A DNA stretch of 64,000 bases from Dehalococcoidia bacterium (GCA_963580875.1 CAUZMC010000003.1:2729-66728); one strand, 5' to 3'; counted from the first letter of the stretch, positions 1 through 64,000 are shown. Made by a program: numbers and translations. Notes: generated from the sequence alone by a model not told the origin.

Positions 1-170
1 AAAGCTACTACATCGCTTTCATTGTTTTTGCGATCTCCGGCACGCTGGGAGCCGCACTTATGGTGTTCCTTCGGCCTCCACAGCAATCGATTATTTAGCA
101 TATACCCAGACAGTATGCCAACGGAGCAACCAGACATGCTAGTTAATTCCTAACAAATAAAAGACTGAGG

Positions 171-1208
171 CTAGGCCTTTTCTTCGTCTTCAGCTTCGAC
201 TTCCACTACAACGGGAACCAGATTTGCCGAAGAAGCTCTAATCCGTCCTTCCACTTCGGCAGATAGTTCCGGGTGCTGAGAAAGATACTCTTTGGCAGAT
301 TCTCTTCCCTGACCAAGCCTAAGATCGCCATAGGAGTAAAAAGAGCCAGCTTTTGTAATTGTGCCGTCTGTTGTCCCAAGGTCTAGAATATCGCCTTCCT
401 TGCTAATTCCACGGTTAAACATGATGTCAAATTCGGCAACACGGAATGGAGGAGCTACCTTGTTCTTCACAACCCGGGCCTTGACCCTGGTCCCCACAAC
501 TACTGTGCCATGCTTAATGGAATCCACTCGACGAAGATCTATGCGGACTGAACTGTAGAACTTAAGCGCGCGTCCTCCAGGAGTGACCTCAGGATTGCCG
601 AAAACCACGCCTATTTTCTCTCGAAGTTGGTTTATGAAGATGACCGAGGCATGAGATCGATTGATTGCCGCAGATAGCTTACGTAAGCCCTGTGACATGA
701 GACGAGCCTGCAACCCCATGTGGGTGTCACCCATATCACCCTCAAGTTCTGCCCTCGGGACAAGAGCAGCCACGCTATCGATAACGATCACGTCCACTGC
801 ACCGCTTCTAACTAGATATTCAGTTATTTCTAGGGCCTGCTCTGCAGTATCAGGCTGAGATACCAAGAGCTCATCCAGGTTCACCCCGAGATTACTGGCA
901 TAAGCAGGGTCAAGGGCATTCTCGGCATCTATGTAAGCCGCCGTGCCGTCCGCTTTCTGTGCTTCCGCCATTATGTGATGGGCCAGCGTGGATTTCCCTG
1001 CAGACTCGGCCCCAAATATCTCGATAACCCTTCCGCGAGGAATCCCACCTATACCCAACGCCATATCTAAAGAAAGAGATCCGGTTGGTATGGCCTCCAC
1101 TGCGAGCCTCTGGCCAGCCTCGCCCAGCTTCATTATGCTCCCCTTCCCCACCTGCCGTTCTATCTGGCTCAGAGCCAACTCCAGAGCTTTCGCCTTTTCC
1201 GTGGCCAT
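171..1208 (-). CDS. recA: Recombinase RecA
   Basis: The translation [30 protein letters not shown]... has the Walker A motif GAESAGKST and is RecA-like throughout. ATG at 1208 has GGAGGG 4-5 nt upstream, so I prefer it to GTG at 1220. Confidence 0.95.
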
Positions 1209-1340
1209 AGAACCCTCCACTTTACTAATCTTTCAACATGATAGCATGGGGTAAATGTATGGACAAGGGAACTATTTCAGTTGATACTTAGTCAGTATCA
1301 GGTACGCTGATTCAATGCCTTCAGGCAGGTCCCAACGTTT

Positions 1341-3248
1341 ATGAGCAAGTTATCGGTGATGATATTGATGTTGGTGGCGCTTTCCCTGGTTCTGAGCTGC
1401 ACTCCCACTCAGGAACCAATGGCAGATCACGCAAGTGAACCTGAAAAGACAGCCTCTCTTTCCGCTAACGTTACTCCCATTCCCCTTTCAGCGAAGGAAT
1501 ACCTCACAGAAGCACCGGATAGAGACCACTACTCCTTGATTCAGCGGCTGCGTTCTGATCTAGACCAACCGATAGAGCGGATCGTGAACCCAAACCCTGT
1601 CAGCTATGAAATAGGACGGCGGGATGTGTTCTGGGTACTTGACCATGTGGATATGGAGATGTACGAAATAGAAGCAGAAATACTCTTCGTCAGCGAGCAC
1701 GCCTATTGGTATTTCCAGGCTGGATATGAGCCTCCTGCGGAAGCGTTTCCGACCACTGCTCAAGCCTTTGAAGAAACCATATATCCCACAGTGACCAAGG
1801 CCTTCGGCAATGAGTGGTCCCCCGGAGTGGACAATGATACCCACATAACCATCCTTCATTCTGCATTACGTCCCAGAGAAATCGCTGGTTACTACAGCGC
1901 CGCCGACGAATATCCAAAAGAAATCAATCCCTTCAGCAATGAACGAGAGATTTTCTACATGAATACAAGTGGCTTCGTGGGTTCACCCTCATATCTGGGA
2001 ACCCTGGCCCACGAACTGCAGCACGCTATTCACTGGGCGGGCGATTCAGGAGAAGAAACATGGATCAACGAGGGGCTCTCAGAAGTGGCTAAGACACTAG
2101 TTAACTACGGACCCGGTTTTGTCAACTATTTCACTCAGTCCCCAAATACCTCTCTAACTGCCTGGCCATTAGGCACAACATCAACTCTGCCACATTACGG
2201 CGCCGCCTACCTCTTTATGGAATACCTAGCCCAGCATTATGGCAGTCACGACGACCTCAACAAACTCGTAAGCCAACAGGAAGACGGACTAGAGGGCATC
2301 ACATCCTATCTACAAGCACTTGGCTACGAGACGACATTTCAAGAAGTCTTCCAGGACTGGCTGGTAACAAATTATCTCGACTCACAGAAAATCGGTAAAT
2401 ACACATACGCAGGGCTTGATGTAAGTGTCAGCCCTTCGAAAACGATAAATGAGTACGGCAACCACCGCAGCACCGTAAACCAGTACTCAGGAGAGTACAT
2501 AGAGGTACGCATGAAAGAAGGCGACGCTCTGTTATCTTTTCAGGGACAATTAGAAGCACCCCTTTTACCCACCGCAGTATATAGTGGCAACTACTGTTGG
2601 TGGGGAAACCGCGGAGATTCTATAGATTCAGTACTAACCACGGCAATCGACCTCACTCAAGCCGCCCAAGCTACCCTAAATTTCCAAACATGGTACAACA
2701 TAGAAGAATCATGGGACTACGCATACGTAGAAGTGTCATCTGATGACGGAGAGACCTGGGATATTCTGGAGGGTAGCCAATCCACTTCGCAAAACCCAGT
2801 CGGCTTCAGCTTCGGCCCTGGCTACACTGGACAAAGCAACGGCTGGCAAAAAATCTCAGTGAGCCTAACTCCATATGCAAAAATGAAAATCCTTCTTCGC
2901 TTTGAATACATAACCGACGGGGCCACCAACACTGATGGTATTTGCATAGACGACATCTCTATCCCTGAGATAGGCTACTTCGACGACGCCGAGAGCGATG
3001 GTCAGTGGGAGGCTCTAGGGTTTATCAGGACCGACAACCGCGTACCACAAGCCTACCTGGTACAGGTCATAGAGATAGGAGACGAGGTCAGCATTCGGAG
3101 CATGTCCATTAATCAGACCGGAAGTGGATCTCTACTTCTTAAAGGATTCGGTACCGACATTAAGCGAGCAATAGTGATAATCGCACCCATCGCACCAAAG
3201 ACAACTCAACCCTCGTCCTATGTGCTATCTGTAGGGCCAGCACCCTAA
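1341..3248 (+). CDS. Secreted/lipoprotein zinc metallopeptidase (MA clan; HEXXH plus NEGLSE) with a C-terminal beta-sandwich-like domain
   Basis: The N-terminus is hydrophobic with a lipobox-like LVLSC. HELQH lies at 2010-2024, followed by WINEGLSE, which resembles a gluzincin third ligand. The C-terminal WDYAYVEVSSDDGETW...LLRFEYITDG resembles the accessory domain of InhA/M6-like peptidases. Confidence 0.6.
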   Translation: MSKLSVMILMLVALSLVLSCTPTQEPMADHASEPEKTASLSANVTPIPLSAKEYLTEAPDRDHYSLIQRLRSDLDQPIERIVNPNPVSYEIGRRDVFWVLDHVDMEMYEIEAEILFVSEHAYWYFQAGYEPPAEAFPTTAQAFEETIYPTVTKAFGNEWSPGVDNDTHITILHSALRPREIAGYYSAADEYPKEINPFSNEREIFYMNTSGFVGSPSYLGTLAHELQHAIHWAGDSGEETWINEGLSEVAKTLVNYGPGFVNYFTQSPNTSLTAWPLGTTSTLPHYGAAYLFMEYLAQHYGSHDDLNKLVSQQEDGLEGITSYLQALGYETTFQEVFQDWLVTNYLDSQKIGKYTYAGLDVSVSPSKTINEYGNHRSTVNQYSGEYIEVRMKEGDALLSFQGQLEAPLLPTAVYSGNYCWWGNRGDSIDSVLTTAIDLTQAAQATLNFQTWYNIEESWDYAYVEVSSDDGETWDILEGSQSTSQNPVGFSFGPGYTGQSNGWQKISVSLTPYAKMKILLRFEYITDGATNTDGICIDDISIPEIGYFDDAESDGQWEALGFIRTDNRVPQAYLVQVIEIGDEVSIRSMSINQTGSGSLLLKGFGTDIKRAIVIIAPIAPKTTQPSSYVLSVGPAP

Positions 3249-3448
3249 TAAGATACAACCAGCGAGTGCTGATAGTATCTGCCAATCTCCTGGCCGGTAA
3301 GGGGCTGGCAGCCCTGATGGCGACCCCAACAGTAAGTGCTACAACGAAGGGAACAATGCAGATAGTGACCACTCGCAATCTCTTCAGCGGCAACATCACC
3401 AATCGTACTGGAAGCAGAAGCAATCAACCCCAGTCAGTTTATCCCTAC

Positions 3449-3751
3449 TTAATCCACCACGTTCAAGTGTTCCTTCAAAGCCTCCACAGCTTGGTGACAG
3501 CCGAATACGGTAGTGAGCCTCCCATTGACCCTCACTCGCCGCTTGGCAATGAGTCCTCTTTTGTGCAAAAGGTAGAGAGACCAGCTCAATGAAGAGCGCT
3601 TCAACCTAGGGAATATCTGGAGCAGGCCTTCGTCACTGTTATCAAAAACCTCGTCTGTACGTCGGTTCAACTCCTCTAAAAGCATAGCCTGAAGGGGAGG
3701 CAACCCTTCCTCCATTGGTCCCTTGGAAACCATGATCTGAGATATCTTCAT
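3449..3751 (-). CDS. Small hypothetical protein, possibly winged-helix DNA-binding
   Basis: This 100-aa ORF fills its gap. The segment SLSWSLYLLHKRGLIAKRRVRVNGRLTTVFG looks like a recognition helix plus wing. I recognise no family with certainty. Confidence 0.3.
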   Translation of the reverse strand: MKISQIMVSKGPMEEGLPPLQAMLLEELNRRTDEVFDNSDEGLLQIFPRLKRSSLSWSLYLLHKRGLIAKRRVRVNGRLTTVFGCHQAVEALKEHLNVVD

Positions 3752-3967
3752 ATTTCACCTTCCCTACATACTAAGCGCTACCAAGAGTTTATCAGCATTA
3801 TCAATGCACTTTACAAGCATAACACAGCGCACTTAGAGTTTCAGGCAGCTATTAACATAAAAATAGCCCGGAGATATAAAAATCTCTGAGCTATTCGCAA
3901 TCTATAAGAATTCCGCCTCGTTGCCCGAATTCAACTTTCTTTATTCTCGCGCTATGTTCTCAAACGG

Positions 3968-4903
3968 TTACCACCATATCTTGTTCTCAACGCTACTCTG
4001 CAACTCCGTAAAGTCCTTGGTCCATAGAGCAGTGCTCAGATACTTCCACCCAGCATCGGCTAGCAGGCAAACAATATTCCCGCTATCCATGCTTTCTGCC
4101 AATCTGATTGCACAGCACACTACGGACCCGGATGAGACGCCTGCGAATATGCCTTCCTTCTCCATAAGCTCACGCGTGACTCGAAAGGCTTCCTTGCTCT
4201 CAACCATTATGCGACTATCTAGGATAGAAAGGTCCAAGATAGGGGGAATGAACCCATCTTCCAGGCTGCGAAGGCCCTGGATTACGTCATCGGGGTGTGG
4301 CACGACAGCAACCACCTTTATATTTGGGTTATACTCTTTAAGGCGTCTACCCACTCCCATGAGCGACCCACCTGTCCCCAATCCAGCCACAAACACGTCT
4401 ATCTCTGGGAGGTCCTCTACGACTTCCTTCCCTGTGGTCTCATAATGAGCCCTTGGATTAGCCTCGTTGCCGTACTGGTACGGCATGAAGTAGCCATCGT
4501 CATTGGCTGCCATTTCCTCGGCCACTACTATGGCCCCGTTAGTGCCCTGGGCCCCATCGCTGTACACTATCTCCGCGCCGTAAGCCTGTAGCAGCTGTGC
4601 CCGCTCCACGCTGACATTCTCTGGCATAATCACCTTTATCCTGTATCCTTTTCGACGCGCAAGAAACGCAAGGGCTATTCCCGTATTCCCACTGGTGGGC
4701 TCCAGAATAATCTTGTCGTGCGTAAGAGTGCCATCGGCCTCAGCCCGCTCAATCATATACTTAGCAATCCGATCCTTAAGACTGCCTGTGGGATTATTCC
4801 CCTCTAGTTTGGCAAATATGTGGACGTCCTTCTTAGGACTCATCCGCTCTATCTCCACCATTGGCGTCCCGCCAACAGTATCCAGAATGTCTTTTTTCTT
4901 CAT
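3968..4903 (-). CDS. cysM: PLP-dependent cysteine synthase (CysK/CysM family)
   Basis: The N-terminus GGTPMVEIERMS...KLEGNNPTGSLKDRIA carries the PLP-lysine motif, and a glycine loop GLGTGGSLMG is present. The NPTGS variant and the adjacent E1-like gene suggest the CysM/thiocarboxylate-type branch. Confidence 0.75.
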   Translation of the reverse strand: MKKKDILDTVGGTPMVEIERMSPKKDVHIFAKLEGNNPTGSLKDRIAKYMIERAEADGTLTHDKIILEPTSGNTGIALAFLARRKGYRIKVIMPENVSVERAQLLQAYGAEIVYSDGAQGTNGAIVVAEEMAANDDGYFMPYQYGNEANPRAHYETTGKEVVEDLPEIDVFVAGLGTGGSLMGVGRRLKEYNPNIKVVAVVPHPDDVIQGLRSLEDGFIPPILDLSILDSRIMVESKEAFRVTRELMEKEGIFAGVSSGSVVCCAIRLAESMDSGNIVCLLADAGWKYLSTALWTKDFTELQSSVENKIWW

Positions 4904-4944
4904 AACCTATTGTCCAATTGCTTACTCTCTAATACATCTCAGCC

Positions 4945-5772
4945 TTAGCTGGCGACTACAGGGTCCTTGAGCCCACAGAAGATTTCGTAGTCTATAAGCT
5001 CATGGACTGTAGGGTTATCTCCACACAGCGGGCACTGAGGATTACGCCGCAGCTTCACTGTGCGAAAATCCATGCTTAAAGCATCAATGAGCAACAACCG
5101 GCCCACCAAGGGCTCGCCTACTCCCAAGATCAACTTCATAGTCTCAACCGCCTGAATGCTCCCCACCAGGCCACATAGTGCACCCAACACGCCCGCTTCG
5201 GCGCAACTTGGCACTACTCCAGGGGGTGGAGGCGTGGGGAAGAGACAGCGGTAGCATCCTTTACCAGGGATGAACACGCTGGCCTGTCCATCGAAAATCA
5301 AAATACTGCCGTCCACCAGCGGCTTGCCTGAAAGATAGGCAGCATCGTTAACCAGATATCTGGCTGCGAAATTGTCAGCACCATTGATTATGATGTCGTA
5401 CTGGGGAATGATCTCCATAGCGTTTGCAGAGGTAAGGGGGGCCTCATGGGTCACCACTTTGACGTCAGCATTATACTCAGCTAGGCTCTCCTGGGCCGAC
5501 AAAACCTTTGGCTTCCCAATATCCCCCTGGCGGTGAAGAATCTGGCGCTGCAGGTTACTTAACTCCACAACATCGAAATCCACGATTCCTATGGTGCCTA
5601 CACCAGCCAAAGCCAAATACACAGCCACAGGGGAACCCAGCCCGCCGGCGCCAACAATGAGGACCTTCGCATTGAGAAGATTGCGCTGCCCTTTGCTCCC
5701 CACCTGGGGCATGATAAGGTGTCGACTATACCGTTTTACTTGTTCTGATGTTAATACTGTTGCCTGAGTCAT
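4945..5772 (-). CDS. ThiF/MoeB/HesA-family E1-like adenylyltransferase
   Basis: Motifs seen are YSRHLIMPQVG, the Rossmann loop VLIVGAGGLGSP, and two Cys pairs (CYRC, CPLC). ATG at 5772 has GGAGGG upstream, so I prefer it to the ORF-track start at 5823. There is no rhodanese domain. Confidence 0.8.
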   Translation of the reverse strand: MTQATVLTSEQVKRYSRHLIMPQVGSKGQRNLLNAKVLIVGAGGLGSPVAVYLALAGVGTIGIVDFDVVELSNLQRQILHRQGDIGKPKVLSAQESLAEYNADVKVVTHEAPLTSANAMEIIPQYDIIINGADNFAARYLVNDAAYLSGKPLVDGSILIFDGQASVFIPGKGCYRCLFPTPPPPGVVPSCAEAGVLGALCGLVGSIQAVETMKLILGVGEPLVGRLLLIDALSMDFRTVKLRRNPQCPLCGDNPTVHELIDYEIFCGLKDPVVAS

Positions 5773-6052
5773 ATCTTGGCCCTCCTTTTTTAACAGGCAC
5801 TTACCATTAAGTGTTAATCCCATCTCGCAGATGCACCCTAATCCGAAAATTTAACTCTCGGCTGAGGCCTGAAGCGTAAATCCTAACAGAACCGACCTTC
5901 CTCTCAGTTTGAACCAATACCAAATCTGGTACATCCGCCGACTTTGAAGTCGATTCTGGAATTTGCCAAATCAGGAATGGAAGTGATACTTAGTACTCTA
6001 TGGACTGCATCGACGCCTGCGCGCGCCATCTCCTGCTTACATCAATGGACAA

Positions 6053-6081
6053 ATTATATCACCCCCCCTGTACACCTTCAA
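6053..6081 (-). promoter_or_regulatory. Sigma70-type promoter with extended -10, facing the E1-like/cysM genes
   Basis: The minus strand reads TTGAAG - 17 nt - TATAAT, with TG one nucleotide upstream of the -10 (TGATATAAT). The -35 overlaps a CGACTT half-site. A leader of about 275 nt follows before ATG 5772. Confidence 0.5.
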
Positions 6082-6134
6082 GTCGAGGCGATATTATAAG
6101 TATATAAAGTCGACTTTCAATAAGGAGGAACGTC

Positions 6135-6788
6135 ATGGATACAATATCCCTAGACGTTAGTCCAAGGGGCACCCTAAGGAAAAAAGTAAAGGCTCTACGG
6201 AGAACGGGCATCGTTCCCATACATATCTACGGCAATGGGATACCCTCGAAGGCCTTGCAAGCTGACAATATGACTGTCAGCAAAGTCGTGCGGCAAGTGG
6301 GACAGAACATTCCCCTGTACCTCAAGGTTGAGGGCGCCGAAGAACAGGAGCTAGTGTTTGTCCGCGAAGTTCAGCTCCATCCCGTTACCAACGTACTACT
6401 GCATGTGGACTTCTTCCGAGTGGACCCCAGCATGAAGGCAATGGGAGCGGTCCCTATTGTTCTCGTAGGAGAGGCCCCTGCAGTAAAGGTGCGTAAGGGG
6501 ATCTTAATGCAAACCCTACACATGCTCTCAGTTGAATGCCTGCCAATGGAAATGCCGGAACGCATAGAGATAGATATATCCGTCCTTGAGGATCTAGAGC
6601 AGAGCATGCGTGTCACTGACTACACTCCCAAATCAGGCCTTACCATTCTAACAGACCCAGATGAGCTAATTGTCAGAGTTGCCTCTCCCAGAATAGCCGC
6701 CACCGATGGAACGGCCGAACGACCTGAGCCTGCGGCAGTTCCAACCAGTGGAAAAGCAACAGAAAGCACGGAAGCAGAAGGCAGCTAA
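6135..6788 (+). CDS. rplY: 50S ribosomal protein L25 / general stress protein Ctc
   Basis: The translation begins LDVSPRGTLRKKVKALRRTGIVPIHIYG, with a Ctc-type C-terminal extension. AAGGAGG lies 6 nt upstream of the ATG. Confidence 0.9.
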   Translation: MDTISLDVSPRGTLRKKVKALRRTGIVPIHIYGNGIPSKALQADNMTVSKVVRQVGQNIPLYLKVEGAEEQELVFVREVQLHPVTNVLLHVDFFRVDPSMKAMGAVPIVLVGEAPAVKVRKGILMQTLHMLSVECLPMEMPERIEIDISVLEDLEQSMRVTDYTPKSGLTILTDPDELIVRVASPRIAATDGTAERPEPAAVPTSGKATESTEAEGS

Positions 6789-6800
6789 TCTGCCTTCTGC
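6774..6800. terminator. Perfect 11-bp hairpin spanning the rplY stop codon, between convergent rplY and fmt
   Basis: GCAGAAGGCAG-CTAAT-CTGCCTTCTGC. The rplY TAA sits in the loop. No clear U-tract follows on the + strand. Confidence 0.4.
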
Positions 6801-6834
6801 AGAATGGCTCTAGGGCCTTGCCCTTAAAGCCCTA

Positions 6835-7806
6835 CTAACTGGGCAAAAGCGAGCCTCGAAAATTCTCGTGGCCTTGTAAAAAATCTCTGGCCTCCGCGTC
6901 CTTTTTACCCTCAAACTGAACCCTCTTGAGCCCGAGGACGCCATCTCCTGTAACCACACCAACTGCCACCTGAGAGTTAGGGGATAAGAGTACAACTGTG
7001 CCGGGAGTATCATCGCCAGTTGTCATCTGATAGGTTTGAGCAGGCAAAGGCACGGCCTCCACAACCTTGAGCAATTTCCCCTGCCAGCGTGTGTAAGAGC
7101 CCGGCCAGGAGGAGTAAGCACGCACCTGACGCCATATGATATCAGCAGAACGCTGCCACTGAATGACCCCATCTTCTTTAGTTAACTTACGCGCGTAAGT
7201 TGCTAGCGCTTCTTCCTGAGGGAGGGGTGCAGGAATGCCTCGGTAATAGGAGGGCAAGCTATTCACTAGGAGCTTCGCTCCCTCACGGAACAACTTATCC
7301 GTCAGAGTCACCATTGTGTCTTCGGGCAGTATGGGCCACTCTTGCTGGGCAATTATCGGGCCTGAGTCCATTCCCTCGTCCAATCGCATTACTGTTACGC
7401 CAGTTACCTCGTCCCCTTCCAGGATGGCAAAGGCAACTGGGGAAGGGCCTCTATGGCGCGGTAACAGCGACGGATGTATGTTCACACATCCAAAGGCTGG
7501 CAAGTTCACTATCTCCTTGGGGAGAATTTTCCCGTAGGCAGCAACAACTATGATATCAGCAGTGAGGGACACCATCTCACGATATGTATCTATCGCCCCT
7601 AAAGAGGAGGGCTGAATTACCCTGAGGCCATGCGCTTCCGCGTAAATTTTAACCGGCGATGGATGCACGGCCCTTCCCCTTCCTGCCGGTCTATCCGGCT
7701 GGGTGTACACCCCCACAACTTGAATTCCACTTTCAACTAGGAGCTCCAAAGGAGAAATCGAAAAGTGTGGCGTCCCCATGTAAATTACTTTCATTCTCTT
7801 ATCCAT
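6835..7806 (-). CDS. fmt: Methionyl-tRNA formyltransferase
   Basis: The N-terminus MKVIYMGTPHFSISPLELL...VYTQPDRPAGRGR and the HPSLLPRHRG motif are present. The true start may be ATG 7794 (MKVIY) rather than 7806. Confidence 0.95.
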   Translation of the reverse strand: MDKRMKVIYMGTPHFSISPLELLVESGIQVVGVYTQPDRPAGRGRAVHPSPVKIYAEAHGLRVIQPSSLGAIDTYREMVSLTADIIVVAAYGKILPKEIVNLPAFGCVNIHPSLLPRHRGPSPVAFAILEGDEVTGVTVMRLDEGMDSGPIIAQQEWPILPEDTMVTLTDKLFREGAKLLVNSLPSYYRGIPAPLPQEEALATYARKLTKEDGVIQWQRSADIIWRQVRAYSSWPGSYTRWQGKLLKVVEAVPLPAQTYQMTTGDDTPGTVVLLSPNSQVAVGVVTGDGVLGLKRVQFEGKKDAEARDFLQGHENFRGSLLPS

Positions 7807-8016
7807 GCCTAGAGTATAGAGTTATACCAATACTCAAACAATAACCACTTAAAACTCGTCGAAAACTCCCTTCCCCACTCCTTGCAACCCCTGGACAACC
7901 CACCTGTTATATTAGCAGTGGTCCCAACAAAATGGGGCCGCCAACTCCGCCCCGGACTCACCTCCGCAAGGCTTATTAATTAACCTGATATTCAGGTGCT
8001 GTTTCAGCGTCCCTAG

Positions 8017-9465
8017 ATGCTGCTTATCTCAATTGCTTCACCTATTAGAGTATTGGTTTGCAATGTTAGGAGAGAAGACGCACCCGTGAAATACTCGAAT
8101 CCTATCCAAATATGGGAAGCAGCACTCGGCAGCTTGGAATTGCAAGTAAGTCGACCAAGCTACGCCACCTGGCTCAAAGGGACTGTCGGCCTATTTTTTA
8201 ATGACAATAAAATGGTTGTGGGAGCTCCCTCGTCTTTCGTTGCCCAATGGCTTGAGCAGCGGATGTCCTCACTAGTTGAAGCCACCCTTTCTCAAGTAAC
8301 TGGTCAGCCTGCAACCATACGGTTCCAGGTACTCACGGAACCATCCCTCCATACTGTCAACCAAATGGAACCTCAGGCTCTACCCGCCCAACTTATTCGC
8401 CCCGCAAATGGCCGCGCCGCCTCAAATGAGCCTAGATCAATTAAACTGAATCCGAAATACACCCTGGACTCCTTTGTCGTTGGCGAATCAAATCAACTCG
8501 CACATGCTGCTGCTGTCGCCGTCTCTTCAAGACCCGGTATCGCCTATAACCCACTTTTCCTGTATGGCGGCGTTGGCCTGGGGAAAACGCATCTTTTACA
8601 TGGGATTGGCCATGCCTCGGCCGGCAAGGGCCTCAGTTGTCTATACGTGAGCTCAGAACAATTTACAAACGAATTTATCACAGCAATTCAATTAAAACGA
8701 ACCGGCGAGTTCCGCGAAAAATATCGATCTGTAGATGTCCTCCTCATGGATGACATCCAATTTATGCGCGGGAAAGAAGCCATTCAAGAAGGCTTTTTCC
8801 ACACTTTTAACGATCTTCACAACTCCAACCGCCAAATCGTGATTGCTTGCGACAGGCCATCATCCGCATTGGCCCCACTGGAAGATCGGTTGCGGTCTCG
8901 CTTCCAGTGGGGGCTAAGTGCAGACATCCGAATGCCGGACATTGAAACGCGAAAGGCAATCCTTGAAGTTAAGGCTAGTTCTATGGGAGTTGGAGTTCCC
9001 GACAAGGTCCTTGACCTTATTTCTGAACATTTCCTCTCAAGTATTCGCGATTTAGAGGGAGCTCTGAACCGTGTGTGTGCATATGCTGACCTCACCGATC
9101 AACCTCTAGGCCTTGATCTCGCCTATCAAAGCCTAGGTGACTTATTAACAACCAAGCAAAAGAAAAGACCTTCAGCTGAAGTTGTTATATCTCGAGTATG
9201 TGTTTTCTATAACGTCGACGCTCAAGCACTCAGAAGTAAGCGTAGAGATAAAAAAGTAACTTTTGCTCGACAGGTAGCAGTATACTTGTTGCGTGAACTA
9301 ACAAATATGTCTTTAAAGGATATTGGATTCCTAGTTGGTAACCGAGATCATACAACCATCCGACATGCATGGGCTAAAATAGTAGAGGACAAAGATAGTA
9401 ATAGTGCCCTTAAGGCTCAGCTCGGTGCGCTCTATGAAGATATAGAAGATTCTCTTTCCGAATAA
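8017..9465 (+). CDS. dnaA: Chromosomal replication initiator DnaA
   Basis: Features seen are the AAA+ Walker A GGVGLGKTHL, a domain IV helix-turn-helix (VAVYLLRELTNMSLKDIGFLVGNRDHTTIRHA), and an N-terminal IWEAALGSLELQV. GTG 8086 (VKYSNPIQIW) is a plausible true start. Confidence 0.95.
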   Translation: MLLISIASPIRVLVCNVRREDAPVKYSNPIQIWEAALGSLELQVSRPSYATWLKGTVGLFFNDNKMVVGAPSSFVAQWLEQRMSSLVEATLSQVTGQPATIRFQVLTEPSLHTVNQMEPQALPAQLIRPANGRAASNEPRSIKLNPKYTLDSFVVGESNQLAHAAAVAVSSRPGIAYNPLFLYGGVGLGKTHLLHGIGHASAGKGLSCLYVSSEQFTNEFITAIQLKRTGEFREKYRSVDVLLMDDIQFMRGKEAIQEGFFHTFNDLHNSNRQIVIACDRPSSALAPLEDRLRSRFQWGLSADIRMPDIETRKAILEVKASSMGVGVPDKVLDLISEHFLSSIRDLEGALNRVCAYADLTDQPLGLDLAYQSLGDLLTTKQKKRPSAEVVISRVCVFYNVDAQALRSKRRDKKVTFARQVAVYLLRELTNMSLKDIGFLVGNRDHTTIRHAWAKIVEDKDSNSALKAQLGALYEDIEDSLSE

Positions 9466-9630
9466 GAGAGTTATCCACAGTATCCCCACTAATCCCACTA
9501 ACCAAATTAACTATTTAGCAGCCTGAATAAAATCGATTTTAATACCAATTTGTACTAACTCCTCACAATCCATTAATTAAAGAGTTATTGTATATTCCTA
9601 TTCCTATTATATTAGATATTACTTAATACT
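9466..9630. other. Candidate oriC / DNA-unwinding element in the dnaA-obg intergenic region
   Basis: A DnaA box cluster is followed by a very AT-rich stretch. I hand-counted 48 G+C in 165 nt. The position next to dnaA fits an origin. Confidence 0.45.
9471..9479 (+). promoter_or_regulatory. Perfect consensus DnaA box TTATCCACA
   Basis: An exact 9-mer lies 6 nt after the dnaA stop. Degenerate ATCC-core copies follow at 9480-9488 (GTATCCCCA) and about 9490-9498. Confidence 0.7.
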
Positions 9631-10896
9631 ATGATTGATACAGCTAAGATAAAAGTTAAGGCGGGAAATGGAGGAAGTGGAGGAATTAGTTTTCGTAGAG
9701 AAAAATATGTTCCTCAAGGAGGACCTGATGGTGGTGATGGTGGTGATGGTGGCAATATAATAATTCAAGCTACTGATGGCCTCCACATGCTTAGAGCATT
9801 TCGATATAATAGAATATTTAAAGCTGACAATGGTAGTAAAGGAGTTGGAAAAAATAAATCGGGACATTCAGGTAAAGATTGCATAATAAATGTACCGAGC
9901 GGCACAATTATAACTAAGATTGATTTAGATGGCAGTAGAAAAGAATTAGGAGACTTGATACTAACTGGCTCACGCATTGTGGTGCAAAGAGGAGGAGTGG
10001 GGGGAAAAGGAAACATTAAATTCAGCAATCCTAATAATCGCGTTCCTCTACTTGCAGAAGATGGAGATATTCCAGAAGAGATTACCATTGAGCTCGAAAT
10101 ACAGGTACTCGCTGATGTAGCAATTATTGGTATGCCCAGTGTAGGAAAGTCTTCAATGTTGCGAGTCTGCTCTAGGGCTAAGCCGGATGTTGCAGCATAT
10201 CCGTTTACAACGCTGGAGCCTGTTCTTGGATTTGTGGAAAGGCATCGGCAGGAGTTTATTTTGGCAGAAATTCCCGGATTGATTGAAGGAGCGCATAATG
10301 GAGCAGGGCTGGGATATGAATTCCTACGGCATATGCAGCGTGTTTCCAGTATCGTTCATGTCCTTGATGGTACATCTGAAACCATAGTGCAGGATTACCT
10401 GCAGGTCCGCGAAGAGATGAGATTGTATGATGCCCGCCTATTGGAAAAACCTGAACTTGTGGTAGTAAATAAGATGGACACCCCTGAGGTTCAGGTTTTT
10501 AGGACTGAAATAGAGGAGGCGTTGAAGGAAATAGGCCTTCAGGGGCAATTCATTTCTGCCGTAACAGAAGAGGGGATTGGGGATGTTCTCGATAAAGTTC
10601 TCGAGATGCTGGCGTCCCTTCCTTTGGTAGAAACCGTTAAAGGTGATTCTCTTTCAGTGTTGCAACCAAGGGCTGAGATTAACAGAGTTTCCGTTCGCAA
10701 GAGCGAAGGGAGTTTCATTGTAAAATCAGCCAAGGCTGAGCGAATAATCAGACGAGTGGACCTTGAAGATTGGGGTGTTCAGGCGCAGCTATGGGGAGAA
10801 TTCAAGCGAATCGGTTTAGTCCGCGCTCTGGAGAAAGCCGGTGCAAAATACGGCGATACAGTTAAAATCGGAGATATGGAATTAGTGTGGAAATAG
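9631..10896 (+). CDS. obg: GTPase Obg/CgtA
   Basis: The N-terminal Obg fold has the glycine-rich motif KAGNGGSGGISFRREKYVPQGGPDGGDGGDGG. The G domain has GMPSVGKSS and DIPG-like EIPGLIEGA. An OCT-like C-terminus is present. Confidence 0.95.
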   Translation: MIDTAKIKVKAGNGGSGGISFRREKYVPQGGPDGGDGGDGGNIIIQATDGLHMLRAFRYNRIFKADNGSKGVGKNKSGHSGKDCIINVPSGTIITKIDLDGSRKELGDLILTGSRIVVQRGGVGGKGNIKFSNPNNRVPLLAEDGDIPEEITIELEIQVLADVAIIGMPSVGKSSMLRVCSRAKPDVAAYPFTTLEPVLGFVERHRQEFILAEIPGLIEGAHNGAGLGYEFLRHMQRVSSIVHVLDGTSETIVQDYLQVREEMRLYDARLLEKPELVVVNKMDTPEVQVFRTEIEEALKEIGLQGQFISAVTEEGIGDVLDKVLEMLASLPLVETVKGDSLSVLQPRAEINRVSVRKSEGSFIVKSAKAERIIRRVDLEDWGVQAQLWGEFKRIGLVRALEKAGAKYGDTVKIGDMELVWK

Positions 10897-10897
10897 C

Positions 10898-11515
10898 ATG
10901 AAGCTTGGCATTTTGGGCGGGACATTTGATCCAATTCATATTGGGCATCTCATGATTGCTCAAGAAGCAGCAATAAGGCTTGCTCTTGACGAAGTATGGT
11001 TTATTCCAACTGGTCAGCCGTGGCTTAAAAATGGAAGCAAGATCTCACCAGCAAATGACCGACTGGAGATGGTGAGGCGGGCAATTCGATGTAACTCAGG
11101 ATTTAAAGTATCTACCATTGAGATAGATCGGCCCGGGCCGACGTATACGGTGGATACTTTGGAGTCTCTTCGGGAGGGCGACGCTAAGGGCGATTCTCTT
11201 TTCTTCATTCTTGGAATGGACTCCCTAGAGGATCTACACCAGTGGCATCAGCCGGAACGCCTATTTGATTTGTGCACATTGGTCGGAGTATCAAGACCCG
11301 CGCAGCGCACCTTTGATTTGAGATCTCTTGACCACATTCGTCCGGGAGCTGCTAGCGAAATCGCCATAATCGACAGCTTGGACATAGGCATTAGTGGGAA
11401 TGAAATTCGCCGCCGTGTTTTTCAATCTTTGCCTATAACCGACTGGGTTCCTAGTATCATTGAGAAGTATATATATGAGCATCACCTTTATGAGGAGGAC
11501 GGCATTGAGTATTGA
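10898..11515 (+). CDS. nadD: Nicotinate-nucleotide adenylyltransferase
   Basis: The translation begins MKLGILGGTFDPIHIGHL (the HxGH nucleotidyltransferase motif). It starts 1 nt after the obg stop. Confidence 0.9.
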   Translation: MKLGILGGTFDPIHIGHLMIAQEAAIRLALDEVWFIPTGQPWLKNGSKISPANDRLEMVRRAIRCNSGFKVSTIEIDRPGPTYTVDTLESLREGDAKGDSLFFILGMDSLEDLHQWHQPERLFDLCTLVGVSRPAQRTFDLRSLDHIRPGAASEIAIIDSLDIGISGNEIRRRVFQSLPITDWVPSIIEKYIYEHHLYEEDGIEY

Positions 11516-12080
11516 GATTGCCCGGAAAATTCTTGAGCTGTCTGAAAAACTGGGAGCCTTGAAGTATGGGGAATTCACCCTGTCCTCAGGAGCAAAGAGC
11601 AATTACTATTTCGACGGGCGCCTTATAAGCTTGAATCCAGAGGGTGCATATTGGCTCAGCAAGGTTTTTCTCGAAGAAATTAAGGGGTACGATATTGTTG
11701 CGGTGGGAGGACCGTCCATGGCTGCAATACCCATTGTCACTGCCATTGCGCTTATGAGTCAGATGGATGGCACTCCAGTTCAGGCATTCTTCGTGCGGAC
11801 AGAGACGAAGGCGCACGGCACCGGGCAGCAGATTGAAGGCCTTCTTGAGTCGGGCAACCACGTGATGATTTTAGACGACACCTGTACTTCAGGAGGTTCG
11901 TTGTTCACTGCCATTGATGCTGCAGAGGCTGCGGGATGCACAGTGGTGAAGGTTATGGCAGTACTGGATCGCCACCAGGGTGGCAGCGCCGAGCTTCGCC
12001 GCCGAGGATATGAGTTCAGTGCCCTGTTGGAACCGGCATCTGATGGTACTGTCCAGGTTGTGGATTTTGACAAAAAGTAG
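11505..12080 (+). CDS. pyrE: Orotate phosphoribosyltransferase
   Basis: Motifs seen are GALKYGEFTLSSGAKSNYYFDGR and the PRPP loop VMILDDTCTSGGS. TTG 11505 has GAGGAGG 6 nt upstream. The ORF track opens at 11460. Confidence 0.85.
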   Translation: MSIEIARKILELSEKLGALKYGEFTLSSGAKSNYYFDGRLISLNPEGAYWLSKVFLEEIKGYDIVAVGGPSMAAIPIVTAIALMSQMDGTPVQAFFVRTETKAHGTGQQIEGLLESGNHVMILDDTCTSGGSLFTAIDAAEAAGCTVVKVMAVLDRHQGGSAELRRRGYEFSALLEPASDGTVQVVDFDKK

Positions 12081-12255
12081 CGCCCTCGTAAGAGGGTGAG
12101 GATGCGCCGGAGATGAAGGTGGGGGCTGTCAGGGCATAAGAGAATTGAGAACATCAGAGGTAGAGAATGCATGGACATTCTGAGAAGATTGATAGCGATT
12201 AGCTCCGCTAGCCTTTTTCATTATTCATTAGGCGCCCATCAAACAAAAACATTTC

Positions 12256-12284
12256 TTGACAGCCCAGAACGAGGCTCTTATACT
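12256..12284 (+). promoter_or_regulatory. Near-consensus sigma70-type promoter upstream of trpE
   Basis: TTGACA (12256-12261) - 17 nt - TATACT (12279-12284). Confidence 0.55.
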
Positions 12285-12366
12285 CGGGCAAACTATACAT
12301 ATTAAAGCTGATAATAAGGTGAATAGGCCTTTTAAGTGACCCTTAGAGATCTGTAATGGATTAAAA

Positions 12367-12397
12367 CCTGCCCCTTTGAGGGTAGGCTTTTTGTTTT
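12367..12397 (+). terminator. Intrinsic terminator hairpin plus U-tract 12 nt upstream of the trpE ATG (attenuator candidate)
   Basis: The stem CCTGCCC / GGGTAGG has 7 bp including one G-U, with loop CTTTGA, followed by CTTTTTGTTTT. The trpE SD AAGGA begins directly after the U-tract. Confidence 0.55.
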
Positions 12398-12409
12398 AAG
12401 GACAAAAAT

Positions 12410-13858
12410 ATGAGCAATTATTATCCATCGCTAGAAGAAGTAAAAGAATTATCGGGACAGGGAAATTTGATTCCTTTATACAGAGAAATCAACGCGGATC
12501 TAGAGACGCCCGTTTCTGCCTATCTTAAAATAGCCCAGCCTCCATATTCCTTTCTCCTGGAGAGTGTTGAGGGCGGAGAGCGGCTGGCCCGTTACAGCTT
12601 CATTGGGACCGAACCTTTCCATGTGATCAAGACTGGCCTGGGGCAACCTGATGGAGAGGTTGATCCTTTGGTGCTCATACAGGAAATGTTGGAGAAATAT
12701 ACTCACGTACCAATACAAGGACTGCCGCGGTTCCACGGTGGGGCAGTGGGCTATCTTGCCTACGATGTTGTGCGCTACTTCGAACAGATTCCTCCGCCGT
12801 CCAAGGATTTTTTGGGACTTCCAGAGGCTCTGTTTTTGCTTGTTGATACTTTGCTGGTTTTCGACCATGTTCGGCACAAAATAAAGGTGCTGACTCACGT
12901 TCATCTGGACGAAGGGACAGTCGAGAGTGCCTATCAAGAGGCTATTGAACGTATCGATGGGCTGGTCGGCCGGTTGGGCAAGCCACTGGTCGTGGAACCT
13001 CGTCCCAAAAGAGAGGATAATGAGCCACCAATTACCTCCAATATGACCAAAGAGCGGCACGGAGCGCTGGTGGAACGCATAAAGGAATACATTTATGCTG
13101 GTGATGTCATTCAAGCGGTGCTGTCGCAGCGTTTGGCAAGGCCGACTAAGGCACAGCCTTTCGATATATACCGAGCGTTGCGCACGCTCAACCCATCGCC
13201 ATACATGTATTTTCTGGCCTTGGATGATTTTCACATCATCGGCGCCTCCCCGGAGCTTCTTGTGAGGGTGGAAGATCGGATTATATACAACTTCCCGTTG
13301 GCTGGCACGCGGCCCAGAGGCGGGACTGTAGAGGAGGATGAGGCCCTGGCAGCGGAGTTAAAAGCCGACGAGAAAGAGCGCGCCGAACACATTATGCTCG
13401 TGGACTTGGGCCGCAACGATGTCGGCCGTATCTCTGAATCAGGCTCAGTGGAAGTAACAGACCTTATGCGCGTAGTGCGCTACTCCCACGTTATGCACCT
13501 AGAATCGGAAGTTCATGGTAGATTGAGGGCAGACAAGACCATCTACGATGCGCTTCGTTCTTGTATGCCCGCTGGAACTCTATCCGGTGCCCCAAAGATA
13601 AGGGCCATGGAAATCTTGGCAGACTTGGAGGCCGAAAGACGCGGGCCTTACGGGGGAGCTGTGGGATATTTTGGCTTCAATAATGCAATGGACACGGCCA
13701 TAACTATACGAACTATGGTGCTCAAGGATGGAGTGGCTTATATACAGGCAGGCGGCGGCATAGTGGCTGATAGCGTGCCAGAGGCGGAGTATCAGGAGAC
13801 GCTTCATAAGGCCCAGGCCGTTTTGCGTGCTATAGAGGCAGCCGAGGCAGCCTCCTAG
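12410..13858 (+). CDS. trpE: Anthranilate synthase component I
   Basis: Motifs seen are the N-terminal LIPLYREINADLETPVSAYLKI, LLESVEGGE, and the C-terminal chorismate-binding GAVGYFGFNNAMDTAITIRT. Confidence 0.95.
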   Translation: MSNYYPSLEEVKELSGQGNLIPLYREINADLETPVSAYLKIAQPPYSFLLESVEGGERLARYSFIGTEPFHVIKTGLGQPDGEVDPLVLIQEMLEKYTHVPIQGLPRFHGGAVGYLAYDVVRYFEQIPPPSKDFLGLPEALFLLVDTLLVFDHVRHKIKVLTHVHLDEGTVESAYQEAIERIDGLVGRLGKPLVVEPRPKREDNEPPITSNMTKERHGALVERIKEYIYAGDVIQAVLSQRLARPTKAQPFDIYRALRTLNPSPYMYFLALDDFHIIGASPELLVRVEDRIIYNFPLAGTRPRGGTVEEDEALAAELKADEKERAEHIMLVDLGRNDVGRISESGSVEVTDLMRVVRYSHVMHLESEVHGRLRADKTIYDALRSCMPAGTLSGAPKIRAMEILADLEAERRGPYGGAVGYFGFNNAMDTAITIRTMVLKDGVAYIQAGGGIVADSVPEAEYQETLHKAQAVLRAIEAAEAAS

Positions 13859-14055
13859 GCGGCGATAGGTAAGGAATGTTTGGTCTTCAATTGACATTGC
13901 ATTGCTAGGACTATATCGTCAAGGGTAGCCTGGGCACATTCTCAGAGGTGGTTACGGTAAAGAGCAACCTCTTTGTGGCCAATCGGTGGCGGCGACTACG
14001 GTGTGGAGGCTTTGTGATGGTGGTAGCAGGTAGAAACTTCCCAGCGTTGAGGACT

Positions 14056-14823
14056 ATGCGCACCTGGAACAAGAAGCGTTGGGGGGCATTGGCCTTGATT
14101 GGTTTGGGCGCCTTCTTGTTTGTTGCCAGTGGCGGATACTCCCTTTATTCTGTTTTGGCTCGTTTTTACCCGGGTGACTTGGAGTACTCAGCCCCTTTTG
14201 ATTCGGCAGATCAATCAGATGGGTTTTCGTTCATTTATCCTGGGAGCCGAGTGCCGGCTATCTTTTGGGGCGACCCACGTTGGACGGATGTTGATTATGG
14301 TTTCGGCAACGCTCTCTTCGAGGGCTTTATCTCGGTAGACGGCAGTGGTTTATCTGTAGGGGCCGAGGGCCTGTCTGCCCCCACTAGGATCGAAATTCCC
14401 GCCATAGGCCTGAGCTCTCCAGTTAAAGCTCTTCAGATTATTAATTATGGTGATGCGCTCGGGTGGGAAACACCGAAGGACGTGGTGGGTCATATTCCCA
14501 CTACTCCAAACCCAGGTGAGGCTGGCACCGGGTACCTCTTTGGTCACCTGCAGAGTCCCATTAGGGGAGAGGGCTCCATATTCCACAATCTGGCTCAGGT
14601 TCCAGACTTGCTCAGGAAGGGAGAGGATATATATGTTGTTCTCTATAACGAAAAAGATACAGCCTACCTCTATCAGGTATCCAAGACAACGAAGATAGCC
14701 CAGGAGGACTTTACACTGCAGCAATCTTCTTTATCTACTATCACTATGGTTGCCTGTGTTCCTGCATATATATACGATCATCGCCTCCTGGTGATCGCTA
14801 ATCTAATTGGGGTAAAGGGCTGA
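14056..14823 (+). CDS. Membrane-anchored sortase-family transpeptidase
   Basis: An N-terminal TM helix (WGALALIGLGAFLFVASGGY) is present. Candidate catalytic residues are His in YLFGHL, Cys in TITMVACVP (TLxTC-like) and a downstream Arg (DHRLLV). ATG 14056 is the first start before the TM helix. Confidence 0.65.
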   Translation: MRTWNKKRWGALALIGLGAFLFVASGGYSLYSVLARFYPGDLEYSAPFDSADQSDGFSFIYPGSRVPAIFWGDPRWTDVDYGFGNALFEGFISVDGSGLSVGAEGLSAPTRIEIPAIGLSSPVKALQIINYGDALGWETPKDVVGHIPTTPNPGEAGTGYLFGHLQSPIRGEGSIFHNLAQVPDLLRKGEDIYVVLYNEKDTAYLYQVSKTTKIAQEDFTLQQSSLSTITMVACVPAYIYDHRLLVIANLIGVKG

Positions 14824-14844
14824 TTTTCTAGAAGGGGGCCCCGG

Positions 14845-15069
14845 GTGTATAGCGGATGGAGGGGACTGCCCGGGCCTAGAGGTGGATCAGATGGGGTAAT
14901 AGACGAGGCCCTCAAGTGCAAAGATTTGGGTGAGTCCCGGGTTCTCCTGTTCAACTTGAGCGGATATGATCACCTTGATTTGTCGGCCTACCTTGCAGGT
15001 TCCCTTGAGGGCTACTTTTACCCCCAGGATGAGGAGGAAATGCCCCTGCTAATGGCCGATCAGCTTTAG
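14845..15069 (+). pseudogene. 5'-truncated relic of a TrpB2-type (TrpB-like PLP enzyme) gene; only the last ~70 codons remain
   Basis: The translation ...GVIDEALKCKDLGESRVLLFNLSGYDHLDLSAYLAGSLEGY matches the C-terminal signature of TrpB2 proteins (..IDEA.K.KE.G...VILFNLSGHG..DL.AY...L.G.L) as I recall it. The GHG motif is degraded to GYD, and no upstream PLP domain is present. Confidence 0.6.
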
Positions 15070-15138
15070 GCGTGGGTGTGTGCGGTATTTACAGGCCCCA
15101 CTATAGATGGGAAAAAGAAAGGCTTTTGAGGGGACTGT

Positions 15139-17109
<1,971 letters not shown>

Positions 17110-17438
17110 CTAGAAAATTTGACTGGTCAGCAGCTAAAGCTACTGTTAGTATCTATGCGATGTTGTGTCACTGCTGTTGGTAGGCGTGGATATTATCAGG
17201 ACACTAAAGAGAGCAGGCGAGTTGGTGCGTGGCAACGAATTCCAGGGTGAAAGCACAAGATATGGGGTTGGATCTGAATTGTCACGCAGTGTAATTGTAG
17301 CACAACCCTGAGATTGCGTCAAAATCGCGCAAAGGCAGCGGCTCTTAAAATGACGCAGGGAATACCATTTACTTTTCCTAATAAGGAATTTTCTTTTCCA
17401 GCCCTCCCTTCTGTGATAGACTTTCAGCCTGAGGTGTC

Positions 17439-18449
17439 ATGAATACTGCTGAACATAGTGTCTTTTCAGGCATGCGCCCTTCTGGGCGTTTGCACTTGGG
17501 CAACTACATAGGGGCATTGCAAAATTGGGTCTCCCTTCAGAAAGAGTACCGCTGCATCTACTGCGCGGTGGACGTTCACGCTCTTACTGATATGCAGGGA
17601 GAGGCTACCAGGGCGATTCAGTCAAATGTCAGAGAGATGGTCCTGGACTGGCTGGCTGCCGGTGTTGACCCGGAGAGAAGCTTGGTCTTTGTTCAGTCTC
17701 AGGTGCCCGAGGTGATGATTCTCCATACTCTCTTGAGTATGGTCACCCCGCTTGGTTGGCTTATGCGGGTGCCAACGTTCAAGGACAAGGTGCGGCAGCT
17801 ACAGGAGACGGAGGAGTCTGTCAGTTATGGGTTGGTGGGCTATCCAGTTCTTATGACCGCTGACATCATACTCTATAAAGCCGACACGGTCCCGGTTGGG
17901 GAGGACCAGTTGCCCCATCTGGAACTAGCCAGAGAGATAGTTCGTCGCTTCAATCACCTTTACGGCCCCACTTTCCCTGAGCCTCAGCCCAAGCTTACTG
18001 AGTATCCTCTTATTCTTGGCCTTGATGGGAAACAGAAGATGAGCAAAAGCTTGGACAATCACATTGAGTTGGCTGCTACTCCTGAAGAGACAATCGCGAG
18101 GGTTAAGACGGCCTTTACCGATCCCCAACGCCTTCGACGTACGGATCCGGGGCGCCCTGAGGTTTGCAATGTGTACTCCCTCCACAAGCTCTTCAACCCA
18201 GACAAACTGGACGAGGTGTATCAGATGTGCGTATCCGCTCAGCTTGGATGCGTTGACGATAAACAGTTGCTGGCAACCGGTATCAATAAAACATTGGAAC
18301 CATTTAGGGAACGGCGGCGCGAGTTTGCCGAGAAACCAGGCTATGTGGAAGAGATACTTCAGGAAGGGGCAAGGCATGCCAGAGTCATTGCCAAAGAAAC
18401 CCTGTCTGAAGTTCGCGATAAAATGGGCATTTCAGAGACGTCCCTTTGA
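17439..18449 (+). CDS. trpS: Tryptophanyl-tRNA synthetase
   Basis: Class I motifs are present: SGMRPSGRLHLGNYIG (HIGH-like) and KMSKS. The ~336 aa length fits TrpRS. Confidence 0.93.
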   Translation: MNTAEHSVFSGMRPSGRLHLGNYIGALQNWVSLQKEYRCIYCAVDVHALTDMQGEATRAIQSNVREMVLDWLAAGVDPERSLVFVQSQVPEVMILHTLLSMVTPLGWLMRVPTFKDKVRQLQETEESVSYGLVGYPVLMTADIILYKADTVPVGEDQLPHLELAREIVRRFNHLYGPTFPEPQPKLTEYPLILGLDGKQKMSKSLDNHIELAATPEETIARVKTAFTDPQRLRRTDPGRPEVCNVYSLHKLFNPDKLDEVYQMCVSAQLGCVDDKQLLATGINKTLEPFRERRREFAEKPGYVEEILQEGARHARVIAKETLSEVRDKMGISETSL

Positions 18450-19270
18450 AGAATGGAAGCCCTGTTCTGTTGCCTACTTCCATCTCAGGACTATCTGCCT
18501 TGGAGGTAGCTCTTAGGGTGACTGAGAAAGCAGGAGAGACCTTGATGTCGAGGCTTCATGGAGAGAAAGAGGTCTCATATAAGGGCAGGGCCAATCTGGT
18601 CAGTGACGTTGACAAGTTGGTTGAGCACCAGATCATCGAGGAATTGCACAGGGAATTTCCAGACGACGGCTTTTTGGCGGAAGAGTCTGAGGCGATTCCC
18701 ACAAAATCCGGATATACGTGGATAGTGGATCCTTTGGACGGCACCAGGAACTATATTTTGGAGATACCCTTCTTTTGCGTGATCATAGCCTTGGCAAAGG
18801 ATGACGAGGTGCTAATTGGCCTGACCTATGACCCTGTGCGCGGGGAGATGTTTCAAGCCGTAAAGGGAGGGGGGGCCTTTCTGAATGGTAGTCCTATACG
18901 CGTTTCTGACAAGACTGAGTTGGACGATTCTCTTTTGAGCTATGATCTGGGTTACGTGGATGAAAAAGCCGCCATGGCGATTGAGCTTGTTTTACATTTG
19001 TGGCCCAATATCCAGGGCACAAGAATAATGGGCTCCGCTGGTCTCGGCCTTGCTTATGCCGCGTGCGGAAGAACTGATATGTACTTCCATCACAACCTGG
19101 CCCCCTGGGATATAGCCACCGGCCTTGTCCTGTTGCCTGAGGCGGGAGGAGTGATCACTGATAAGTACGAGACTCCATCTTCTTTGAAAGCTGAGAGCGT
19201 TATTGCCTCAGGGAGAAGCCTCCATTCCCAGTTTCTAGCGGCCACTGAGGGACTTGCCTGGCGTCAATGA
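18446..19270 (+). CDS. Inositol monophosphatase-family phosphatase
   Basis: Motifs seen are WIVDPLDGTRNY and the metal-binding EES. The TTG start overlaps the trpS stop (TTGA), and the exact start is uncertain. Confidence 0.8.
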   Translation: MKNGSPVLLPTSISGLSALEVALRVTEKAGETLMSRLHGEKEVSYKGRANLVSDVDKLVEHQIIEELHREFPDDGFLAEESEAIPTKSGYTWIVDPLDGTRNYILEIPFFCVIIALAKDDEVLIGLTYDPVRGEMFQAVKGGGAFLNGSPIRVSDKTELDDSLLSYDLGYVDEKAAMAIELVLHLWPNIQGTRIMGSAGLGLAYAACGRTDMYFHHNLAPWDIATGLVLLPEAGGVITDKYETPSSLKAESVIASGRSLHSQFLAATEGLAWRQ

Positions 19271-19361
19271 TTCTTTTGTAAACGTATGAGGTGATGGTAA
19301 GCGGTGTGCTTCGAAATTGCAGCTTACTGAGCTAGAACAGAAGAACGGAACGGGAACTATA

Positions 19362-20153
19362 ATGCCACACGCAACAGTCAACGGCCTGAATCTCTATTAC
19401 GAAATCAAAGGTGAGCCTGATGCTCCTCCCGTGCTGCTCATATCTGGCCTGAGTGGTGATCACCGTGGGTGGGGGCCTCTTGCTTCCATGTTGAGCGACT
19501 ACAGGGTGATATCTTTCGATAATCGCGACAGTGGCCAGAGCCAACGTGCCGACGCCTCGTATGTAATTAAGGATATGGCGGAGGACGCCGCAAGGCTGTT
19601 GAAGGAGCTGGGCATCGCTCACTCTCATGTGGTGGGCTATTCCATGGGGGGTGCAATAGCCCAGGAATTGGCCATCAGTTTTCCTCAACTGGTTGACCGC
19701 CTCGTGCTTCTTGCCACCTACGATGCAACTGATCCGCGTGGGGCCGCTCTGTTCAGAGGCCTTGCATCTCTTAGGAGAGACTTGCCGCGGGAAGATTATA
19801 TTCGCCTTGTCCTGCCTTGGGCATACACATACAAGGAATATCAGATACCAGGCTTCATAGACCAGGTGGTTCAGGGTGTCCTGGAGGACACCTTATTCCA
19901 GGAGCCGGAGGCATATGAGCGTCAGATGGAGGCTACCATCGCGTTTAATTCACGAGAGCGTCTGCAAAACATATTCTGCCAAACGCTGCTTGTCTTTGGA
20001 GAAGAGGACGTAATGACGCCACTGCGTTTTGCACGGGAACTGGTGAGGGGAATAAAGGACTCCAGGCTGGTCACTTTAGAAGGGACGGGTCACCTCTTTG
20101 TGCGAACTAGGCTGAAGGAGATTTCTGCCCTCATCAATTCCTTTTTGAATTAG
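19362..20153 (+). CDS. Alpha/beta-fold hydrolase
   Basis: Motifs seen are the nucleophile elbow GYSMGG, the N-terminal VNGLNLYYEIKG...PVLLISG, and a C-terminal GH. ATG 19362 is preferred over TTG 19317. Confidence 0.75.
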   Translation: MPHATVNGLNLYYEIKGEPDAPPVLLISGLSGDHRGWGPLASMLSDYRVISFDNRDSGQSQRADASYVIKDMAEDAARLLKELGIAHSHVVGYSMGGAIAQELAISFPQLVDRLVLLATYDATDPRGAALFRGLASLRRDLPREDYIRLVLPWAYTYKEYQIPGFIDQVVQGVLEDTLFQEPEAYERQMEATIAFNSRERLQNIFCQTLLVFGEEDVMTPLRFARELVRGIKDSRLVTLEGTGHLFVRTRLKEISALINSFLN

Positions 20154-20363
20154 TGGTGAATGCGTTACTAGTGGTGCGTGCTTAGATATTGTCTCCCGCA
20201 TTTACAGGTCGTTGCCACGTCAAAAGGGCATCGTTGTTTTGATAAAGCAGGTGCTCGTCTGCTTCGGCGCATACGATGTTTGGGCCTGATGGATCGAAGG
20301 ATATTTCTTTGCCTGGCCTAGGGGATTCCGATACCAGGAAGTTCTTATCTGAAAGTTCAGCGA

Positions 20364-21554
20364 CTACCCTTTGAGGTTTCCAATAAAGCGCCCCATTCTC
20401 TCTAGGGCTTCCTTTATCTCCTCGGTTGAGACGGCGTAGCAGCATCGAACGTGGCCCTCACCGCTGGGGCCAAAGGCCGAGCCGGGCACGAGAGCCACTC
20501 GCTCTTCCAGTAGCAGCCTTTCCGCGAATTCGTCTGAGGACATGTTCAGGCCCTTGATGGATGGGAAAGCGTAGAAAGCACCCTGGGGCTCTAGGCAATT
20601 CAATCCTAGCTGGTTTAGACCATTTACCATGATGTGCCGACGGCGGTTGTACTCCTCCCTCATCTCTTCTACAGAGCTATCTCCTGAGGCCAGTGCCTCA
20701 ATGGCTGCCATCTGGCCTTGAATTGGTGCGCACATCATGGTGTACTGGTGCACCTTCATTAGTGCCTCAATGGTTTCAGAGTTTGAGCAGGCGTAGCCAA
20801 TGCGCCATCCTGTCATAGCATAGGATTTGGAGAAACCTCCTACATGAATGGTACGGTCAGCCATTCCTGGTAGCGAGGCGAAGCAGGTGTGCTCCACTCC
20901 GTACACCAGGCGCTCGTATATCTCGTCTGAGACCACTGTAAGATCGTGACGTCGCGCAATGTCTGCTATCTGCTCCATTTCATGACGGGGCATGACCGTG
21001 CCTGTTGGGTTGTTGGGGTAGCCAATGAGTATAGCCTTGGTTTTCGGTGTTATCCGTGCCTCAATGTCTGCTGGCTGCACTCTGAAGGAGTTTTCCATGT
21101 TGGTTGGTACTGTTATTGGGATGCCTCCAGAGAGGGAGACGCATGGGATATAAGAGACGTAAGTGGGCTCCGGTATTATGACTTCGTCGCCAGGATCCAG
21201 AATTGCCCTCATGGCAAGGTCAAGGGCTTGGCTTACTCCCACGGTTACGAGTACTTGATTGGCGGGGTCGTAGTTCAGGTCATATCGCTCATTTAAGTAT
21301 TTGCTTATTCCTTGACGTAACTCCAACAGGCCGAAGTTGGAGGTGTACATGGTGTATCCATTCTCCACGGACTGTATGGCAGCTTCACGGATATGCCAAG
21401 GAGTGACAAAGTCAGGTTCTCCCACGCCTAAGGAAACAACGTTGTCCATGGTCGTGATGATATCGAAGAAGCGGCGTATGCCAGACGGAGAGAGATCTTT
21501 CACTCGTTGTGACAGTGGGGATTTCTTCTGTTTTGGCTCTTGTTTATTAATCAA
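20364..21554 (-). CDS. Class I/II pyridoxal-phosphate aminotransferase (AspC-like)
   Basis: Motifs seen are SPSGIRRFFD, YTSNFGLLELRQ, and the PLP-lysine motif SFSKSYAMTGWRIGY. Confidence 0.85.
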   Translation of the reverse strand: MINKQEPKQKKSPLSQRVKDLSPSGIRRFFDIITTMDNVVSLGVGEPDFVTPWHIREAAIQSVENGYTMYTSNFGLLELRQGISKYLNERYDLNYDPANQVLVTVGVSQALDLAMRAILDPGDEVIIPEPTYVSYIPCVSLSGGIPITVPTNMENSFRVQPADIEARITPKTKAILIGYPNNPTGTVMPRHEMEQIADIARRHDLTVVSDEIYERLVYGVEHTCFASLPGMADRTIHVGGFSKSYAMTGWRIGYACSNSETIEALMKVHQYTMMCAPIQGQMAAIEALASGDSSVEEMREEYNRRRHIMVNGLNQLGLNCLEPQGAFYAFPSIKGLNMSSDEFAERLLLEERVALVPGSAFGPSGEGHVRCCYAVSTEEIKEALERMGRFIGNLKG

Positions 21555-21563
21555 TGGTTGGTT

Positions 21564-22043
21564 TTACAGGGCAAGAGGGAGGCGCTTGTCTCCGCGCTCT
21601 CTGTCTAGAATCACTCCGTCTTCTTTGAAGCGTTTCAGGAGAAAGTGAGTGGTGGTTCCCTGGACCCCTTCCAGTACTGCCAGTTTTACAGCTACGAAGT
21701 TGGCGACTTCCTGCATGGTCTTGCCTGCCAGCATCACTGACAGGTCATAGGAGCCTGACATAAGGTGAAGTGAGCGCACCTCTGGAAAGCGCGCAATTCT
21801 CTTGGCTATGCCGTCGAAACCAACCTCACGTTGGGGAGTTACTCGCAATTCCACCACGGCAATTACCTCTTGTTCTCCCAGATGGTCCCAATTTACGACG
21901 GCCTTGTATTTGATTATGGTCTTGTCTCGTTCTGCCTGGGCAATGACTTCCTTGACCTCTTCCAGAGTATGCTTGGTTATCTCAGATATCTCCTCCGGAG
22001 TGGCTTTGGCGTTTTGTTCAAGGATGACAAGTATGTCTTTCAT
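21564..22043 (-). CDS. Lrp/AsnC-family transcriptional regulator
   Basis: An N-terminal HTH ([31 protein letters not shown]) is followed by a RAM/AsnC_trans_reg domain. ATG 22043 overlaps the gatA TGA (ATGA). Confidence 0.8.
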
Positions 22044-23497
22044 AATTCTGGCCTCATCTTGTGCCACTCGGTGGCCTGCTCATAGGCGTATCCTACTCGT
22101 AGTATAGTCTCTTCCGCTAGGGGCTTACCTATCACCTGCATTCCTACTGGGAGGCCGCCTACAAGTCCTGCCGGGAGGGATATGGCTGGGATGCCTGCGA
22201 TGTTGATGGGAATGGTGCACACGTCGCTTAGGTACATCTGTACAGGATCATCCATTTTGGCCCCTAGATTGAATGCCGTCGAGGGAGATGTGGGAGTGAT
22301 CAGCACGTCATATTTTTGGAAGGATTCTTGAAACTCTCTGCTTATGAGTGTGCGCACTTTTTGTGCCTTTATGTAGTAGGCATCGTAATAGCCCGCGGAA
22401 AGCGCGTATGTTCCTAGCATGATACGACGCTTTACCTCCGGCCCAAAGCCGTGCTGTTTGGTCTTTTCCATGGCCTCCCATATGCTGCCGTCTTCCTGAG
22501 AGGAGTAGCCGTATTTCACTCCGTCGTATCGGGCTAGATTGGCCGATGCTTCTGAAGGGGCAAGTATGTAATATACAGCCAGTGCATACTTGGTATGCGG
22601 CAGAGAAGTTTCTTCAACGGAGGCTCCCAATGCCTCCAGTTTCTCTAGGGCTATTCGCATAGTTTGTGCTACCTTGGGGTCGATGCCCTCGTAATATTCC
22701 TTTGGGACTCCTATTTTCAGGCCACGAATGTTTCCTGTCAGCGCCTTGGTGTAGTCTTTTGCAGCTTGGGGTATGGATGTGGAGTCTCGTGGGTCATGAC
22801 CGGCAATTGCGTTGAGCACAAGAGCACTGTCTGTTACGTCTTTGGTTAGTGGGCCGATCTGGTCCAGTGAGCTAGCAAAAGCTACGAGCCCATAGCGGCT
22901 TACTAGTCCGTAGGTTGGCTTCATTCCGACAATACCACAGAGTGACGCCGGTTGCCGGATACTTCCGCCAGTATCAGAACCGAGGGCGTATAGGCACTCT
23001 CCCGCTGCCACCGCCGCTGCTGGGCCTCCGCTGCTGCCACCAGGTACACGCTTTAAGTCCCAGGGATTATGGGTCGGGAAGAAGGCTGAGTTCTCGGTAG
23101 AAGAGCCCATCGCGAATTCGTCCATGTTGCCTTTTCCAATCACCACTGTTGACGCAGCATTGAGCTTCTCTACAACCGTGGCGTTATAAGGAGGTACAAA
23201 GTTCTCAAGCATCCGTGAGGAGCAGGTGGTGGGAACTCCGAGGGTGCACATATTGTCTTTGAGCTGCATCGGTACTCCTGCCAGTGCAGTTGTTTCTCCC
23301 TTGGCAATGGCGGTGTCGGCCTTTTGGGCCTGTTGAAGGGCCAAATCTCCTGTGATGGTGACATAGGACTTTACGCGAGGTTCCACATGTTCGATGCGAT
23401 CGAGAACGGCTTGAGTCAACTCCTGCGAAGAGATCTGTCGGCTAGCGAGAAGTTCACTGGCTTCATGAATGGTGAGGTTGTGGAGATTTGAAGGCAT
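22040..23497 (-). CDS. gatA: Glu/Asp-tRNA amidotransferase subunit A
   Basis: The amidase signature [14 protein letters not shown]...[12 protein letters not shown] is present. The 485 aa length and the adjacent gatC fit GatA. Confidence 0.95.
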
Positions 23498-23793
23498 TAG
23501 TCTAGCACTGCCTTGACCCGAAAGTAGTCGCCCTCTCGCCGTGGAGCGTTGGCAAGGATATCTTCCTTGGGTAATGGAGAGTCGGCTTTGTCCGGCCTCA
23601 TCACATTCTCAAGGGTTACGGAATGCCCCGTAGGAGGGATGTCTGTTGTGTCCACTTGTTCCAGCACCTGGAAGTTCTCTATGATGTCGGATAATTGGCT
23701 TCGCAGATTCTCAATCTCCTCTCGGCTTAAGCCAAGGCGGTAGATGAGGGCTATGTGCTGGACTTCGTCCTGGCTCAGTCTGGGTGAGGTCAT
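23497..23793 (-). CDS. gatC: Glu/Asp-tRNA amidotransferase subunit C
   Basis: The translation runs [49 protein letters not shown], with ATG at 23793. The stop overlaps the gatA start. Confidence 0.85.
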
Positions 23794-23938
23794 GGTTGTG
23801 TACCTGTCGAAAAAAAGTAAGCTCAGTGTAGCAAAGAGGTCTCTCTGCTTCAAGGGCAGGAATATTGGTGCCTGCATGCGCAGGGTGTTATACTCAAGGG
23901 AGATTTATGAGGCATTTTCGTTGCGAAAGTAGGCTTTA

Positions 23939-25327
23939 ATGGCAGATGTAGACTACGATATAGTAATCATCGGTGGAGGGCCGGGTGGGTACGTGGCGGC
24001 CATACGCGCAAGTCAATTGCAACTGAAAACGGCGTTGGTGGAGAACCAGGATATCGGTGGAATTTGCCTCAACTGGGGATGTATACCTAGCAAGGCCCTT
24101 TTGAGAAATGCTGAGATATTGACACTCTTCCATCGAGCTGAAGAGTTTGGAATATCATTTGATAATCTGAGCTACGACTTCGGCAAGGCTATTTCCAGGA
24201 GTCGTAGCGTAGTCAAGCGTCTCACTACCGGAGTGGAATCCTTGCTGAAGAAGAACAGGGTAGATTATATTAAGGGGCATGCTCGGTTGAAGGATGCACA
24301 TACGATTGAGGTGGAAGGTGGCTCTCAAACCCTTGCTGCCAAAAACGTGATAATTGCCACAGGGGCTCGCTCGCTCCCAATACTGGGCCTTGAGGTGGAC
24401 GGCGAGACAATCATTACCAGCCGAGAGGCTCTTGAGCTTCGTGAGGTGCCCTCACCAGTGGTGATTGTGGGCGGAGGGGCAACCGGAGTGGAATTTGCCT
24501 ATCTTTACCATGCCTATGGCGCTGATGTCACAGTTGTTGAGATGCTTCCGAACCTAGTTCCAAACGAAGATGAAGAGATTGGTCAGCAGTTGGAGCGCTC
24601 CTTTACTCGCCGCGGGATAAAGGTGCTAACAAGCTCCCGGGTGAAGGAAGTTAAAAAGGGATCAACAGGAGTCAGCCTTAGTGTGGAATCTCCAGAGGGA
24701 ACCAAAGAATTGGATTGCCAGAAGGTAATGGTTGCAGTGGGAGTGCAGGGCAACAGCGATGGTATGGGATTGACTAAGCTTGGCATCGAAATAGAGAAAA
24801 GTTTCATCGAAGTGAATGAGAAAATGCAGACCAGTGTACCGGGAATCTATGCCATTGGGGACGTAACTGGCAAGCTGCTGCTGGCTCACGTGGCCCAGGC
24901 CCAGGGTATTCTGGCGGTGGAGATCATTGCTGGAATGGAGAGTCCTGCTCTGGACTATAAGAAGATGCCAAGAGCCACATACTGCCAGCCACAGGTTGCC
25001 AGTTTCGGGTACACTGAGAAGGAAGCAGTGGATATTGGTTATTCGGTCAAGGTGGGCCGGTTTCCGTTTCGCGCCAATGGCAAGTCTCTTGCCTTGGGGG
25101 AAACGGAGGGCCTTGTCAAGCTTGTGACGGACGGTGATAGCGGCGCTATTCTAGGAACCCACATGATAGGAACAGAGGTTACGGAGATGATGTCTGAGGT
25201 GGCAATGACCAGCTTGCTGGAAGGCACCGTAAAGGAATTGGGCTGGTTGGTTCATTCTCACCCCACACTGTCGGAGGCGGTTAAAGAGGCGGCTCTGGCT
25301 GTTGACGACCTTGCCATTCACATTTAA
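23939..25327 (+). CDS. lpd: Dihydrolipoyl dehydrogenase (E3)
   Basis: Motifs seen are YDIVIIGGGPGGY, the redox-active CLNWGCIPSK, a second GGGATGVE loop, and the C-terminal HSHPTLSE. Confidence 0.95.
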   Translation: MADVDYDIVIIGGGPGGYVAAIRASQLQLKTALVENQDIGGICLNWGCIPSKALLRNAEILTLFHRAEEFGISFDNLSYDFGKAISRSRSVVKRLTTGVESLLKKNRVDYIKGHARLKDAHTIEVEGGSQTLAAKNVIIATGARSLPILGLEVDGETIITSREALELREVPSPVVIVGGGATGVEFAYLYHAYGADVTVVEMLPNLVPNEDEEIGQQLERSFTRRGIKVLTSSRVKEVKKGSTGVSLSVESPEGTKELDCQKVMVAVGVQGNSDGMGLTKLGIEIEKSFIEVNEKMQTSVPGIYAIGDVTGKLLLAHVAQAQGILAVEIIAGMESPALDYKKMPRATYCQPQVASFGYTEKEAVDIGYSVKVGRFPFRANGKSLALGETEGLVKLVTDGDSGAILGTHMIGTEVTEMMSEVAMTSLLEGTVKELGWLVHSHPTLSEAVKEAALAVDDLAIHI

Positions 25328-25377
25328 ATGTCTTCATATGCCACCATATCCTGATCGAAGCTAATTTGACAAATTCC

Positions 25378-26358
25378 ATGAAATTGCAGAACGCTCCGGA
25401 AAAGAACCAACTGTTGGATTTCTATCGTCAAATGTTCCTCATACGCCGCTTCGAAGAGAGGGCCGCTGAACAGTACACGCTTGGAAACATACGCGGCTTC
25501 CTCCACTTGTATATCGGCGAAGAGGCCATCGCAGTAGGTGCAATTTCCACGCTCATGCTACAGGACTACGTTGTGACACACTATCGGGATCATGGTCATG
25601 CCCTGGCCAAGGGGATGGATCCCAGCGTCGTGATGGCTGAACTCTTCGGCAAGGCTACGGGGTCTAGCAAAGGCAAAGGCGGCTCCATGCACCTCTTCGA
25701 TATCGGAAAGCGGTTCATGGGAGGCTATGCCATCGTTGGGGGCCAGCTTCCTCTGGCGGTTGGCCTGGCCTTGGCCAGCAAGTACAAGTGTGAAGACAGC
25801 CTGACATTGTGCTTCCTTGGCGACGGTGCTATCAGCGAAGGTGAGTTTCATGAGTCGTTGAACCTGGCATCACTGTGGAAGCTGCCGGTTATATTCTTTG
25901 TTGAGAACAACTTGTACGGTATGGGCGCATCGGTTGAACAGACGCTGGTGTTTCACGATGAGATTTACAAGTTTGCTCAAGCATATAAAATGCCTGCCGT
26001 ACGAGTGGACGGCATGAACGTTGTGCAGGTGATGGAGGTCACAAACAAAGCGGTGGAAAGCGTTAGAGAAGGTGGAGGCCCCTATCTGATAGAGGCCATG
26101 ACTTACCGGTTTCGAGGGCATTCCATGGCAGATCCCTCAGAATACAGGAACAAGTCTGAAGAAGAACGATGGAGGAAGAAAGATCCTATCCTTAGCTTCA
26201 GTAAATGGCTTATAGACGAAAAGATAGCCTCTAAGAAGGAATTGGATCAGATTGAGCAAGAGATAGAAAAGATCGTGGATAATGCAGTCCAGTTTGCCGA
26301 CGAAAGTCCATTTCCGGAACCGGCAGCCCTCTATGAAGACGTGTACGGGAGTAAGTAA
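25378..26358 (+). CDS. 2-oxoacid dehydrogenase E1 component, alpha subunit (pyruvate/branched-chain type)
   Basis: The TPP motif GDGAISEGEFHESLNLA..LPVIFFVENNLYGM and YRFRGHSMADP are present. The substrate cannot be fixed from sequence alone. ATG 25378 and TTG 25366 are both possible starts. Confidence 0.85.
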   Translation: MKLQNAPEKNQLLDFYRQMFLIRRFEERAAEQYTLGNIRGFLHLYIGEEAIAVGAISTLMLQDYVVTHYRDHGHALAKGMDPSVVMAELFGKATGSSKGKGGSMHLFDIGKRFMGGYAIVGGQLPLAVGLALASKYKCEDSLTLCFLGDGAISEGEFHESLNLASLWKLPVIFFVENNLYGMGASVEQTLVFHDEIYKFAQAYKMPAVRVDGMNVVQVMEVTNKAVESVREGGGPYLIEAMTYRFRGHSMADPSEYRNKSEEERWRKKDPILSFSKWLIDEKIASKKELDQIEQEIEKIVDNAVQFADESPFPEPAALYEDVYGSK

Positions 26359-26361
26359 GTT

Positions 26362-27336
26362 ATGGCGCAAATTACATATAGAGAGGCTATGTCCAGAGCC
26401 TTGAGAGAGGCACTGAAGGACGAGCGCGTCTTTATTATGGGAGAAGACATAGGAAGTTACGGCGGAGCGTACGCTGTGACAAAAGGTTTTCTGGAGGAGT
26501 ATGGGGGGGAACGCATACGAGAAACGCCGATATCTGAATCTGTCATATCTGGCGCTGGCGCTGGGGCTGCCATTGCTGGCTTGAGGCCAATAGTAGAGCT
26601 TATGACTATCAATTTCAGCTTTTTGGCGATGGATCAGATTATCAACCATGCAGCCAAGGTTCGTTATATGTCTGGCGGACAACTTACATGCCCATTGATC
26701 GTTCGCACGGTCACGGGAGGAGGCGCTTCGGTTGGGGCGACTCACTCACAGAGTCTTGAAGGATGGTTTGCTTCGGTGCCAGGACTCCGTGTAGTTGTGC
26801 CATCTACACCATATGACGCTCTTGGACTCTTCCGGTCTTCCCTGCAACAGGAAGACCCTGTGATCTTTGTGGAACATGCCCTTCTGTACAGTAGCAGAGG
26901 AGAGGTTCCAGATGAGCAATACGTTGTTCCATTTGGGAAGGCCGATATCAAACGGATTGGAACTGACGTTACAATTGTGGCTTATGCCCGCATGTCTATG
27001 GTGGCAATGCGGGCTGCCGAGGATCTCGAGTCAAGGGGTATCAGCGCGGAGGTAATTGACCTGCGCACCTTGAGTCCACTGGATGGAGATACTGTGGCGG
27101 AGTCAGTACGGAAGACCAACCATGCTGTTGTGGTGGAGGAGACGTGGTATACCGGGGGATTTGGTGCTACTGTGGTGGGACTGATTCAAGAGAGAGCCTT
27201 TGATTACTTGAATGCGCCGGTGGCGCGGGTGGCTGGATCAGAAGTCCCAATGCCATATTCAAGGTATCTGGAGCAGGCATCCATTCCAAATGAGAATCGC
27301 ATTATTCAAGCTGTGGAATCCACGCTTGGTCGGTAA
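26362..27336 (+). CDS. 2-oxoacid dehydrogenase E1 component, beta subunit
   Basis: Motifs seen are ITYREAMSRALREAL, VFIMGEDIG..GGAY..TKG, and RETPISES. It is adjacent to the E1 alpha gene. Confidence 0.9.
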   Translation: MAQITYREAMSRALREALKDERVFIMGEDIGSYGGAYAVTKGFLEEYGGERIRETPISESVISGAGAGAAIAGLRPIVELMTINFSFLAMDQIINHAAKVRYMSGGQLTCPLIVRTVTGGGASVGATHSQSLEGWFASVPGLRVVVPSTPYDALGLFRSSLQQEDPVIFVEHALLYSSRGEVPDEQYVVPFGKADIKRIGTDVTIVAYARMSMVAMRAAEDLESRGISAEVIDLRTLSPLDGDTVAESVRKTNHAVVVEETWYTGGFGATVVGLIQERAFDYLNAPVARVAGSEVPMPYSRYLEQASIPNENRIIQAVESTLGR

Positions 27337-27360
27337 CGCTTCGTATTGGAGGCACAGAAA

Positions 27361-28566
27361 TTGGCTACAACAGTCGTTATGCCTCAGATGGGCTTTGATA
27401 TGCAGGAAGGCACCCTGGTTCGCTGGTTGAAGCAGGAGGGGGAGGAGATCAAGAAAGGGGAGGCCATTGCAGAGATTGAAACTGACAAGGCCGTGATTGA
27501 GATGGAAGCGTACATCTCAGGGGTCGTGCTCAAGACAATTGTTTCGGAAGGGTCTACGGTACCAGTGGGCCAGGCCATCGCTTTCATAGGGGTAGCTGGA
27601 GAGGTTATACATGAGGGAAAGTCTGCCGTTAAGTCTGAAGGTCAGAAACCCGCAGTATTCCAGCCTAAAGAGACCGAACAATCGGCAACCCCCGCTTTAT
27701 CCCAAATAAAGGCATCACCACTGGCCCGTAAGCTTGCCGAAGAAAATGGGATAACCTTAGAACAGGTTACAGGGACAGGGCCTAATGGGCGCATTACCAA
27801 GAATGACATATTGGCCTATGCAACTCGTGTACCAGCCGCGTTGCATAGTGAAGAGACTTCAACTCTGCTAGCGGGTGCCACAGGTGGCGAGATTGTGCCG
27901 CTTTCCCGTATGAGACAGGCTATCGCTCGACGCACGGCCCAGAGTAAACGGGAAGTTCCTCATTTCTATATAACCGCCGACGTTGATATGACTCTGGCCA
28001 TGATTCTGAGGAAACAACTCAACGAAACGTTGAACGGAGAAACCAAAGTTACGGTCAACGACCTGATAGTGAAGGCGTGCGCCTTGACTCTGGCCAAGTT
28101 TCCAGTGTTCAACGGCTCCTTTGAAGACGACCACATGAGGATGAATGTTGGAATTAATGTAGGTATAGCCGTTGCAGTAGAGCAGGGACTTTTGGTCGTT
28201 TCCCTGGGAGAGTGCCGTGATAGGTCAGTAGTGGATATATCCAAGACCGCAAAAGAGGTGGTGGAGAGGGCACAGAGTGGGGTGATGCGGGAAGAGGATT
28301 ACACTGGGAGCACTTTCAGCATCAGCAACATGGGAATGTTTGATGTCGACAGCTTTTCTGCCATTATCTATCCTCCCCAGTCAGCGGTCTTAGCCGTTGG
28401 CACAATCCGCAAGCAGCCGGTGGTGCGTGAGGACCAGATAACCATAGCTCAGGTGATGAAAGCAACCATGTCCACAGACCACCGTGTGGCCGACGGCGCT
28501 CAAGCCGCTCAGTTCCTTGTGGAAATCAAGCGCGTGCTGGAGAACCCAGTAGTCATGTTGGTGTAG
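27361..28566 (+). CDS. Dihydrolipoamide acyltransferase (E2)
   Basis: One lipoyl domain (AEIETDKAVIEMEA), a peripheral subunit-binding domain (ASPLARKLAEENGI), and a catalytic DHRVADGA are present. TTG 27361 has GGAGG 8 nt upstream (MATTVVMPQMG). Confidence 0.9.
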   Translation: MATTVVMPQMGFDMQEGTLVRWLKQEGEEIKKGEAIAEIETDKAVIEMEAYISGVVLKTIVSEGSTVPVGQAIAFIGVAGEVIHEGKSAVKSEGQKPAVFQPKETEQSATPALSQIKASPLARKLAEENGITLEQVTGTGPNGRITKNDILAYATRVPAALHSEETSTLLAGATGGEIVPLSRMRQAIARRTAQSKREVPHFYITADVDMTLAMILRKQLNETLNGETKVTVNDLIVKACALTLAKFPVFNGSFEDDHMRMNVGINVGIAVAVEQGLLVVSLGECRDRSVVDISKTAKEVVERAQSGVMREEDYTGSTFSISNMGMFDVDSFSAIIYPPQSAVLAVGTIRKQPVVREDQITIAQVMKATMSTDHRVADGAQAAQFLVEIKRVLENPVVMLV

Positions 28567-28788
28567 TCATAGCGGTGTTCGTTGTGAGCCACATACATTA
28601 AGGGCCAATATCCTATATGAGACGAAAACCGTCATAATAGATGGATATTTAGCTTGCACATGTGTATCATTGCGCTGTAAAATAGTCATTGAAATCAGCA
28701 TGCGCTGTAGGTTGTTTGTAGCTGTCCCATTTCTTTGATGGATCAGAGATACCTCCTGGTATAAGCTTTGAGTAGGAGGGCTTGCAAT

Positions 28789-31071
28789 ATGGCAGTCTTT
28801 CAGAATATAGGATCGACTTTGGCGGGGCCTTCTGTCGACCCAGCATTCGCTAAGGTTTTGGATGAGTTGGTAGCTTTAGCCAAAAGAGGGCATAAGCCTG
28901 ATAGCCAATTCTTTAATCCATCAGATGAGTGGCTAATAAGCCACATGCGTATTTTTCAGGATCTTCCGGCCTCAGATCGCGAGCAAGTGCGGAAGGAAGC
29001 TGAACAGATCACTCAGGAATCAGGACGCCTTAATGGCGAAGGTAAGGCTGGCATTCGGGCTTGGCCTGATATAGTGGTCCGATTGGACACTGGTGGACTC
29101 GGCTTTTTTAGCCAGTTGGGGGTGGCCCGGAGGCCAGACCTGACCCAATATTTCATAGATGGCTTTCCAAGGAATCGTGACTCCCTGTCTTTCAGCGAGG
29201 CCAATCAATCCCTTTTTGCAGAGATATTCCCTTACATAAACAGTATGATGGAACAGTGTTTCTCATCTGGCGACACCATCATCCAGACAGACAGGCAGGT
29301 CGGCGACGTTCCTGAGCGCTCATTTCATGCACGGCAACTTTTGTTCGGCACCGACTATCCTCAGCTTCCATACATGTGGCGACAGTTGACATTCGACTCG
29401 CCCAAGGATGAGATGCAAAACGCACCTCAGATTTTGGAAGTTTCCATCCCCAAGTGGCTGGATGACCTAGGGCTACCACAGGCGCTTAAGGATCGCGTCC
29501 AAGAGGCGGGACTCAACAGGTTGGTCTTTAAGGCCCCCACAAAGGGTCTATCATTGCACCTAGGGTTCGATTATCTGGGTGAGCACAAGATGGGTCCGCT
29601 GTCTATAGCTATGTTCCTGGTGAAACATACCAAGGGACTTGCTCTGCAGGCGGCTCTGAGTATGGCGCGAACCAAGAACTTAGATGGTAAAATGACCAAT
29701 GCCGCGTTGGTTACCACTGGCCCTTCATTGCATGGCAAAAGCACCCTCACAGTCATGATAGAGTTGATTAAGAGTGATTTATCGGCACTTCTTGAACTTG
29801 AGATTGACTCTGATGAGGGTATTTACCCGATGAATGACGATATAGTACTGCTTCAACCGTTGGCAAAACCGGTGGAGATTGACCGCAATGGCAAGCAGAT
29901 CAGTGTTTCCTATGGTATAGACGGTACTGAGAACAACCTGTATGCGGTGCCATTTGGACTCACTCAAGAAAGCGACCCTATAGCATACGATGTTCTTCGC
30001 GGGTCTGAGGCCGAGCCGAATTCGCAGGAAACTCTTGAGAACGTGCCCTTCAATTTAAACGATAGCACACCGGATTTCCTTCAAAACCCCGTTCGCAATA
30101 TGAGGATGATACTGTCTCGGTCCAGGCTCTTAGATAGAAAGGGCGTTGCGCATCTGCCAAAGGCTTTCACTAACGGAAGGTTAAGTGATATGGTTCATGT
30201 GCCAATGGAGAGTACTGATAAGGTGCTTTGGCAGGGCGTGATGCGTCAAAACACCGTTGTTCCGCCTCTGGTTCGTTTGACGGCAGAGACTTATGTTCGT
30301 GCTCTCATGTATGGTGAGGCAGTCCAGACGGGTGCCGCCACGGGTGCCATAGGCAGGCCGTATGTGGAATACTTTTCGGACCCTTTCATCATCGGCTTGG
30401 AGGACGAGAACGCGAATTTGATGTACTCCATATTGCAGGATATCACTCAGGGTGGTCTGCCTCAGGAATACTACATGTTCAACACCGGTGGCTTGGGTGC
30501 GGACAGGAACGAAGAAGCCAGTGGGCCTCTGTATAGGAAGATCACCAGAGAGGTGACTCTTATGCTTCAGGAAGCTGTTCTTAGAGGTGCTGCGAAGTTT
30601 GAATACGATTCGGCCCTTGGCGTAGATGTGGCTGTGGCCATTGTAAACAAGCAGGGCAAAGAAGTACTAGATCTTCGGAAGGACTGGTTGCCTAGGGAGA
30701 TATACGGTGAACCTGAGTATCTTCGACGTGTGCTGGAGTTGAAAAAGAAACGATATTACGGAGAGCATGCCGAGGATAAGGCTGGTATTCTACGCTATAC
30801 TAAAGTCACGGAAGCAATCTTTAGCCTTGATGATATCCCTGCGCCATCCAATGAGCGTGAGTTGTCATGGCTCTTGTCTTTTTTCTGGCACGTTGATCAG
30901 GCTTACAACTCACTCACTGACTTGAAGCAGCATCTGAGCGAAGGTGAACGTCCATCCACTCAGGTCCTGAGTTCTCTTAAAAACTTCTATGCGGCGGGGC
31001 TTGCTAATGGGCTTGATCTGTCTTCAGAAAGCCAAGAACCCCTACGGCTCATGGAAATCATAGAGGGTTAG
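28789..31071 (+). CDS. Large divergent PEPCK(ATP)-superfamily-like P-loop protein of unknown function
   Basis: Motifs occur in PEPCK order: SPKD, the P-loop GPSLHGKST (29719-29745), NDDIVLL, ENV, NMRMIL, VVPPLVRLTAE...YGEAVQTGAATG, FSDPF and FNTGGLG. The protein is ~220 aa longer than canonical PckA and differs at several residues. ATG 28789 has GGAGG upstream. Confidence 0.5.
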   Translation: MAVFQNIGSTLAGPSVDPAFAKVLDELVALAKRGHKPDSQFFNPSDEWLISHMRIFQDLPASDREQVRKEAEQITQESGRLNGEGKAGIRAWPDIVVRLDTGGLGFFSQLGVARRPDLTQYFIDGFPRNRDSLSFSEANQSLFAEIFPYINSMMEQCFSSGDTIIQTDRQVGDVPERSFHARQLLFGTDYPQLPYMWRQLTFDSPKDEMQNAPQILEVSIPKWLDDLGLPQALKDRVQEAGLNRLVFKAPTKGLSLHLGFDYLGEHKMGPLSIAMFLVKHTKGLALQAALSMARTKNLDGKMTNAALVTTGPSLHGKSTLTVMIELIKSDLSALLELEIDSDEGIYPMNDDIVLLQPLAKPVEIDRNGKQISVSYGIDGTENNLYAVPFGLTQESDPIAYDVLRGSEAEPNSQETLENVPFNLNDSTPDFLQNPVRNMRMILSRSRLLDRKGVAHLPKAFTNGRLSDMVHVPMESTDKVLWQGVMRQNTVVPPLVRLTAETYVRALMYGEAVQTGAATGAIGRPYVEYFSDPFIIGLEDENANLMYSILQDITQGGLPQEYYMFNTGGLGADRNEEASGPLYRKITREVTLMLQEAVLRGAAKFEYDSALGVDVAVAIVNKQGKEVLDLRKDWLPREIYGEPEYLRRVLELKKKRYYGEHAEDKAGILRYTKVTEAIFSLDDIPAPSNERELSWLLSFFWHVDQAYNSLTDLKQHLSEGERPSTQVLSSLKNFYAAGLANGLDLSSESQEPLRLMEIIEG

Positions 31072-31234
31072 GGCTAAAAGAGGTTACTGTCTCGCAGTCC
31101 TGTTTTAGCCCTTCGCTGGAGTTGTCTAAAGACAATCATTGCTATATTCTTAACATAATCGCAAATATGGTCTTAGCGACCTGAAAATGGATACTAGATG
31201 CAACGCATATATGAGGAAGGTAGCTGCTTAATCC

Positions 31235-31948
31235 ATGCCTGTAATTGGAGTGGTAGCCTCTAATAAGCGTGAGGCTCGTCGGTACATATATGCCATGGTA
31301 AAGCGTGATGTGGAGGAGCGTCTCCTGAAGCCCCTTTCATTAGCCCGCGTAGATGAGACTGTATCCTCAGTTGACGCGCTTCTCTTCACCGGCGGTCCGG
31401 ATATAGACCCTCAATGCTACGGTGAGTCAGAAGATTCTAAATCTGGGATTAAGCATGCCCCACGTAGAGATAAATGGGAGATGATGCTCCTAAAGGCCGC
31501 ACTTAATCGCGATATGCCGGTGCTCGCTATTTGTCGCGGCATGCAGCTTTTGAACGTCGTATTTGGAGGTAGGCTCATACAGGACCTGCCGGGCCACAGG
31601 GTAGAGCTCCAGAATGGTCGTTGGGAGTCCGCTCGTCATCAACTGTATATCTCTCCCGGCAGTAAACTGGCTGCCATTTTAGGTGCAGGGGGATTTGTGA
31701 GTGTCAGCAGCCTTCACCATCAGGGACTTGGTGAACCTCAGAAGGCATCGGCGCTTATGGCATCTGCCTACTCAGTTGAGGACGGATTGATAGAAGCCAT
31801 AGAGAGTCCTGGGCATGACTGGGTTGTAGGTGTCCAGTGGCACAATGAGATAGAGGAACAAGTTCCAAAGAACTTTGGCAATCTCTTCCAGTCATTTGTA
31901 GAACGTGCAGAGACATATGGACAGAGAAAAAAGGCGAGCCTGCATTAA
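31235..31948 (+). CDS. Class I glutamine amidotransferase-like hydrolase (peptidase C26 / PuuD-like)
   Basis: Motifs seen are LLFTGGPDIDPQCYGE, the nucleophile LAICRGMQLLN, and VQWHNE. Confidence 0.75.
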   Translation: MPVIGVVASNKREARRYIYAMVKRDVEERLLKPLSLARVDETVSSVDALLFTGGPDIDPQCYGESEDSKSGIKHAPRRDKWEMMLLKAALNRDMPVLAICRGMQLLNVVFGGRLIQDLPGHRVELQNGRWESARHQLYISPGSKLAAILGAGGFVSVSSLHHQGLGEPQKASALMASAYSVEDGLIEAIESPGHDWVVGVQWHNEIEEQVPKNFGNLFQSFVERAETYGQRKKASLH

Positions 31949-31994
31949 TATGGACTTGGCTCACATATAACCTCAGCAAAGAGAGGAAAGATCT

Positions 31995-34454
31995 ATGGTA
32001 GTTCCTTCTATCGGCAACATACGACCAGTGCGTATCGAAGATGAGATGCGCAGCTCATATTTAGACTACGCCATGAGCGTTATTGTCGCTCGGGCACTTC
32101 CAGATGTGCGTGATGGACTCAAACCTGTGCAGAGACGAATCCTGTACGCTATGGATGACCTAGGCATGAGGGCCGGAACTTCGTATAAGAAGAGCGCCCG
32201 CTTGGTTGGAGAAGTGTTGGGAAAGTATCATCCCCACGGAGATAGTTCGGTATATGAGGCCATGGTTCGTATGGCCCAGGATTTCTCACTGCGTTATCCT
32301 TTGGTCGACGGGCAGGGTAATTTCGGAAGCATTGATGATGACCCTCCAGCGGCCATGCGATACACTGAGGCTCGTCTGTCCCCCATCGCACAACATATGT
32401 TGGGAGATATAGACAGCGACACCGTGGATTTTTCATCCAACTTTGACGATACCCTTCGGGAGCCTAAGGTTCTTCCTGCGGTGCTCCCAAACCTGTTGAT
32501 TAACGGGGCTTCTGGCATAGCCGTTGGAATGGCGACCAATATCCCTCCGCATAACCTGCGAGAGGTGTGCGATGCGGCTATTTATCTCATAGAAAACCCG
32601 AATGCCAACGTCGAAGACCTGATGAAGTTCATCAAGGCCCCTGATTTTCCCACTGGGGGTATCATCATGGGCCGGGAAGGTATTCTAAATGCCTATTCAA
32701 CGGGACGCGGGCGTGTGTTGGTACGGGCTAGGGCTACAATTGAGGAAGGCGAAAAGCGATCTGAGCGCAAGCAGATAGTGGTGACTGAAGTCCCTTTCCA
32801 GGTGAACAAAGCCACGCTAGTGGAAAAGATAGCTCAACTGGCTAAGGACAAGAAGATAGAGGGTATCAGCGAGGTTAGAGATGAATCAGACCGCCATGGC
32901 TTACGTGTTGTTGTTGAACTGCGGCGCGAGGCTCAGCCAGAGATTGTGTTAAATAACCTGTATAAGCATACGTCCATGCAGACGGCCTTTTTTGTTAACA
33001 CTTTGGCCCTGGTGGATGGACAACCACAGGTGCTGCCTCTGAAGAGGCTTCTTAGACATTACATAGACTTCCGTCGTGAGGTGATCACACGGCGAGCGAA
33101 GTTCGACCTGAAAAAAGCCGAGGAACGAGCCCATATACTTGAGGGCCTGAGAACGGCCCTTTCTAATCTTGACGAAGTTATCACACTAATACGTCAGGCC
33201 GCCGATGCGGATACCGCTCGGCAGGGACTGATGGAGTGGCTTGCCCTAACCCAGATACAGGCACAGGCAATTTTGGATATGCAGTTGCGGCGTATTGCAG
33301 CTCTTGAGAGGGAACGGATAGAGACGGAGTTCCAGCAACTGCGTAAGACTATAGACGAACTCGAAGATCTGCTGGGAGACCCTGAGAAGATACTGGCAGA
33401 AGTGAAGAAAGATACCCGAAAGATTAAGAAGGACTTTGGCGATGATCGTCGCACCGAGGTATGGGATGAGGAACCTACTGCTCCTACTAGGAAAGAATTG
33501 GAGCCCCATCAGGATATGGTGATTACCATTACTCAGCGCGGCTATGTGAAGAGCATGCCGCTTGACACATACAAAACCCAACACAGGGGAGGCAGGGGAG
33601 TGACAGGGATGGTCACTAGAGAAACCGATATACTCCAAAATCTCCTCGTAGCCGATACACACGATGCACTCTTGTTCTTTACCAATCGGGGCAGAGTATA
33701 TTCAAAACCGTGCTATGACGTACAAGTAGATGCTTCGCGCACTACTCGCGGCACTTCTGCTGTGAATCTGCTGTCTCTCAATGAGGGAGAGCAGGTCAGC
33801 ACGGTTCTGGCGATTTCTTCCAATGATAAGTATGAGTTTATAATGTTGGCCACTAGAAAGGGAGAGATAAAACGAATGGCTTTCTCTTCCTTGACTAACA
33901 TACGGAATAATGGGCTTATAGCTATGGATCTTGAGCCAGGTGACGAGGTTATTTCGGTTCGTGGGGCTAATGAAGGTGATGAGGTTGTGATGGTTACGGA
34001 TAAGGGCATGGCTGCCCGGTTCCCAATTGCCAATGTCAGGATAAGCAGCCGAATGTCCGGCGGCGTAAGAGGAATCCGTCTTGATTCGGATGACAGAGTA
34101 GTATCTATGGATACGGTCATAACTGGGGCACAGCTCTTTGTTGTAAGCCGTAGAGGATTTGGAAAGCTGACTCCCATACAGGCATATCGTAGGACGGCCA
34201 GGGGCGCCAAGGGTGTCATAACCCTCAAAATTACTGATAAGACTGGGCCTGTGGCAGCGGCACACTTGGTGATGGATGCCACAGAAGTCATGCTGGTATC
34301 CGAGCAGGGCATTATAGAGCGGCTCGCTTTATCAGAGGTTAGGGTGACTGGGCGTATTGCCCAGGGAGTGTGGCTTATACGAGACAAGGAAAAGGGTAAT
34401 TCGATGACTGTTGCTACCGTGACAAGTATCAACAGTTCGTTACCGAAGGCTTAA
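31995..34454 (+). CDS. gyrA: DNA gyrase subunit A
   Basis: Motifs seen are [31 protein letters not shown], the catalytic-Tyr region [10 protein letters not shown], and C-terminal beta-pinwheel repeats. Confidence 0.97.
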
Positions 34455-34471
34455 TAGGATTACGGCCTTCC

Positions 34472-35854
34472 CTATTCGTCCCTCAGCCGTAAGTACTTGA
34501 ACAGCAGTGGATGGCGCTGAGTTGCTAAGTCAAGGGCTTCATGCATCACGCTGCGCAGGGTGAAATGGGCCTGGGGACTGGTGCGGAGCTTGAAGAGGTG
34601 ATAACACTCCCTCAGGTTCATTTTTGAGAGCACGCGGCGAAGGTGAGCGTGTGTTACTAAATACCCTCCAACCCCTGGCAAAGCCTCGGAAAGGCTGTGG
34701 AATCCCTTGGCTGCTGTTTCCATCGATTCCCTGAATTGTCCCTCCAGCCCGGCTTGCAAAATGAGGTCCGGGACGATGTACCCTAGATCTACCGTTGCCG
34801 GCTGTGAGATGTATGTTTGCATTCGGTGCCGCTTGAATTCTCTATAAGCTCCGTAGTCCATGACAAGGTCAAAGGTGTAGTCTACAGCTTCCAGTTCTCT
34901 TACTGGAATGTCATGTTGCCCAAGGCTGTTTAGCGCCTTGTGAATTACTTCCTCTCGTTGGGACTGGCTCATGTTCTTAACTCTTTGCAAAATATCACTA
35001 TACGAACTGGATGAGAAACGATATAGCAGTGTGGCCACCAGCTTGGATTCAGCTTCTTGGTCGTAGTGTACAAGTTCCGCTCGGCAGTCGGCGTATGGAA
35101 TTGCCTCTTCCTCGTTCTGATCCAGGTTATCTAGGGCTTCTCTAGATAACACTAGATAATCGTTGCGATCGGCATATTTTATGAGTGTGGGAGTTATGGT
35201 TCTTCCCTGTTCCCTTAGCGCTTCGCCTATCTCATGTTCCTCAAGGAGGTCAGAGGATAGGAGTTTGCGAATGGCGTGTTCCATGGACCGGGCATTCATG
35301 GTAATGCCCACGTTTGTCAGGGTGGCTGCTGGAAGTAGAAAACGGCAGACGTCCGTGGCCACACGCCGCAGGCGCAGATTGTAGGAAGAGTCACGTTCTC
35401 CCTCGTTCTTGGACGTAACGTTTGACAAATGCTCAAGCAGTCTTTCCGTTGTTTCCTGGTAGGCTCTGAACAGTGAGTCGCAGGTGTTCACGTACACGTC
35501 CCTGAGAGGGTGTCCTTCAAGTTCCACTGGGATGTGATAGTGGCCTTGGTCGAGTAACTGATATCGTGAGGATTTCTCAGTGTATGAAGCCAGGCGATTG
35601 TCCTCCATGGTGTCGCAGGCGAGGCGTGAGATATTTTCCGCTGCCATGTGGATAATTGCGTGCTCTGCTACCGAGGCATGGCCGTAGTTGAGTACCCATC
35701 GCTCGTGGAAGTTTGCGGCCTTCTCAGCGCTCACAACCTTGGCTATCTCATCGAAGGGTTGAGGGTTGCGTGAGGTCATGGCGAAGACTACCGCGAGCTG
35801 CTCCTCAGTCAGTTCCCTGGGGTCTAGTGGATAGATACGTCGAGATAAATTCAT
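34472..35854 (-). CDS. thyX: Double-domain (fused pseudo-dimer) FAD-dependent thymidylate synthase ThyX-like protein
   Basis: There are two Thy1-like halves. The N-half has HASVAEH and ..NRLASYTEKSSRY (..R..S....S.RY). The C-half has EFKRHRMQ. At 460 aa it is about twice a normal ThyX. Confidence 0.6.
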   Translation of the reverse strand: MNLSRRIYPLDPRELTEEQLAVVFAMTSRNPQPFDEIAKVVSAEKAANFHERWVLNYGHASVAEHAIIHMAAENISRLACDTMEDNRLASYTEKSSRYQLLDQGHYHIPVELEGHPLRDVYVNTCDSLFRAYQETTERLLEHLSNVTSKNEGERDSSYNLRLRRVATDVCRFLLPAATLTNVGITMNARSMEHAIRKLLSSDLLEEHEIGEALREQGRTITPTLIKYADRNDYLVLSREALDNLDQNEEEAIPYADCRAELVHYDQEAESKLVATLLYRFSSSSYSDILQRVKNMSQSQREEVIHKALNSLGQHDIPVRELEAVDYTFDLVMDYGAYREFKRHRMQTYISQPATVDLGYIVPDLILQAGLEGQFRESMETAAKGFHSLSEALPGVGGYLVTHAHLRRVLSKMNLRECYHLFKLRTSPQAHFTLRSVMHEALDLATQRHPLLFKYLRLRDE

Positions 35855-35942
35855 GTGCGCTTGCCTCTGTTGTTAATCTTTTAGAATAATAGGACCTTGC
35901 TTCTTCTCTGTCACCCGCCCATCGCGAAACAGTGAACTTGTT

Positions 35943-36758
35943 CTATTTGATGAGCCGCGTTCTCATCACACGTAAGGCTAAGAACAAGAAGAAGGCCAGG
36001 AAATTTATCATAAGAAGGAATGATGCTAGCAGAGTCCAGTCGAGCTCGCCAAAAGCCAGTCTGCGTACCAGATGAGATGCTGGTGTAAGAGGCAGGAACC
36101 AGGCGAGTATGGTTATTGGAATTGGAAGCCCATTCAATGGAAAGAATACCCCACTGAAGAACCACATCGGGGTGACGAAAAGAGTGAAGAAGTTGTTGAG
36201 GCTGTTCAGTGATGGAACCAGTGCCGTTACTGTGATGGCTATGGATGCGAACATAAGCCCGATGATGAATGAAACCGGTATTATCAGTAGTGCCCATGGA
36301 GAGGAAACCATGCCAAGAATATATGTGAAGGCCAATATTGTGGTAGCCGTGAGGACTGAACGTGTCGCTCCCCAGGCTCTGGAGAGGGCTGTACTGGAGT
36401 TCATATCGTAATAACGGGCATAGGTTAATAAATTGTCCAAGACTGTTAGGTCTGAGTCTAGGTTATTCTCCTGGGGCACTACGCCAAGTTCAGATTTGAC
36501 GCCCAACTGGTCATCCGATACAGATTTCCCTTTAATTATGAGCTCTCCGGAGGTTATCGGAGATATGCACGAGATCATCTTAAGCGTGCTGGTTTTTCCT
36601 GCTCCGTTTGGTCCTAGGAGCCCGAAACACTCTCCCTTGTAAATGGTGAGGTCAATTCCATTGACTACAAGGTTGTTTGCGTATTTTTTAACCAGGTTTC
36701 TGGCTATGATTACAGGTTGAGATGTGGTTGCTCTGAACATATTGAAGAGATAATACAC
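35943..36758 (-). pseudogene. In-frame chimera of an ABC ATPase N-terminus and an ABC-2 permease C-terminus (deletion relic)
   Basis: Residues ~15-105 form an ABC NBD with Walker A GPNGAGKTS and Q-loop VVPQE. The LSGGQ signature, Walker B and H-loop are absent. From ~residue 115 on the sequence is polytopic membrane protein typical of ABC-2/NodJ-like permease C-halves. Confidence 0.55.
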
Positions 36759-36826
36759 TAGGTTTGAGGTGTGTGGAAGGATGACGCTGGCGCCATACTG
36801 GTGTGAGCGTAGGCCTAGAAGCGAGA

Positions 36827-37663
36827 TTACTCCTCTAGGTAATTGCTTTGCATTGTGGGTTTTACGTCATCGTCGGAAGGTGGAGCAGCGATCGATGCCT
36901 CTCCATCATCATCCCAGTCTATGATGGGGCTTTGCTCAAATTCAATTTCCTTCTCTTCAAGGTCAAATCCGGCTTGTAGTGAAGGATATTCTAGATGTGA
37001 GTAGGCGCTATTTGCCCGCTGTTTGTTGGGGAATGACACAGTTCCATATTGGCTGCGATGTTGATATATTTCTTTGACCATGACGGTCAAGGTTTGTTCC
37101 TGTACGGAAGTTACGGCGGCAGCATATCTGTTTCCTCCCTGGATCAGTTTTGCAAGGCGATGGCCAATCCTTGCTTCAATCTCTCCTAGGTAGTGCCTTT
37201 CAGTGCTTTCTACTGTAATGCCCGTGAGGGACAGCTGAAGCTCTACTGCGTCGCCGGGCGCCATGCGTAAATGAGTTCTGTCGGTTGGCAGTCTCAATAG
37301 TGAAATTGTGGTTGATTTCCCGCGTTCCTCTATGAAAAGCTCAGGGGCCACCTTTAGACCCTGCTTGGGAGTGGAGTCATCCTCATTTAGCTGCGTGAGC
37401 CTTTCGAAGTTCTTCTTGGCTATGATGTTGGCTGGCGATATCTCCAGAGTGTGGCTGAAGGCATCCTTGGCATCTTTGTACTGCCCCAACTCAGACAAAG
37501 CTTTGCCCAGCCTGTTGTACGCTTCCACATCTCTGGGAAAGTCGCTGATAATCTCTCGGTTCAGGGTTGCTGCTTTCCCCCATTGGCTTACCAAGGCCAG
37601 AGCTATGGCATCTTTTGTCTTGTCTTTTTTCACTTGTGCTTTGTCTTTGTCAGTTGGATTCAT
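36827..37663 (-). CDS. TPR-repeat protein with an uncharacterised C-terminal domain and acidic tail
   Basis: The segment EAYNRLGKALSELGQYKDAKDAFSHTLEISPANIIAKKNFERL is TPR-like. ATG 37663 is preferred over 37714. Confidence 0.5.
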   Translation of the reverse strand: MNPTDKDKAQVKKDKTKDAIALALVSQWGKAATLNREIISDFPRDVEAYNRLGKALSELGQYKDAKDAFSHTLEISPANIIAKKNFERLTQLNEDDSTPKQGLKVAPELFIEERGKSTTISLLRLPTDRTHLRMAPGDAVELQLSLTGITVESTERHYLGEIEARIGHRLAKLIQGGNRYAAAVTSVQEQTLTVMVKEIYQHRSQYGTVSFPNKQRANSAYSHLEYPSLQAGFDLEEKEIEFEQSPIIDWDDDGEASIAAPPSDDDVKPTMQSNYLEE

Positions 37664-37827
37664 TTCCCACACTCCGCAAATATTGTAGAAAAAGGATTGT
37701 ATACTGACTACCAAGGTGATTGCAATCCCCTGTCCGGCTAGTTAGTGTACTCTCTTTATATCTTATTGATTGTGTATTTAAGACGCTGCATGATGTGTGG
37801 GCGGTGAGAGGGATTATTGGAATAGAG

Positions 37828-38640
37828 TTAGTCATCTGTGTCCGTATTGGCGGGCGGTTCAGATTCGGTGGCTTTGAGAATGAGCTTACCGTATTTACCT
37901 TTGATGGAATTCCACCGTATTGAAAGCAGATCCTTTAGCATTAGGAAGCTGTCTCTCAATAGCCGCACTTTGCTTCCTTCGTGGTAGTACCAGTCTATTG
38001 GTACCTCTTTGATGTGCATTTCAAGCTGTTGAGCTAAAAAGAGGATTTCGACGTCGAACCCGAATCCGCGAGATCTCTGTAGTGGGAAAAGAGTCTCTGC
38101 GGCTTTGGCTGTGAAACATTTGAAGCCACATTGGGTATCGGTAAAGCCCTTCACGGCTATGAGGCGCACCGCGATGTTGAATGCGCGACCCATGAGATGG
38201 CGTTTGAAGGGTTCATCGAAGCGACGAGCACCACTGGCTTCTCTGGAGCCTATGGCGATGTCGGCGTCTATGAGCGTGGACGGTAGGAACCTCTCAAGGT
38301 GAGATATAGGCATTGAGAGGTCGGCGTCCGCCAGAAACCTGTACTTCCCACGCGCAGACAACATGCCTTCTCGTACTGCTAGTCCCTTGCCTCCATGATT
38401 GAGTCTGACAAGGCGTATTTCAGAGTGTGTTTCAGAGGCAGACTCAATCATGGAGGCAGTCTTGTCCTGGCTGCCGTCGTCTACCACCACCACTTCCCAG
38501 GAGTAGCCTTGACTGCCAGCGTACTCTACAATGGTGTCTAGGGTTTGTGCGATTCGTATCTCTTCGTTGTATGCAGGGATTACGATGGATAGAAATGGTT
38601 GTGTTAAAGGATTGTGCTGCCCTTCACCGAGTCTAGTCAC
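37828..38640 (-). CDS. Family 2 glycosyltransferase (polyprenol-phosphate hexosyltransferase-like)
   Basis: Motifs seen are LSIVIPAYNEE, VVVVDDGSQD, DADLS and GFKCF. The start is uncertain: GTG 38640 overlaps the upstream stop, and the ORF track opens at 38706. Confidence 0.8.
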   Translation of the reverse strand: MTRLGEGQHNPLTQPFLSIVIPAYNEEIRIAQTLDTIVEYAGSQGYSWEVVVVDDGSQDKTASMIESASETHSEIRLVRLNHGGKGLAVREGMLSARGKYRFLADADLSMPISHLERFLPSTLIDADIAIGSREASGARRFDEPFKRHLMGRAFNIAVRLIAVKGFTDTQCGFKCFTAKAAETLFPLQRSRGFGFDVEILFLAQQLEMHIKEVPIDWYYHEGSKVRLLRDSFLMLKDLLSIRWNSIKGKYGKLILKATESEPPANTDTDD

Positions 38641-39118
38641 CTTGGTCCAGCTGGAAGGTCGCATGTAGCGCTCGCACTGCGTCCTCCACTCTGTCTTCAG
38701 CCACAATACATGTTATGCGTATCTCTGATGTTGTTATCATTTCTATATTGATATTGGCTTCGTACAGGGCGCTGAACATACGGGCTGCGTAGCCGGAATT
38801 ATGTTGCATGCCAGTTCCCACAATGCTGACGTTCCCAAGGTAAGCATTGCTTACGCAGCCGCCAGCTCCCATGTTCTGCGCAACGGGTTCCACAATATCC
38901 ATAGCATCCGCAAGATCTTCCCGTGCCACGGTAAAGGTGAGGTCTGTGATACGCTCAACGCTGACGTTTTGGACAATGGTATCTATGTTTATTCCCTTAT
39001 TGGCCAATGGCTCGAAGATGGTTGCAGATATTCCCGGACTGTCTGGAACTCCCAGCACGGTTATCTTTGCTACGTTCTTGTTGTGGGCTATCCCTCTAAC
39101 TCGGTTTCTCATTTCCAT
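38633..39118 (-). CDS. Aspartokinase regulatory module (two ACT domains) encoded as a separate ORF
   Basis: The sequence VRGIAHNKNVAKITVLGVPDSPGISATIFEPLANKGINIDTIVQN plus a second ACT domain (VSIVGTGMQHNSGYAARMFSAL) is present. It has its own ATG, with GAGG 7 nt upstream. Confidence 0.8.
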   Translation of the reverse strand: MEMRNRVRGIAHNKNVAKITVLGVPDSPGISATIFEPLANKGINIDTIVQNVSVERITDLTFTVAREDLADAMDIVEPVAQNMGAGGCVSNAYLGNVSIVGTGMQHNSGYAARMFSALYEANINIEMITTSEIRITCIVAEDRVEDAVRALHATFQLDQGD

Positions 39119-39128
39119 ATATAGCCTC

Positions 39129-39869
39129 TCAGTGTATAAGGGTTCCTGGTGTGTCAGTGAAGCTGGATGTCACCAGGATTGGTATGTTGTACATAGCTCC
39201 AAGTTCTATGGAACGTGGATGCATTTTTGCTCCATAGCTTGCTAGTTCTAGCATCTCCTCGTAGTCAATTGTATCAAGTATACGAGCGTTTGGCACAATA
39301 CGTGGATCTGCGGTGTAGATGCCGTCCACGTCAGTATATATTTCGCAGATCTTTGCCTCCAGCCCAGCGGCCAGTGCTACCGCCGTGGTGTCTGAGGCTC
39401 CTCTTCCAAGGGTGGTGATGTTCATTTCCTCGGTAATCCCTTGAAAGCCGGCAACTATGACGATGTTATCCTCTCTCAGTTCCTTTAGGATACGGTGTGG
39501 GTCCACGTTGGTTATTCGGGCACGGCTGTAGTCCATGTCGGTCTGGATGCCGGCTTGTCCTCCACTGAGGCTGATGGCCTTGTGCCCCAATGAGCGGAGT
39601 GCCATGGTGACAAGGGTGGAGGACACGATTTCTCCCGTGGAAAGCAGGAGCGCCAATTCACGTTCGTCCGGTCTTTCCGTGATGGCCTTGGCTTGGCGGA
39701 CGAGGTCATCTGTAGTATCTCCCATGGCGGAGACTACCACTACCACTTGGTTTCCTTCGTCCTTTGATCGTGCAATACGGCGCGCAACGGCCTTGATTTT
39801 CTCGGCGTTTGCCAGAGAACTGCCTCCATATTTCTGGACGATTAAGCCAGTGGTGGGTGATTTCATCAT
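39129..39869 (-). CDS. lysC: Aspartokinase catalytic (amino-acid kinase) domain, lacking ACT domains
   Basis: Motifs seen are [24 protein letters not shown] and [14 protein letters not shown]...[13 protein letters not shown]. It ends ...[12 protein letters not shown]-stop at the usual kinase/ACT boundary. Confidence 0.85.
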
Positions 39870-40777
39870 TACGTCGACACTACGTGCGCCCCTAGGGAGG
39901 ACGGGCTTGTTATTTTGATGTTGCCGGAAAGTCCTTGTTTGTCTGCCGCATTGGCCATTTCGAAGCCGATGGTCATGAAATTAGAGGTGGCGAGTGCAAG
40001 TATACTGGAGCCTCCGCCAGAGAGAAATACACCCGCTGCCCCGGCGTCCTGGGCGGCGCGGAAGATATACTTCATGGCTGGGAATATTTTCTCTCGTGCG
40101 GGCTGGTGTAGTCGGTCCTGTGTTGCAACTCGCAAATTTTCGGTACGCCCGCTGGATAGTGAGTTTACCAGCATGGCGATTCTTCCAAGATTGTATATAG
40201 CGTCTTCACGTGTCACTTGCTCGGTAAGGATATCCCTAGAGTCTCTGGTTGACATAGGCAAATCTGGGACAAAAACTATTGCCATCAGTTCTGGAGCTAT
40301 TGCAACGGTATCAGAAACGACCCTGTCTCCATCACGAACGACTGCTTGGCATCCACCCAACAGGGCTGGAGTTACGTTGTCAGCGTGTCCCTCCAATCTC
40401 ACAGCTATATCAATGAGTCGATGTTGGTCGAGGGGTGTGGTACATAGTGCGTTTGCCGCCATTAAGCCGCCCACGATGGCTGCGGCGCTGCTCCCTAGGC
40501 CTCGTGCCAGTGGTATGCGGTTTTCACATTCGATGGACAGAAACTGAATATCCTCGCCAGCTTCATGAAGAAGGGTTTGAGCAGACTGATATATTAGGTT
40601 ATTCTCAGTCCTACTTATAGTATCGGCACCCTCTCCCAGGACATTGATCGTCGGTGCCGAAGATACACTCATATGTACGTCGTTCCACCAGTCAAGGGCC
40701 ATGCCAAGACAATCGAATCCTGGGCCAATGTTGCCAGATGTGGCGGGGACTCGTATGGTGACCTTTTTCTGCTCCAT
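39869..40777 (-). CDS. thrB: Homoserine kinase
   Basis: GHMP kinase motifs are present: [21 protein letters not shown] and [14 protein letters not shown]. Confidence 0.92.
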
Positions 40778-40783
40778 AGCAGG

Positions 40784-40812
40784 AGTATACAGGGCGGTCA
40801 GTTGTGATTCAA
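40784..40812 (-). promoter_or_regulatory. Promoter placed for a leaderless thrB transcript
   Basis: The minus strand reads TTGAAT - 17 nt - TATACT, then 6 nt (CCTGCT), then the thrB ATG. There is no SD between the -10 and the ATG. Confidence 0.5.
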
Positions 40813-40869
40813 GAAAGGGAAGGAGGACAATGGTGCTGGCTTAAGAGGACTTGCATCTAGAGAGACTCA

Positions 40870-42093
40870 TTAGTGTGGTAACTCCATTTCGTTCTCTATT
40901 TCACCCATCTTCGCTATGGTATCCACGTCCTTGTCGCCGCGGCCGCTGAGGCATACAACGACAATGTTGTCTTTAGGCAGAGTTGAGGCAAGCTGGCAGG
41001 CGTAATATATGGCATGAGCCGACTCCAGCGCAGGGATAATACCCTCAGTTCTGGACAGCAGATGGAAACCTTCCAGGGCCTGAGCGTCTGTAACGGCTAC
41101 GTACTTGGCGCGTCCTGTGTCCTTGAGGTGGCTGTGCTCTGGGCCCACTCCTGGGTAGTCTAGTCCTGCGGAAATGCTGTGTGTTTCCTTTACCTGCCCG
41201 TGTTCGTCCTGCAACAGATAGGACATTGAGCCGTGTAGAACTCCTGGTCTTCCTGCTACTAGGGTTGCGGCGTGTTGCTCAGATTCCACACCTGTTCCTC
41301 CTGCCTCAACGCCTACCAGCTTAACTGACGTGTCGTTTACGAATGGGTGGAAGAGACCTATTGAGTTGCTGCCTCCACCAACGCAGGCAACGGCGTAGTC
41401 TGGCAGGCGTCCTTCAGCCTGCAGAATCTGCTGACGTGACTCGATGCCTATGACCGTTTGGAAGTCTCGTACGATCATCGGGTAGGGATGAGGTCCAACA
41501 GCGCTGCCTATGAGATAGTGAGTGGTCTGCACGTTGGTGACCCAGTCACGGATTGCTTCATTTATGGCGTCCTTCAGAGTGCGGCTGCCAGATGACACCG
41601 GCCTTACTTCGGCTCCCAGAAGGTGCATGCGGTATACGTTTATGGCCTGCCGTCGCATATCCTCTTCACCCATGTACACAAGGCATTCTAATTCCAGCAT
41701 CGCGCAGGCGGTTGCGGTGGCGACTCCGTGTTGCCCGGCTCCCGTCTCGGCTATGATGCGCTGCTTGCCCATGCGTTTGGCCAGCAGACCCTGCCCTAGA
41801 GCGTTGTTTATCTTGTGCGCTCCGGTGTGGGCAAGGTCCTCTCTTTTTAGATAGATGCTGGCGCCGCCATATTTGCGGGAGAGGTTCTCAGCAAAATACA
41901 GCGCGGTTGGTCTTCCGGCGTAGGTGTTGAGATAGAGTGAAAGCTGGGCTTGGAATTCTGGGTTTTCCTTTGAAGACAGGTATGCCGTCTCCAACTCCTC
42001 CAGCGCTGTCATGAGAGTCTCTGGCACAAAGCGGCCGCCGTGTATGCCGAAATGGCCCCAGGAGTCTGGTAGAATTACGCCTGCTGCTTTCAT
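40870..42093 (-). CDS. trpB: Tryptophan synthase beta chain (TrpB1 type)
   Basis: Motifs seen are [27 protein letters not shown] and GGGSNSIG. The start overlaps the trpF stop (ATGA). Confidence 0.96.
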
Positions 42094-42797
42094 GGTGTTG
42101 CTTTCCGGTGATTGCTTAGTAGAGAGGCGTCTTTGAATGCTTCGTCCGTCTGGCGCACCTGTATGATGAACTTAACGATTTTGCCAGCGTCCTTCTGCCC
42201 GTTTGTTTCTACACCGCTGGAAACGTCGAGACCATCTGGCCTTGCCAGCCGGATGGCTTCATCCACATTTTCTGGGCTGAGCCCCCCTGCTAAAAAGAAA
42301 GAGTAATCACGTGCCAGAGCTTGAGCCACTTCCCAGTTGAAGACTTGGCCTGTCCCGCCGAGCACACCCTCCTTGAACGTATCAAGCATACACATGTGCC
42401 CCTTGTCCTGGTACGTCTTTAGTGACTGCTTCATTTCTAGCAGTACGCTCTGCGCTGGGGAGTCGTTCCTGACGTGGAACACTTTCAGTGCTGGCTGCAC
42501 CAGCTGTCCGCAGTACTCAAGAGATTCGTGGCCTGATAGCTGCGCCATGTCCAAGTTGCAATAGTTGAGGATGTGGTTGACTTCATCTAAGGGCTGATTT
42601 GCGAAGACCCCAACCCATCGAGGTTCTTCAGTGTGCCATTTGGAGCGAAAGGACTGGATTAGACCTCTTGCATCGTGCATGTCAACGTGTCTACGACTGT
42701 GAGGCTCAAATACTATGCCAAGGAAATCTGCTCCTGCATTAGCCGCAGCCAATGCGTCATTTACATTATTGAGTCCGCAAATTTTGACTTTGGTCAA
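42090..42797 (-). CDS. trpF: Phosphoribosylanthranilate isomerase
   Basis: Motifs seen are [30 protein letters not shown] and the C-terminal GLDVSSGVE. Confidence 0.9.
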
Positions 42798-42806
42798 ATA
42801 ACCCCT

Positions 42807-43601
42807 TTATGCTGCACCGTGCAGTAGTTCTCTTACCTTGGCTCCAGGGTCCGGCGCAGTTACAAGAGCTTCACCAACAAGCACGGCGTGGACACCAATG
42901 CGGTGCAACCTGACAAGGTCATCGTGGCTGTGAATGCCGCTTTCGCTAACTAGTATTTTCCCTCTGGGAACCAGAGAAGCCAGATGCTCAGTGGTTGAGA
43001 TGTCAGTTGTAAAAGTGCGCAGATCGCGATTGTTGATACCTATAATCTCAGAACCGGCCGATAGGGCTGTTTCCATCTCTTCTTCGTTGTGTACTTCCGT
43101 AAGTACCTGCAACCACAGTCTCTGGCTCAGATCAAGCAGTTCTTTCAGGCTTTCTGGGGTGAGTACAGCCACTATTAGGAGGATGGCATCGGCTCCATAG
43201 GCTCGTGCCTCGTGTACTTGATATGGATCGAATATGAAGTCTTTGCGCAGAACTGGCACGCCAAGGGGCTGAAGGACTTGCTTAACCGCCTCCATGTGTT
43301 CAAGGCTGCCTTGAAAATTATCCCTCTCTGTGAGGACCGAGACGGCGGCCGCTCCGTTATCAGCATAGGTCTTTGCCAGGGCTGCTGGGTCGTAGTTATC
43401 ACGGAGCAGTCCGCGTGAAGGTGATGCCTTTTTTGTTTCGGCGATGAGGCGTATGCCATCGCCCATGAGCGTGCCTGAAAGATTGAGTGGCAACGGAAGC
43501 GCTCGAGCCCGTTCTTGCAGGGCCACGATTGGCGCTTCTATTTTGCGGCGCTCCACTTCGTGCCGCTTGGTCTCCACGATGCTGTCTAGAATAGTAGCCA
43601 T
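42807..43601 (-). CDS. trpC: Indole-3-glycerol phosphate synthase
   Basis: Motifs seen are IAETKKASPSRG, VLRKDFIFDPYQ, LLIVA, GINNRDL and VSESGI. Confidence 0.93.
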   Translation of the reverse strand: MATILDSIVETKRHEVERRKIEAPIVALQERARALPLPLNLSGTLMGDGIRLIAETKKASPSRGLLRDNYDPAALAKTYADNGAAAVSVLTERDNFQGSLEHMEAVKQVLQPLGVPVLRKDFIFDPYQVHEARAYGADAILLIVAVLTPESLKELLDLSQRLWLQVLTEVHNEEEMETALSAGSEIIGINNRDLRTFTTDISTTEHLASLVPRGKILVSESGIHSHDDLVRLHRIGVHAVLVGEALVTAPDPGAKVRELLHGAA

Positions 43602-43646
43602 AGTTTTGTAGGTTGTGTGAATCTTATAAAGTTTGGAAGTATGTAA

Positions 43647-44660
43647 TTATGTAAGGGTTTGGCTTAGGGCTGCAAGGGCGAGGAGCTTTTCCATTGCTCT
43701 TCCGCTGTCGATTGCTTCGGAAGCACGAGCTATTCCGTGACCAATGTTCTGAACGGCGTCCCCAGCAGTCAGAACGGCAGCGGCATTAAGCAGTACAACG
43801 TCACGATGCGGGCCTTTCTCGCCAGCTAACACACGTTTCATGGCAACCACGTTTTCCTCTGCTGAACCGCCACGTATGGCGTCTACTGAGGCTCTTGTGA
43901 GGCCTAGTCCTTCTGGGGTTACGGTATAGTTCTGTATTCCATCTGCCTTCAGTTCCCATATCTGGGTTGGTGCGGCGATGGAGATTTCATCGAGCCCGTC
44001 TTCTCCGTGTACAATCAGTGCGTGTTGGCACCCCAGCTGTTGCAGTACTCGAGCCATCTTCTCTCCCAGTGCGCCATCAGCTATTCCAATCACCTGATTT
44101 CGCGCTCCAGCTGGGTTTGTGAGAGGGCCCAGTATATTGAACACCGTGCGGATCCCTATTTCTCTCCGGAGTGGCCCGGCGAATCGCATAGCTGGATGGA
44201 ATGTCTGGGCGAACATGAAGCCAAAGCCAATTTCCTGAATACACCGCTCCACTCCCTCTGGCCCCAAGTCTATTTTAACGCCTGCGGCCTCTAGCACATC
44301 GGCGCTGCCGCAGGCGCTGGTCATAGCGCGATTGCCGTGTTTGGCTACCTTGAGGCCAGTTCCAGCGACTACGAAGGCGGCGATAGTCGACACGTTGATG
44401 GTGTGTGCGCCGTCGCCGCCGGTGCCGCAGGTATCCACAAGGTCATCACCTGATTGAACATGCAAGGACTTCTCTCGCATAGCTCGTGCCATGCCTGTGA
44501 TTTCTTCGGCGGTCTCGCTCTTGAGTCGCAGAGCAGTGACGAAGGCTCCGAACTGGGCCGGGGTTGCCTCCCCGGTCATTATCTCCTCCATGACCTTGGC
44601 CGCGTCCTCTACGGACAGGTCATGGCCGGAAACTATGTTGGCTAGGGCTTCTTGGATCAT
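43647..44660 (-). CDS. trpD: Anthranilate phosphoribosyltransferase
   Basis: Motifs seen are DTCGTGGDG, KHGNRA and NILGPLTNPA. Confidence 0.95.
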   Translation of the reverse strand: MIQEALANIVSGHDLSVEDAAKVMEEIMTGEATPAQFGAFVTALRLKSETAEEITGMARAMREKSLHVQSGDDLVDTCGTGGDGAHTINVSTIAAFVVAGTGLKVAKHGNRAMTSACGSADVLEAAGVKIDLGPEGVERCIQEIGFGFMFAQTFHPAMRFAGPLRREIGIRTVFNILGPLTNPAGARNQVIGIADGALGEKMARVLQQLGCQHALIVHGEDGLDEISIAAPTQIWELKADGIQNYTVTPEGLGLTRASVDAIRGGSAEENVVAMKRVLAGEKGPHRDVVLLNAAAVLTAGDAVQNIGHGIARASEAIDSGRAMEKLLALAALSQTLT

Positions 44661-44662
44661 TG

Positions 44663-44785
44663 TTATGACACTGCTTCCTTGAACAAACGCGTGGGAATAG
44701 CCATTGTAGATCTCATGCCGTTCTTTTCAATTTTCTCTAGCTGGTTCTTCTTATCTACGATGATGTTAGATCTGTGGACTGCCAT
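44663..44785 (-). CDS. Unannotated 40-codon ORF exactly filling the trpG-trpD gap; ribbon-helix-helix-like
   Basis: I translated it by hand as MAVHRSNIIVDKKNQLEKIEKNGMRSTMAIPTRLFKEAVS. The ATG abuts the trpG TAG, with AAGGA 6 nt upstream. The TAA lies 2 nt before the trpD ATG. It is below the 60-aa cutoff of the supplied ORF track. Confidence 0.5.
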   Translation of the reverse strand: MAVHRSNIIVDKKNQLEKIEKNGMRSTMAIPTRLFKEAVS

Positions 44786-45397
44786 CTACATTCCTTTTCC
44801 ACCGGGGTCTTTCCTCTGAGGATGCATATCGAGGAAGTTCCGAAGGATGTCCTTTCCCACAACTGTCAAGATCGACTCCGGGTGGAATTGGACGCCTTCG
44901 ACCTGGTACTCCTTGTGCCGTACGCCCATGATTAGTTCGTTGTCCGTCCAGGCGGTGATCTCCAAGGTATCGGGCAGGTCATCTTTGTATATGGTCAGGG
45001 AGTGGTAGCGTATGGCCTCGAAGGGGTTGGGCAGTCCCTTGAAGAGTCCCTTCCCGTCGTGGTGAATGAGGGATGTTTTGCCGTGCATGATTTCGCCGGC
45101 CCTGTCCACCGTTCCACCATATGTATAGCCGATGCATTGATGGCCCAGGCACACGCCCAAGATGGGTATACGTCCCTCGAAGCGGCGAATTACGTCGTTG
45201 GATATGCCAGCCTCCTTTGGCGTGCGTGGACCGGGAGAGATGACAATCTTCTCTGGAGCCATCGACTCAATGCCTTCTAATGTGATCTGGTCGTTGCGTA
45301 CCACGTTCACCTCTGCGCCAAGCTCGCACAGGTACTGGAAGAGGTTGTAGGTGAAGCTGTCGTAGTTGTCGATTAAGAGAATCATTTGTTTTGCCAT
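44786..45397 (-). CDS. trpG: Anthranilate synthase component II (glutamine amidotransferase)
   Basis: Motifs seen are [14 protein letters not shown], the nucleophile GVCLGHQ, and QFHPES. Confidence 0.93.
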
Positions 45398-45549
45398 GTC
45401 AGCTAAGTGTCTATTGCCACTCTATAAAGTTGACAAGCTAATTGTACCTGCGCAGCGGTCGAAATGGAAGTCAGAGGGGTGGGGTGGATGGCGAATTGGT
45501 CTCTCTTAGGATTCATGCCTGATGAGAGGAGTTCTGCTACACTCGGAGT

Positions 45550-48057
45550 ATGGAAATTGTGATGCGATGGGTTGGTGTGTTTACAATAACTGTCGTGCTG
45601 GTGACGGCTTGTAGGCAACCCGTTGTTACTTCTGCCGAGCTATCCACAGAGGCCTGTACACAGGCCATCGTGACACCTATTGAGATGACAGCGTCAACAC
45701 CGACGCCGCTTCCAGTTCTGACGCCCAGTCCCGTTTCCAGCCGTACTACTAAGGCTATGGCTACGGTTACGCCAAATCTCGCCAACAGTCCTAGTCCCAC
45801 TCCAATCGCTACGCTTCAGTCGACGCCAACTGGTGAGAGGAATTCGAACATTGTGCCGTTCACGCCCAGAAACTGGATTTCATCTCTGGTTATCTCTGAC
45901 ACACCTGGGCAAAATAAGACCACAGACATGTTCGTTGACGGCACGATATATATAAGCTGGACTGTAATCAACGACAGTCACAACAACATCGGCCACACTT
46001 TTTTCGTAGATGTGTATTTGGACGGCGTTCTTGCTCAGAGGTGGCTGAATCAGAGCATTGAGGCCAACCAACAGAGAAGCGTCACAGATTGGAAGAGCCT
46101 GTCTACCAGAGTGAGGCTGCAACCCGGAACTCACATATTGAAGTTGGTGGTCGATCCAACTAACCTGATTCCTGAGACAAACGAGTTAGACAACGTATTC
46201 GTATCGGCCTTTACTTGGGCGCCTTCTAATAATGATCTTCCAGTGGTCACTCCTTCCCTCTCCAAGCTTCCTGACTTGGTGCCATACGCCCCAAATGGAT
46301 GGACGGGTTCTCTCATTGCTACGTCGTATCGCGGGGACAAGATGGACGGGCCTCTCTCTGTGGATGTTCCCACATACATCCGCTACGGGTTCCAGAATCG
46401 GGGCCTCGCCAGCGTAGAGGTGCCGATTTGGGCCTACCTCTACCTGGACGACGTTCTGGTTTCTTCCCAACTTGGTAGTGGACTTCTTGCCGATGAAACA
46501 GTTGGGAGTTCCGAGTGGGCAGGTTTGTTCGATGTGATCAACGTTACATCAGGTGTTCACATCTTGCGATTGGAGTTGGACGCCACTAACCTGATATTAG
46601 AAGTTGATGAGCGGAACAACACAGTCGAGAGAGAATTCATCTGGGGTACTGGTACAGTGGCTCCCAAGCCCGCTGTCGACCCGACTCCTTTAACTACTGT
46701 GCCAGTGCCATTGACCTTGCCCAACCTCGTTCCTGGATGGAAGCTGAATTGGGACGGTCCTATCATCGTTTCTCATGAGACGGAGACGTTCCTGAACAGT
46801 CCTTTGACTGTGGATGAAACGCCTTTCGTAGACGTGATAATACACAATGAGAGCATCGTTGAGGCTGATTCACCCTTTTCCGTTGATCTGTGCTTCGATG
46901 ATAGAGTTATCCACTCTTTCGAGTTTCCTGAAGGCATGAAACCGAACGGACTTTGGTATTTGCCGGACTGGGATGAGCTTGCCACCCTGACCCAGATAAC
47001 CGAGGGGATACACACTCTGAAGATTGTCATAGACTCGGACGATGCGGTAACGGAAGCCGATGAAGGCGACAACGTTTACCAAGTGACTCTGATGTGGAGG
47101 GCTGGTATCGTCGAAGCTCCTGTGACAACTATATATAGTATTCTGGAGCTTCGGCAGAAGTTGGTTGGTCTTCAGGTTCTAATCGACACGCGAGAGTCTG
47201 CCTTGAGCCCGGATGGACGCGATTATACTCGAGATATATTGGAGGTCGTCGATGCCGGATACTATCTCCTGACAGGCAAGAGTCTTCTGGACGAGAGGGT
47301 CGACATATCTCTTCTCAACCACAAAGATTATCTGGCGTGGATAGATGATTACTACGCCGAAAGGCTTGCTCTCAACGATGAGGCAAAATATACGGAACTT
47401 CTTGCCGAGCTGGAGAAGAAAAAGGCATCTGCAGGGCTGAAGACTTCGCGGTTCGGCAAGATCGCGGTGGTCATAGATGCCGAGCGTGATATTGCCGATG
47501 TCATAGGGTCGCTGGTCCACGAGTTGGGGCACATGCGTCAGGTATTCCTAAATCCTGACCAGGTCGATGGTGACAACCCTTCCTTCCAGAGCAAGGCTAT
47601 TCATGAAGCCCAGGCCCAGCAGTTTGAGAGAGCCTTCTGGCTGAAACTGGAGACATTTACAGGCTTGACGTTGCTGACATACCCAAACTACCAAGTGTTC
47701 AGGGATTTTATAGAAAACAGGTTCGACTATTGGGTCGCAGACATAAGTCGGGATGAACATTTTCTGGGATATCTGCTTCAGTGGCTGGTAGTGCTTGATG
47801 ACCCGAATTTGGTGGAGTTAAAACAGGAACTGACTGCTCAGGGGCGATTAAGATCTGAGTCGTCACTGAAATTGTACGATTACCTAGTTGGCCTTGCGCC
47901 GGAGTCTATCGAGGCATACGCAACATCACGCATACAGTCACTGGGCACCTACGCAGAAACCATTAAAGCAATATCACGTGGGCGGTTGGTGTTAGACTTG
48001 TATCCAGGCAATGAAGGATCTCCGAACCTGCGGGACTCGGGACTGCTGGCCCCATGA
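45550..48057 (+). CDS. Secreted/lipoprotein protein with three CARDB-like repeats and a C-terminal HEXXH metallopeptidase-like domain
   Basis: A signal with LVTAC lipobox and a T/P/S-rich linker are present. Three ~125-aa repeats (about 45847-46218, 46261-46644, 46711-47097) each end in a D..N.v.E.(D/N)E.(D/N)N-type motif: HILKLVVDPTNLIPETNELDN, HILRLELDATNLILEVDERNN, HTLKIVIDSDDAVTEADEGDN. HELGH lies at 47518-47532. The start could be ATG 45562. Confidence 0.6.
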   Translation: MEIVMRWVGVFTITVVLVTACRQPVVTSAELSTEACTQAIVTPIEMTASTPTPLPVLTPSPVSSRTTKAMATVTPNLANSPSPTPIATLQSTPTGERNSNIVPFTPRNWISSLVISDTPGQNKTTDMFVDGTIYISWTVINDSHNNIGHTFFVDVYLDGVLAQRWLNQSIEANQQRSVTDWKSLSTRVRLQPGTHILKLVVDPTNLIPETNELDNVFVSAFTWAPSNNDLPVVTPSLSKLPDLVPYAPNGWTGSLIATSYRGDKMDGPLSVDVPTYIRYGFQNRGLASVEVPIWAYLYLDDVLVSSQLGSGLLADETVGSSEWAGLFDVINVTSGVHILRLELDATNLILEVDERNNTVEREFIWGTGTVAPKPAVDPTPLTTVPVPLTLPNLVPGWKLNWDGPIIVSHETETFLNSPLTVDETPFVDVIIHNESIVEADSPFSVDLCFDDRVIHSFEFPEGMKPNGLWYLPDWDELATLTQITEGIHTLKIVIDSDDAVTEADEGDNVYQVTLMWRAGIVEAPVTTIYSILELRQKLVGLQVLIDTRESALSPDGRDYTRDILEVVDAGYYLLTGKSLLDERVDISLLNHKDYLAWIDDYYAERLALNDEAKYTELLAELEKKKASAGLKTSRFGKIAVVIDAERDIADVIGSLVHELGHMRQVFLNPDQVDGDNPSFQSKAIHEAQAQQFERAFWLKLETFTGLTLLTYPNYQVFRDFIENRFDYWVADISRDEHFLGYLLQWLVVLDDPNLVELKQELTAQGRLRSESSLKLYDYLVGLAPESIEAYATSRIQSLGTYAETIKAISRGRLVLDLYPGNEGSPNLRDSGLLAP

Positions 48058-48108
48058 GCCAGATTGACCACGACTGAGAGTGGGATTACACTGGATGGCG
48101 TTCTGCAT

Positions 48109-48179
48109 TGCCGAGTGGTGTAGTGGTAGCACACGTGACTCTGACTCACGTAACCCTGGTTCGAATCCAGGCTCGGCAG
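48109..48179 (+). tRNA. tRNA-Gln (anticodon CUG)
   Basis: I folded the cloverleaf by hand:
- acceptor stem TGCCGAG/CTCGGCA
- D stem GTGT/GCAC
- anticodon stem CGTGA/TCACG with loop CTCTGAC (CTG at 48141-48143)
- T arm CCTGG-TTCGAAT-CCAGG
- discriminator G
U1-A72 with G73 is typical of bacterial tRNA-Gln. CCA is not encoded. Confidence 0.85.
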
Positions 48180-48328
48180 CTTCTGTTGTTAAACTGAGCT
48201 AGGTACGACCTCACGCGAAATGTAGCAACCAGTGACACGGCGTCTTATCATTTCTGGCTCCCAACATATGACCGTTCATTGACTGGTTGTTTTCAGCTCG
48301 ACTTTTCCTAGTGTAAAGGAGTCGCTTA

Positions 48329-49234
48329 TTGCCTTGGATTGTTATTGCGCTGGCGAGCGCAGCAGTGACGGCTATGGTAAGCATCTCTGATAAGACCGTA
48401 ATCTATCGGTACGCTCGTTCCCCGTTGACTCTTCCGTTGTTAATCGGCATGGCTCAAACGACGGTGGGGATTATCACGCTCGGATTGACTCGTATTCCCC
48501 CTGCAGCAACTCTGGAAGCAAGTGGATACGCTGTGCTATCAGGAGTACTCTTTGGCCTGAGCGGCATCCTCTCGCAACGAGTACTTTTCACAGAAGAGGT
48601 TTCACGTACTATTCCGGTAACACAGTCTGCGCCCATCTTTGCGGCGCTGATGGCGCTAGTAATCTTGAATGAATCCATTTCTTCGCAACAGTGGCTTGGT
48701 ATTGTCGCCACTGTTGCGGGAAGCACTCTTCTCTCACTCCGTATCACGGCCGGAATGAGCAGTATTTTTCTTCACAGGTCGTTTTTCTTGCTCATGTTGT
48801 CAGCGTTTTTTTTTGGTGCTGCCAACGTGATAGGGAAGCTAGCGTTAGATGAACTGCCAGTGCTGTACACGCATGGCCTACGCATGCTTGCCCTGGGATT
48901 CGTCTTTCTCGTGATCGCTTTCAGGTCCTCGCCATGGGCCGATGTAAGGGGCTACTTCTCAAGGCGGAGTCCAGCTCTTTTATTTGTCGGCACTAATGAA
49001 TTCATAACTGCCAACGTAGGGCTACTCCTCTTACTTTGGGCGCTCTCCGAAGGACCTGCGTCTCTTGTGACGGCAGTATGGGGGACAAGGGCTCTTTTTG
49101 TGGTGTTATATAGTATGGGCTTGGCCATGGTATGGCGCGGTGCTCTTGGCGAAGTCACGTCACCCGGAATAGTCATGGCAAAATTCCTGTCAGTAGCATT
49201 GATTGTGGTAGGCATTGCGGCTGTGGCACTATAG
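48329..49234 (+). CDS. EamA/DMT-family transporter
   Basis: There are about ten hydrophobic helices in two repeated halves, 301 aa in total. The start codon is non-ATG and uncertain. Confidence 0.7.
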   Translation: MPWIVIALASAAVTAMVSISDKTVIYRYARSPLTLPLLIGMAQTTVGIITLGLTRIPPAATLEASGYAVLSGVLFGLSGILSQRVLFTEEVSRTIPVTQSAPIFAALMALVILNESISSQQWLGIVATVAGSTLLSLRITAGMSSIFLHRSFFLLMLSAFFFGAANVIGKLALDELPVLYTHGLRMLALGFVFLVIAFRSSPWADVRGYFSRRSPALLFVGTNEFITANVGLLLLLWALSEGPASLVTAVWGTRALFVVLYSMGLAMVWRGALGEVTSPGIVMAKFLSVALIVVGIAAVAL

Positions 49235-49367
49235 AAGGAGAGAGGCCATCGGCGAGTTGCGTGACATGAAAATGCAGCTTTCGTTGGAGGGGACACTGAG
49301 GAACAGGGAGATTCTGAGGACGTAGCCAAAAGCATCTGCACTATGTGTTTCTGGCACGGGAGGAAAA

Positions 49368-49778
49368 TTGAAGCCAAGAATAAGCATGATATCTTTGGGC
49401 GTGAGCGATTTAGTCATCTCAGTGAAATTTTACGAAAAAGGACTTGGGTTTCCAAAGATAGAGTCTACATCTGAGATTGCTTTTTTTTCGCTGAATGGCA
49501 GTTGGTTAAGCTTATACAGTCGGGCATCCTTGGCAAAAGACGCAACGGTTTCGTCGGTGGGCAGTGGCTTTAACGGCTTTGCAATGGCTCACAATGTGGA
49601 AAGCGAGGAAGAAGTTGATGAAATCATCGCACACGCAGTTTCAGTTGGAGCAACGCTAGTGAAGCCACCACAAAAGGTGTTCTGGGGGGGCTACTCTGGA
49701 TATTTTGCGGACCCAGATGGCTACTTATGGGAAATAGCGCACAATCCTTATACGTGGATTGGCCCCAAGGATGGATAG
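49368..49778 (+). CDS. VOC (glyoxalase/bleomycin-resistance) family protein
   Basis: Motifs seen are ISLGVSDLVISVKFYEKGLGF and the C-terminal GYFADPDGYLWEIA. Confidence 0.75.
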   Translation: MKPRISMISLGVSDLVISVKFYEKGLGFPKIESTSEIAFFSLNGSWLSLYSRASLAKDATVSSVGSGFNGFAMAHNVESEEEVDEIIAHAVSVGATLVKPPQKVFWGGYSGYFADPDGYLWEIAHNPYTWIGPKDG

Positions 49779-49853
49779 GAACGAGCCTTCGTTGGAGGGC
49801 ATAGCTGTTTCTAGGTGTTGCGGTAGTCCAAGATTGCATGAAAGAGGTGTTAC

Positions 49854-50405
49854 GTGCCTAGAGTACCATATTTGAATAAAGATGATATGCCAGCTAGTAA
49901 ACGGGATATTTACGACCGTATTGGTGCAAATCGAGGGCATGTGGCCAGGCCCTTTGCAGCGCTTCTCAATAGTCCGGACGTAGCGGCTAGTGTTGCCCAG
50001 CTTGGTGACCAGCTTCGTTATTTATCGCCCGAGATTTCAGCGTACGTTAGAGAAATTGCTACGCTTACAACAGCGAAAAGCTTGAGATGCCAGTATTTAT
50101 GGACTCATCATTGTGACTCGGCTAGGGAGGCAGGTGTTAGAGATGAGGTGATTGAAGCGATCAGGGAGGGAGGTCCACCTAGGAGATTGTTGCCAAAGGA
50201 AAGTGTATTTGTTCAGTTCACCCAGGAGCTCTTGGAGGATCATCAGGTTAAGGACGCGACCTACAGTGCGGTTGAGCACCTGCTTGGGCAGCAAGGAACG
50301 GTGGATCTGATCGTGACTATAGGCTATTACGCAATGCAGTGCATGGCAATCAATGCCTTAAAAGTTGACATTGAGGATGGTATGCTTCCCCTTTTGCCAA
50401 TGTAA
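49854..50405 (+). CDS. Carboxymuconolactone decarboxylase (AhpD-like) family protein
   Basis: The protein looks all-helical, and EIATLTTAKSLRCQYLWTHHCDSAREAG resembles the CMD-domain core. Confidence 0.55.
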   Translation: MPRVPYLNKDDMPASKRDIYDRIGANRGHVARPFAALLNSPDVAASVAQLGDQLRYLSPEISAYVREIATLTTAKSLRCQYLWTHHCDSAREAGVRDEVIEAIREGGPPRRLLPKESVFVQFTQELLEDHQVKDATYSAVEHLLGQQGTVDLIVTIGYYAMQCMAINALKVDIEDGMLPLLPM

Positions 50406-50580
50406 TTCAAGAATCGTCATATACATCCGTAGGAATATTTGTCATTGGTACGGAAATTTGGGCCTGGCGAGAGTGCGATAGGAAAAAGTGGACGCTGCTA
50501 GTTCACGTCGGATTGCTTTCTGGACGGCTCTTTCGTAGCCTGTTAAGCTGGCGGGAGAATCTCCCTTAGGCAAGAATATC

Positions 50581-52995
50581 ATGAACGGCACGGTTGATAG
50601 CGATAGACGGCAACAACTCCAGTGCAAGGCACTGGAGTTGTTGGAGTTTCCTCTGGTGCTAGAGCGCCTGGCAGGTCGCGTCCAGTTCTTTATGGCAAGG
50701 GAGTTGGCCTTTACGCTGAGACCTGCTTATACACACGACGATGTTTTGCGTGGCCAGCTTGAGACCTCAGAGGCTGTACAGCTTCTTGGTAGCGGTAACG
50801 ATTTAGACATATCCTCCAACAAGGATGTGAGGCTGCAGGTAGAAGCAGCGTCTCTCGGGAGCAGGCTCCAAGGCAATGAATTGCGAGACGTGCTCGAAGT
50901 GCTTACCGTGCTCGGCAAGGCTCGTCACGCTGTTATCGCACATGCGGAATTGCCCATTCTCGCCTCCTTGGCCAGGAAAATACCAGACTTAAACGGCCTT
51001 GAATTGCAGATATTCAAGGCAATTGGGAGAGACGGTGAAGTGTTGGATCAGGCTTCCACTCAACTGGCAGACCTGAGGATCGAGTCACGGAGAACTTACG
51101 ATCGATTAGAAGAACATCTCCAGAAAACCCTTAGGCATCTCCAGGAGGGAGGTGTGCTCCAGGAACCTCTGATAACTCAGCGTCAGGGCCGTATGGTCCT
51201 GTTGGTAAAATCGGAAATGAGGCACTATGTGCCGGGCATCGTGCACGATGTGTCCGGCAGCGGTGCAACGCTATTTGTGGAACCTCTGGCTATAGTTCCA
51301 GAAGGTAATCAATCGCGTGAGCTACGTTTGGCGGTAGAGCGTGAGGAAGAGCGAGTCCTACAGATACTCTCGGAGTCCGTGGGTGATAGGAGCGCCGAAC
51401 TACTGCTGGGATTGGAGATGGTGGCGCAGATTGACCTAGCGATGGCTAAGGGTCGATATTCGGTTGCCACGAATAGTGTGCCAGTCACGGTGGTCGAAAC
51501 TAAAAGACCTTATTTGCGCTTCAAGGATGCCCGTCACCCATTGCTTTATGGCAATGTGGTTCCGAATACCATAGAAATGGGCAACATGTGGTCTCTCTTG
51601 CTCATTACCGGCCCCAACGCCGGAGGCAAGACCGTTGCGCTGAAAACGACTGGTCTACTGGCTGCAATGGCTCATTCTGGTCTACACATCCCAGCAGACG
51701 AGGCCACTATCAGTATTTACGACGGCTTCTATGCAGACGTAGGTGACCAGCAGAGCATTCAGCGTTCCCTTTCAACCTTTAGTTCCCATGTTGATAACTT
51801 GACCAAGATTCTTGCTGAGGCTACGCCTGCGTCACTGGTTCTTATTGATGAACTGGGTACGAGTACGGACCCAGAGGAAGGAACAGCCCTGTCCAAGGCT
51901 CTCCTCCTTGAGTTCCATCGGAGGGGAATACAGACGATTGCCACATCGCACCTGCGAGACTTAGCTGAATTCATAAGCGAGAACCCAGGTATGGTCAATG
52001 CCAGCGTAGAGTTACATCCTGAGACACTGTCTCCAACCTATAGACTTATCATGGGTCTTTCAGAGAGGAGCTACGCTATTACTATTGCCGCTCGACTTGG
52101 TATGCCGCAAGCTGTCATTGATGATGCACGCTCTCTACTCTCAGATGATTATCACAAAATGGAAGGGCTGCTGGGTGACTTACAACGAGAGAAGAGTCAG
52201 GCTACCGCGAAGCGAGAAGAGGCGGAACAGGAAATGGAACGCGCCAATATACTGAGGCAGGAGTTGGACGAAAAGCTGACTGTATTGGAGCATGAGAAGG
52301 ATAGTTTGATGGAGTCGGTACGCCGCGATTTGGAGATCAAGGCCGAAGAGATATGGCAAAAACTGAGAGTCGCTGAGCAATCCTCGAAACGTACCGTATC
52401 TACATCTGTGCCGAAAGGAGCGGAAGAACTTGTGCCGGCGAATTCTTTCAAGGCTTTGCGTGATCAGAGATATGAAGTGTCGGCTCTGAGAAAAGAGCTC
52501 AGGTCTCACTCATGGCGCCCTGCCAGGGCTAGCCGCGATTGGATATGGGTTCTGAAGCCAGGGGATATGGTGTACTTGCAAGGGGTTAGTCAACCCATGG
52601 AGGTGCTTGCGGCTGTAGCGGATGATCAGACGCTGGAAATAGCGCTCGGTTCCATACGGGCTAAGATTCCCCTGGACCAGATTGAGTGTAAGGCTGAAGT
52701 TGCTGCTAAATCTCCTGCCATTACCATTACTGGGTCATCTCCCGTTGAAGCATCTTCAGGACGTGAACTGGACGTCCGGGGGATTCGCGTAGAAGAAGCA
52801 TTAATGCAATTGGATAACTTCTTGGATCAAGCCATATTGGCCGACTTGTCTTCTGTGCGAATTGTGCATGGAGTGGGAACAGGAGCACTGCGAGGCGCTC
52901 TGCGTGAATACCTCGCAGTGCACAAGCAAGTAGCCTTTTTTGTTCCTGACGAGAGCATGCGCACTGATGGAGCCACCATTGCCCAGCTAGCCTGA
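50581..52995 (+). CDS. mutS2: MutS2 (MutS-family ATPase with C-terminal Smr domain)
   Basis: Features seen are the N-terminal LELLEFPLVLERLAG, the P-loop GPNAGGKTV, DELGTSTDP, a long coiled-coil, and the Smr domain ELDVRGIRVEEA...VRIVHGVGTGALR. Confidence 0.93.
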   Translation: MNGTVDSDRRQQLQCKALELLEFPLVLERLAGRVQFFMARELAFTLRPAYTHDDVLRGQLETSEAVQLLGSGNDLDISSNKDVRLQVEAASLGSRLQGNELRDVLEVLTVLGKARHAVIAHAELPILASLARKIPDLNGLELQIFKAIGRDGEVLDQASTQLADLRIESRRTYDRLEEHLQKTLRHLQEGGVLQEPLITQRQGRMVLLVKSEMRHYVPGIVHDVSGSGATLFVEPLAIVPEGNQSRELRLAVEREEERVLQILSESVGDRSAELLLGLEMVAQIDLAMAKGRYSVATNSVPVTVVETKRPYLRFKDARHPLLYGNVVPNTIEMGNMWSLLLITGPNAGGKTVALKTTGLLAAMAHSGLHIPADEATISIYDGFYADVGDQQSIQRSLSTFSSHVDNLTKILAEATPASLVLIDELGTSTDPEEGTALSKALLLEFHRRGIQTIATSHLRDLAEFISENPGMVNASVELHPETLSPTYRLIMGLSERSYAITIAARLGMPQAVIDDARSLLSDDYHKMEGLLGDLQREKSQATAKREEAEQEMERANILRQELDEKLTVLEHEKDSLMESVRRDLEIKAEEIWQKLRVAEQSSKRTVSTSVPKGAEELVPANSFKALRDQRYEVSALRKELRSHSWRPARASRDWIWVLKPGDMVYLQGVSQPMEVLAAVADDQTLEIALGSIRAKIPLDQIECKAEVAAKSPAITITGSSPVEASSGRELDVRGIRVEEALMQLDNFLDQAILADLSSVRIVHGVGTGALRGALREYLAVHKQVAFFVPDESMRTDGATIAQLA

Positions 52996-53699
52996 TGCAA
53001 GACGTATCGATTCAGATCCTCCGCTATCTGGTAGCGCAATGGCAAGAGCCGGAGCGGGATGGTTACACTTACTGCCTGACACCCACTCAGTTGCCACCCG
53101 AAGAGACGAAGCTGTCAGATGAATCCATCGCAGCGATTCAGGCGTCCGAAACCGGTGCCATTTTATTCTGGAGCCCGAGTGAGGTACGACTCGTGCTGCC
53201 CCCATTTCCTATCGAATTTGAGTCCACAGCTTCCGGCTGGGACGTGGATCTTATGTGGTCGGTGCTGGAACGGCGAAGGATCGTCTTGGTACTGCTATTA
53301 CGGATGAGCGGCTTTGCTGTAGGCATATTTGAAGGCGAACACTTGGCTGTGTTCAAGACTGGTTCACGCTTTGTAAAAGGAAGGCACAAGAAGGGTGGCA
53401 GTTCATCGGCTCGCTTTGCCCGCCGCCGCGAGGATCAGGCCAGGATGCTATTTGACAAAGCTGCGGAAACCTTGCAAGAGCGAGTCGAAGCGTACCCCGG
53501 CAGCCTAACACACCTGATTCTAGGAGGCGATCGTTTGACGCTATTGGCCTTCGAGAAAAGGTGCCCTTTCCTGCAACACCTTGAGGTAATCCGCTTACAT
53601 CGCATACTGAACGTTGAGAGACCATCTCTGAATGCGCTCAAGGAGCTTCCACGCCAGATATACATGAGTCGGATTGTTACCTATCGTCCAGACTCATAA
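52995..53699 (+). CDS. Vms1-like eRF1-fold protein (acVLRF1-type), candidate peptidyl-tRNA hydrolase
   Basis: The core LLLRMSGFAVGIFEGEHLAVFKTGSRFVKGRHKKGGSSSARFARRREDQ resembles the VLRF1 domain of Vms1/ANKZF1. The ATG shares one nucleotide with the mutS2 TGA. Confidence 0.55.
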   Translation: MQDVSIQILRYLVAQWQEPERDGYTYCLTPTQLPPEETKLSDESIAAIQASETGAILFWSPSEVRLVLPPFPIEFESTASGWDVDLMWSVLERRRIVLVLLLRMSGFAVGIFEGEHLAVFKTGSRFVKGRHKKGGSSSARFARRREDQARMLFDKAAETLQERVEAYPGSLTHLILGGDRLTLLAFEKRCPFLQHLEVIRLHRILNVERPSLNALKELPRQIYMSRIVTYRPDS

Positions 53700-53877
53700 A
53701 ATAATCTGGATTGACTCTTCGTTTATATTCCAGACGTCTCTCTGGGTTTACAAGGTTTCGGTTGGCAGTAGGTGAATCTTTCTATAAAGCGAGTCTAAAA
53801 CTCAGATCAAAACTCTTGATTCCGTACAGGTTGTCTTTTAGTTTAAGGCTCGCTGCCTTTTCTCGTCTGTGCAAGCA

Positions 53878-53922
53878 AACCAAATATGCCGTCCACGATT
53901 ATCGTGGACGGCATATTTGGTT
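53878..53922. repeat. Perfect 21-bp inverted repeat (3-nt loop) between convergent genes
   Basis: AACCAAATATGCCGTCCACGA-TTA-TCGTGGACGGCATATTTGGTT. No U-tract is present on either strand. Confidence 0.8.
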
Positions 53923-53994
53923 GTGTCTCTTCCTAGATCTCATGAGATTAAGGCTGAGATAATTTAGGGTATTTTATAGCTTTCGCTCTTGGGT

Positions 53995-54939
53995 TTAGTC
54001 ACCGCTCTGGAGAATCTTCTCTATTTCTTCCATGTCCTCTGTGGTGAGATGCCAATCAGCTGCCTTGGCGTTAGCGGTAACCTGTTCAATCTTTGTGGCC
54101 CCAGCGATTACCGAACTCACAGCAGAGTTAGCCAGTAGCCAGGCTATGGCTAGTTCCACCATTGGGTGTCCCCGTTCCTCAGCGAAGCTTTCCAGTTTGG
54201 ACAACATGGCGAAATTCTTTTCTGTCAGAGTGTTTCCCTGGGCTCGTTCATTGCCTGCTAGGCGAGTGCCTTCTGGCACTGCCTCTCCTTGACGATATTT
54301 CCCGGTAAGAAACCCGCTGGCAAGGGGGTAAAAAGGGAGTATACCGACGCCGTATTCTTTGCAGAATGGCAGCAGCTCTTGTTCGACGCTGCGATTGAGC
54401 ATATTGTATTCCGGCTGAACCGTGACGAAAGGAGCAAGGTTGAGTGCCTTGGAGGTCTGGATAGCTTCACATGTCTGCCAGGCGGCGAAGTTGGAACAGC
54501 CGATGTAGCGCACTTTGCCCTGATGCACTAAGTCGTCTAGAGCGCGTAGGGTCTCTTCTATAGGTGTGTTGGGATCGACGCGGTGTATCTGATACAGGTC
54601 AATGTAGTCCGTTTGCAGAAAGCGAAGGCTGGCCTCCACCTGGTTCATGATGTGGTGACGGGAATTGCCACGTTTGTTGGGACCGTCGCCAACGGGGTTG
54701 GCTACTTTAGTGGCTATGATGACATCCTTGCGGTTGTCCTTGAAGGCCAGGCCGATGCGTTCCTCAGACAGGCCCCTGCCATAGCTATCTGCCGTGTCTA
54801 TGAAGTTTATACCTTCTTCCAGGGCATGATGGGCTACCTTGAGAGAGTTCTCTTCGTCCATTCTGAATCCAAAGTTGTTGGTTCCAAGGCCCACTGCAGA
54901 GACCTGAAGCCCAGTAGAGCCTAACTGTCGGTATTCCAT
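53995..54939 (-). CDS. Aldo/keto reductase
   Basis: Motifs seen are MEYRQLGSTGLQVSAVGLGT, INFIDTADSYG, and LDLYQIHRVD-type motifs. Confidence 0.9.
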   Translation of the reverse strand: MEYRQLGSTGLQVSAVGLGTNNFGFRMDEENSLKVAHHALEEGINFIDTADSYGRGLSEERIGLAFKDNRKDVIIATKVANPVGDGPNKRGNSRHHIMNQVEASLRFLQTDYIDLYQIHRVDPNTPIEETLRALDDLVHQGKVRYIGCSNFAAWQTCEAIQTSKALNLAPFVTVQPEYNMLNRSVEQELLPFCKEYGVGILPFYPLASGFLTGKYRQGEAVPEGTRLAGNERAQGNTLTEKNFAMLSKLESFAEERGHPMVELAIAWLLANSAVSSVIAGATKIEQVTANAKAADWHLTTEDMEEIEKILQSGD

Positions 54940-55037
54940 GTTCGTTGCTCCTTCTCAATTGCCATTAGAGTTCTAGTCATTATACAGGAATCCATCATCC
55001 TCTGCGACAGGGATTGTTTTGCAGAGAAACCTTACGT

Positions 55038-56165
55038 CTATAAATCTCCGGCTATTTTATCCCAGTGAAAAGAGGCGTCTCCAAAGAGTATTTCGTTGAT
55101 TTTGGCCTTCTTGTGATATAGGTGTAAGTCCATCTCCTTTGTGAACGCTATGGCTCCGTGGCATTGGTGCGCCAGAGTCGTGACCCGTCGATATGCATCG
55201 CTTGTCCACGCCTTTGCCTTTGATATTTCCGGCGCGTACAACTCTCCTTGGTCAACTAACCAGGCAGCCTGATGCATGAGGTAACGGGATGTGTCCACGT
55301 CTGTGAGCATGTTGGCGGCGTGATGCTGAATGGCTTGGAAACTTCCTATGGGCTGCCCGAAGGCATGCCGTTTCTGGATGTAATTTATAGTCATGTCCAG
55401 CGCTGCCTGAGCGCCACCCACTGATTCGGCACACTTGCCAACGGCACCACGTGCTAGGAGTTTTTCTGCCAGTGGCCATCCATCATCGGAGGCGCCAAGC
55501 AAGTTTACTGATGGCACGCGAACGTTTTGAAACACAACTTCAGCTTGTTTGTCGATACCCATGATACGTAGGGGATTGACCGTGATACCGTGGCTGTGGG
55601 CATCTACTAGCAGAAGCGATATGCCATGGCGAGGGTTGGTGTTTGCGTTGGTGCGCGTGACGACGATGAAGTAGTCTGCGGTCTGGCCGTCGGCCACAAA
55701 CATCTTCGTACCATTGATGAGGTAGTTGTCACCTGAGAGTTCGGCACGAACAGAGATGGCATCTGGCTGATAGGAGGCGTCGTGGTCTGTGAAGGCCAAG
55801 GACATGATCAGCTTTCCAGATGCTATTTTTGTCAAGAATTCTGCCTTTTGGTTATTGGTTCCAGCCTCAAGAATGGCTTGGCCGCACATGACTACTGTCG
55901 AGAAAAAAGGCCCTGGAAGCAGGGACCGACCCATTTCCTCGAGAAGAACAGCCATGTCCTGGAAGCTTAAGCTGCTGCCTCCGTACTGCTCAGGGAAAGG
56001 TAGCCCAAGCCAGCCAATGCTTGCCATCTTTTGCCAGAGTTCCGTTGAGTGCCCAAAGTCGTCGGTTTCCATTGTTCTTACCAGTGACTTTGGACACTCA
56101 AGGTCCAGGAATGCCCTTGAGGAGATGCGGAGCATCTCCTGTTTATTTGTGATTGTGAAGTCCAA
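55038..56165 (-). CDS. Acyl-CoA dehydrogenase-family protein lacking the canonical C-terminal catalytic Glu (beta-type subunit)
   Basis: The ACAD fold is present throughout. Where ACADs have Y/I-EGT.E.Q, this protein reads ILFGDASFH. Confidence 0.7.
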   Translation of the reverse strand: MDFTITNKQEMLRISSRAFLDLECPKSLVRTMETDDFGHSTELWQKMASIGWLGLPFPEQYGGSSLSFQDMAVLLEEMGRSLLPGPFFSTVVMCGQAILEAGTNNQKAEFLTKIASGKLIMSLAFTDHDASYQPDAISVRAELSGDNYLINGTKMFVADGQTADYFIVVTRTNANTNPRHGISLLLVDAHSHGITVNPLRIMGIDKQAEVVFQNVRVPSVNLLGASDDGWPLAEKLLARGAVGKCAESVGGAQAALDMTINYIQKRHAFGQPIGSFQAIQHHAANMLTDVDTSRYLMHQAAWLVDQGELYAPEISKAKAWTSDAYRRVTTLAHQCHGAIAFTKEMDLHLYHKKAKINEILFGDASFHWDKIAGDL

Positions 56166-56174
56166 GATGGTTGA

Positions 56175-57362
56175 TTATTTCCGTGGCAGACCTAGGCCGC
56201 GCTGAGCGATTATGTTACGTTGAATCTCTGATGTACCCTCGTAAATGGTCTGTAAGATTGATCCCATGTATGCCTCTTCAACTCTCCCATTTAGTGGTGC
56301 ATACCTTGAGTCTGATTCCAACGGGCCATAGTGTCCCAGTACCTGTAAAGCAACATCGGTGAACTGCTGCCACATTTCGCTACTTAGAAGCTTGCTCATA
56401 GAGGACTCATAGATGGGGTTCAGCCCTTTATCCCTCAACCAAGCTACTCTGTATGCGGCCAGACGACACGCCTCTATTTTCACTGCCATCTCTGCCAACT
56501 TGTTGCGGATCATGTCGACGTGGAAGAGTGATTTGCCATTGCTGGCGGTATCCTTAGCATAGGTAGTGATATCTTTTAAAAGGCTTCGGGCAAGACCGAC
56601 ATTCTCTATTCCTGCCCTCCCTAGTATGAGCGTATTCATAGCTACATTCCAGCCTCTGTCTCGCTCTCCGACTAGGTTTGTAACCGGCACGCGTACGTTG
56701 TCGAAGAAAACCTCGTTGAGCATACCGCTCCTGCCCTGTGCTTCGTCCAAGGAGCGCAGCGTGATTCCCTGAGAACGCATATCTACAACAAAGTAGCTGA
56801 GGTTTCTATGTCGTGCGGTGTCAGGGTTAGTGTTGGCTAGGATGTGTATCCAGTCTGCTCTAGCTGCGCCGCTGATGAAGTTCTTCTGGCCGTTTATAAT
56901 GTAATGATTGCCGTCTTGTACGGCAGCGGTACGAACAGCCGCGAGGTCTGAACCGGCTCCTGACTCGGTGTACCCCTGGCACCAGTATGTCTTGCCACTT
57001 GCAATGGGAGGCAAAAAAGTCTTCTTTAGGTATTCAGACCCGAAACGAATTATGGTTGGGCCTATGAGATTTGGGCCATCGTCAACTGTGATAGCCTCTG
57101 GCATGCCCCAGTAGGCCAATTCTTCCACGAGGATAGCCTGCGTGATGTGTGAAGCGCCTTGACCGCCGTATTCTACGGGCCAGTGCATGGTGGGCCAACC
57201 CATTTCGGCCAGTTCCTTGCGTGTCTCTAGTACGGCGGGCCAGAGGGCATCTGAGAAGGAGACCCTCTCGCTCCATAGCAGTTCTTGTGGGAATTTGGTG
57301 AGGATGAAGTCTCGGATCTCTGCCTGGAAAGCCTGTTGCTCCGTACTGAATCGAAAATCCAC
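56175..57362 (-). CDS. Acyl-CoA dehydrogenase (alpha-type subunit with catalytic Glu)
   Basis: The C-terminal IYEGTSEIQRNII carries the catalytic base, and the ACAD middle domain CQGYTESGAGSDLA is present. Confidence 0.85.
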   Translation of the reverse strand: MDFRFSTEQQAFQAEIRDFILTKFPQELLWSERVSFSDALWPAVLETRKELAEMGWPTMHWPVEYGGQGASHITQAILVEELAYWGMPEAITVDDGPNLIGPTIIRFGSEYLKKTFLPPIASGKTYWCQGYTESGAGSDLAAVRTAAVQDGNHYIINGQKNFISGAARADWIHILANTNPDTARHRNLSYFVVDMRSQGITLRSLDEAQGRSGMLNEVFFDNVRVPVTNLVGERDRGWNVAMNTLILGRAGIENVGLARSLLKDITTYAKDTASNGKSLFHVDMIRNKLAEMAVKIEACRLAAYRVAWLRDKGLNPIYESSMSKLLSSEMWQQFTDVALQVLGHYGPLESDSRYAPLNGRVEEAYMGSILQTIYEGTSEIQRNIIAQRGLGLPRK

Positions 57363-57648
57363 TCACCAACTCCTTCAATGACAGGCCTTAGATGGCTTAT
57401 ACATTGAGTGTCTCCATAGCCAAGTCACCCTATAGATTTCCGTCGCTTTGTGGCTGATTTGGAACTGTTGCCACGATTACTTGGTGAATTGTTTTTTCTG
57501 CTAGGTTGAGAAGGCAGTCATGGAAATCTCAAACGAAATCAATCCTTTATAGCATATTAGAGATGTGGTTTCAACGCTTTCCCAAATGCCAGCATGCTCG
57601 ATTGACAGTAATAAAGGGCTAGTATATCCTTGCTGAGTCTACGAACCT

Positions 57649-58047
57649 ATGGCAATGGCCCTCCTAAAATCATTGTCTTGGAGGATGCGTTTGGCACTTA
57701 ACTACACCGCGGTGGTCATAGCTGGCATGGTGGGATTTGCAGGTATGGCGATTATGTTTGCCGCATCCTATGTTCTCTCCCCCAAGAAACGCACTGCCAT
57801 AAAGGATATGCCTTATGAGTGTGGCATCCCTCCTTCCCCTTACTCCTGGTCACAGTTGCATATGAGATATTATATCTTCGCGATTTTGTTCCTCATATTT
57901 GACGTTGAGGCCGTTTTCCTCTTTCCTTGGGCATTGGTCTTTCTCAGCGGCGTTAGCGCTGTGTTCTATGAGATGATCCTGTTCATGGGGATTCTATTTT
58001 TCGGCATAATCTATAGCTGGAAAAAAGGAGCCCTTCAATGGAATTGA
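57649..58047 (+). CDS. nuoA: NADH-quinone oxidoreductase subunit A
   Basis: Three TM helices and YECGIPP, FLIFDVE motifs are present. It is the first gene of the nuo cluster. Confidence 0.85.
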
Positions 58048-58559
58048 ACATTGGCACCGGTAATATGGAGCCACGCAGCATGCTGAATAGAGCTGCTCCC
58101 GGGGTGATTACAGCTAAGTCTGAGCAGCTTATTGCCATGGCCAGAAAGTCGTCTCTGTGGCCAATGACCTTTGGGTTGGCCTGCTGCGCCATAGAGATGA
58201 TGAGCACATATATGGCACACCACGACCTAGATAGGTTTGGCATTGTTACATGGCCGTCTCCAAGGCAGTCGGACGTTATGATAGTGGCTGGGACTGTGGT
58301 CAAGAAGATGGCTGAGCCAATCAAAATTCTATATGAACAGATGCCAGAACCAAAGTGGGTTATAGCAATGGGCAGTTGTGCCACAAATGGTGGGCCGTAT
58401 TACAGGTCTTACTCAGTTGTTATGGGAGTTGATCACATAATTCCTGTTGATGTATATGTGCCGGGGTGCCCTCCAAGGCCCGAGGCCCTAATAGACGGTA
58501 TATTGAAGTTACAAGAGAAAATCATGAATGACGCTAGAGAGCGTGGCAGAAAGGCATAG
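58038..58559 (+). CDS. nuoB: NADH-quinone oxidoreductase subunit B
   Basis: N2-cluster Cys motifs are present: [16 protein letters not shown] and GCPPRPE. Confidence 0.93.
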
Positions 58560-59055
58560 GCGTGAGGAGGTCCCTCAGGCCTTCTCCGCTTTAGACGATA
58601 AAGGCCGCTCCTTGGAGCTATTGCTTCCTGGGATTTTGACGGAGTTTAAGCCGGAAATTGTGGCAACGGTCAACTTGGTGGCGGCGACTGTTAATGCACA
58701 GGACATTGTTGCCGTTTGCCGGGTGGCCAAAGAAGACCCCCATCTTTCCTTTGACTATCTCATGTGTCTGTGTGTGGTGGACTACGTGGAGCACCTACAG
58801 ATTGTGTACCATCTGTACAGCACCACCTTTAAACATATGATGGTGCTGAAAGCGAATGTTTCCCTGGATGAACCTTCATTGCCATCAGTAATGCCGTTAT
58901 GGGTGGGGGCCGACTGGTACGAGAGAGAGGGGCACGATCTTTTTGGAGTTGTCTTTGAAGGGCATCCGAATATGGATCCCTTGCTTCTGTACGAGGGCTT
59001 TGAGGGTTATCCTGGCCGCAGAGATTATGAGATGCCTGAGTATAAAGAATGGTAG
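58528..59055 (+). CDS. nuoC: NADH-quinone oxidoreductase subunit C
   Basis: Motifs seen are [20 protein letters not shown] and PLLL. The 5' end overlaps nuoB by 32 nt, so the start is uncertain. Confidence 0.85.
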
Positions 59056-60170
59056 GCTTAAACACAGAAGGCCAGCTTGATACGGTCCAGATGATGGTGA
59101 ACATGGGGCCACAGCACCCCAGCACTCACGGTGTCTTTCGCATGGTGCTGTGGGTGGATGGGGAGCGTATTGTGGATCTTGAGCCTCATATAGGCTATCT
59201 CCACCGTGGTTCCGAAAAGCTGTGTGAGGGTGAGCTTTATGCTCAGATAGTCACGCTCTTTGATAGGCTGGACTACATTAGCAATCTCAACAACGAGATG
59301 GTCTTTTGCAGGGCGGTCGAGAAGCTCATGGGGCTTGATGTGCCTGAACGTGCAGAGTATATCCGGGTAATACTTTGCGAACTGAATCGGGTTGCCAGTC
59401 ATCTTCTGTTTTCCGGCACATTTGGTATCGATGCAGGAGCCATGACTCCGATTATGTATGCCTTTCGCGACAGGGAGAAAATACAGACCATGTTTGAGGC
59501 AGTAACCGGTGCGCGTATGATGCACAACTACATACGCATCGGTGGAGTGAAGAGTGACGTACCGGACGATTTTCCACAGCGTATGGGAGCTCTTCTCAGG
59601 GAACTCAAGCAAGGAATAGATGAGACAGACAGGCTTTTGAGTTTCAGTGAGATATTCCTTGCGCGTACCAAGGGGATTGGCGTTATAGATGCAGAGACAG
59701 CAATCGCTTACGGAATGAGTGGGCCTTCACTGCGTGCATGCGGCGTTCCAATGGACGTGCGTAAAGACGAGCCATATTCGGTGTACGACAGGTTTGACTT
59801 CGGCATACCAATAGGGGAAAAGGGCGACTCATGGGATAGGTACTACGTTCGTGTTGAGGAGATGCGTCAATCGATACGTATAATTGAACAGGCATTAGAA
59901 CAGATGCCAGATGGCATTACTATCACTCCTAGCCGTCTAGTGCTTCGCCCTCCACAGGGAGAGGTATACGTGAGGGGTGAAAACCCTCGCGGTGAATTGG
60001 GTGTTTACTTGGTGAGCAACGGTGCCGACAAGCCATATCGAGTGAAGGTGCGTCCTCCATCGTTTTGTAACCTGATGGCTATTAAGGAACTTCTCAAAGG
60101 CACATATATTGCCGATGCAGTGGTCATCCTAGGTTCTCTGGACATAGTCCTTGGTGAGGTGGACCGTTGA
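59049..60170 (+). CDS. nuoD: NADH-quinone oxidoreductase subunit D
   Basis: Motifs seen are NMGPQHPSTHGV, HIGYLHRGSEKL, and the C-terminal DIVLGEVDR. Confidence 0.95.
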   Translation: MVGLNTEGQLDTVQMMVNMGPQHPSTHGVFRMVLWVDGERIVDLEPHIGYLHRGSEKLCEGELYAQIVTLFDRLDYISNLNNEMVFCRAVEKLMGLDVPERAEYIRVILCELNRVASHLLFSGTFGIDAGAMTPIMYAFRDREKIQTMFEAVTGARMMHNYIRIGGVKSDVPDDFPQRMGALLRELKQGIDETDRLLSFSEIFLARTKGIGVIDAETAIAYGMSGPSLRACGVPMDVRKDEPYSVYDRFDFGIPIGEKGDSWDRYYVRVEEMRQSIRIIEQALEQMPDGITITPSRLVLRPPQGEVYVRGENPRGELGVYLVSNGADKPYRVKVRPPSFCNLMAIKELLKGTYIADAVVILGSLDIVLGEVDR

Positions 60171-61285
60171 ATGCTTTGGAAACGCTGATGCTGCTCTCGA
60201 AGATGTTAGGCGTTTTGACAGGACTTTCCGTTGTTGTCCTCTCGCTGACATGGCTGGAGCGTAAGTTCTTGGGGCGTATGCAGATGCGTATGGGACCAAC
60301 GCGTACGGGGCCGTACGGACTGCTGCAGCCTGTGGCAGATGCAATCAAGCTTATGGCTAAAGAAGATCTGCTGTCCAGCTGGGTTGATCGGGTGGCGTAC
60401 TGGGTTGCGCCTTTGGCGGTGTTTGTTCCAACGTTCATGATATGGGTGACCATACCAATTGCAAGAGACTTGGTCATCCAGAACATGGATATGGGCCTTT
60501 TTTACATAATAGCCTTCTCCGTTCTATCCATAGTTGGGTTGGTAATGGCAGGGTGGGCATCTTCAAATAAATACGCTGTGCTCGGAGGCTTTAGGGCAGC
60601 GGCTCAGTTGATAAGCTATGAGATCCCGCTGATTTTGGCGGTGCTTGGAGTAGTCATGCTGGCCCAATCCATGAACCTGCAGGAGGTTGTGAGCAAACAG
60701 GGTACGGTCATCTATGCTGCTATTCAGCCACTTGGGCTGGTGCTATTCTTTATCGCAGGGTTGGCTGAACTGGGTCGTACTCCATTCGACATACATCCGG
60801 CGGAGTCTGAGGTGGTTGGTGGGCCTTTTGTGGAGTACAGCGGTGCCCACTGGGCGGTCTTCTTTCTGGCGGAATACATCAACACATTTGCAATTGCCTC
60901 ACTTACGGTGCTGTTGTTTCTAGGCGGGTGGCTATTTCCTGGACTTCCAGGCGATGTTTCCGCTCTGGGGGTTCTGGTCTTCCTAGTCAAGACATATATG
61001 GTCATTCTTGTAATTTTTTGGGTGCGCGGCACGTATCCACGCCTTAGAATAGATCAACTCATGTCACTTGGATGGAAGGTATTGGTGCCTCTGGCCTTTG
61101 TGAACGTGATAATCACTGCAGTCTACATGTTCTATGGCTGGCCTGACTGGAGCCTCACCATAATGTCTACGGCTATCTTGGTGGTTGTGGGATGGGGATT
61201 TAGCAGGCGTATGCGCACGGCCCCCACCCCAGAGTACACTGTGAAATTATACGTGCCCGCGCCGGAGGCGTCTAATGCTGGGTAA
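60167..61285 (+). CDS. nuoH: NADH-quinone oxidoreductase subunit H
   Basis: Motifs seen are ERKFLGRMQMRMGPTRTGPYGLLQPVADAIKL and AELGRTPFD. It follows nuoD directly, with no nuoE/F/G between them. Confidence 0.95.
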   Translation: MNALETLMLLSKMLGVLTGLSVVVLSLTWLERKFLGRMQMRMGPTRTGPYGLLQPVADAIKLMAKEDLLSSWVDRVAYWVAPLAVFVPTFMIWVTIPIARDLVIQNMDMGLFYIIAFSVLSIVGLVMAGWASSNKYAVLGGFRAAAQLISYEIPLILAVLGVVMLAQSMNLQEVVSKQGTVIYAAIQPLGLVLFFIAGLAELGRTPFDIHPAESEVVGGPFVEYSGAHWAVFFLAEYINTFAIASLTVLLFLGGWLFPGLPGDVSALGVLVFLVKTYMVILVIFWVRGTYPRLRIDQLMSLGWKVLVPLAFVNVIITAVYMFYGWPDWSLTIMSTAILVVVGWGFSRRMRTAPTPEYTVKLYVPAPEASNAG

Positions 61286-61814
61286 TCTAAAAGGACTCAT
61301 GGTTACGCTGTCCACCTTTTTCCGTCATCCGGTGACGTATCAATACCCAGATGAACATAAGCCCATTGAGGACCGTTATATGGGCTTTCCCGTTCTCATG
61401 TGGGACAAAAATGTGGAGGAACCCTACTGTACTGGCTGTATGGTCTGCGTCCGCTACTGCCCCACACAGTGTATGACTGCAGTGATGAAGGATAATCCCC
61501 TTCATGCCGACGGCAAGAGTACGCGCAGGAAGATTGTGGACAGCTTTGAGATAAACCTGGGTCGGTGCATCTTGTGCGCTATCTGCGTGGATGTGTGTAA
61601 CTTCGATGCCATTGAGATGAGCCATGAGCACGAACTGAGTAAGTACGCTCGTAATGATAACCGTACAAATCTTCCAAAATTACTTGAAATGGGTAAAGCT
61701 TATCAACAGGAATCCGGATGGAAGCCAGAGAAGGAAGCAAAGGCTGAGGCAGATGTCAAACCAGTGGGGTCATCTGTTGAAACCAAGGAAGAAACTGCGG
61801 AGGCTGAGAGTTGA
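61275..61814 (+). CDS. nuoI: NADH-quinone oxidoreductase subunit I
   Basis: Two 4Fe-4S motifs are present: CTGCMVCVRYCP and CILCAICVDVCN. Confidence 0.93.
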   Translation: MLGNLKGLMVTLSTFFRHPVTYQYPDEHKPIEDRYMGFPVLMWDKNVEEPYCTGCMVCVRYCPTQCMTAVMKDNPLHADGKSTRRKIVDSFEINLGRCILCAICVDVCNFDAIEMSHEHELSKYARNDNRTNLPKLLEMGKAYQQESGWKPEKEAKAEADVKPVGSSVETKEETAEAES

Positions 61815-62302
61815 ACCTGTCTCTGGTCGTGTTTTATCTCCTGAGTGTCGTGTGTCTTGGCGGTGCTGTAGGCGTTGTGATGTCACGCAACGTGGTGCAC
61901 GCTGCACTTCTGCTTCTTGTGTCCTTGATGGCTGTTTCAGGACTGTATTTACTATTGCTGGCTGAATTTCTTGCTTTGGTGCAGGTACTTATATACGGAG
62001 GGGCAATCACCATAGTTGTGCTTTTCGTTATAATGCTCACGCGTGCACAGGAGTTTCGGTCCATGAGTGCCAATCCCCAGTGGCGATTGGCTATTGTAAC
62101 GGCATTTGGAGTGTTTGTGCTTTTGGCAGCGGCGATTATAAAGGGGGCTCCGACAGAGACTGTACGTCAGTCGCTTGGTTTTAAGGAGCTGGGGAATAGC
62201 CTCTTTACGGATTGGGCGGTTCCATTTGAAGTGGCATCTCTGGTGTTGCTTGTGGCTCTCATTGGGGCCATAGTCATAGCTAGGGAGAGGGATGTAGAAT
62301 GA
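61811..62302 (+). CDS. nuoJ: NADH-quinone oxidoreductase subunit J
   Basis: This hydrophobic 163-aa protein has the LIYGGAITIVVLFVIML motif and sits between nuoI and nuoK. Confidence 0.85.
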   Translation: MNLSLVVFYLLSVVCLGGAVGVVMSRNVVHAALLLLVSLMAVSGLYLLLLAEFLALVQVLIYGGAITIVVLFVIMLTRAQEFRSMSANPQWRLAIVTAFGVFVLLAAAIIKGAPTETVRQSLGFKELGNSLFTDWAVPFEVASLVLLVALIGAIVIARERDVE

Positions 62303-62607
62303 GCCTCATCCATTTTCAGATACTTAGTGCCGCCCTATTCTCAATAGGTATATACGGTGTGTTGGCTAGGCGCAACGCAGTCCTTATACTACTTGCCCTA
62401 GAGCTTATGCTAAACGCTGTAAATATAAATCTTATTGCCTTTGCGGCGTACGGGGAACTGGCACAGGCCGCCACGGGGCAAGTCATAGCGATATTCGTTA
62501 TTACAGTGGCGGCGGCTGAGGTTGGATTGGCAATGGCCATAATTTTGAGGCTCTTTAGAGATCGGTCTTCTGTGGATGTGTATGATGTGGATGTGATGAA
62601 ATGGTAA
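62299..62607 (+). CDS. nuoK: NADH-quinone oxidoreductase subunit K
   Basis: This 102-aa protein has three TM helices and the motifs LLALELMLNAVN and AAAEVGLAMAI. Confidence 0.9.
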   Translation: MSLIHFQILSAALFSIGIYGVLARRNAVLILLALELMLNAVNINLIAFAAYGELAQAATGQVIAIFVITVAAAEVGLAMAIILRLFRDRSSVDVYDVDVMKW

Positions 62608-62618
62608 GGACGTAACAG

Positions 62619-64000
62619 ATGATGCTTGATGCAGAATCGGTGGCGAACTTGGGTGTTCAGTGGGCGTGGTTAGCGCCAGCTATTTGTGCATTCGCTTTTT
62701 TTGCCATCGTTGTCTTTAGCCGCTTCCTCCCAAAGCAGATAGCTCTTCTCTCGCCTTTGGCAATCCTGGCTAGCTTCGGAGTCTTTTGGTATGTGCTGAA
62801 TGAGTTTCTATCATCAGGCGGCGGTATATTCTCTGTGGACTGGTTCACTGTTGGAGGAACCACATTCACATTGGGGATAATGATTGATCCGTTGTCTGTG
62901 GTTATGCTTGGGCTCGTGACATTTGTGGCCTTAATGGTGCAGGTGTACTCACTGGGTTACATGAAAGATCAGGAGGGCTCGTTCAGTTGGTACTTTGCAG
63001 CTCACTCCCTCTTTGCGGCGGCAATGTTGACTCTGGTGCTTGCTGACAACTTCCTACTGATGTACATAGCTTGGGAGCTTGTTGGTGCGTGTTCCTATCT
63101 GCTCATAGGGTTCTGGTATCACAAACGCTCAGCTGCAGAGGCGGCCAAGAAGGCATTCATTACTACCAGAATTGGTGATGTTGGCCTCCTGATAGGCATT
63201 TTGCTGTTGTTTAACGAGACTGGGACTTTTGACATATCCACAATTATCCACATAGCAGAAAATGGCGGCATAGGCTCAGGTACTTTGACGGCTGCGGTTT
63301 TGTTAATATTCTTGGGTGCTATGGGCAAGTCGGCTCAGTTTCCATTGCATGTGTGGCTGCCAGATGCCATGGAAGGTCCTACGCCTGTCAGTGCCCTGAT
63401 ACATGCGGCCACGATGGTGGTTGCAGGAGTCTTCCTTGTGGCTAGGGCATTTCCTCTGTTCTTTATGTCAGATACGGCGATGCTCGTGGTAGCGGTAATT
63501 GGTCTCGTCACGGCTCTTATCACGGCGGCCATGGCGTTGGTGATGACCGATCTCAAACGGGTGCTTGCGTACTCAACCATAAGCCACCTTGGGTTCATGA
63601 TGCTGGCGCTTGGGTCGTTTGGATTCACAGCGGCTATATTCCATCTGGTGGCCCATGCCTTTGCTAAATCACTGCTGTTCCTGGGGGCAGGGAGTATTGC
63701 GCACGGTACCGGTGGCAAGCGTGATATACGGGAGATGGGTGGTCTTTGGAGGCGTATGCCTGTGACATCAATTAGCTTTGGTATAGGCCTGCTAGCCCTT
63801 GGAGGTATACCTCCACTTAGCGGGTTTTTTAGCAAGGACGAGATACTTGTGGCTGTACTCGACGGAAGAGGATCACTGTTCTTTATCATGACCCTTATAG
63901 CCGCGTTTATGAGCGCTCTGTATATGGCTCGACTTTTATTCCTTGTGGTGCTGGGCAATCTGAAGACGGAGAATGATCACTCTCATGAATCGCCTTTGGT
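62619..64000 (+). CDS. nuoL: NADH-quinone oxidoreductase subunit L (5' part; runs off the window)
   Basis: It is not in the ORF track because no stop is reached. My hand translation gives MMLDAESVANLGVQWAWLAP...YIAWELVGACSYLLIGFW...GKSAQFPLHVWLPDAMEGPTPVSALIHAATMV. AAGGA lies 8 nt upstream of the ATG. Confidence 0.9.
   Translation, partial: MMLDAESVANLGVQWAWLAPAICAFAFFAIVVFSRFLPKQIALLSPLAILASFGVFWYVLNEFLSSGGGIFSVDWFTVGGTTFTLGIMIDPLSVVMLGLVTFVALMVQVYSLGYMKDQEGSFSWYFAAHSLFAAAMLTLVLADNFLLMYIAWELVGACSYLLIGFWYHKRSAAEAAKKAFITTRIGDVGLLIGILLLFNETGTFDISTIIHIAENGGIGSGTLTAAVLLIFLGAMGKSAQFPLHVWLPDAMEGPTPVSALIHAATMVVAGVFLVARAFPLFFMSDTAMLVVAVIGLVTALITAAMALVMTDLKRVLAYSTISHLGFMMLALGSFGFTAAIFHLVAHAFAKSLLFLGAGSIAHGTGGKRDIREMGGLWRRMPVTSISFGIGLLALGGIPPLSGFFSKDEILVAVLDGRGSLFFIMTLIAAFMSALYMARLLFLVVLGNLKTENDHSHESPL

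What the first reader, a model, noticed from the sequence alone, without database searches (positions are those of the whole stretch)
50581..53699. MutS2 translationally coupled to a Vms1-like eRF1-fold (acVLRF1-type) protein: candidate bacterial collision-sensing plus nascent-chain-release module
What the sequence shows: mutS2 (P-loop GPNAGGKT, coiled coil, Smr domain) ends with TGA at 52993-52995. The next ORF begins with ATG at 52995-52997 (TGATG, 1-nt overlap), so the two are very likely co-transcribed and translationally coupled. The core of the 234-aa partner, LLLRMSGFAVGIFEGEHLAVFKTGSRFVKGRHKKGGSSSARFARRREDQ, reads like the eRF1-related peptidyl-tRNA hydrolase domain of eukaryotic Vms1/ANKZF1. 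Comparative genomics placed an Actinobacteria/Chloroflexi branch (acVLRF1) in this VLRF1 clade.

Established knowledge: Bacillus subtilis MutS2 recognises collided ribosomes and splits them to start RqcH/RqcP-dependent ribosome quality control. In eukaryotes, Vms1/ANKZF1 releases the nascent chain from the obstructed large subunit.

Inference: a fixed MutS2 -> VLRF1 pair would link collision sensing and splitting to a dedicated release factor in bacteria. I am not aware of this combination having been tested experimentally.

One further oddity: where I recall Vms1 having GSQ with a catalytic Gln, this protein has GGSSS (Ser codon TCA at 53403-53405). The chemistry, or the role, may therefore differ.
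Basis: partly seen in the sequence, partly recalled or inferred. Interest (0 to 1): 0.75.

Follow-up and report, generated by a model that had tools for sequence, protein, structure and literature searches.

The report
MutS2 paired with glutamine-less Vms1-like factor
A Dehalococcoidia chromosome encodes the ribosome-collision ATPase MutS2 overlapping by one base a small Vms1/eRF1-like protein that lacks the usual catalytic glutamine; the pairing recurs in other lineages, making it a testable candidate for the missing dedicated nascent-chain release step of bacterial ribosome quality control.

Summary
ORF 50581-52995 is a full-length MutS2 (TIGR01069, 703 bits; aligned end to end with ribosome-bound B. 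subtilis MutS2). ORF 52995-53699 is an acVLRF1 protein (Pfam PF18859, 96 bits). Its AlphaFold model (pLDDT 91) matches eRF1/aRF1, Pelota, Balon and Vms1. The two ORFs overlap as TGATG.

The pairing is not a one-off. Among 161 acVLRF1 loci, MutS2 is the immediate neighbour in 39, in three configurations:
- MutS2>acVLRF1 in the window's Dehalococcoidia clade (20 of 21).
- acVLRF1>MutS2 in a separate clade that keeps the glutamine (18 of 19).
- Convergent genes in two Actinomycetota MAGs.

No other translation gene recurs next to acVLRF1. The linkage is not universal, and the overlap itself occurs only in the window and two close relatives.

The loop is GGSSS. Serine replaces glutamine both at the eRF1 GGQ position and at the Vms1-type GxxQ position. 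This holds across the clade, and about 27% of family representatives lack the glutamine. The loop remains the most conserved part of the protein.

The searchable literature does not report the pairing or the glutamine-less form.

Best reading: a two-gene module in which MutS2 splits collided ribosomes and acVLRF1 then acts on the 50S-peptidyl-tRNA. The linkage is well supported; the chemistry is untested.

The parts
50581..52995 (+). mutS2 (804 aa), a full-length orthologue of the B. subtilis ribosome-collision ATPase MutS2/RqcU
   Evidence: TIGR01069 scores 703.5 bits against a cutoff of 400. phmmer to PDB 7qv3/8qpp MutS2 gives E 6e-126 over aa 14-785. dN/dS against L001 is 0.16.
51601..52140 (+). 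MutS domain V (ABC-type ATPase). Walker A GPNAGGKT is at 51610-51633 and Walker B LIDELG at 51841-51858.
   Evidence: Pfam PF00488 scores 122.6 bits.
52768..52989 (+). C-terminal Smr domain of MutS2 (LDVRG ... HGVGTG)
   Evidence: Pfam PF01713 scores 65.6 bits over aa 730-803. It aligns to the B. subtilis MutS2 Smr domain.
52993..52997 (+). TGATG junction: the mutS2 stop overlaps the acVLRF1 start by one base. The nearest GGAG lies 23 nt upstream, so there is no Shine-Dalgarno-like purine run within 5-12 nt of the ATG.
   Evidence: Read directly from the sequence. An identical TGATGCA(A/G)GACGTA junction occurs in L001 and L002 only.
52995..53699 (+). acVLRF1-family protein (234 aa): a short N-terminal extension followed by an eRF1 middle-domain fold
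   Evidence: Pfam PF18859 scores 96.1 bits. NCBIfam NF041024 scores 105.5 bits, below its 125 cutoff. The AF2 model has pLDDT 91.2. Foldseek E-values are 1e-9 to eRF1 and 1.5e-3 to Vms1 6r84. dN/dS is 0.17.
53283..53675 (+). acVLRF1 / eRF1-domain-2 core (aa 97-227)
   Evidence: Pfam domain boundaries. A profile alignment matches aRF1 3agk and 4af1 at E about 3e-11.
53394..53408 (+). Loop GGSSS (aa 134-138), the counterpart of eRF1 GGQ and VLRF1 GGxSQ. Both glutamine positions (S136, S138) are serine. The loop is flanked by conserved basic residues R130, H131, R140, R143 and R145.
   Evidence: Alignments. Mean entropy of the loop region is 0.58 bits against 1.80 for the whole protein in 123 glutamine-less homologues.
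53878..53922 (.). Perfect 20-bp hairpin between the convergent acVLRF1 and aldo-keto-reductase genes. It is a likely operon end, although the T-run after it is weak.
   Evidence: Terminator-like scan. The number of sites found in the region is no higher than in shuffled sequence, so this is only suggestive.

Best explanation
mutS2 and the downstream acVLRF1 gene form a two-gene ribosome-rescue operon in a Dehalococcoidia (Chloroflexota) chromosome.

Shown:
- Both gene identities.
- The overlapping, same-strand arrangement.
- Conservation of MutS2-acVLRF1 adjacency in three independent gene arrangements.
- Purifying selection on both genes.
- An eRF1-middle-domain fold whose Gly-Gly loop and flanking basic helix are the most constrained part of the protein.

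Inferred, by homology with B. subtilis MutS2 and with Vms1 on the 60S subunit:
1. MutS2 recognises collided ribosomes and splits the stalled one.
2. The small acVLRF1 protein has no codon-reading N domain and no C domain. It enters the vacated A-site side of the 50S-peptidyl-tRNA complex.
3. It places its GGSSS loop at the peptidyl-transferase centre and frees the nascent chain, either by ester hydrolysis or by cutting the tRNA 3' end.

In this clade, serine replaces the glutamine of the family motif. The invariant Gly-Gly, the invariant Ser137 and the undiminished loop conservation suggest that the loop still works at the peptidyl-transferase centre, probably with altered chemistry or specificity.

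The TGATG overlap, with no nearby Shine-Dalgarno sequence, suggests that acVLRF1 is made by termination-reinitiation, which would tie its synthesis to that of MutS2.
For: Identity:
- MutS2: TIGR01069 703 bits, with MutS_V and Smr domains. It aligns over its full length to ribosome-bound B. subtilis MutS2.
- acVLRF1: PF18859 96 bits. The AF2 model has pLDDT 91.2 and pTM 0.86. Foldseek hits eRF1/aRF1 at E 1e-9 and Vms1-60S 6r84 at E 1.5e-3. The profile matches aRF1 at E 2e-11.

Linkage:
- MutS2 is the immediate neighbour in 39 of 161 acVLRF1 loci.
- Among the 92 loci with at least 2.5 kb on both sides, 32 have a MutS2 or Smr hit.
- MutS2>V occurs in 20 of 21 members of the window's clade.
- V>MutS2 occurs in 18 of 19 members of a distinct clade that keeps the glutamine; the 19th contig ends 60 nt downstream.
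- The genes are convergent in two Actinomycetota MAGs, and a stand-alone Smr protein lies beside acVLRF1 in L019.
- MutS2 is the largest genuine neighbour cluster, and no other translation gene recurs.

Selection:
- dN/dS is 0.17 for acVLRF1 and 0.16 for MutS2.
- Loop-region entropy is 0.58 bits against 1.80 for the whole protein in 123 glutamine-less sequences.

Context from the literature:
- In a published survey, 35 of 41 Chloroflexota genomes have mutS2 but only 26 have rqcH (PMC11633108).
Against: - No experiment and no ribosome-binding data exist for any acVLRF1.
- The window protein has no glutamine at either catalytic-loop position. Mutating the equivalent glutamine inactivates Vms1/ANKZF1 (my recollection of Verma 2018 and Yip 2019).
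- About two thirds of informative acVLRF1 loci have no MutS2 within 2.5-6 kb.
- 3,213 surveyed Actinobacteriota genomes have no mutS2. This is one of the two main phyla the family was described from, so the protein should not strictly need MutS2.
- Within single clades, unrelated genes are equally conserved neighbours (SDR, RpiB, MetRS, a UvrD-like helicase). Clade-level synteny alone therefore proves little.
- The overlap is confined to three close relatives.
- In some bacteria MutS2 is also described as a recombination-suppressing endonuclease.
- Whether rqcH, rqcP or pth are present in this genome could not be checked.
Confidence: 0.55

Rival explanations
1. Non-catalytic partner, in the manner of Pelota/Dom34. 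Having lost the glutamine, the window-clade acVLRF1 no longer releases the peptide. It acts instead as an A-site or peptidyl-transferase-centre plug. In that role it could help the MutS2 ABC-type ATPase split ribosomes, block subunit rejoining, or hand the 50S-peptidyl-tRNA to Pth or RqcH. The parallel is glutamine-less Pelota working with the ABC ATPase ABCE1.
For: - The loop has neither the eRF1-type nor the Vms1-type glutamine.
- Foldseek also matches Pelota/Dom34 and the hibernation factor Balon.
- Park et al. 2023 draw the general parallel between active and inactive eRF1-family and Smr versions.
- MutS2 is an ABC-fold ATPase.
Against: - The protein lacks the N and C domains that Pelota uses to reach the decoding centre and to contact ABCE1 and the GTPase.
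- In catalytically dead aeRF1 families the loop region is reported to be poorly conserved (PMC6514570). Here it is the best-conserved segment.
- The MutS2 link also exists in the clade that keeps the glutamine, so the link does not depend on losing catalysis.
Confidence: 0.2
2. Neighbours without a shared job. acVLRF1 would be a stand-alone, specialised release or rescue factor, as Burroughs and Aravind proposed in 2019. MutS2 would act separately, on ribosomes or on DNA recombination intermediates, and the adjacency would be inherited synteny.
For: - The 2019 paper describes prokaryotic VLRF-1 proteins as stand-alone.
- Most loci lack MutS2 nearby.
- Actinobacteriota genomes have no mutS2.
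- Other neighbours are also conserved within clades.
Against: - A single-copy gene recurs as the immediate neighbour in three arrangements, across two phyla, with acVLRF1 identities down to about 36-40%.
- By my rough estimate, chance adjacency is about 1e-3 per lineage.
- Spacers on the same strand are short, or the genes overlap.
- In Actinomycetota, where mutS2 is rare, two MAGs that carry it place it next to acVLRF1.
- A stand-alone Smr gene abuts acVLRF1 in L019.
Confidence: 0.15
3. Balon-like hibernation or idle-ribosome factor. The eRF1-like protein would occupy the A site of intact 70S ribosomes during stress rather than acting after splitting.
For: Foldseek matches to Balon on Mycobacterium and Psychrobacter ribosomes (E 1e-6 to 1e-5). 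A secondary Pfam hit to baeRF_family10 (50 bits).
Against: - Balon is a three-domain tRNA mimic that works with EF-Tu. This protein has only the middle domain plus a short N-terminal extension.
- No hibernation-factor (HPF) neighbour was found.
- The best profile match is acVLRF1, not a baeRF family.
Confidence: 0.05

Closest known systems
acVLRF-1 family (Burroughs & Aravind 2019; Pfam PF18859; NCBI product name 'Vms1/Ankzf1 family peptidyl-tRNA hydrolase')
   Same: - Domain make-up: an eRF1 middle domain only, with a short N-terminal extension and no stop-codon or Pelota-type domains.
- Basic helix after the loop.
- Chloroflexota host.
- Above the Pfam threshold.
   Different: - The family motif is given as GGxSQ, but here it is GGSSS, as in about 27% of family representatives.
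- The score is below the NCBIfam cutoff.
- The 2019 paper describes prokaryotic VLRF-1 proteins as independent of other RQC components, whereas here the gene is operonic with MutS2.
Eukaryotic Vms1/ANKZF1 (eVLRF-1), the RQC release factor / tRNA 3'-end nuclease on the 60S subunit
   Same: - Same catalytic-domain fold (Foldseek hits 6r84_R and 5whg).
- Expected to act downstream of ribosome splitting on a large-subunit-peptidyl-tRNA complex.
- Vms1 works beside an ABC-type ATPase (Arb1), by my recollection of Su et al. 2019.
   Different: - No zinc finger, ankyrin repeats or VIM/Cdc48-binding parts.
- No catalytic glutamine.
- Bacterial 50S target.
- The partner is MutS2.
- B&A 2019 derive the eukaryotic family from the bVLRF-1 family, so acVLRF-1 is only a more distant relative.
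B. subtilis RQC: MutS2/RqcU - RqcH - RqcP/YlmH - Pth
   Same: The MutS2 orthologue has the same ATPase, coiled-coil and Smr layout and aligns end to end. The pathway logic of sensing a collision, splitting the ribosome and then dealing with the 50S-nascent chain is the same.
   Different: - In B. subtilis, release is attributed to the general enzyme Pth, and no dedicated factor is known.
- Here an eRF1-fold protein is encoded with MutS2.
- Whether RqcH-mediated Ala-tailing exists in this organism is unknown.
Pelota/Dom34 with ABCE1 (archaea and eukaryotes)
   Same: A glutamine-less member of the aeRF1 superfamily paired with an ABC-fold ATPase that splits stalled ribosomes.
   Different: - Pelota has N and C domains and a GTPase partner, and its loop is not conserved.
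- This protein is single-domain with a highly conserved Gly-Gly loop.
Bacterial rescue release factors with conserved partners (ArfB; PrfH-RtcB)
   Same: A small, codon-independent release-type protein used for rescue. For PrfH, it is genomically coupled to a partner enzyme.
   Different: These have the unrelated bacterial RF fold with a GGQ motif and act on 70S ribosomes. None is linked to MutS2.

Membership tests
MutS2 (TIGR01069 / RqcU) | Equivalog profile score above the curated cutoff | tested here: met
   703.5 bits against a cutoff of 400, covering aa 16-803.
MutS2 (TIGR01069 / RqcU) | MutS domain V ATPase with Walker A/B motifs, plus a C-terminal Smr domain | tested here: met
   PF00488 122.6 bits and PF01713 65.6 bits. 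GPNAGGKT is at 51610-51633 and LIDELG at 51841-51858.
MutS2 (TIGR01069 / RqcU) | KOW/SH3-like (MSSS) domain preceding the Smr domain | tested here: inconclusive
   PF20297 scores only 13.3 bits against a cutoff of 26.8. The region does align to B. subtilis MutS2.
MutS2 (TIGR01069 / RqcU) | Binds collided disomes and splits the ribosome | not testable with these tools
   Inferred from full-length homology to 7qv3/8qpp.
acVLRF-1 (PF18859) | Pfam profile score above the gathering threshold | tested here: met
   96.1 bits against 27.1, covering aa 97-227 of the protein and positions 3-129 of the 130-position model.
acVLRF-1 (PF18859) | NCBIfam NF041024 curated cutoff | tested here: not met
   105.5 bits against a cutoff of 125. 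This marks a divergent subgroup.
acVLRF-1 (PF18859) | eRF1 middle-domain (RNase H-like) fold without the stop-codon-binding N domain or the C domain, and with a short N-terminal extension | tested here: met
   The protein is 234 aa. AF2 pLDDT is 91.2. Foldseek hits eRF1/aRF1/Vms1. The profile matches aRF1.
acVLRF-1 (PF18859) | GGxSQ catalytic-loop motif with a conserved glutamine (PMC6514570) | tested here: not met
   The loop is GGSSS. Serine occupies both the eRF1 glutamine position and the VLRF glutamine position. The same holds in 123 related sequences.
acVLRF-1 (PF18859) | Conserved arginines at the start of the helix after the loop | tested here: met
   R140 and R145 are invariant, and R143 and R144 are at least 90% conserved, in A1.
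acVLRF-1 (PF18859) | Peptidyl-tRNA hydrolase or tRNA-nuclease activity on large-subunit complexes | not testable with these tools
   I found no biochemical data for any family member.
Bacterial RQC pathway (MutS2-RqcH-RqcP-Pth) | RqcH (NFACT) and RqcP/YlmH present in the same genome | not testable with these tools
   Only 64 kb of the genome is available. Every ORF of at least 480 aa in the window was identified as something else.
Conserved MutS2-acVLRF1 gene pair (proposed here) | Adjacency recurs beyond this genome and in more than one arrangement | tested here: met
   39 of 161 loci show it. MutS2>V in 20 of 21 clade members, V>MutS2 in 18 of 19, and convergent in 2.
Conserved MutS2-acVLRF1 gene pair (proposed here) | Stop/start overlap (translational coupling) conserved | tested here: not met
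   TGATG occurs only in the window, L001 and L002. Elsewhere the spacers are 3-190 nt.

The most novel reading that the evidence does not exclude
MutS2 plus acVLRF1 is a complete two-protein bacterial ribosome quality-control pathway that needs no RqcH: split the ribosome, then release the chain, with no alanine tail. It would then be a prokaryotic counterpart of the Vms1 step that has been missing.

In the window's clade the release factor would work without any glutamine at the peptidyl-transferase centre. Two chemistries are possible: a serine-positioned water, or a transient seryl-ester. Either would be a new catalytic solution for a ribosome-dependent release factor.
Probability: 0.2. Interest if true: 0.85.

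Novelty: new variant of a known kind. Interest (0 to 1): 0.64.

Why it matters
The last step of bacterial ribosome-associated quality control is the least understood. A 2024 paper states that no dedicated termination factor is known and that the housekeeping enzyme Pth does the job in B. subtilis.

A gene pair that joins the collision-sensing splitter MutS2 to a Vms1-type protein, conserved in two gene orders, names a concrete candidate. It can be tested in vitro on 50S-nascent-chain complexes.

The finding also bears on three wider points:
- It gives independent comparative support for a translational, rather than DNA-repair, role of MutS2 outside Firmicutes.
- It revises the 2019 view that prokaryotic VLRF-1 proteins are stand-alone.
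- It exposes a large, strongly conserved glutamine-less subgroup. That subgroup bears on the debate about what the GGQ/GxxQ glutamine actually does, and on hydrolase versus nuclease versus non-catalytic roles.

Limits: the organisms are uncultured Dehalococcoidia, both protein families are already named, and no function has been shown.

Tried and rejected
Literature:
- The spelling 'acVLRF1', and 'MutS2 + VLRF1', gave 0 papers. The family is written 'acVLRF-1' in PMC6514570. That paper never mentions MutS or Smr, and its supplement is not held.
- A broad taxon-plus-Vms1 query returned only irrelevant ecology papers.

Methods that failed or were limited:
- My first greedy ORF caller failed in high-GC loci, producing spurious long ORFs and 'no gene' calls. 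I replaced it with tblastn frames plus clustering of all ORFs.
- A contig look-up for representative P0132 gave only an 844-bp contig, so I used the metagenome scan instead.

Explanations for Q>S considered and rejected:
- Sequencing error or pseudogene. Rejected because CAR>TCN needs two substitutions, 123 homologues share the loop, and dN/dS is 0.17.
- A compensating amide one residue later. Asn follows in the SSSN and SSAN groups and Gln in QSAQ, but the window clade has Ala or Gly there.
- Glutamine loss as the cause of the MutS2 link. Rejected because the V>MutS2 clade keeps the glutamine.

Other candidate partners near acVLRF1:
- I looked among recurrent neighbours for another translation or rescue partner such as RqcH, an S4-domain protein, Pth, HPF or ArfB. 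None was found.
- The recurrent neighbours are SDR, RpiB, MetRS, a UvrD-like helicase, an acyl-CoA synthetase, a HemL fusion and a formate-dehydrogenase-like enzyme.
- MetRS lies downstream in one clade. I judged this to be synteny.


Full report
**Observation.** The window carries an 804-aa ORF at 50581-52995 (+). A 234-aa ORF follows at 52995-53699 (+). The stop TGA (52993-52995) and the start ATG (52995-52997) share one base, giving TGATG. No purine-rich Shine-Dalgarno-like run lies within 5-12 nt of that ATG; the nearest GGAG is 23 nt upstream. A consensus scan found no promoter-like site at the junction between the genes (the two it reported lie inside mutS2 and at the end of acVLRF1) and a perfect 20-bp hairpin at 53878-53922. 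That hairpin sits between acVLRF1 and a convergent aldo-keto-reductase gene. The number of terminator-like sites in the region is no higher than in shuffled sequence.

**Identities.** The first protein is MutS2.
- TIGR01069 scores 703.5 bits (cutoff 400), MutS_V 122.6 bits and Smr 65.6 bits.
- Walker A GPNAGGKT is at 51610-51633 and Walker B at 51841-51858.
- It aligns over aa 14-785 with the B. subtilis MutS2 solved on collided ribosomes (7qv3, 8qpp; E 6e-126).

The second protein matches Pfam acVLRF1 (PF18859) at 96.1 bits (cutoff 27.1). Weaker overlapping hits are baeRF_family10 and eRF1 domain 2. It falls below the NCBIfam acVLRF1 cutoff (105.5 against 125).
- An AlphaFold2 model built on 86 homologues is confident: pLDDT 91.2 and pTM 0.86, with only the loop around residues 130-140 dipping to about 60-76.
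- Foldseek against the PDB returns eRF1/aRF1 (E 1e-9), then Balon, Pelota/Dom34 and yeast Vms1 on the 60S subunit (6r84_R, E 1.5e-3).
- A profile of the family finds aRF1 at E 2e-11.

Close homologues are from Dehalococcoidia MAGs. L001 is 91% identical. NCBI already names an 80%-identical protein 'Vms1/Ankzf1 family peptidyl-tRNA hydrolase'. The window itself is chromosomal and near the replication origin, with dnaA, gyrB and gyrA present.

**Is the pairing conserved?** I collected 80 acVLRF1 loci from species-representative genomes and 80 from metagenome contigs. I searched them with MutS2 proteins. Including the window, 39 of 161 loci have MutS2 as the immediate neighbour. Of the 92 loci with at least 2.5 kb on both sides, 32 have a MutS2 or Smr hit. 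On a tree of the acVLRF1 proteins the hits fall into coherent groups:
- (i) MutS2>acVLRF1 on the same strand, in 20 of the 21 members of the window's clade. L011 is the exception.
- (ii) The opposite order, acVLRF1>MutS2, with spacers of 45-192 nt, in 18 of 19 members of a separate marine Dehalococcoidia clade. The 19th contig ends 60 nt downstream. That clade is only about 37-40% identical to the window protein, and its MutS2 proteins are about 42% identical to the window's.
- (iii) Convergent, abutting genes in two Actinomycetota MAGs (L076, L079).
- (iv) In L019, a stand-alone 113-aa Smr protein converges on acVLRF1.

Pfam confirmed the partners in these other arrangements. When all ORFs within 3 kb were clustered, MutS2 was the largest genuine neighbour family, and no other translation-related gene recurred. 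The other recurrent neighbours are an SDR, RpiB, MetRS, a UvrD-like helicase, an acyl-CoA synthetase and a HemL fusion.

These other neighbours show that conservation within a clade can be plain synteny. The case for a functional link therefore rests on three things: the recurrence of a single-copy gene in three arrangements across two phyla, the operon-like spacing, and the biological fit.

The linkage is not obligatory. Most loci lack MutS2 nearby, and a published survey found mutS2 in 0 of 3,213 Actinobacteriota genomes, against 35 of 41 Chloroflexota genomes (26 of which have rqcH) (PMC11633108). The TGATG overlap occurs only in the window, L001 and L002; other clade members have short spacers. 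Both genes are under similar purifying selection (dN/dS 0.17 and 0.16 against L001).

**The loop.** The family was defined with a GGxSQ motif (PMC6514570). The window protein has GGSSS (aa 134-138, nt 53394-53408).
- Alignment to aRF1 (GGQSQRRY) and eRF1 (GGQSALRF) shows that the classical GGQ glutamine corresponds to S136.
- The Vms1-type GxxQ glutamine corresponds to S138.

So the window protein has no glutamine at either position. This is a clade trait. About 100 of the 120 closest database proteins read GGSS(S/A). Among the 150 best 50%-identity representatives of the family, 103 are GGxSQ, 4 are GGQSA and 41 (about 27%) have no glutamine (28 SSA, 12 SSS, 1 TSS); two representatives were not classed. 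Some glutamine-less groups have Asn one residue later, but the window clade has Ala or Gly there.

The loop has not decayed. In 123 glutamine-less sequences the segment 126-146 has a mean entropy of 0.58 bits, against 1.80 for the whole protein. R130, H131, G134, G135, S137, R140, R143 and R145 are near-invariant, much as in the glutamine-containing set (0.94 against 2.29). This entropy figure is partly inflated, because six positions were fixed by the pattern used to select the sequences. The 2019 paper notes that catalytically dead eRF1-like families show poor conservation around this loop, and that is not what is seen here.

**Mechanism.** Shown: the gene identities, the fold, the operon-like arrangement, the conserved linkage and the constrained loop. 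Inferred from homology:
1. MutS2 senses collisions and splits the stalled ribosome, as in B. subtilis.
2. The single-domain acVLRF1 cannot read codons or mimic a whole tRNA. It binds the exposed A-site side of the 50S-peptidyl-tRNA, as Vms1 does on the 60S subunit.
3. It uses its Gly-Gly loop at the peptidyl-transferase centre to free the chain.

The MutS2 link also exists in the clade that retains the glutamine. The partnership therefore probably began with a catalytically conventional protein, and the window clade later replaced Gln with Ser while keeping the loop under constraint. Work on bacterial RF1/RF2 suggests the Gly-Gly backbone matters more for hydrolysis than the Gln side chain (my recollection of Shaw & Green 2007, cited in PMC6514570). 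By contrast, mutating the glutamine inactivates Vms1/ANKZF1. Activity of the GGSSS form is therefore genuinely open. I put the module-plus-release reading at about 0.55.

**Rivals.**
- A Pelota-like non-catalytic helper of the MutS2 ATPase (0.2). The missing glutamine favours it. The absent N and C domains, the conserved loop and the glutamine-containing linked clade count against it.
- Synteny without shared function (0.15). The multiple arrangements count against it.
- A Balon-like hibernation role (0.05). The single-domain architecture and the lack of an HPF neighbour count against it.

**Comparison with what is known, and novelty.** Both families are known and annotated. In the searchable literature no paper mentions MutS2 together with VLRF1. 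The only work mentioning MutS2 and Vms1 together says bacteria have no known dedicated RQC termination factor. The MutS2 structure paper, co-authored by the family's describers, does not mention such a neighbour. The 2019 paper calls prokaryotic VLRF-1 proteins stand-alone. The library covers only open-access papers and bioRxiv, so an earlier report elsewhere cannot be excluded.

I rate this as a new variant of a known kind: a bacterial RQC-type module with a Vms1-like component, plus an undescribed glutamine-less subgroup. Interest is moderately high, because it makes an acknowledged gap directly testable. It is tempered by the absence of any functional data, by the incomplete linkage and by the uncultured hosts.

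Noticed in passing
L019:6684-7025 (- strand), beside acVLRF1 at L019:5827-6666: A stand-alone 113-aa Smr-domain protein (Pfam Smr, 80 bits) converges on acVLRF1 with an 18-nt gap. It follows what looks like a selA gene (judged by eye from its N-terminal sequence, not searched against any profile). In this lineage, placed close to the MutS2>acVLRF1 clade on the NJ trees, the Smr module alone keeps the neighbourhood.
   Followed up: partly
L060:4550-4981 and 25 other loci (e.g. L084, L100, L124, L154): Ribose-5-phosphate isomerase B (LacAB_rpiB, 179 bits) is a recurrent upstream neighbour of acVLRF1 in marine clades, in both orientations. In the L060 group the order is rpiB>acVLRF1>mutS2 on one strand. 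This is probably synteny.
   Followed up: partly
window 53878-53922: A perfect 20-bp inverted repeat with a 5-nt loop lies between the convergent acVLRF1 and aldo-keto-reductase genes. It looks like a bidirectional terminator but has no clear T-run.
   Followed up: no
window 34472-35854 (- strand): A 460-aa ORF has two matched stretches of the ThyX (Thy1) domain. This is about twice the usual ThyX length (from memory) and suggests a tandem-duplicated or fused flavin-dependent thymidylate synthase.
   Followed up: no
window 45550-48057 (+): An 835-aa, probably secreted protein has a CARDB domain, further repeats that look similar by eye, and a C-terminal HELGH zinc-protease-like motif. A tRNA-Gln(CTG) gene lies directly downstream at 48109-48180.
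   Followed up: no
window 28768-31071 (+): A 767-aa ORF whose only Pfam hit is a partial PEPCK_ATP match (40.9 bits, no single stretch passing the threshold). It may be an unusual P-loop kinase-like protein.
   Followed up: no
window 8017-9465, 15139-17076 (-), 31995-34454: dnaA, gyrB and gyrA lie within 26 kb of each other. The window is therefore close to the chromosomal replication origin, and mutS2-acVLRF1 sits about 41 kb from dnaA.
   Followed up: no
acVLRF1 residue Q148 (window 53436-53438): A glutamine ten residues after the loop, in the basic helix, is 98% conserved in the glutamine-less set but only 61% in the glutamine-containing set. R144 and K133 are likewise more conserved in the glutamine-less set. 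This may be compensatory. Its distance to the loop tip in the model was not measured.
   Followed up: no
L092, L093, L097 (metagenome contigs of 112-164 kb): acVLRF1 homologues with the GGSSQR motif occur on contigs with only 28% G+C. This is far from typical Chloroflexota or Actinomycetota composition, so the family may reach other lineages. No MutS2 lies within 5 kb.
   Followed up: no
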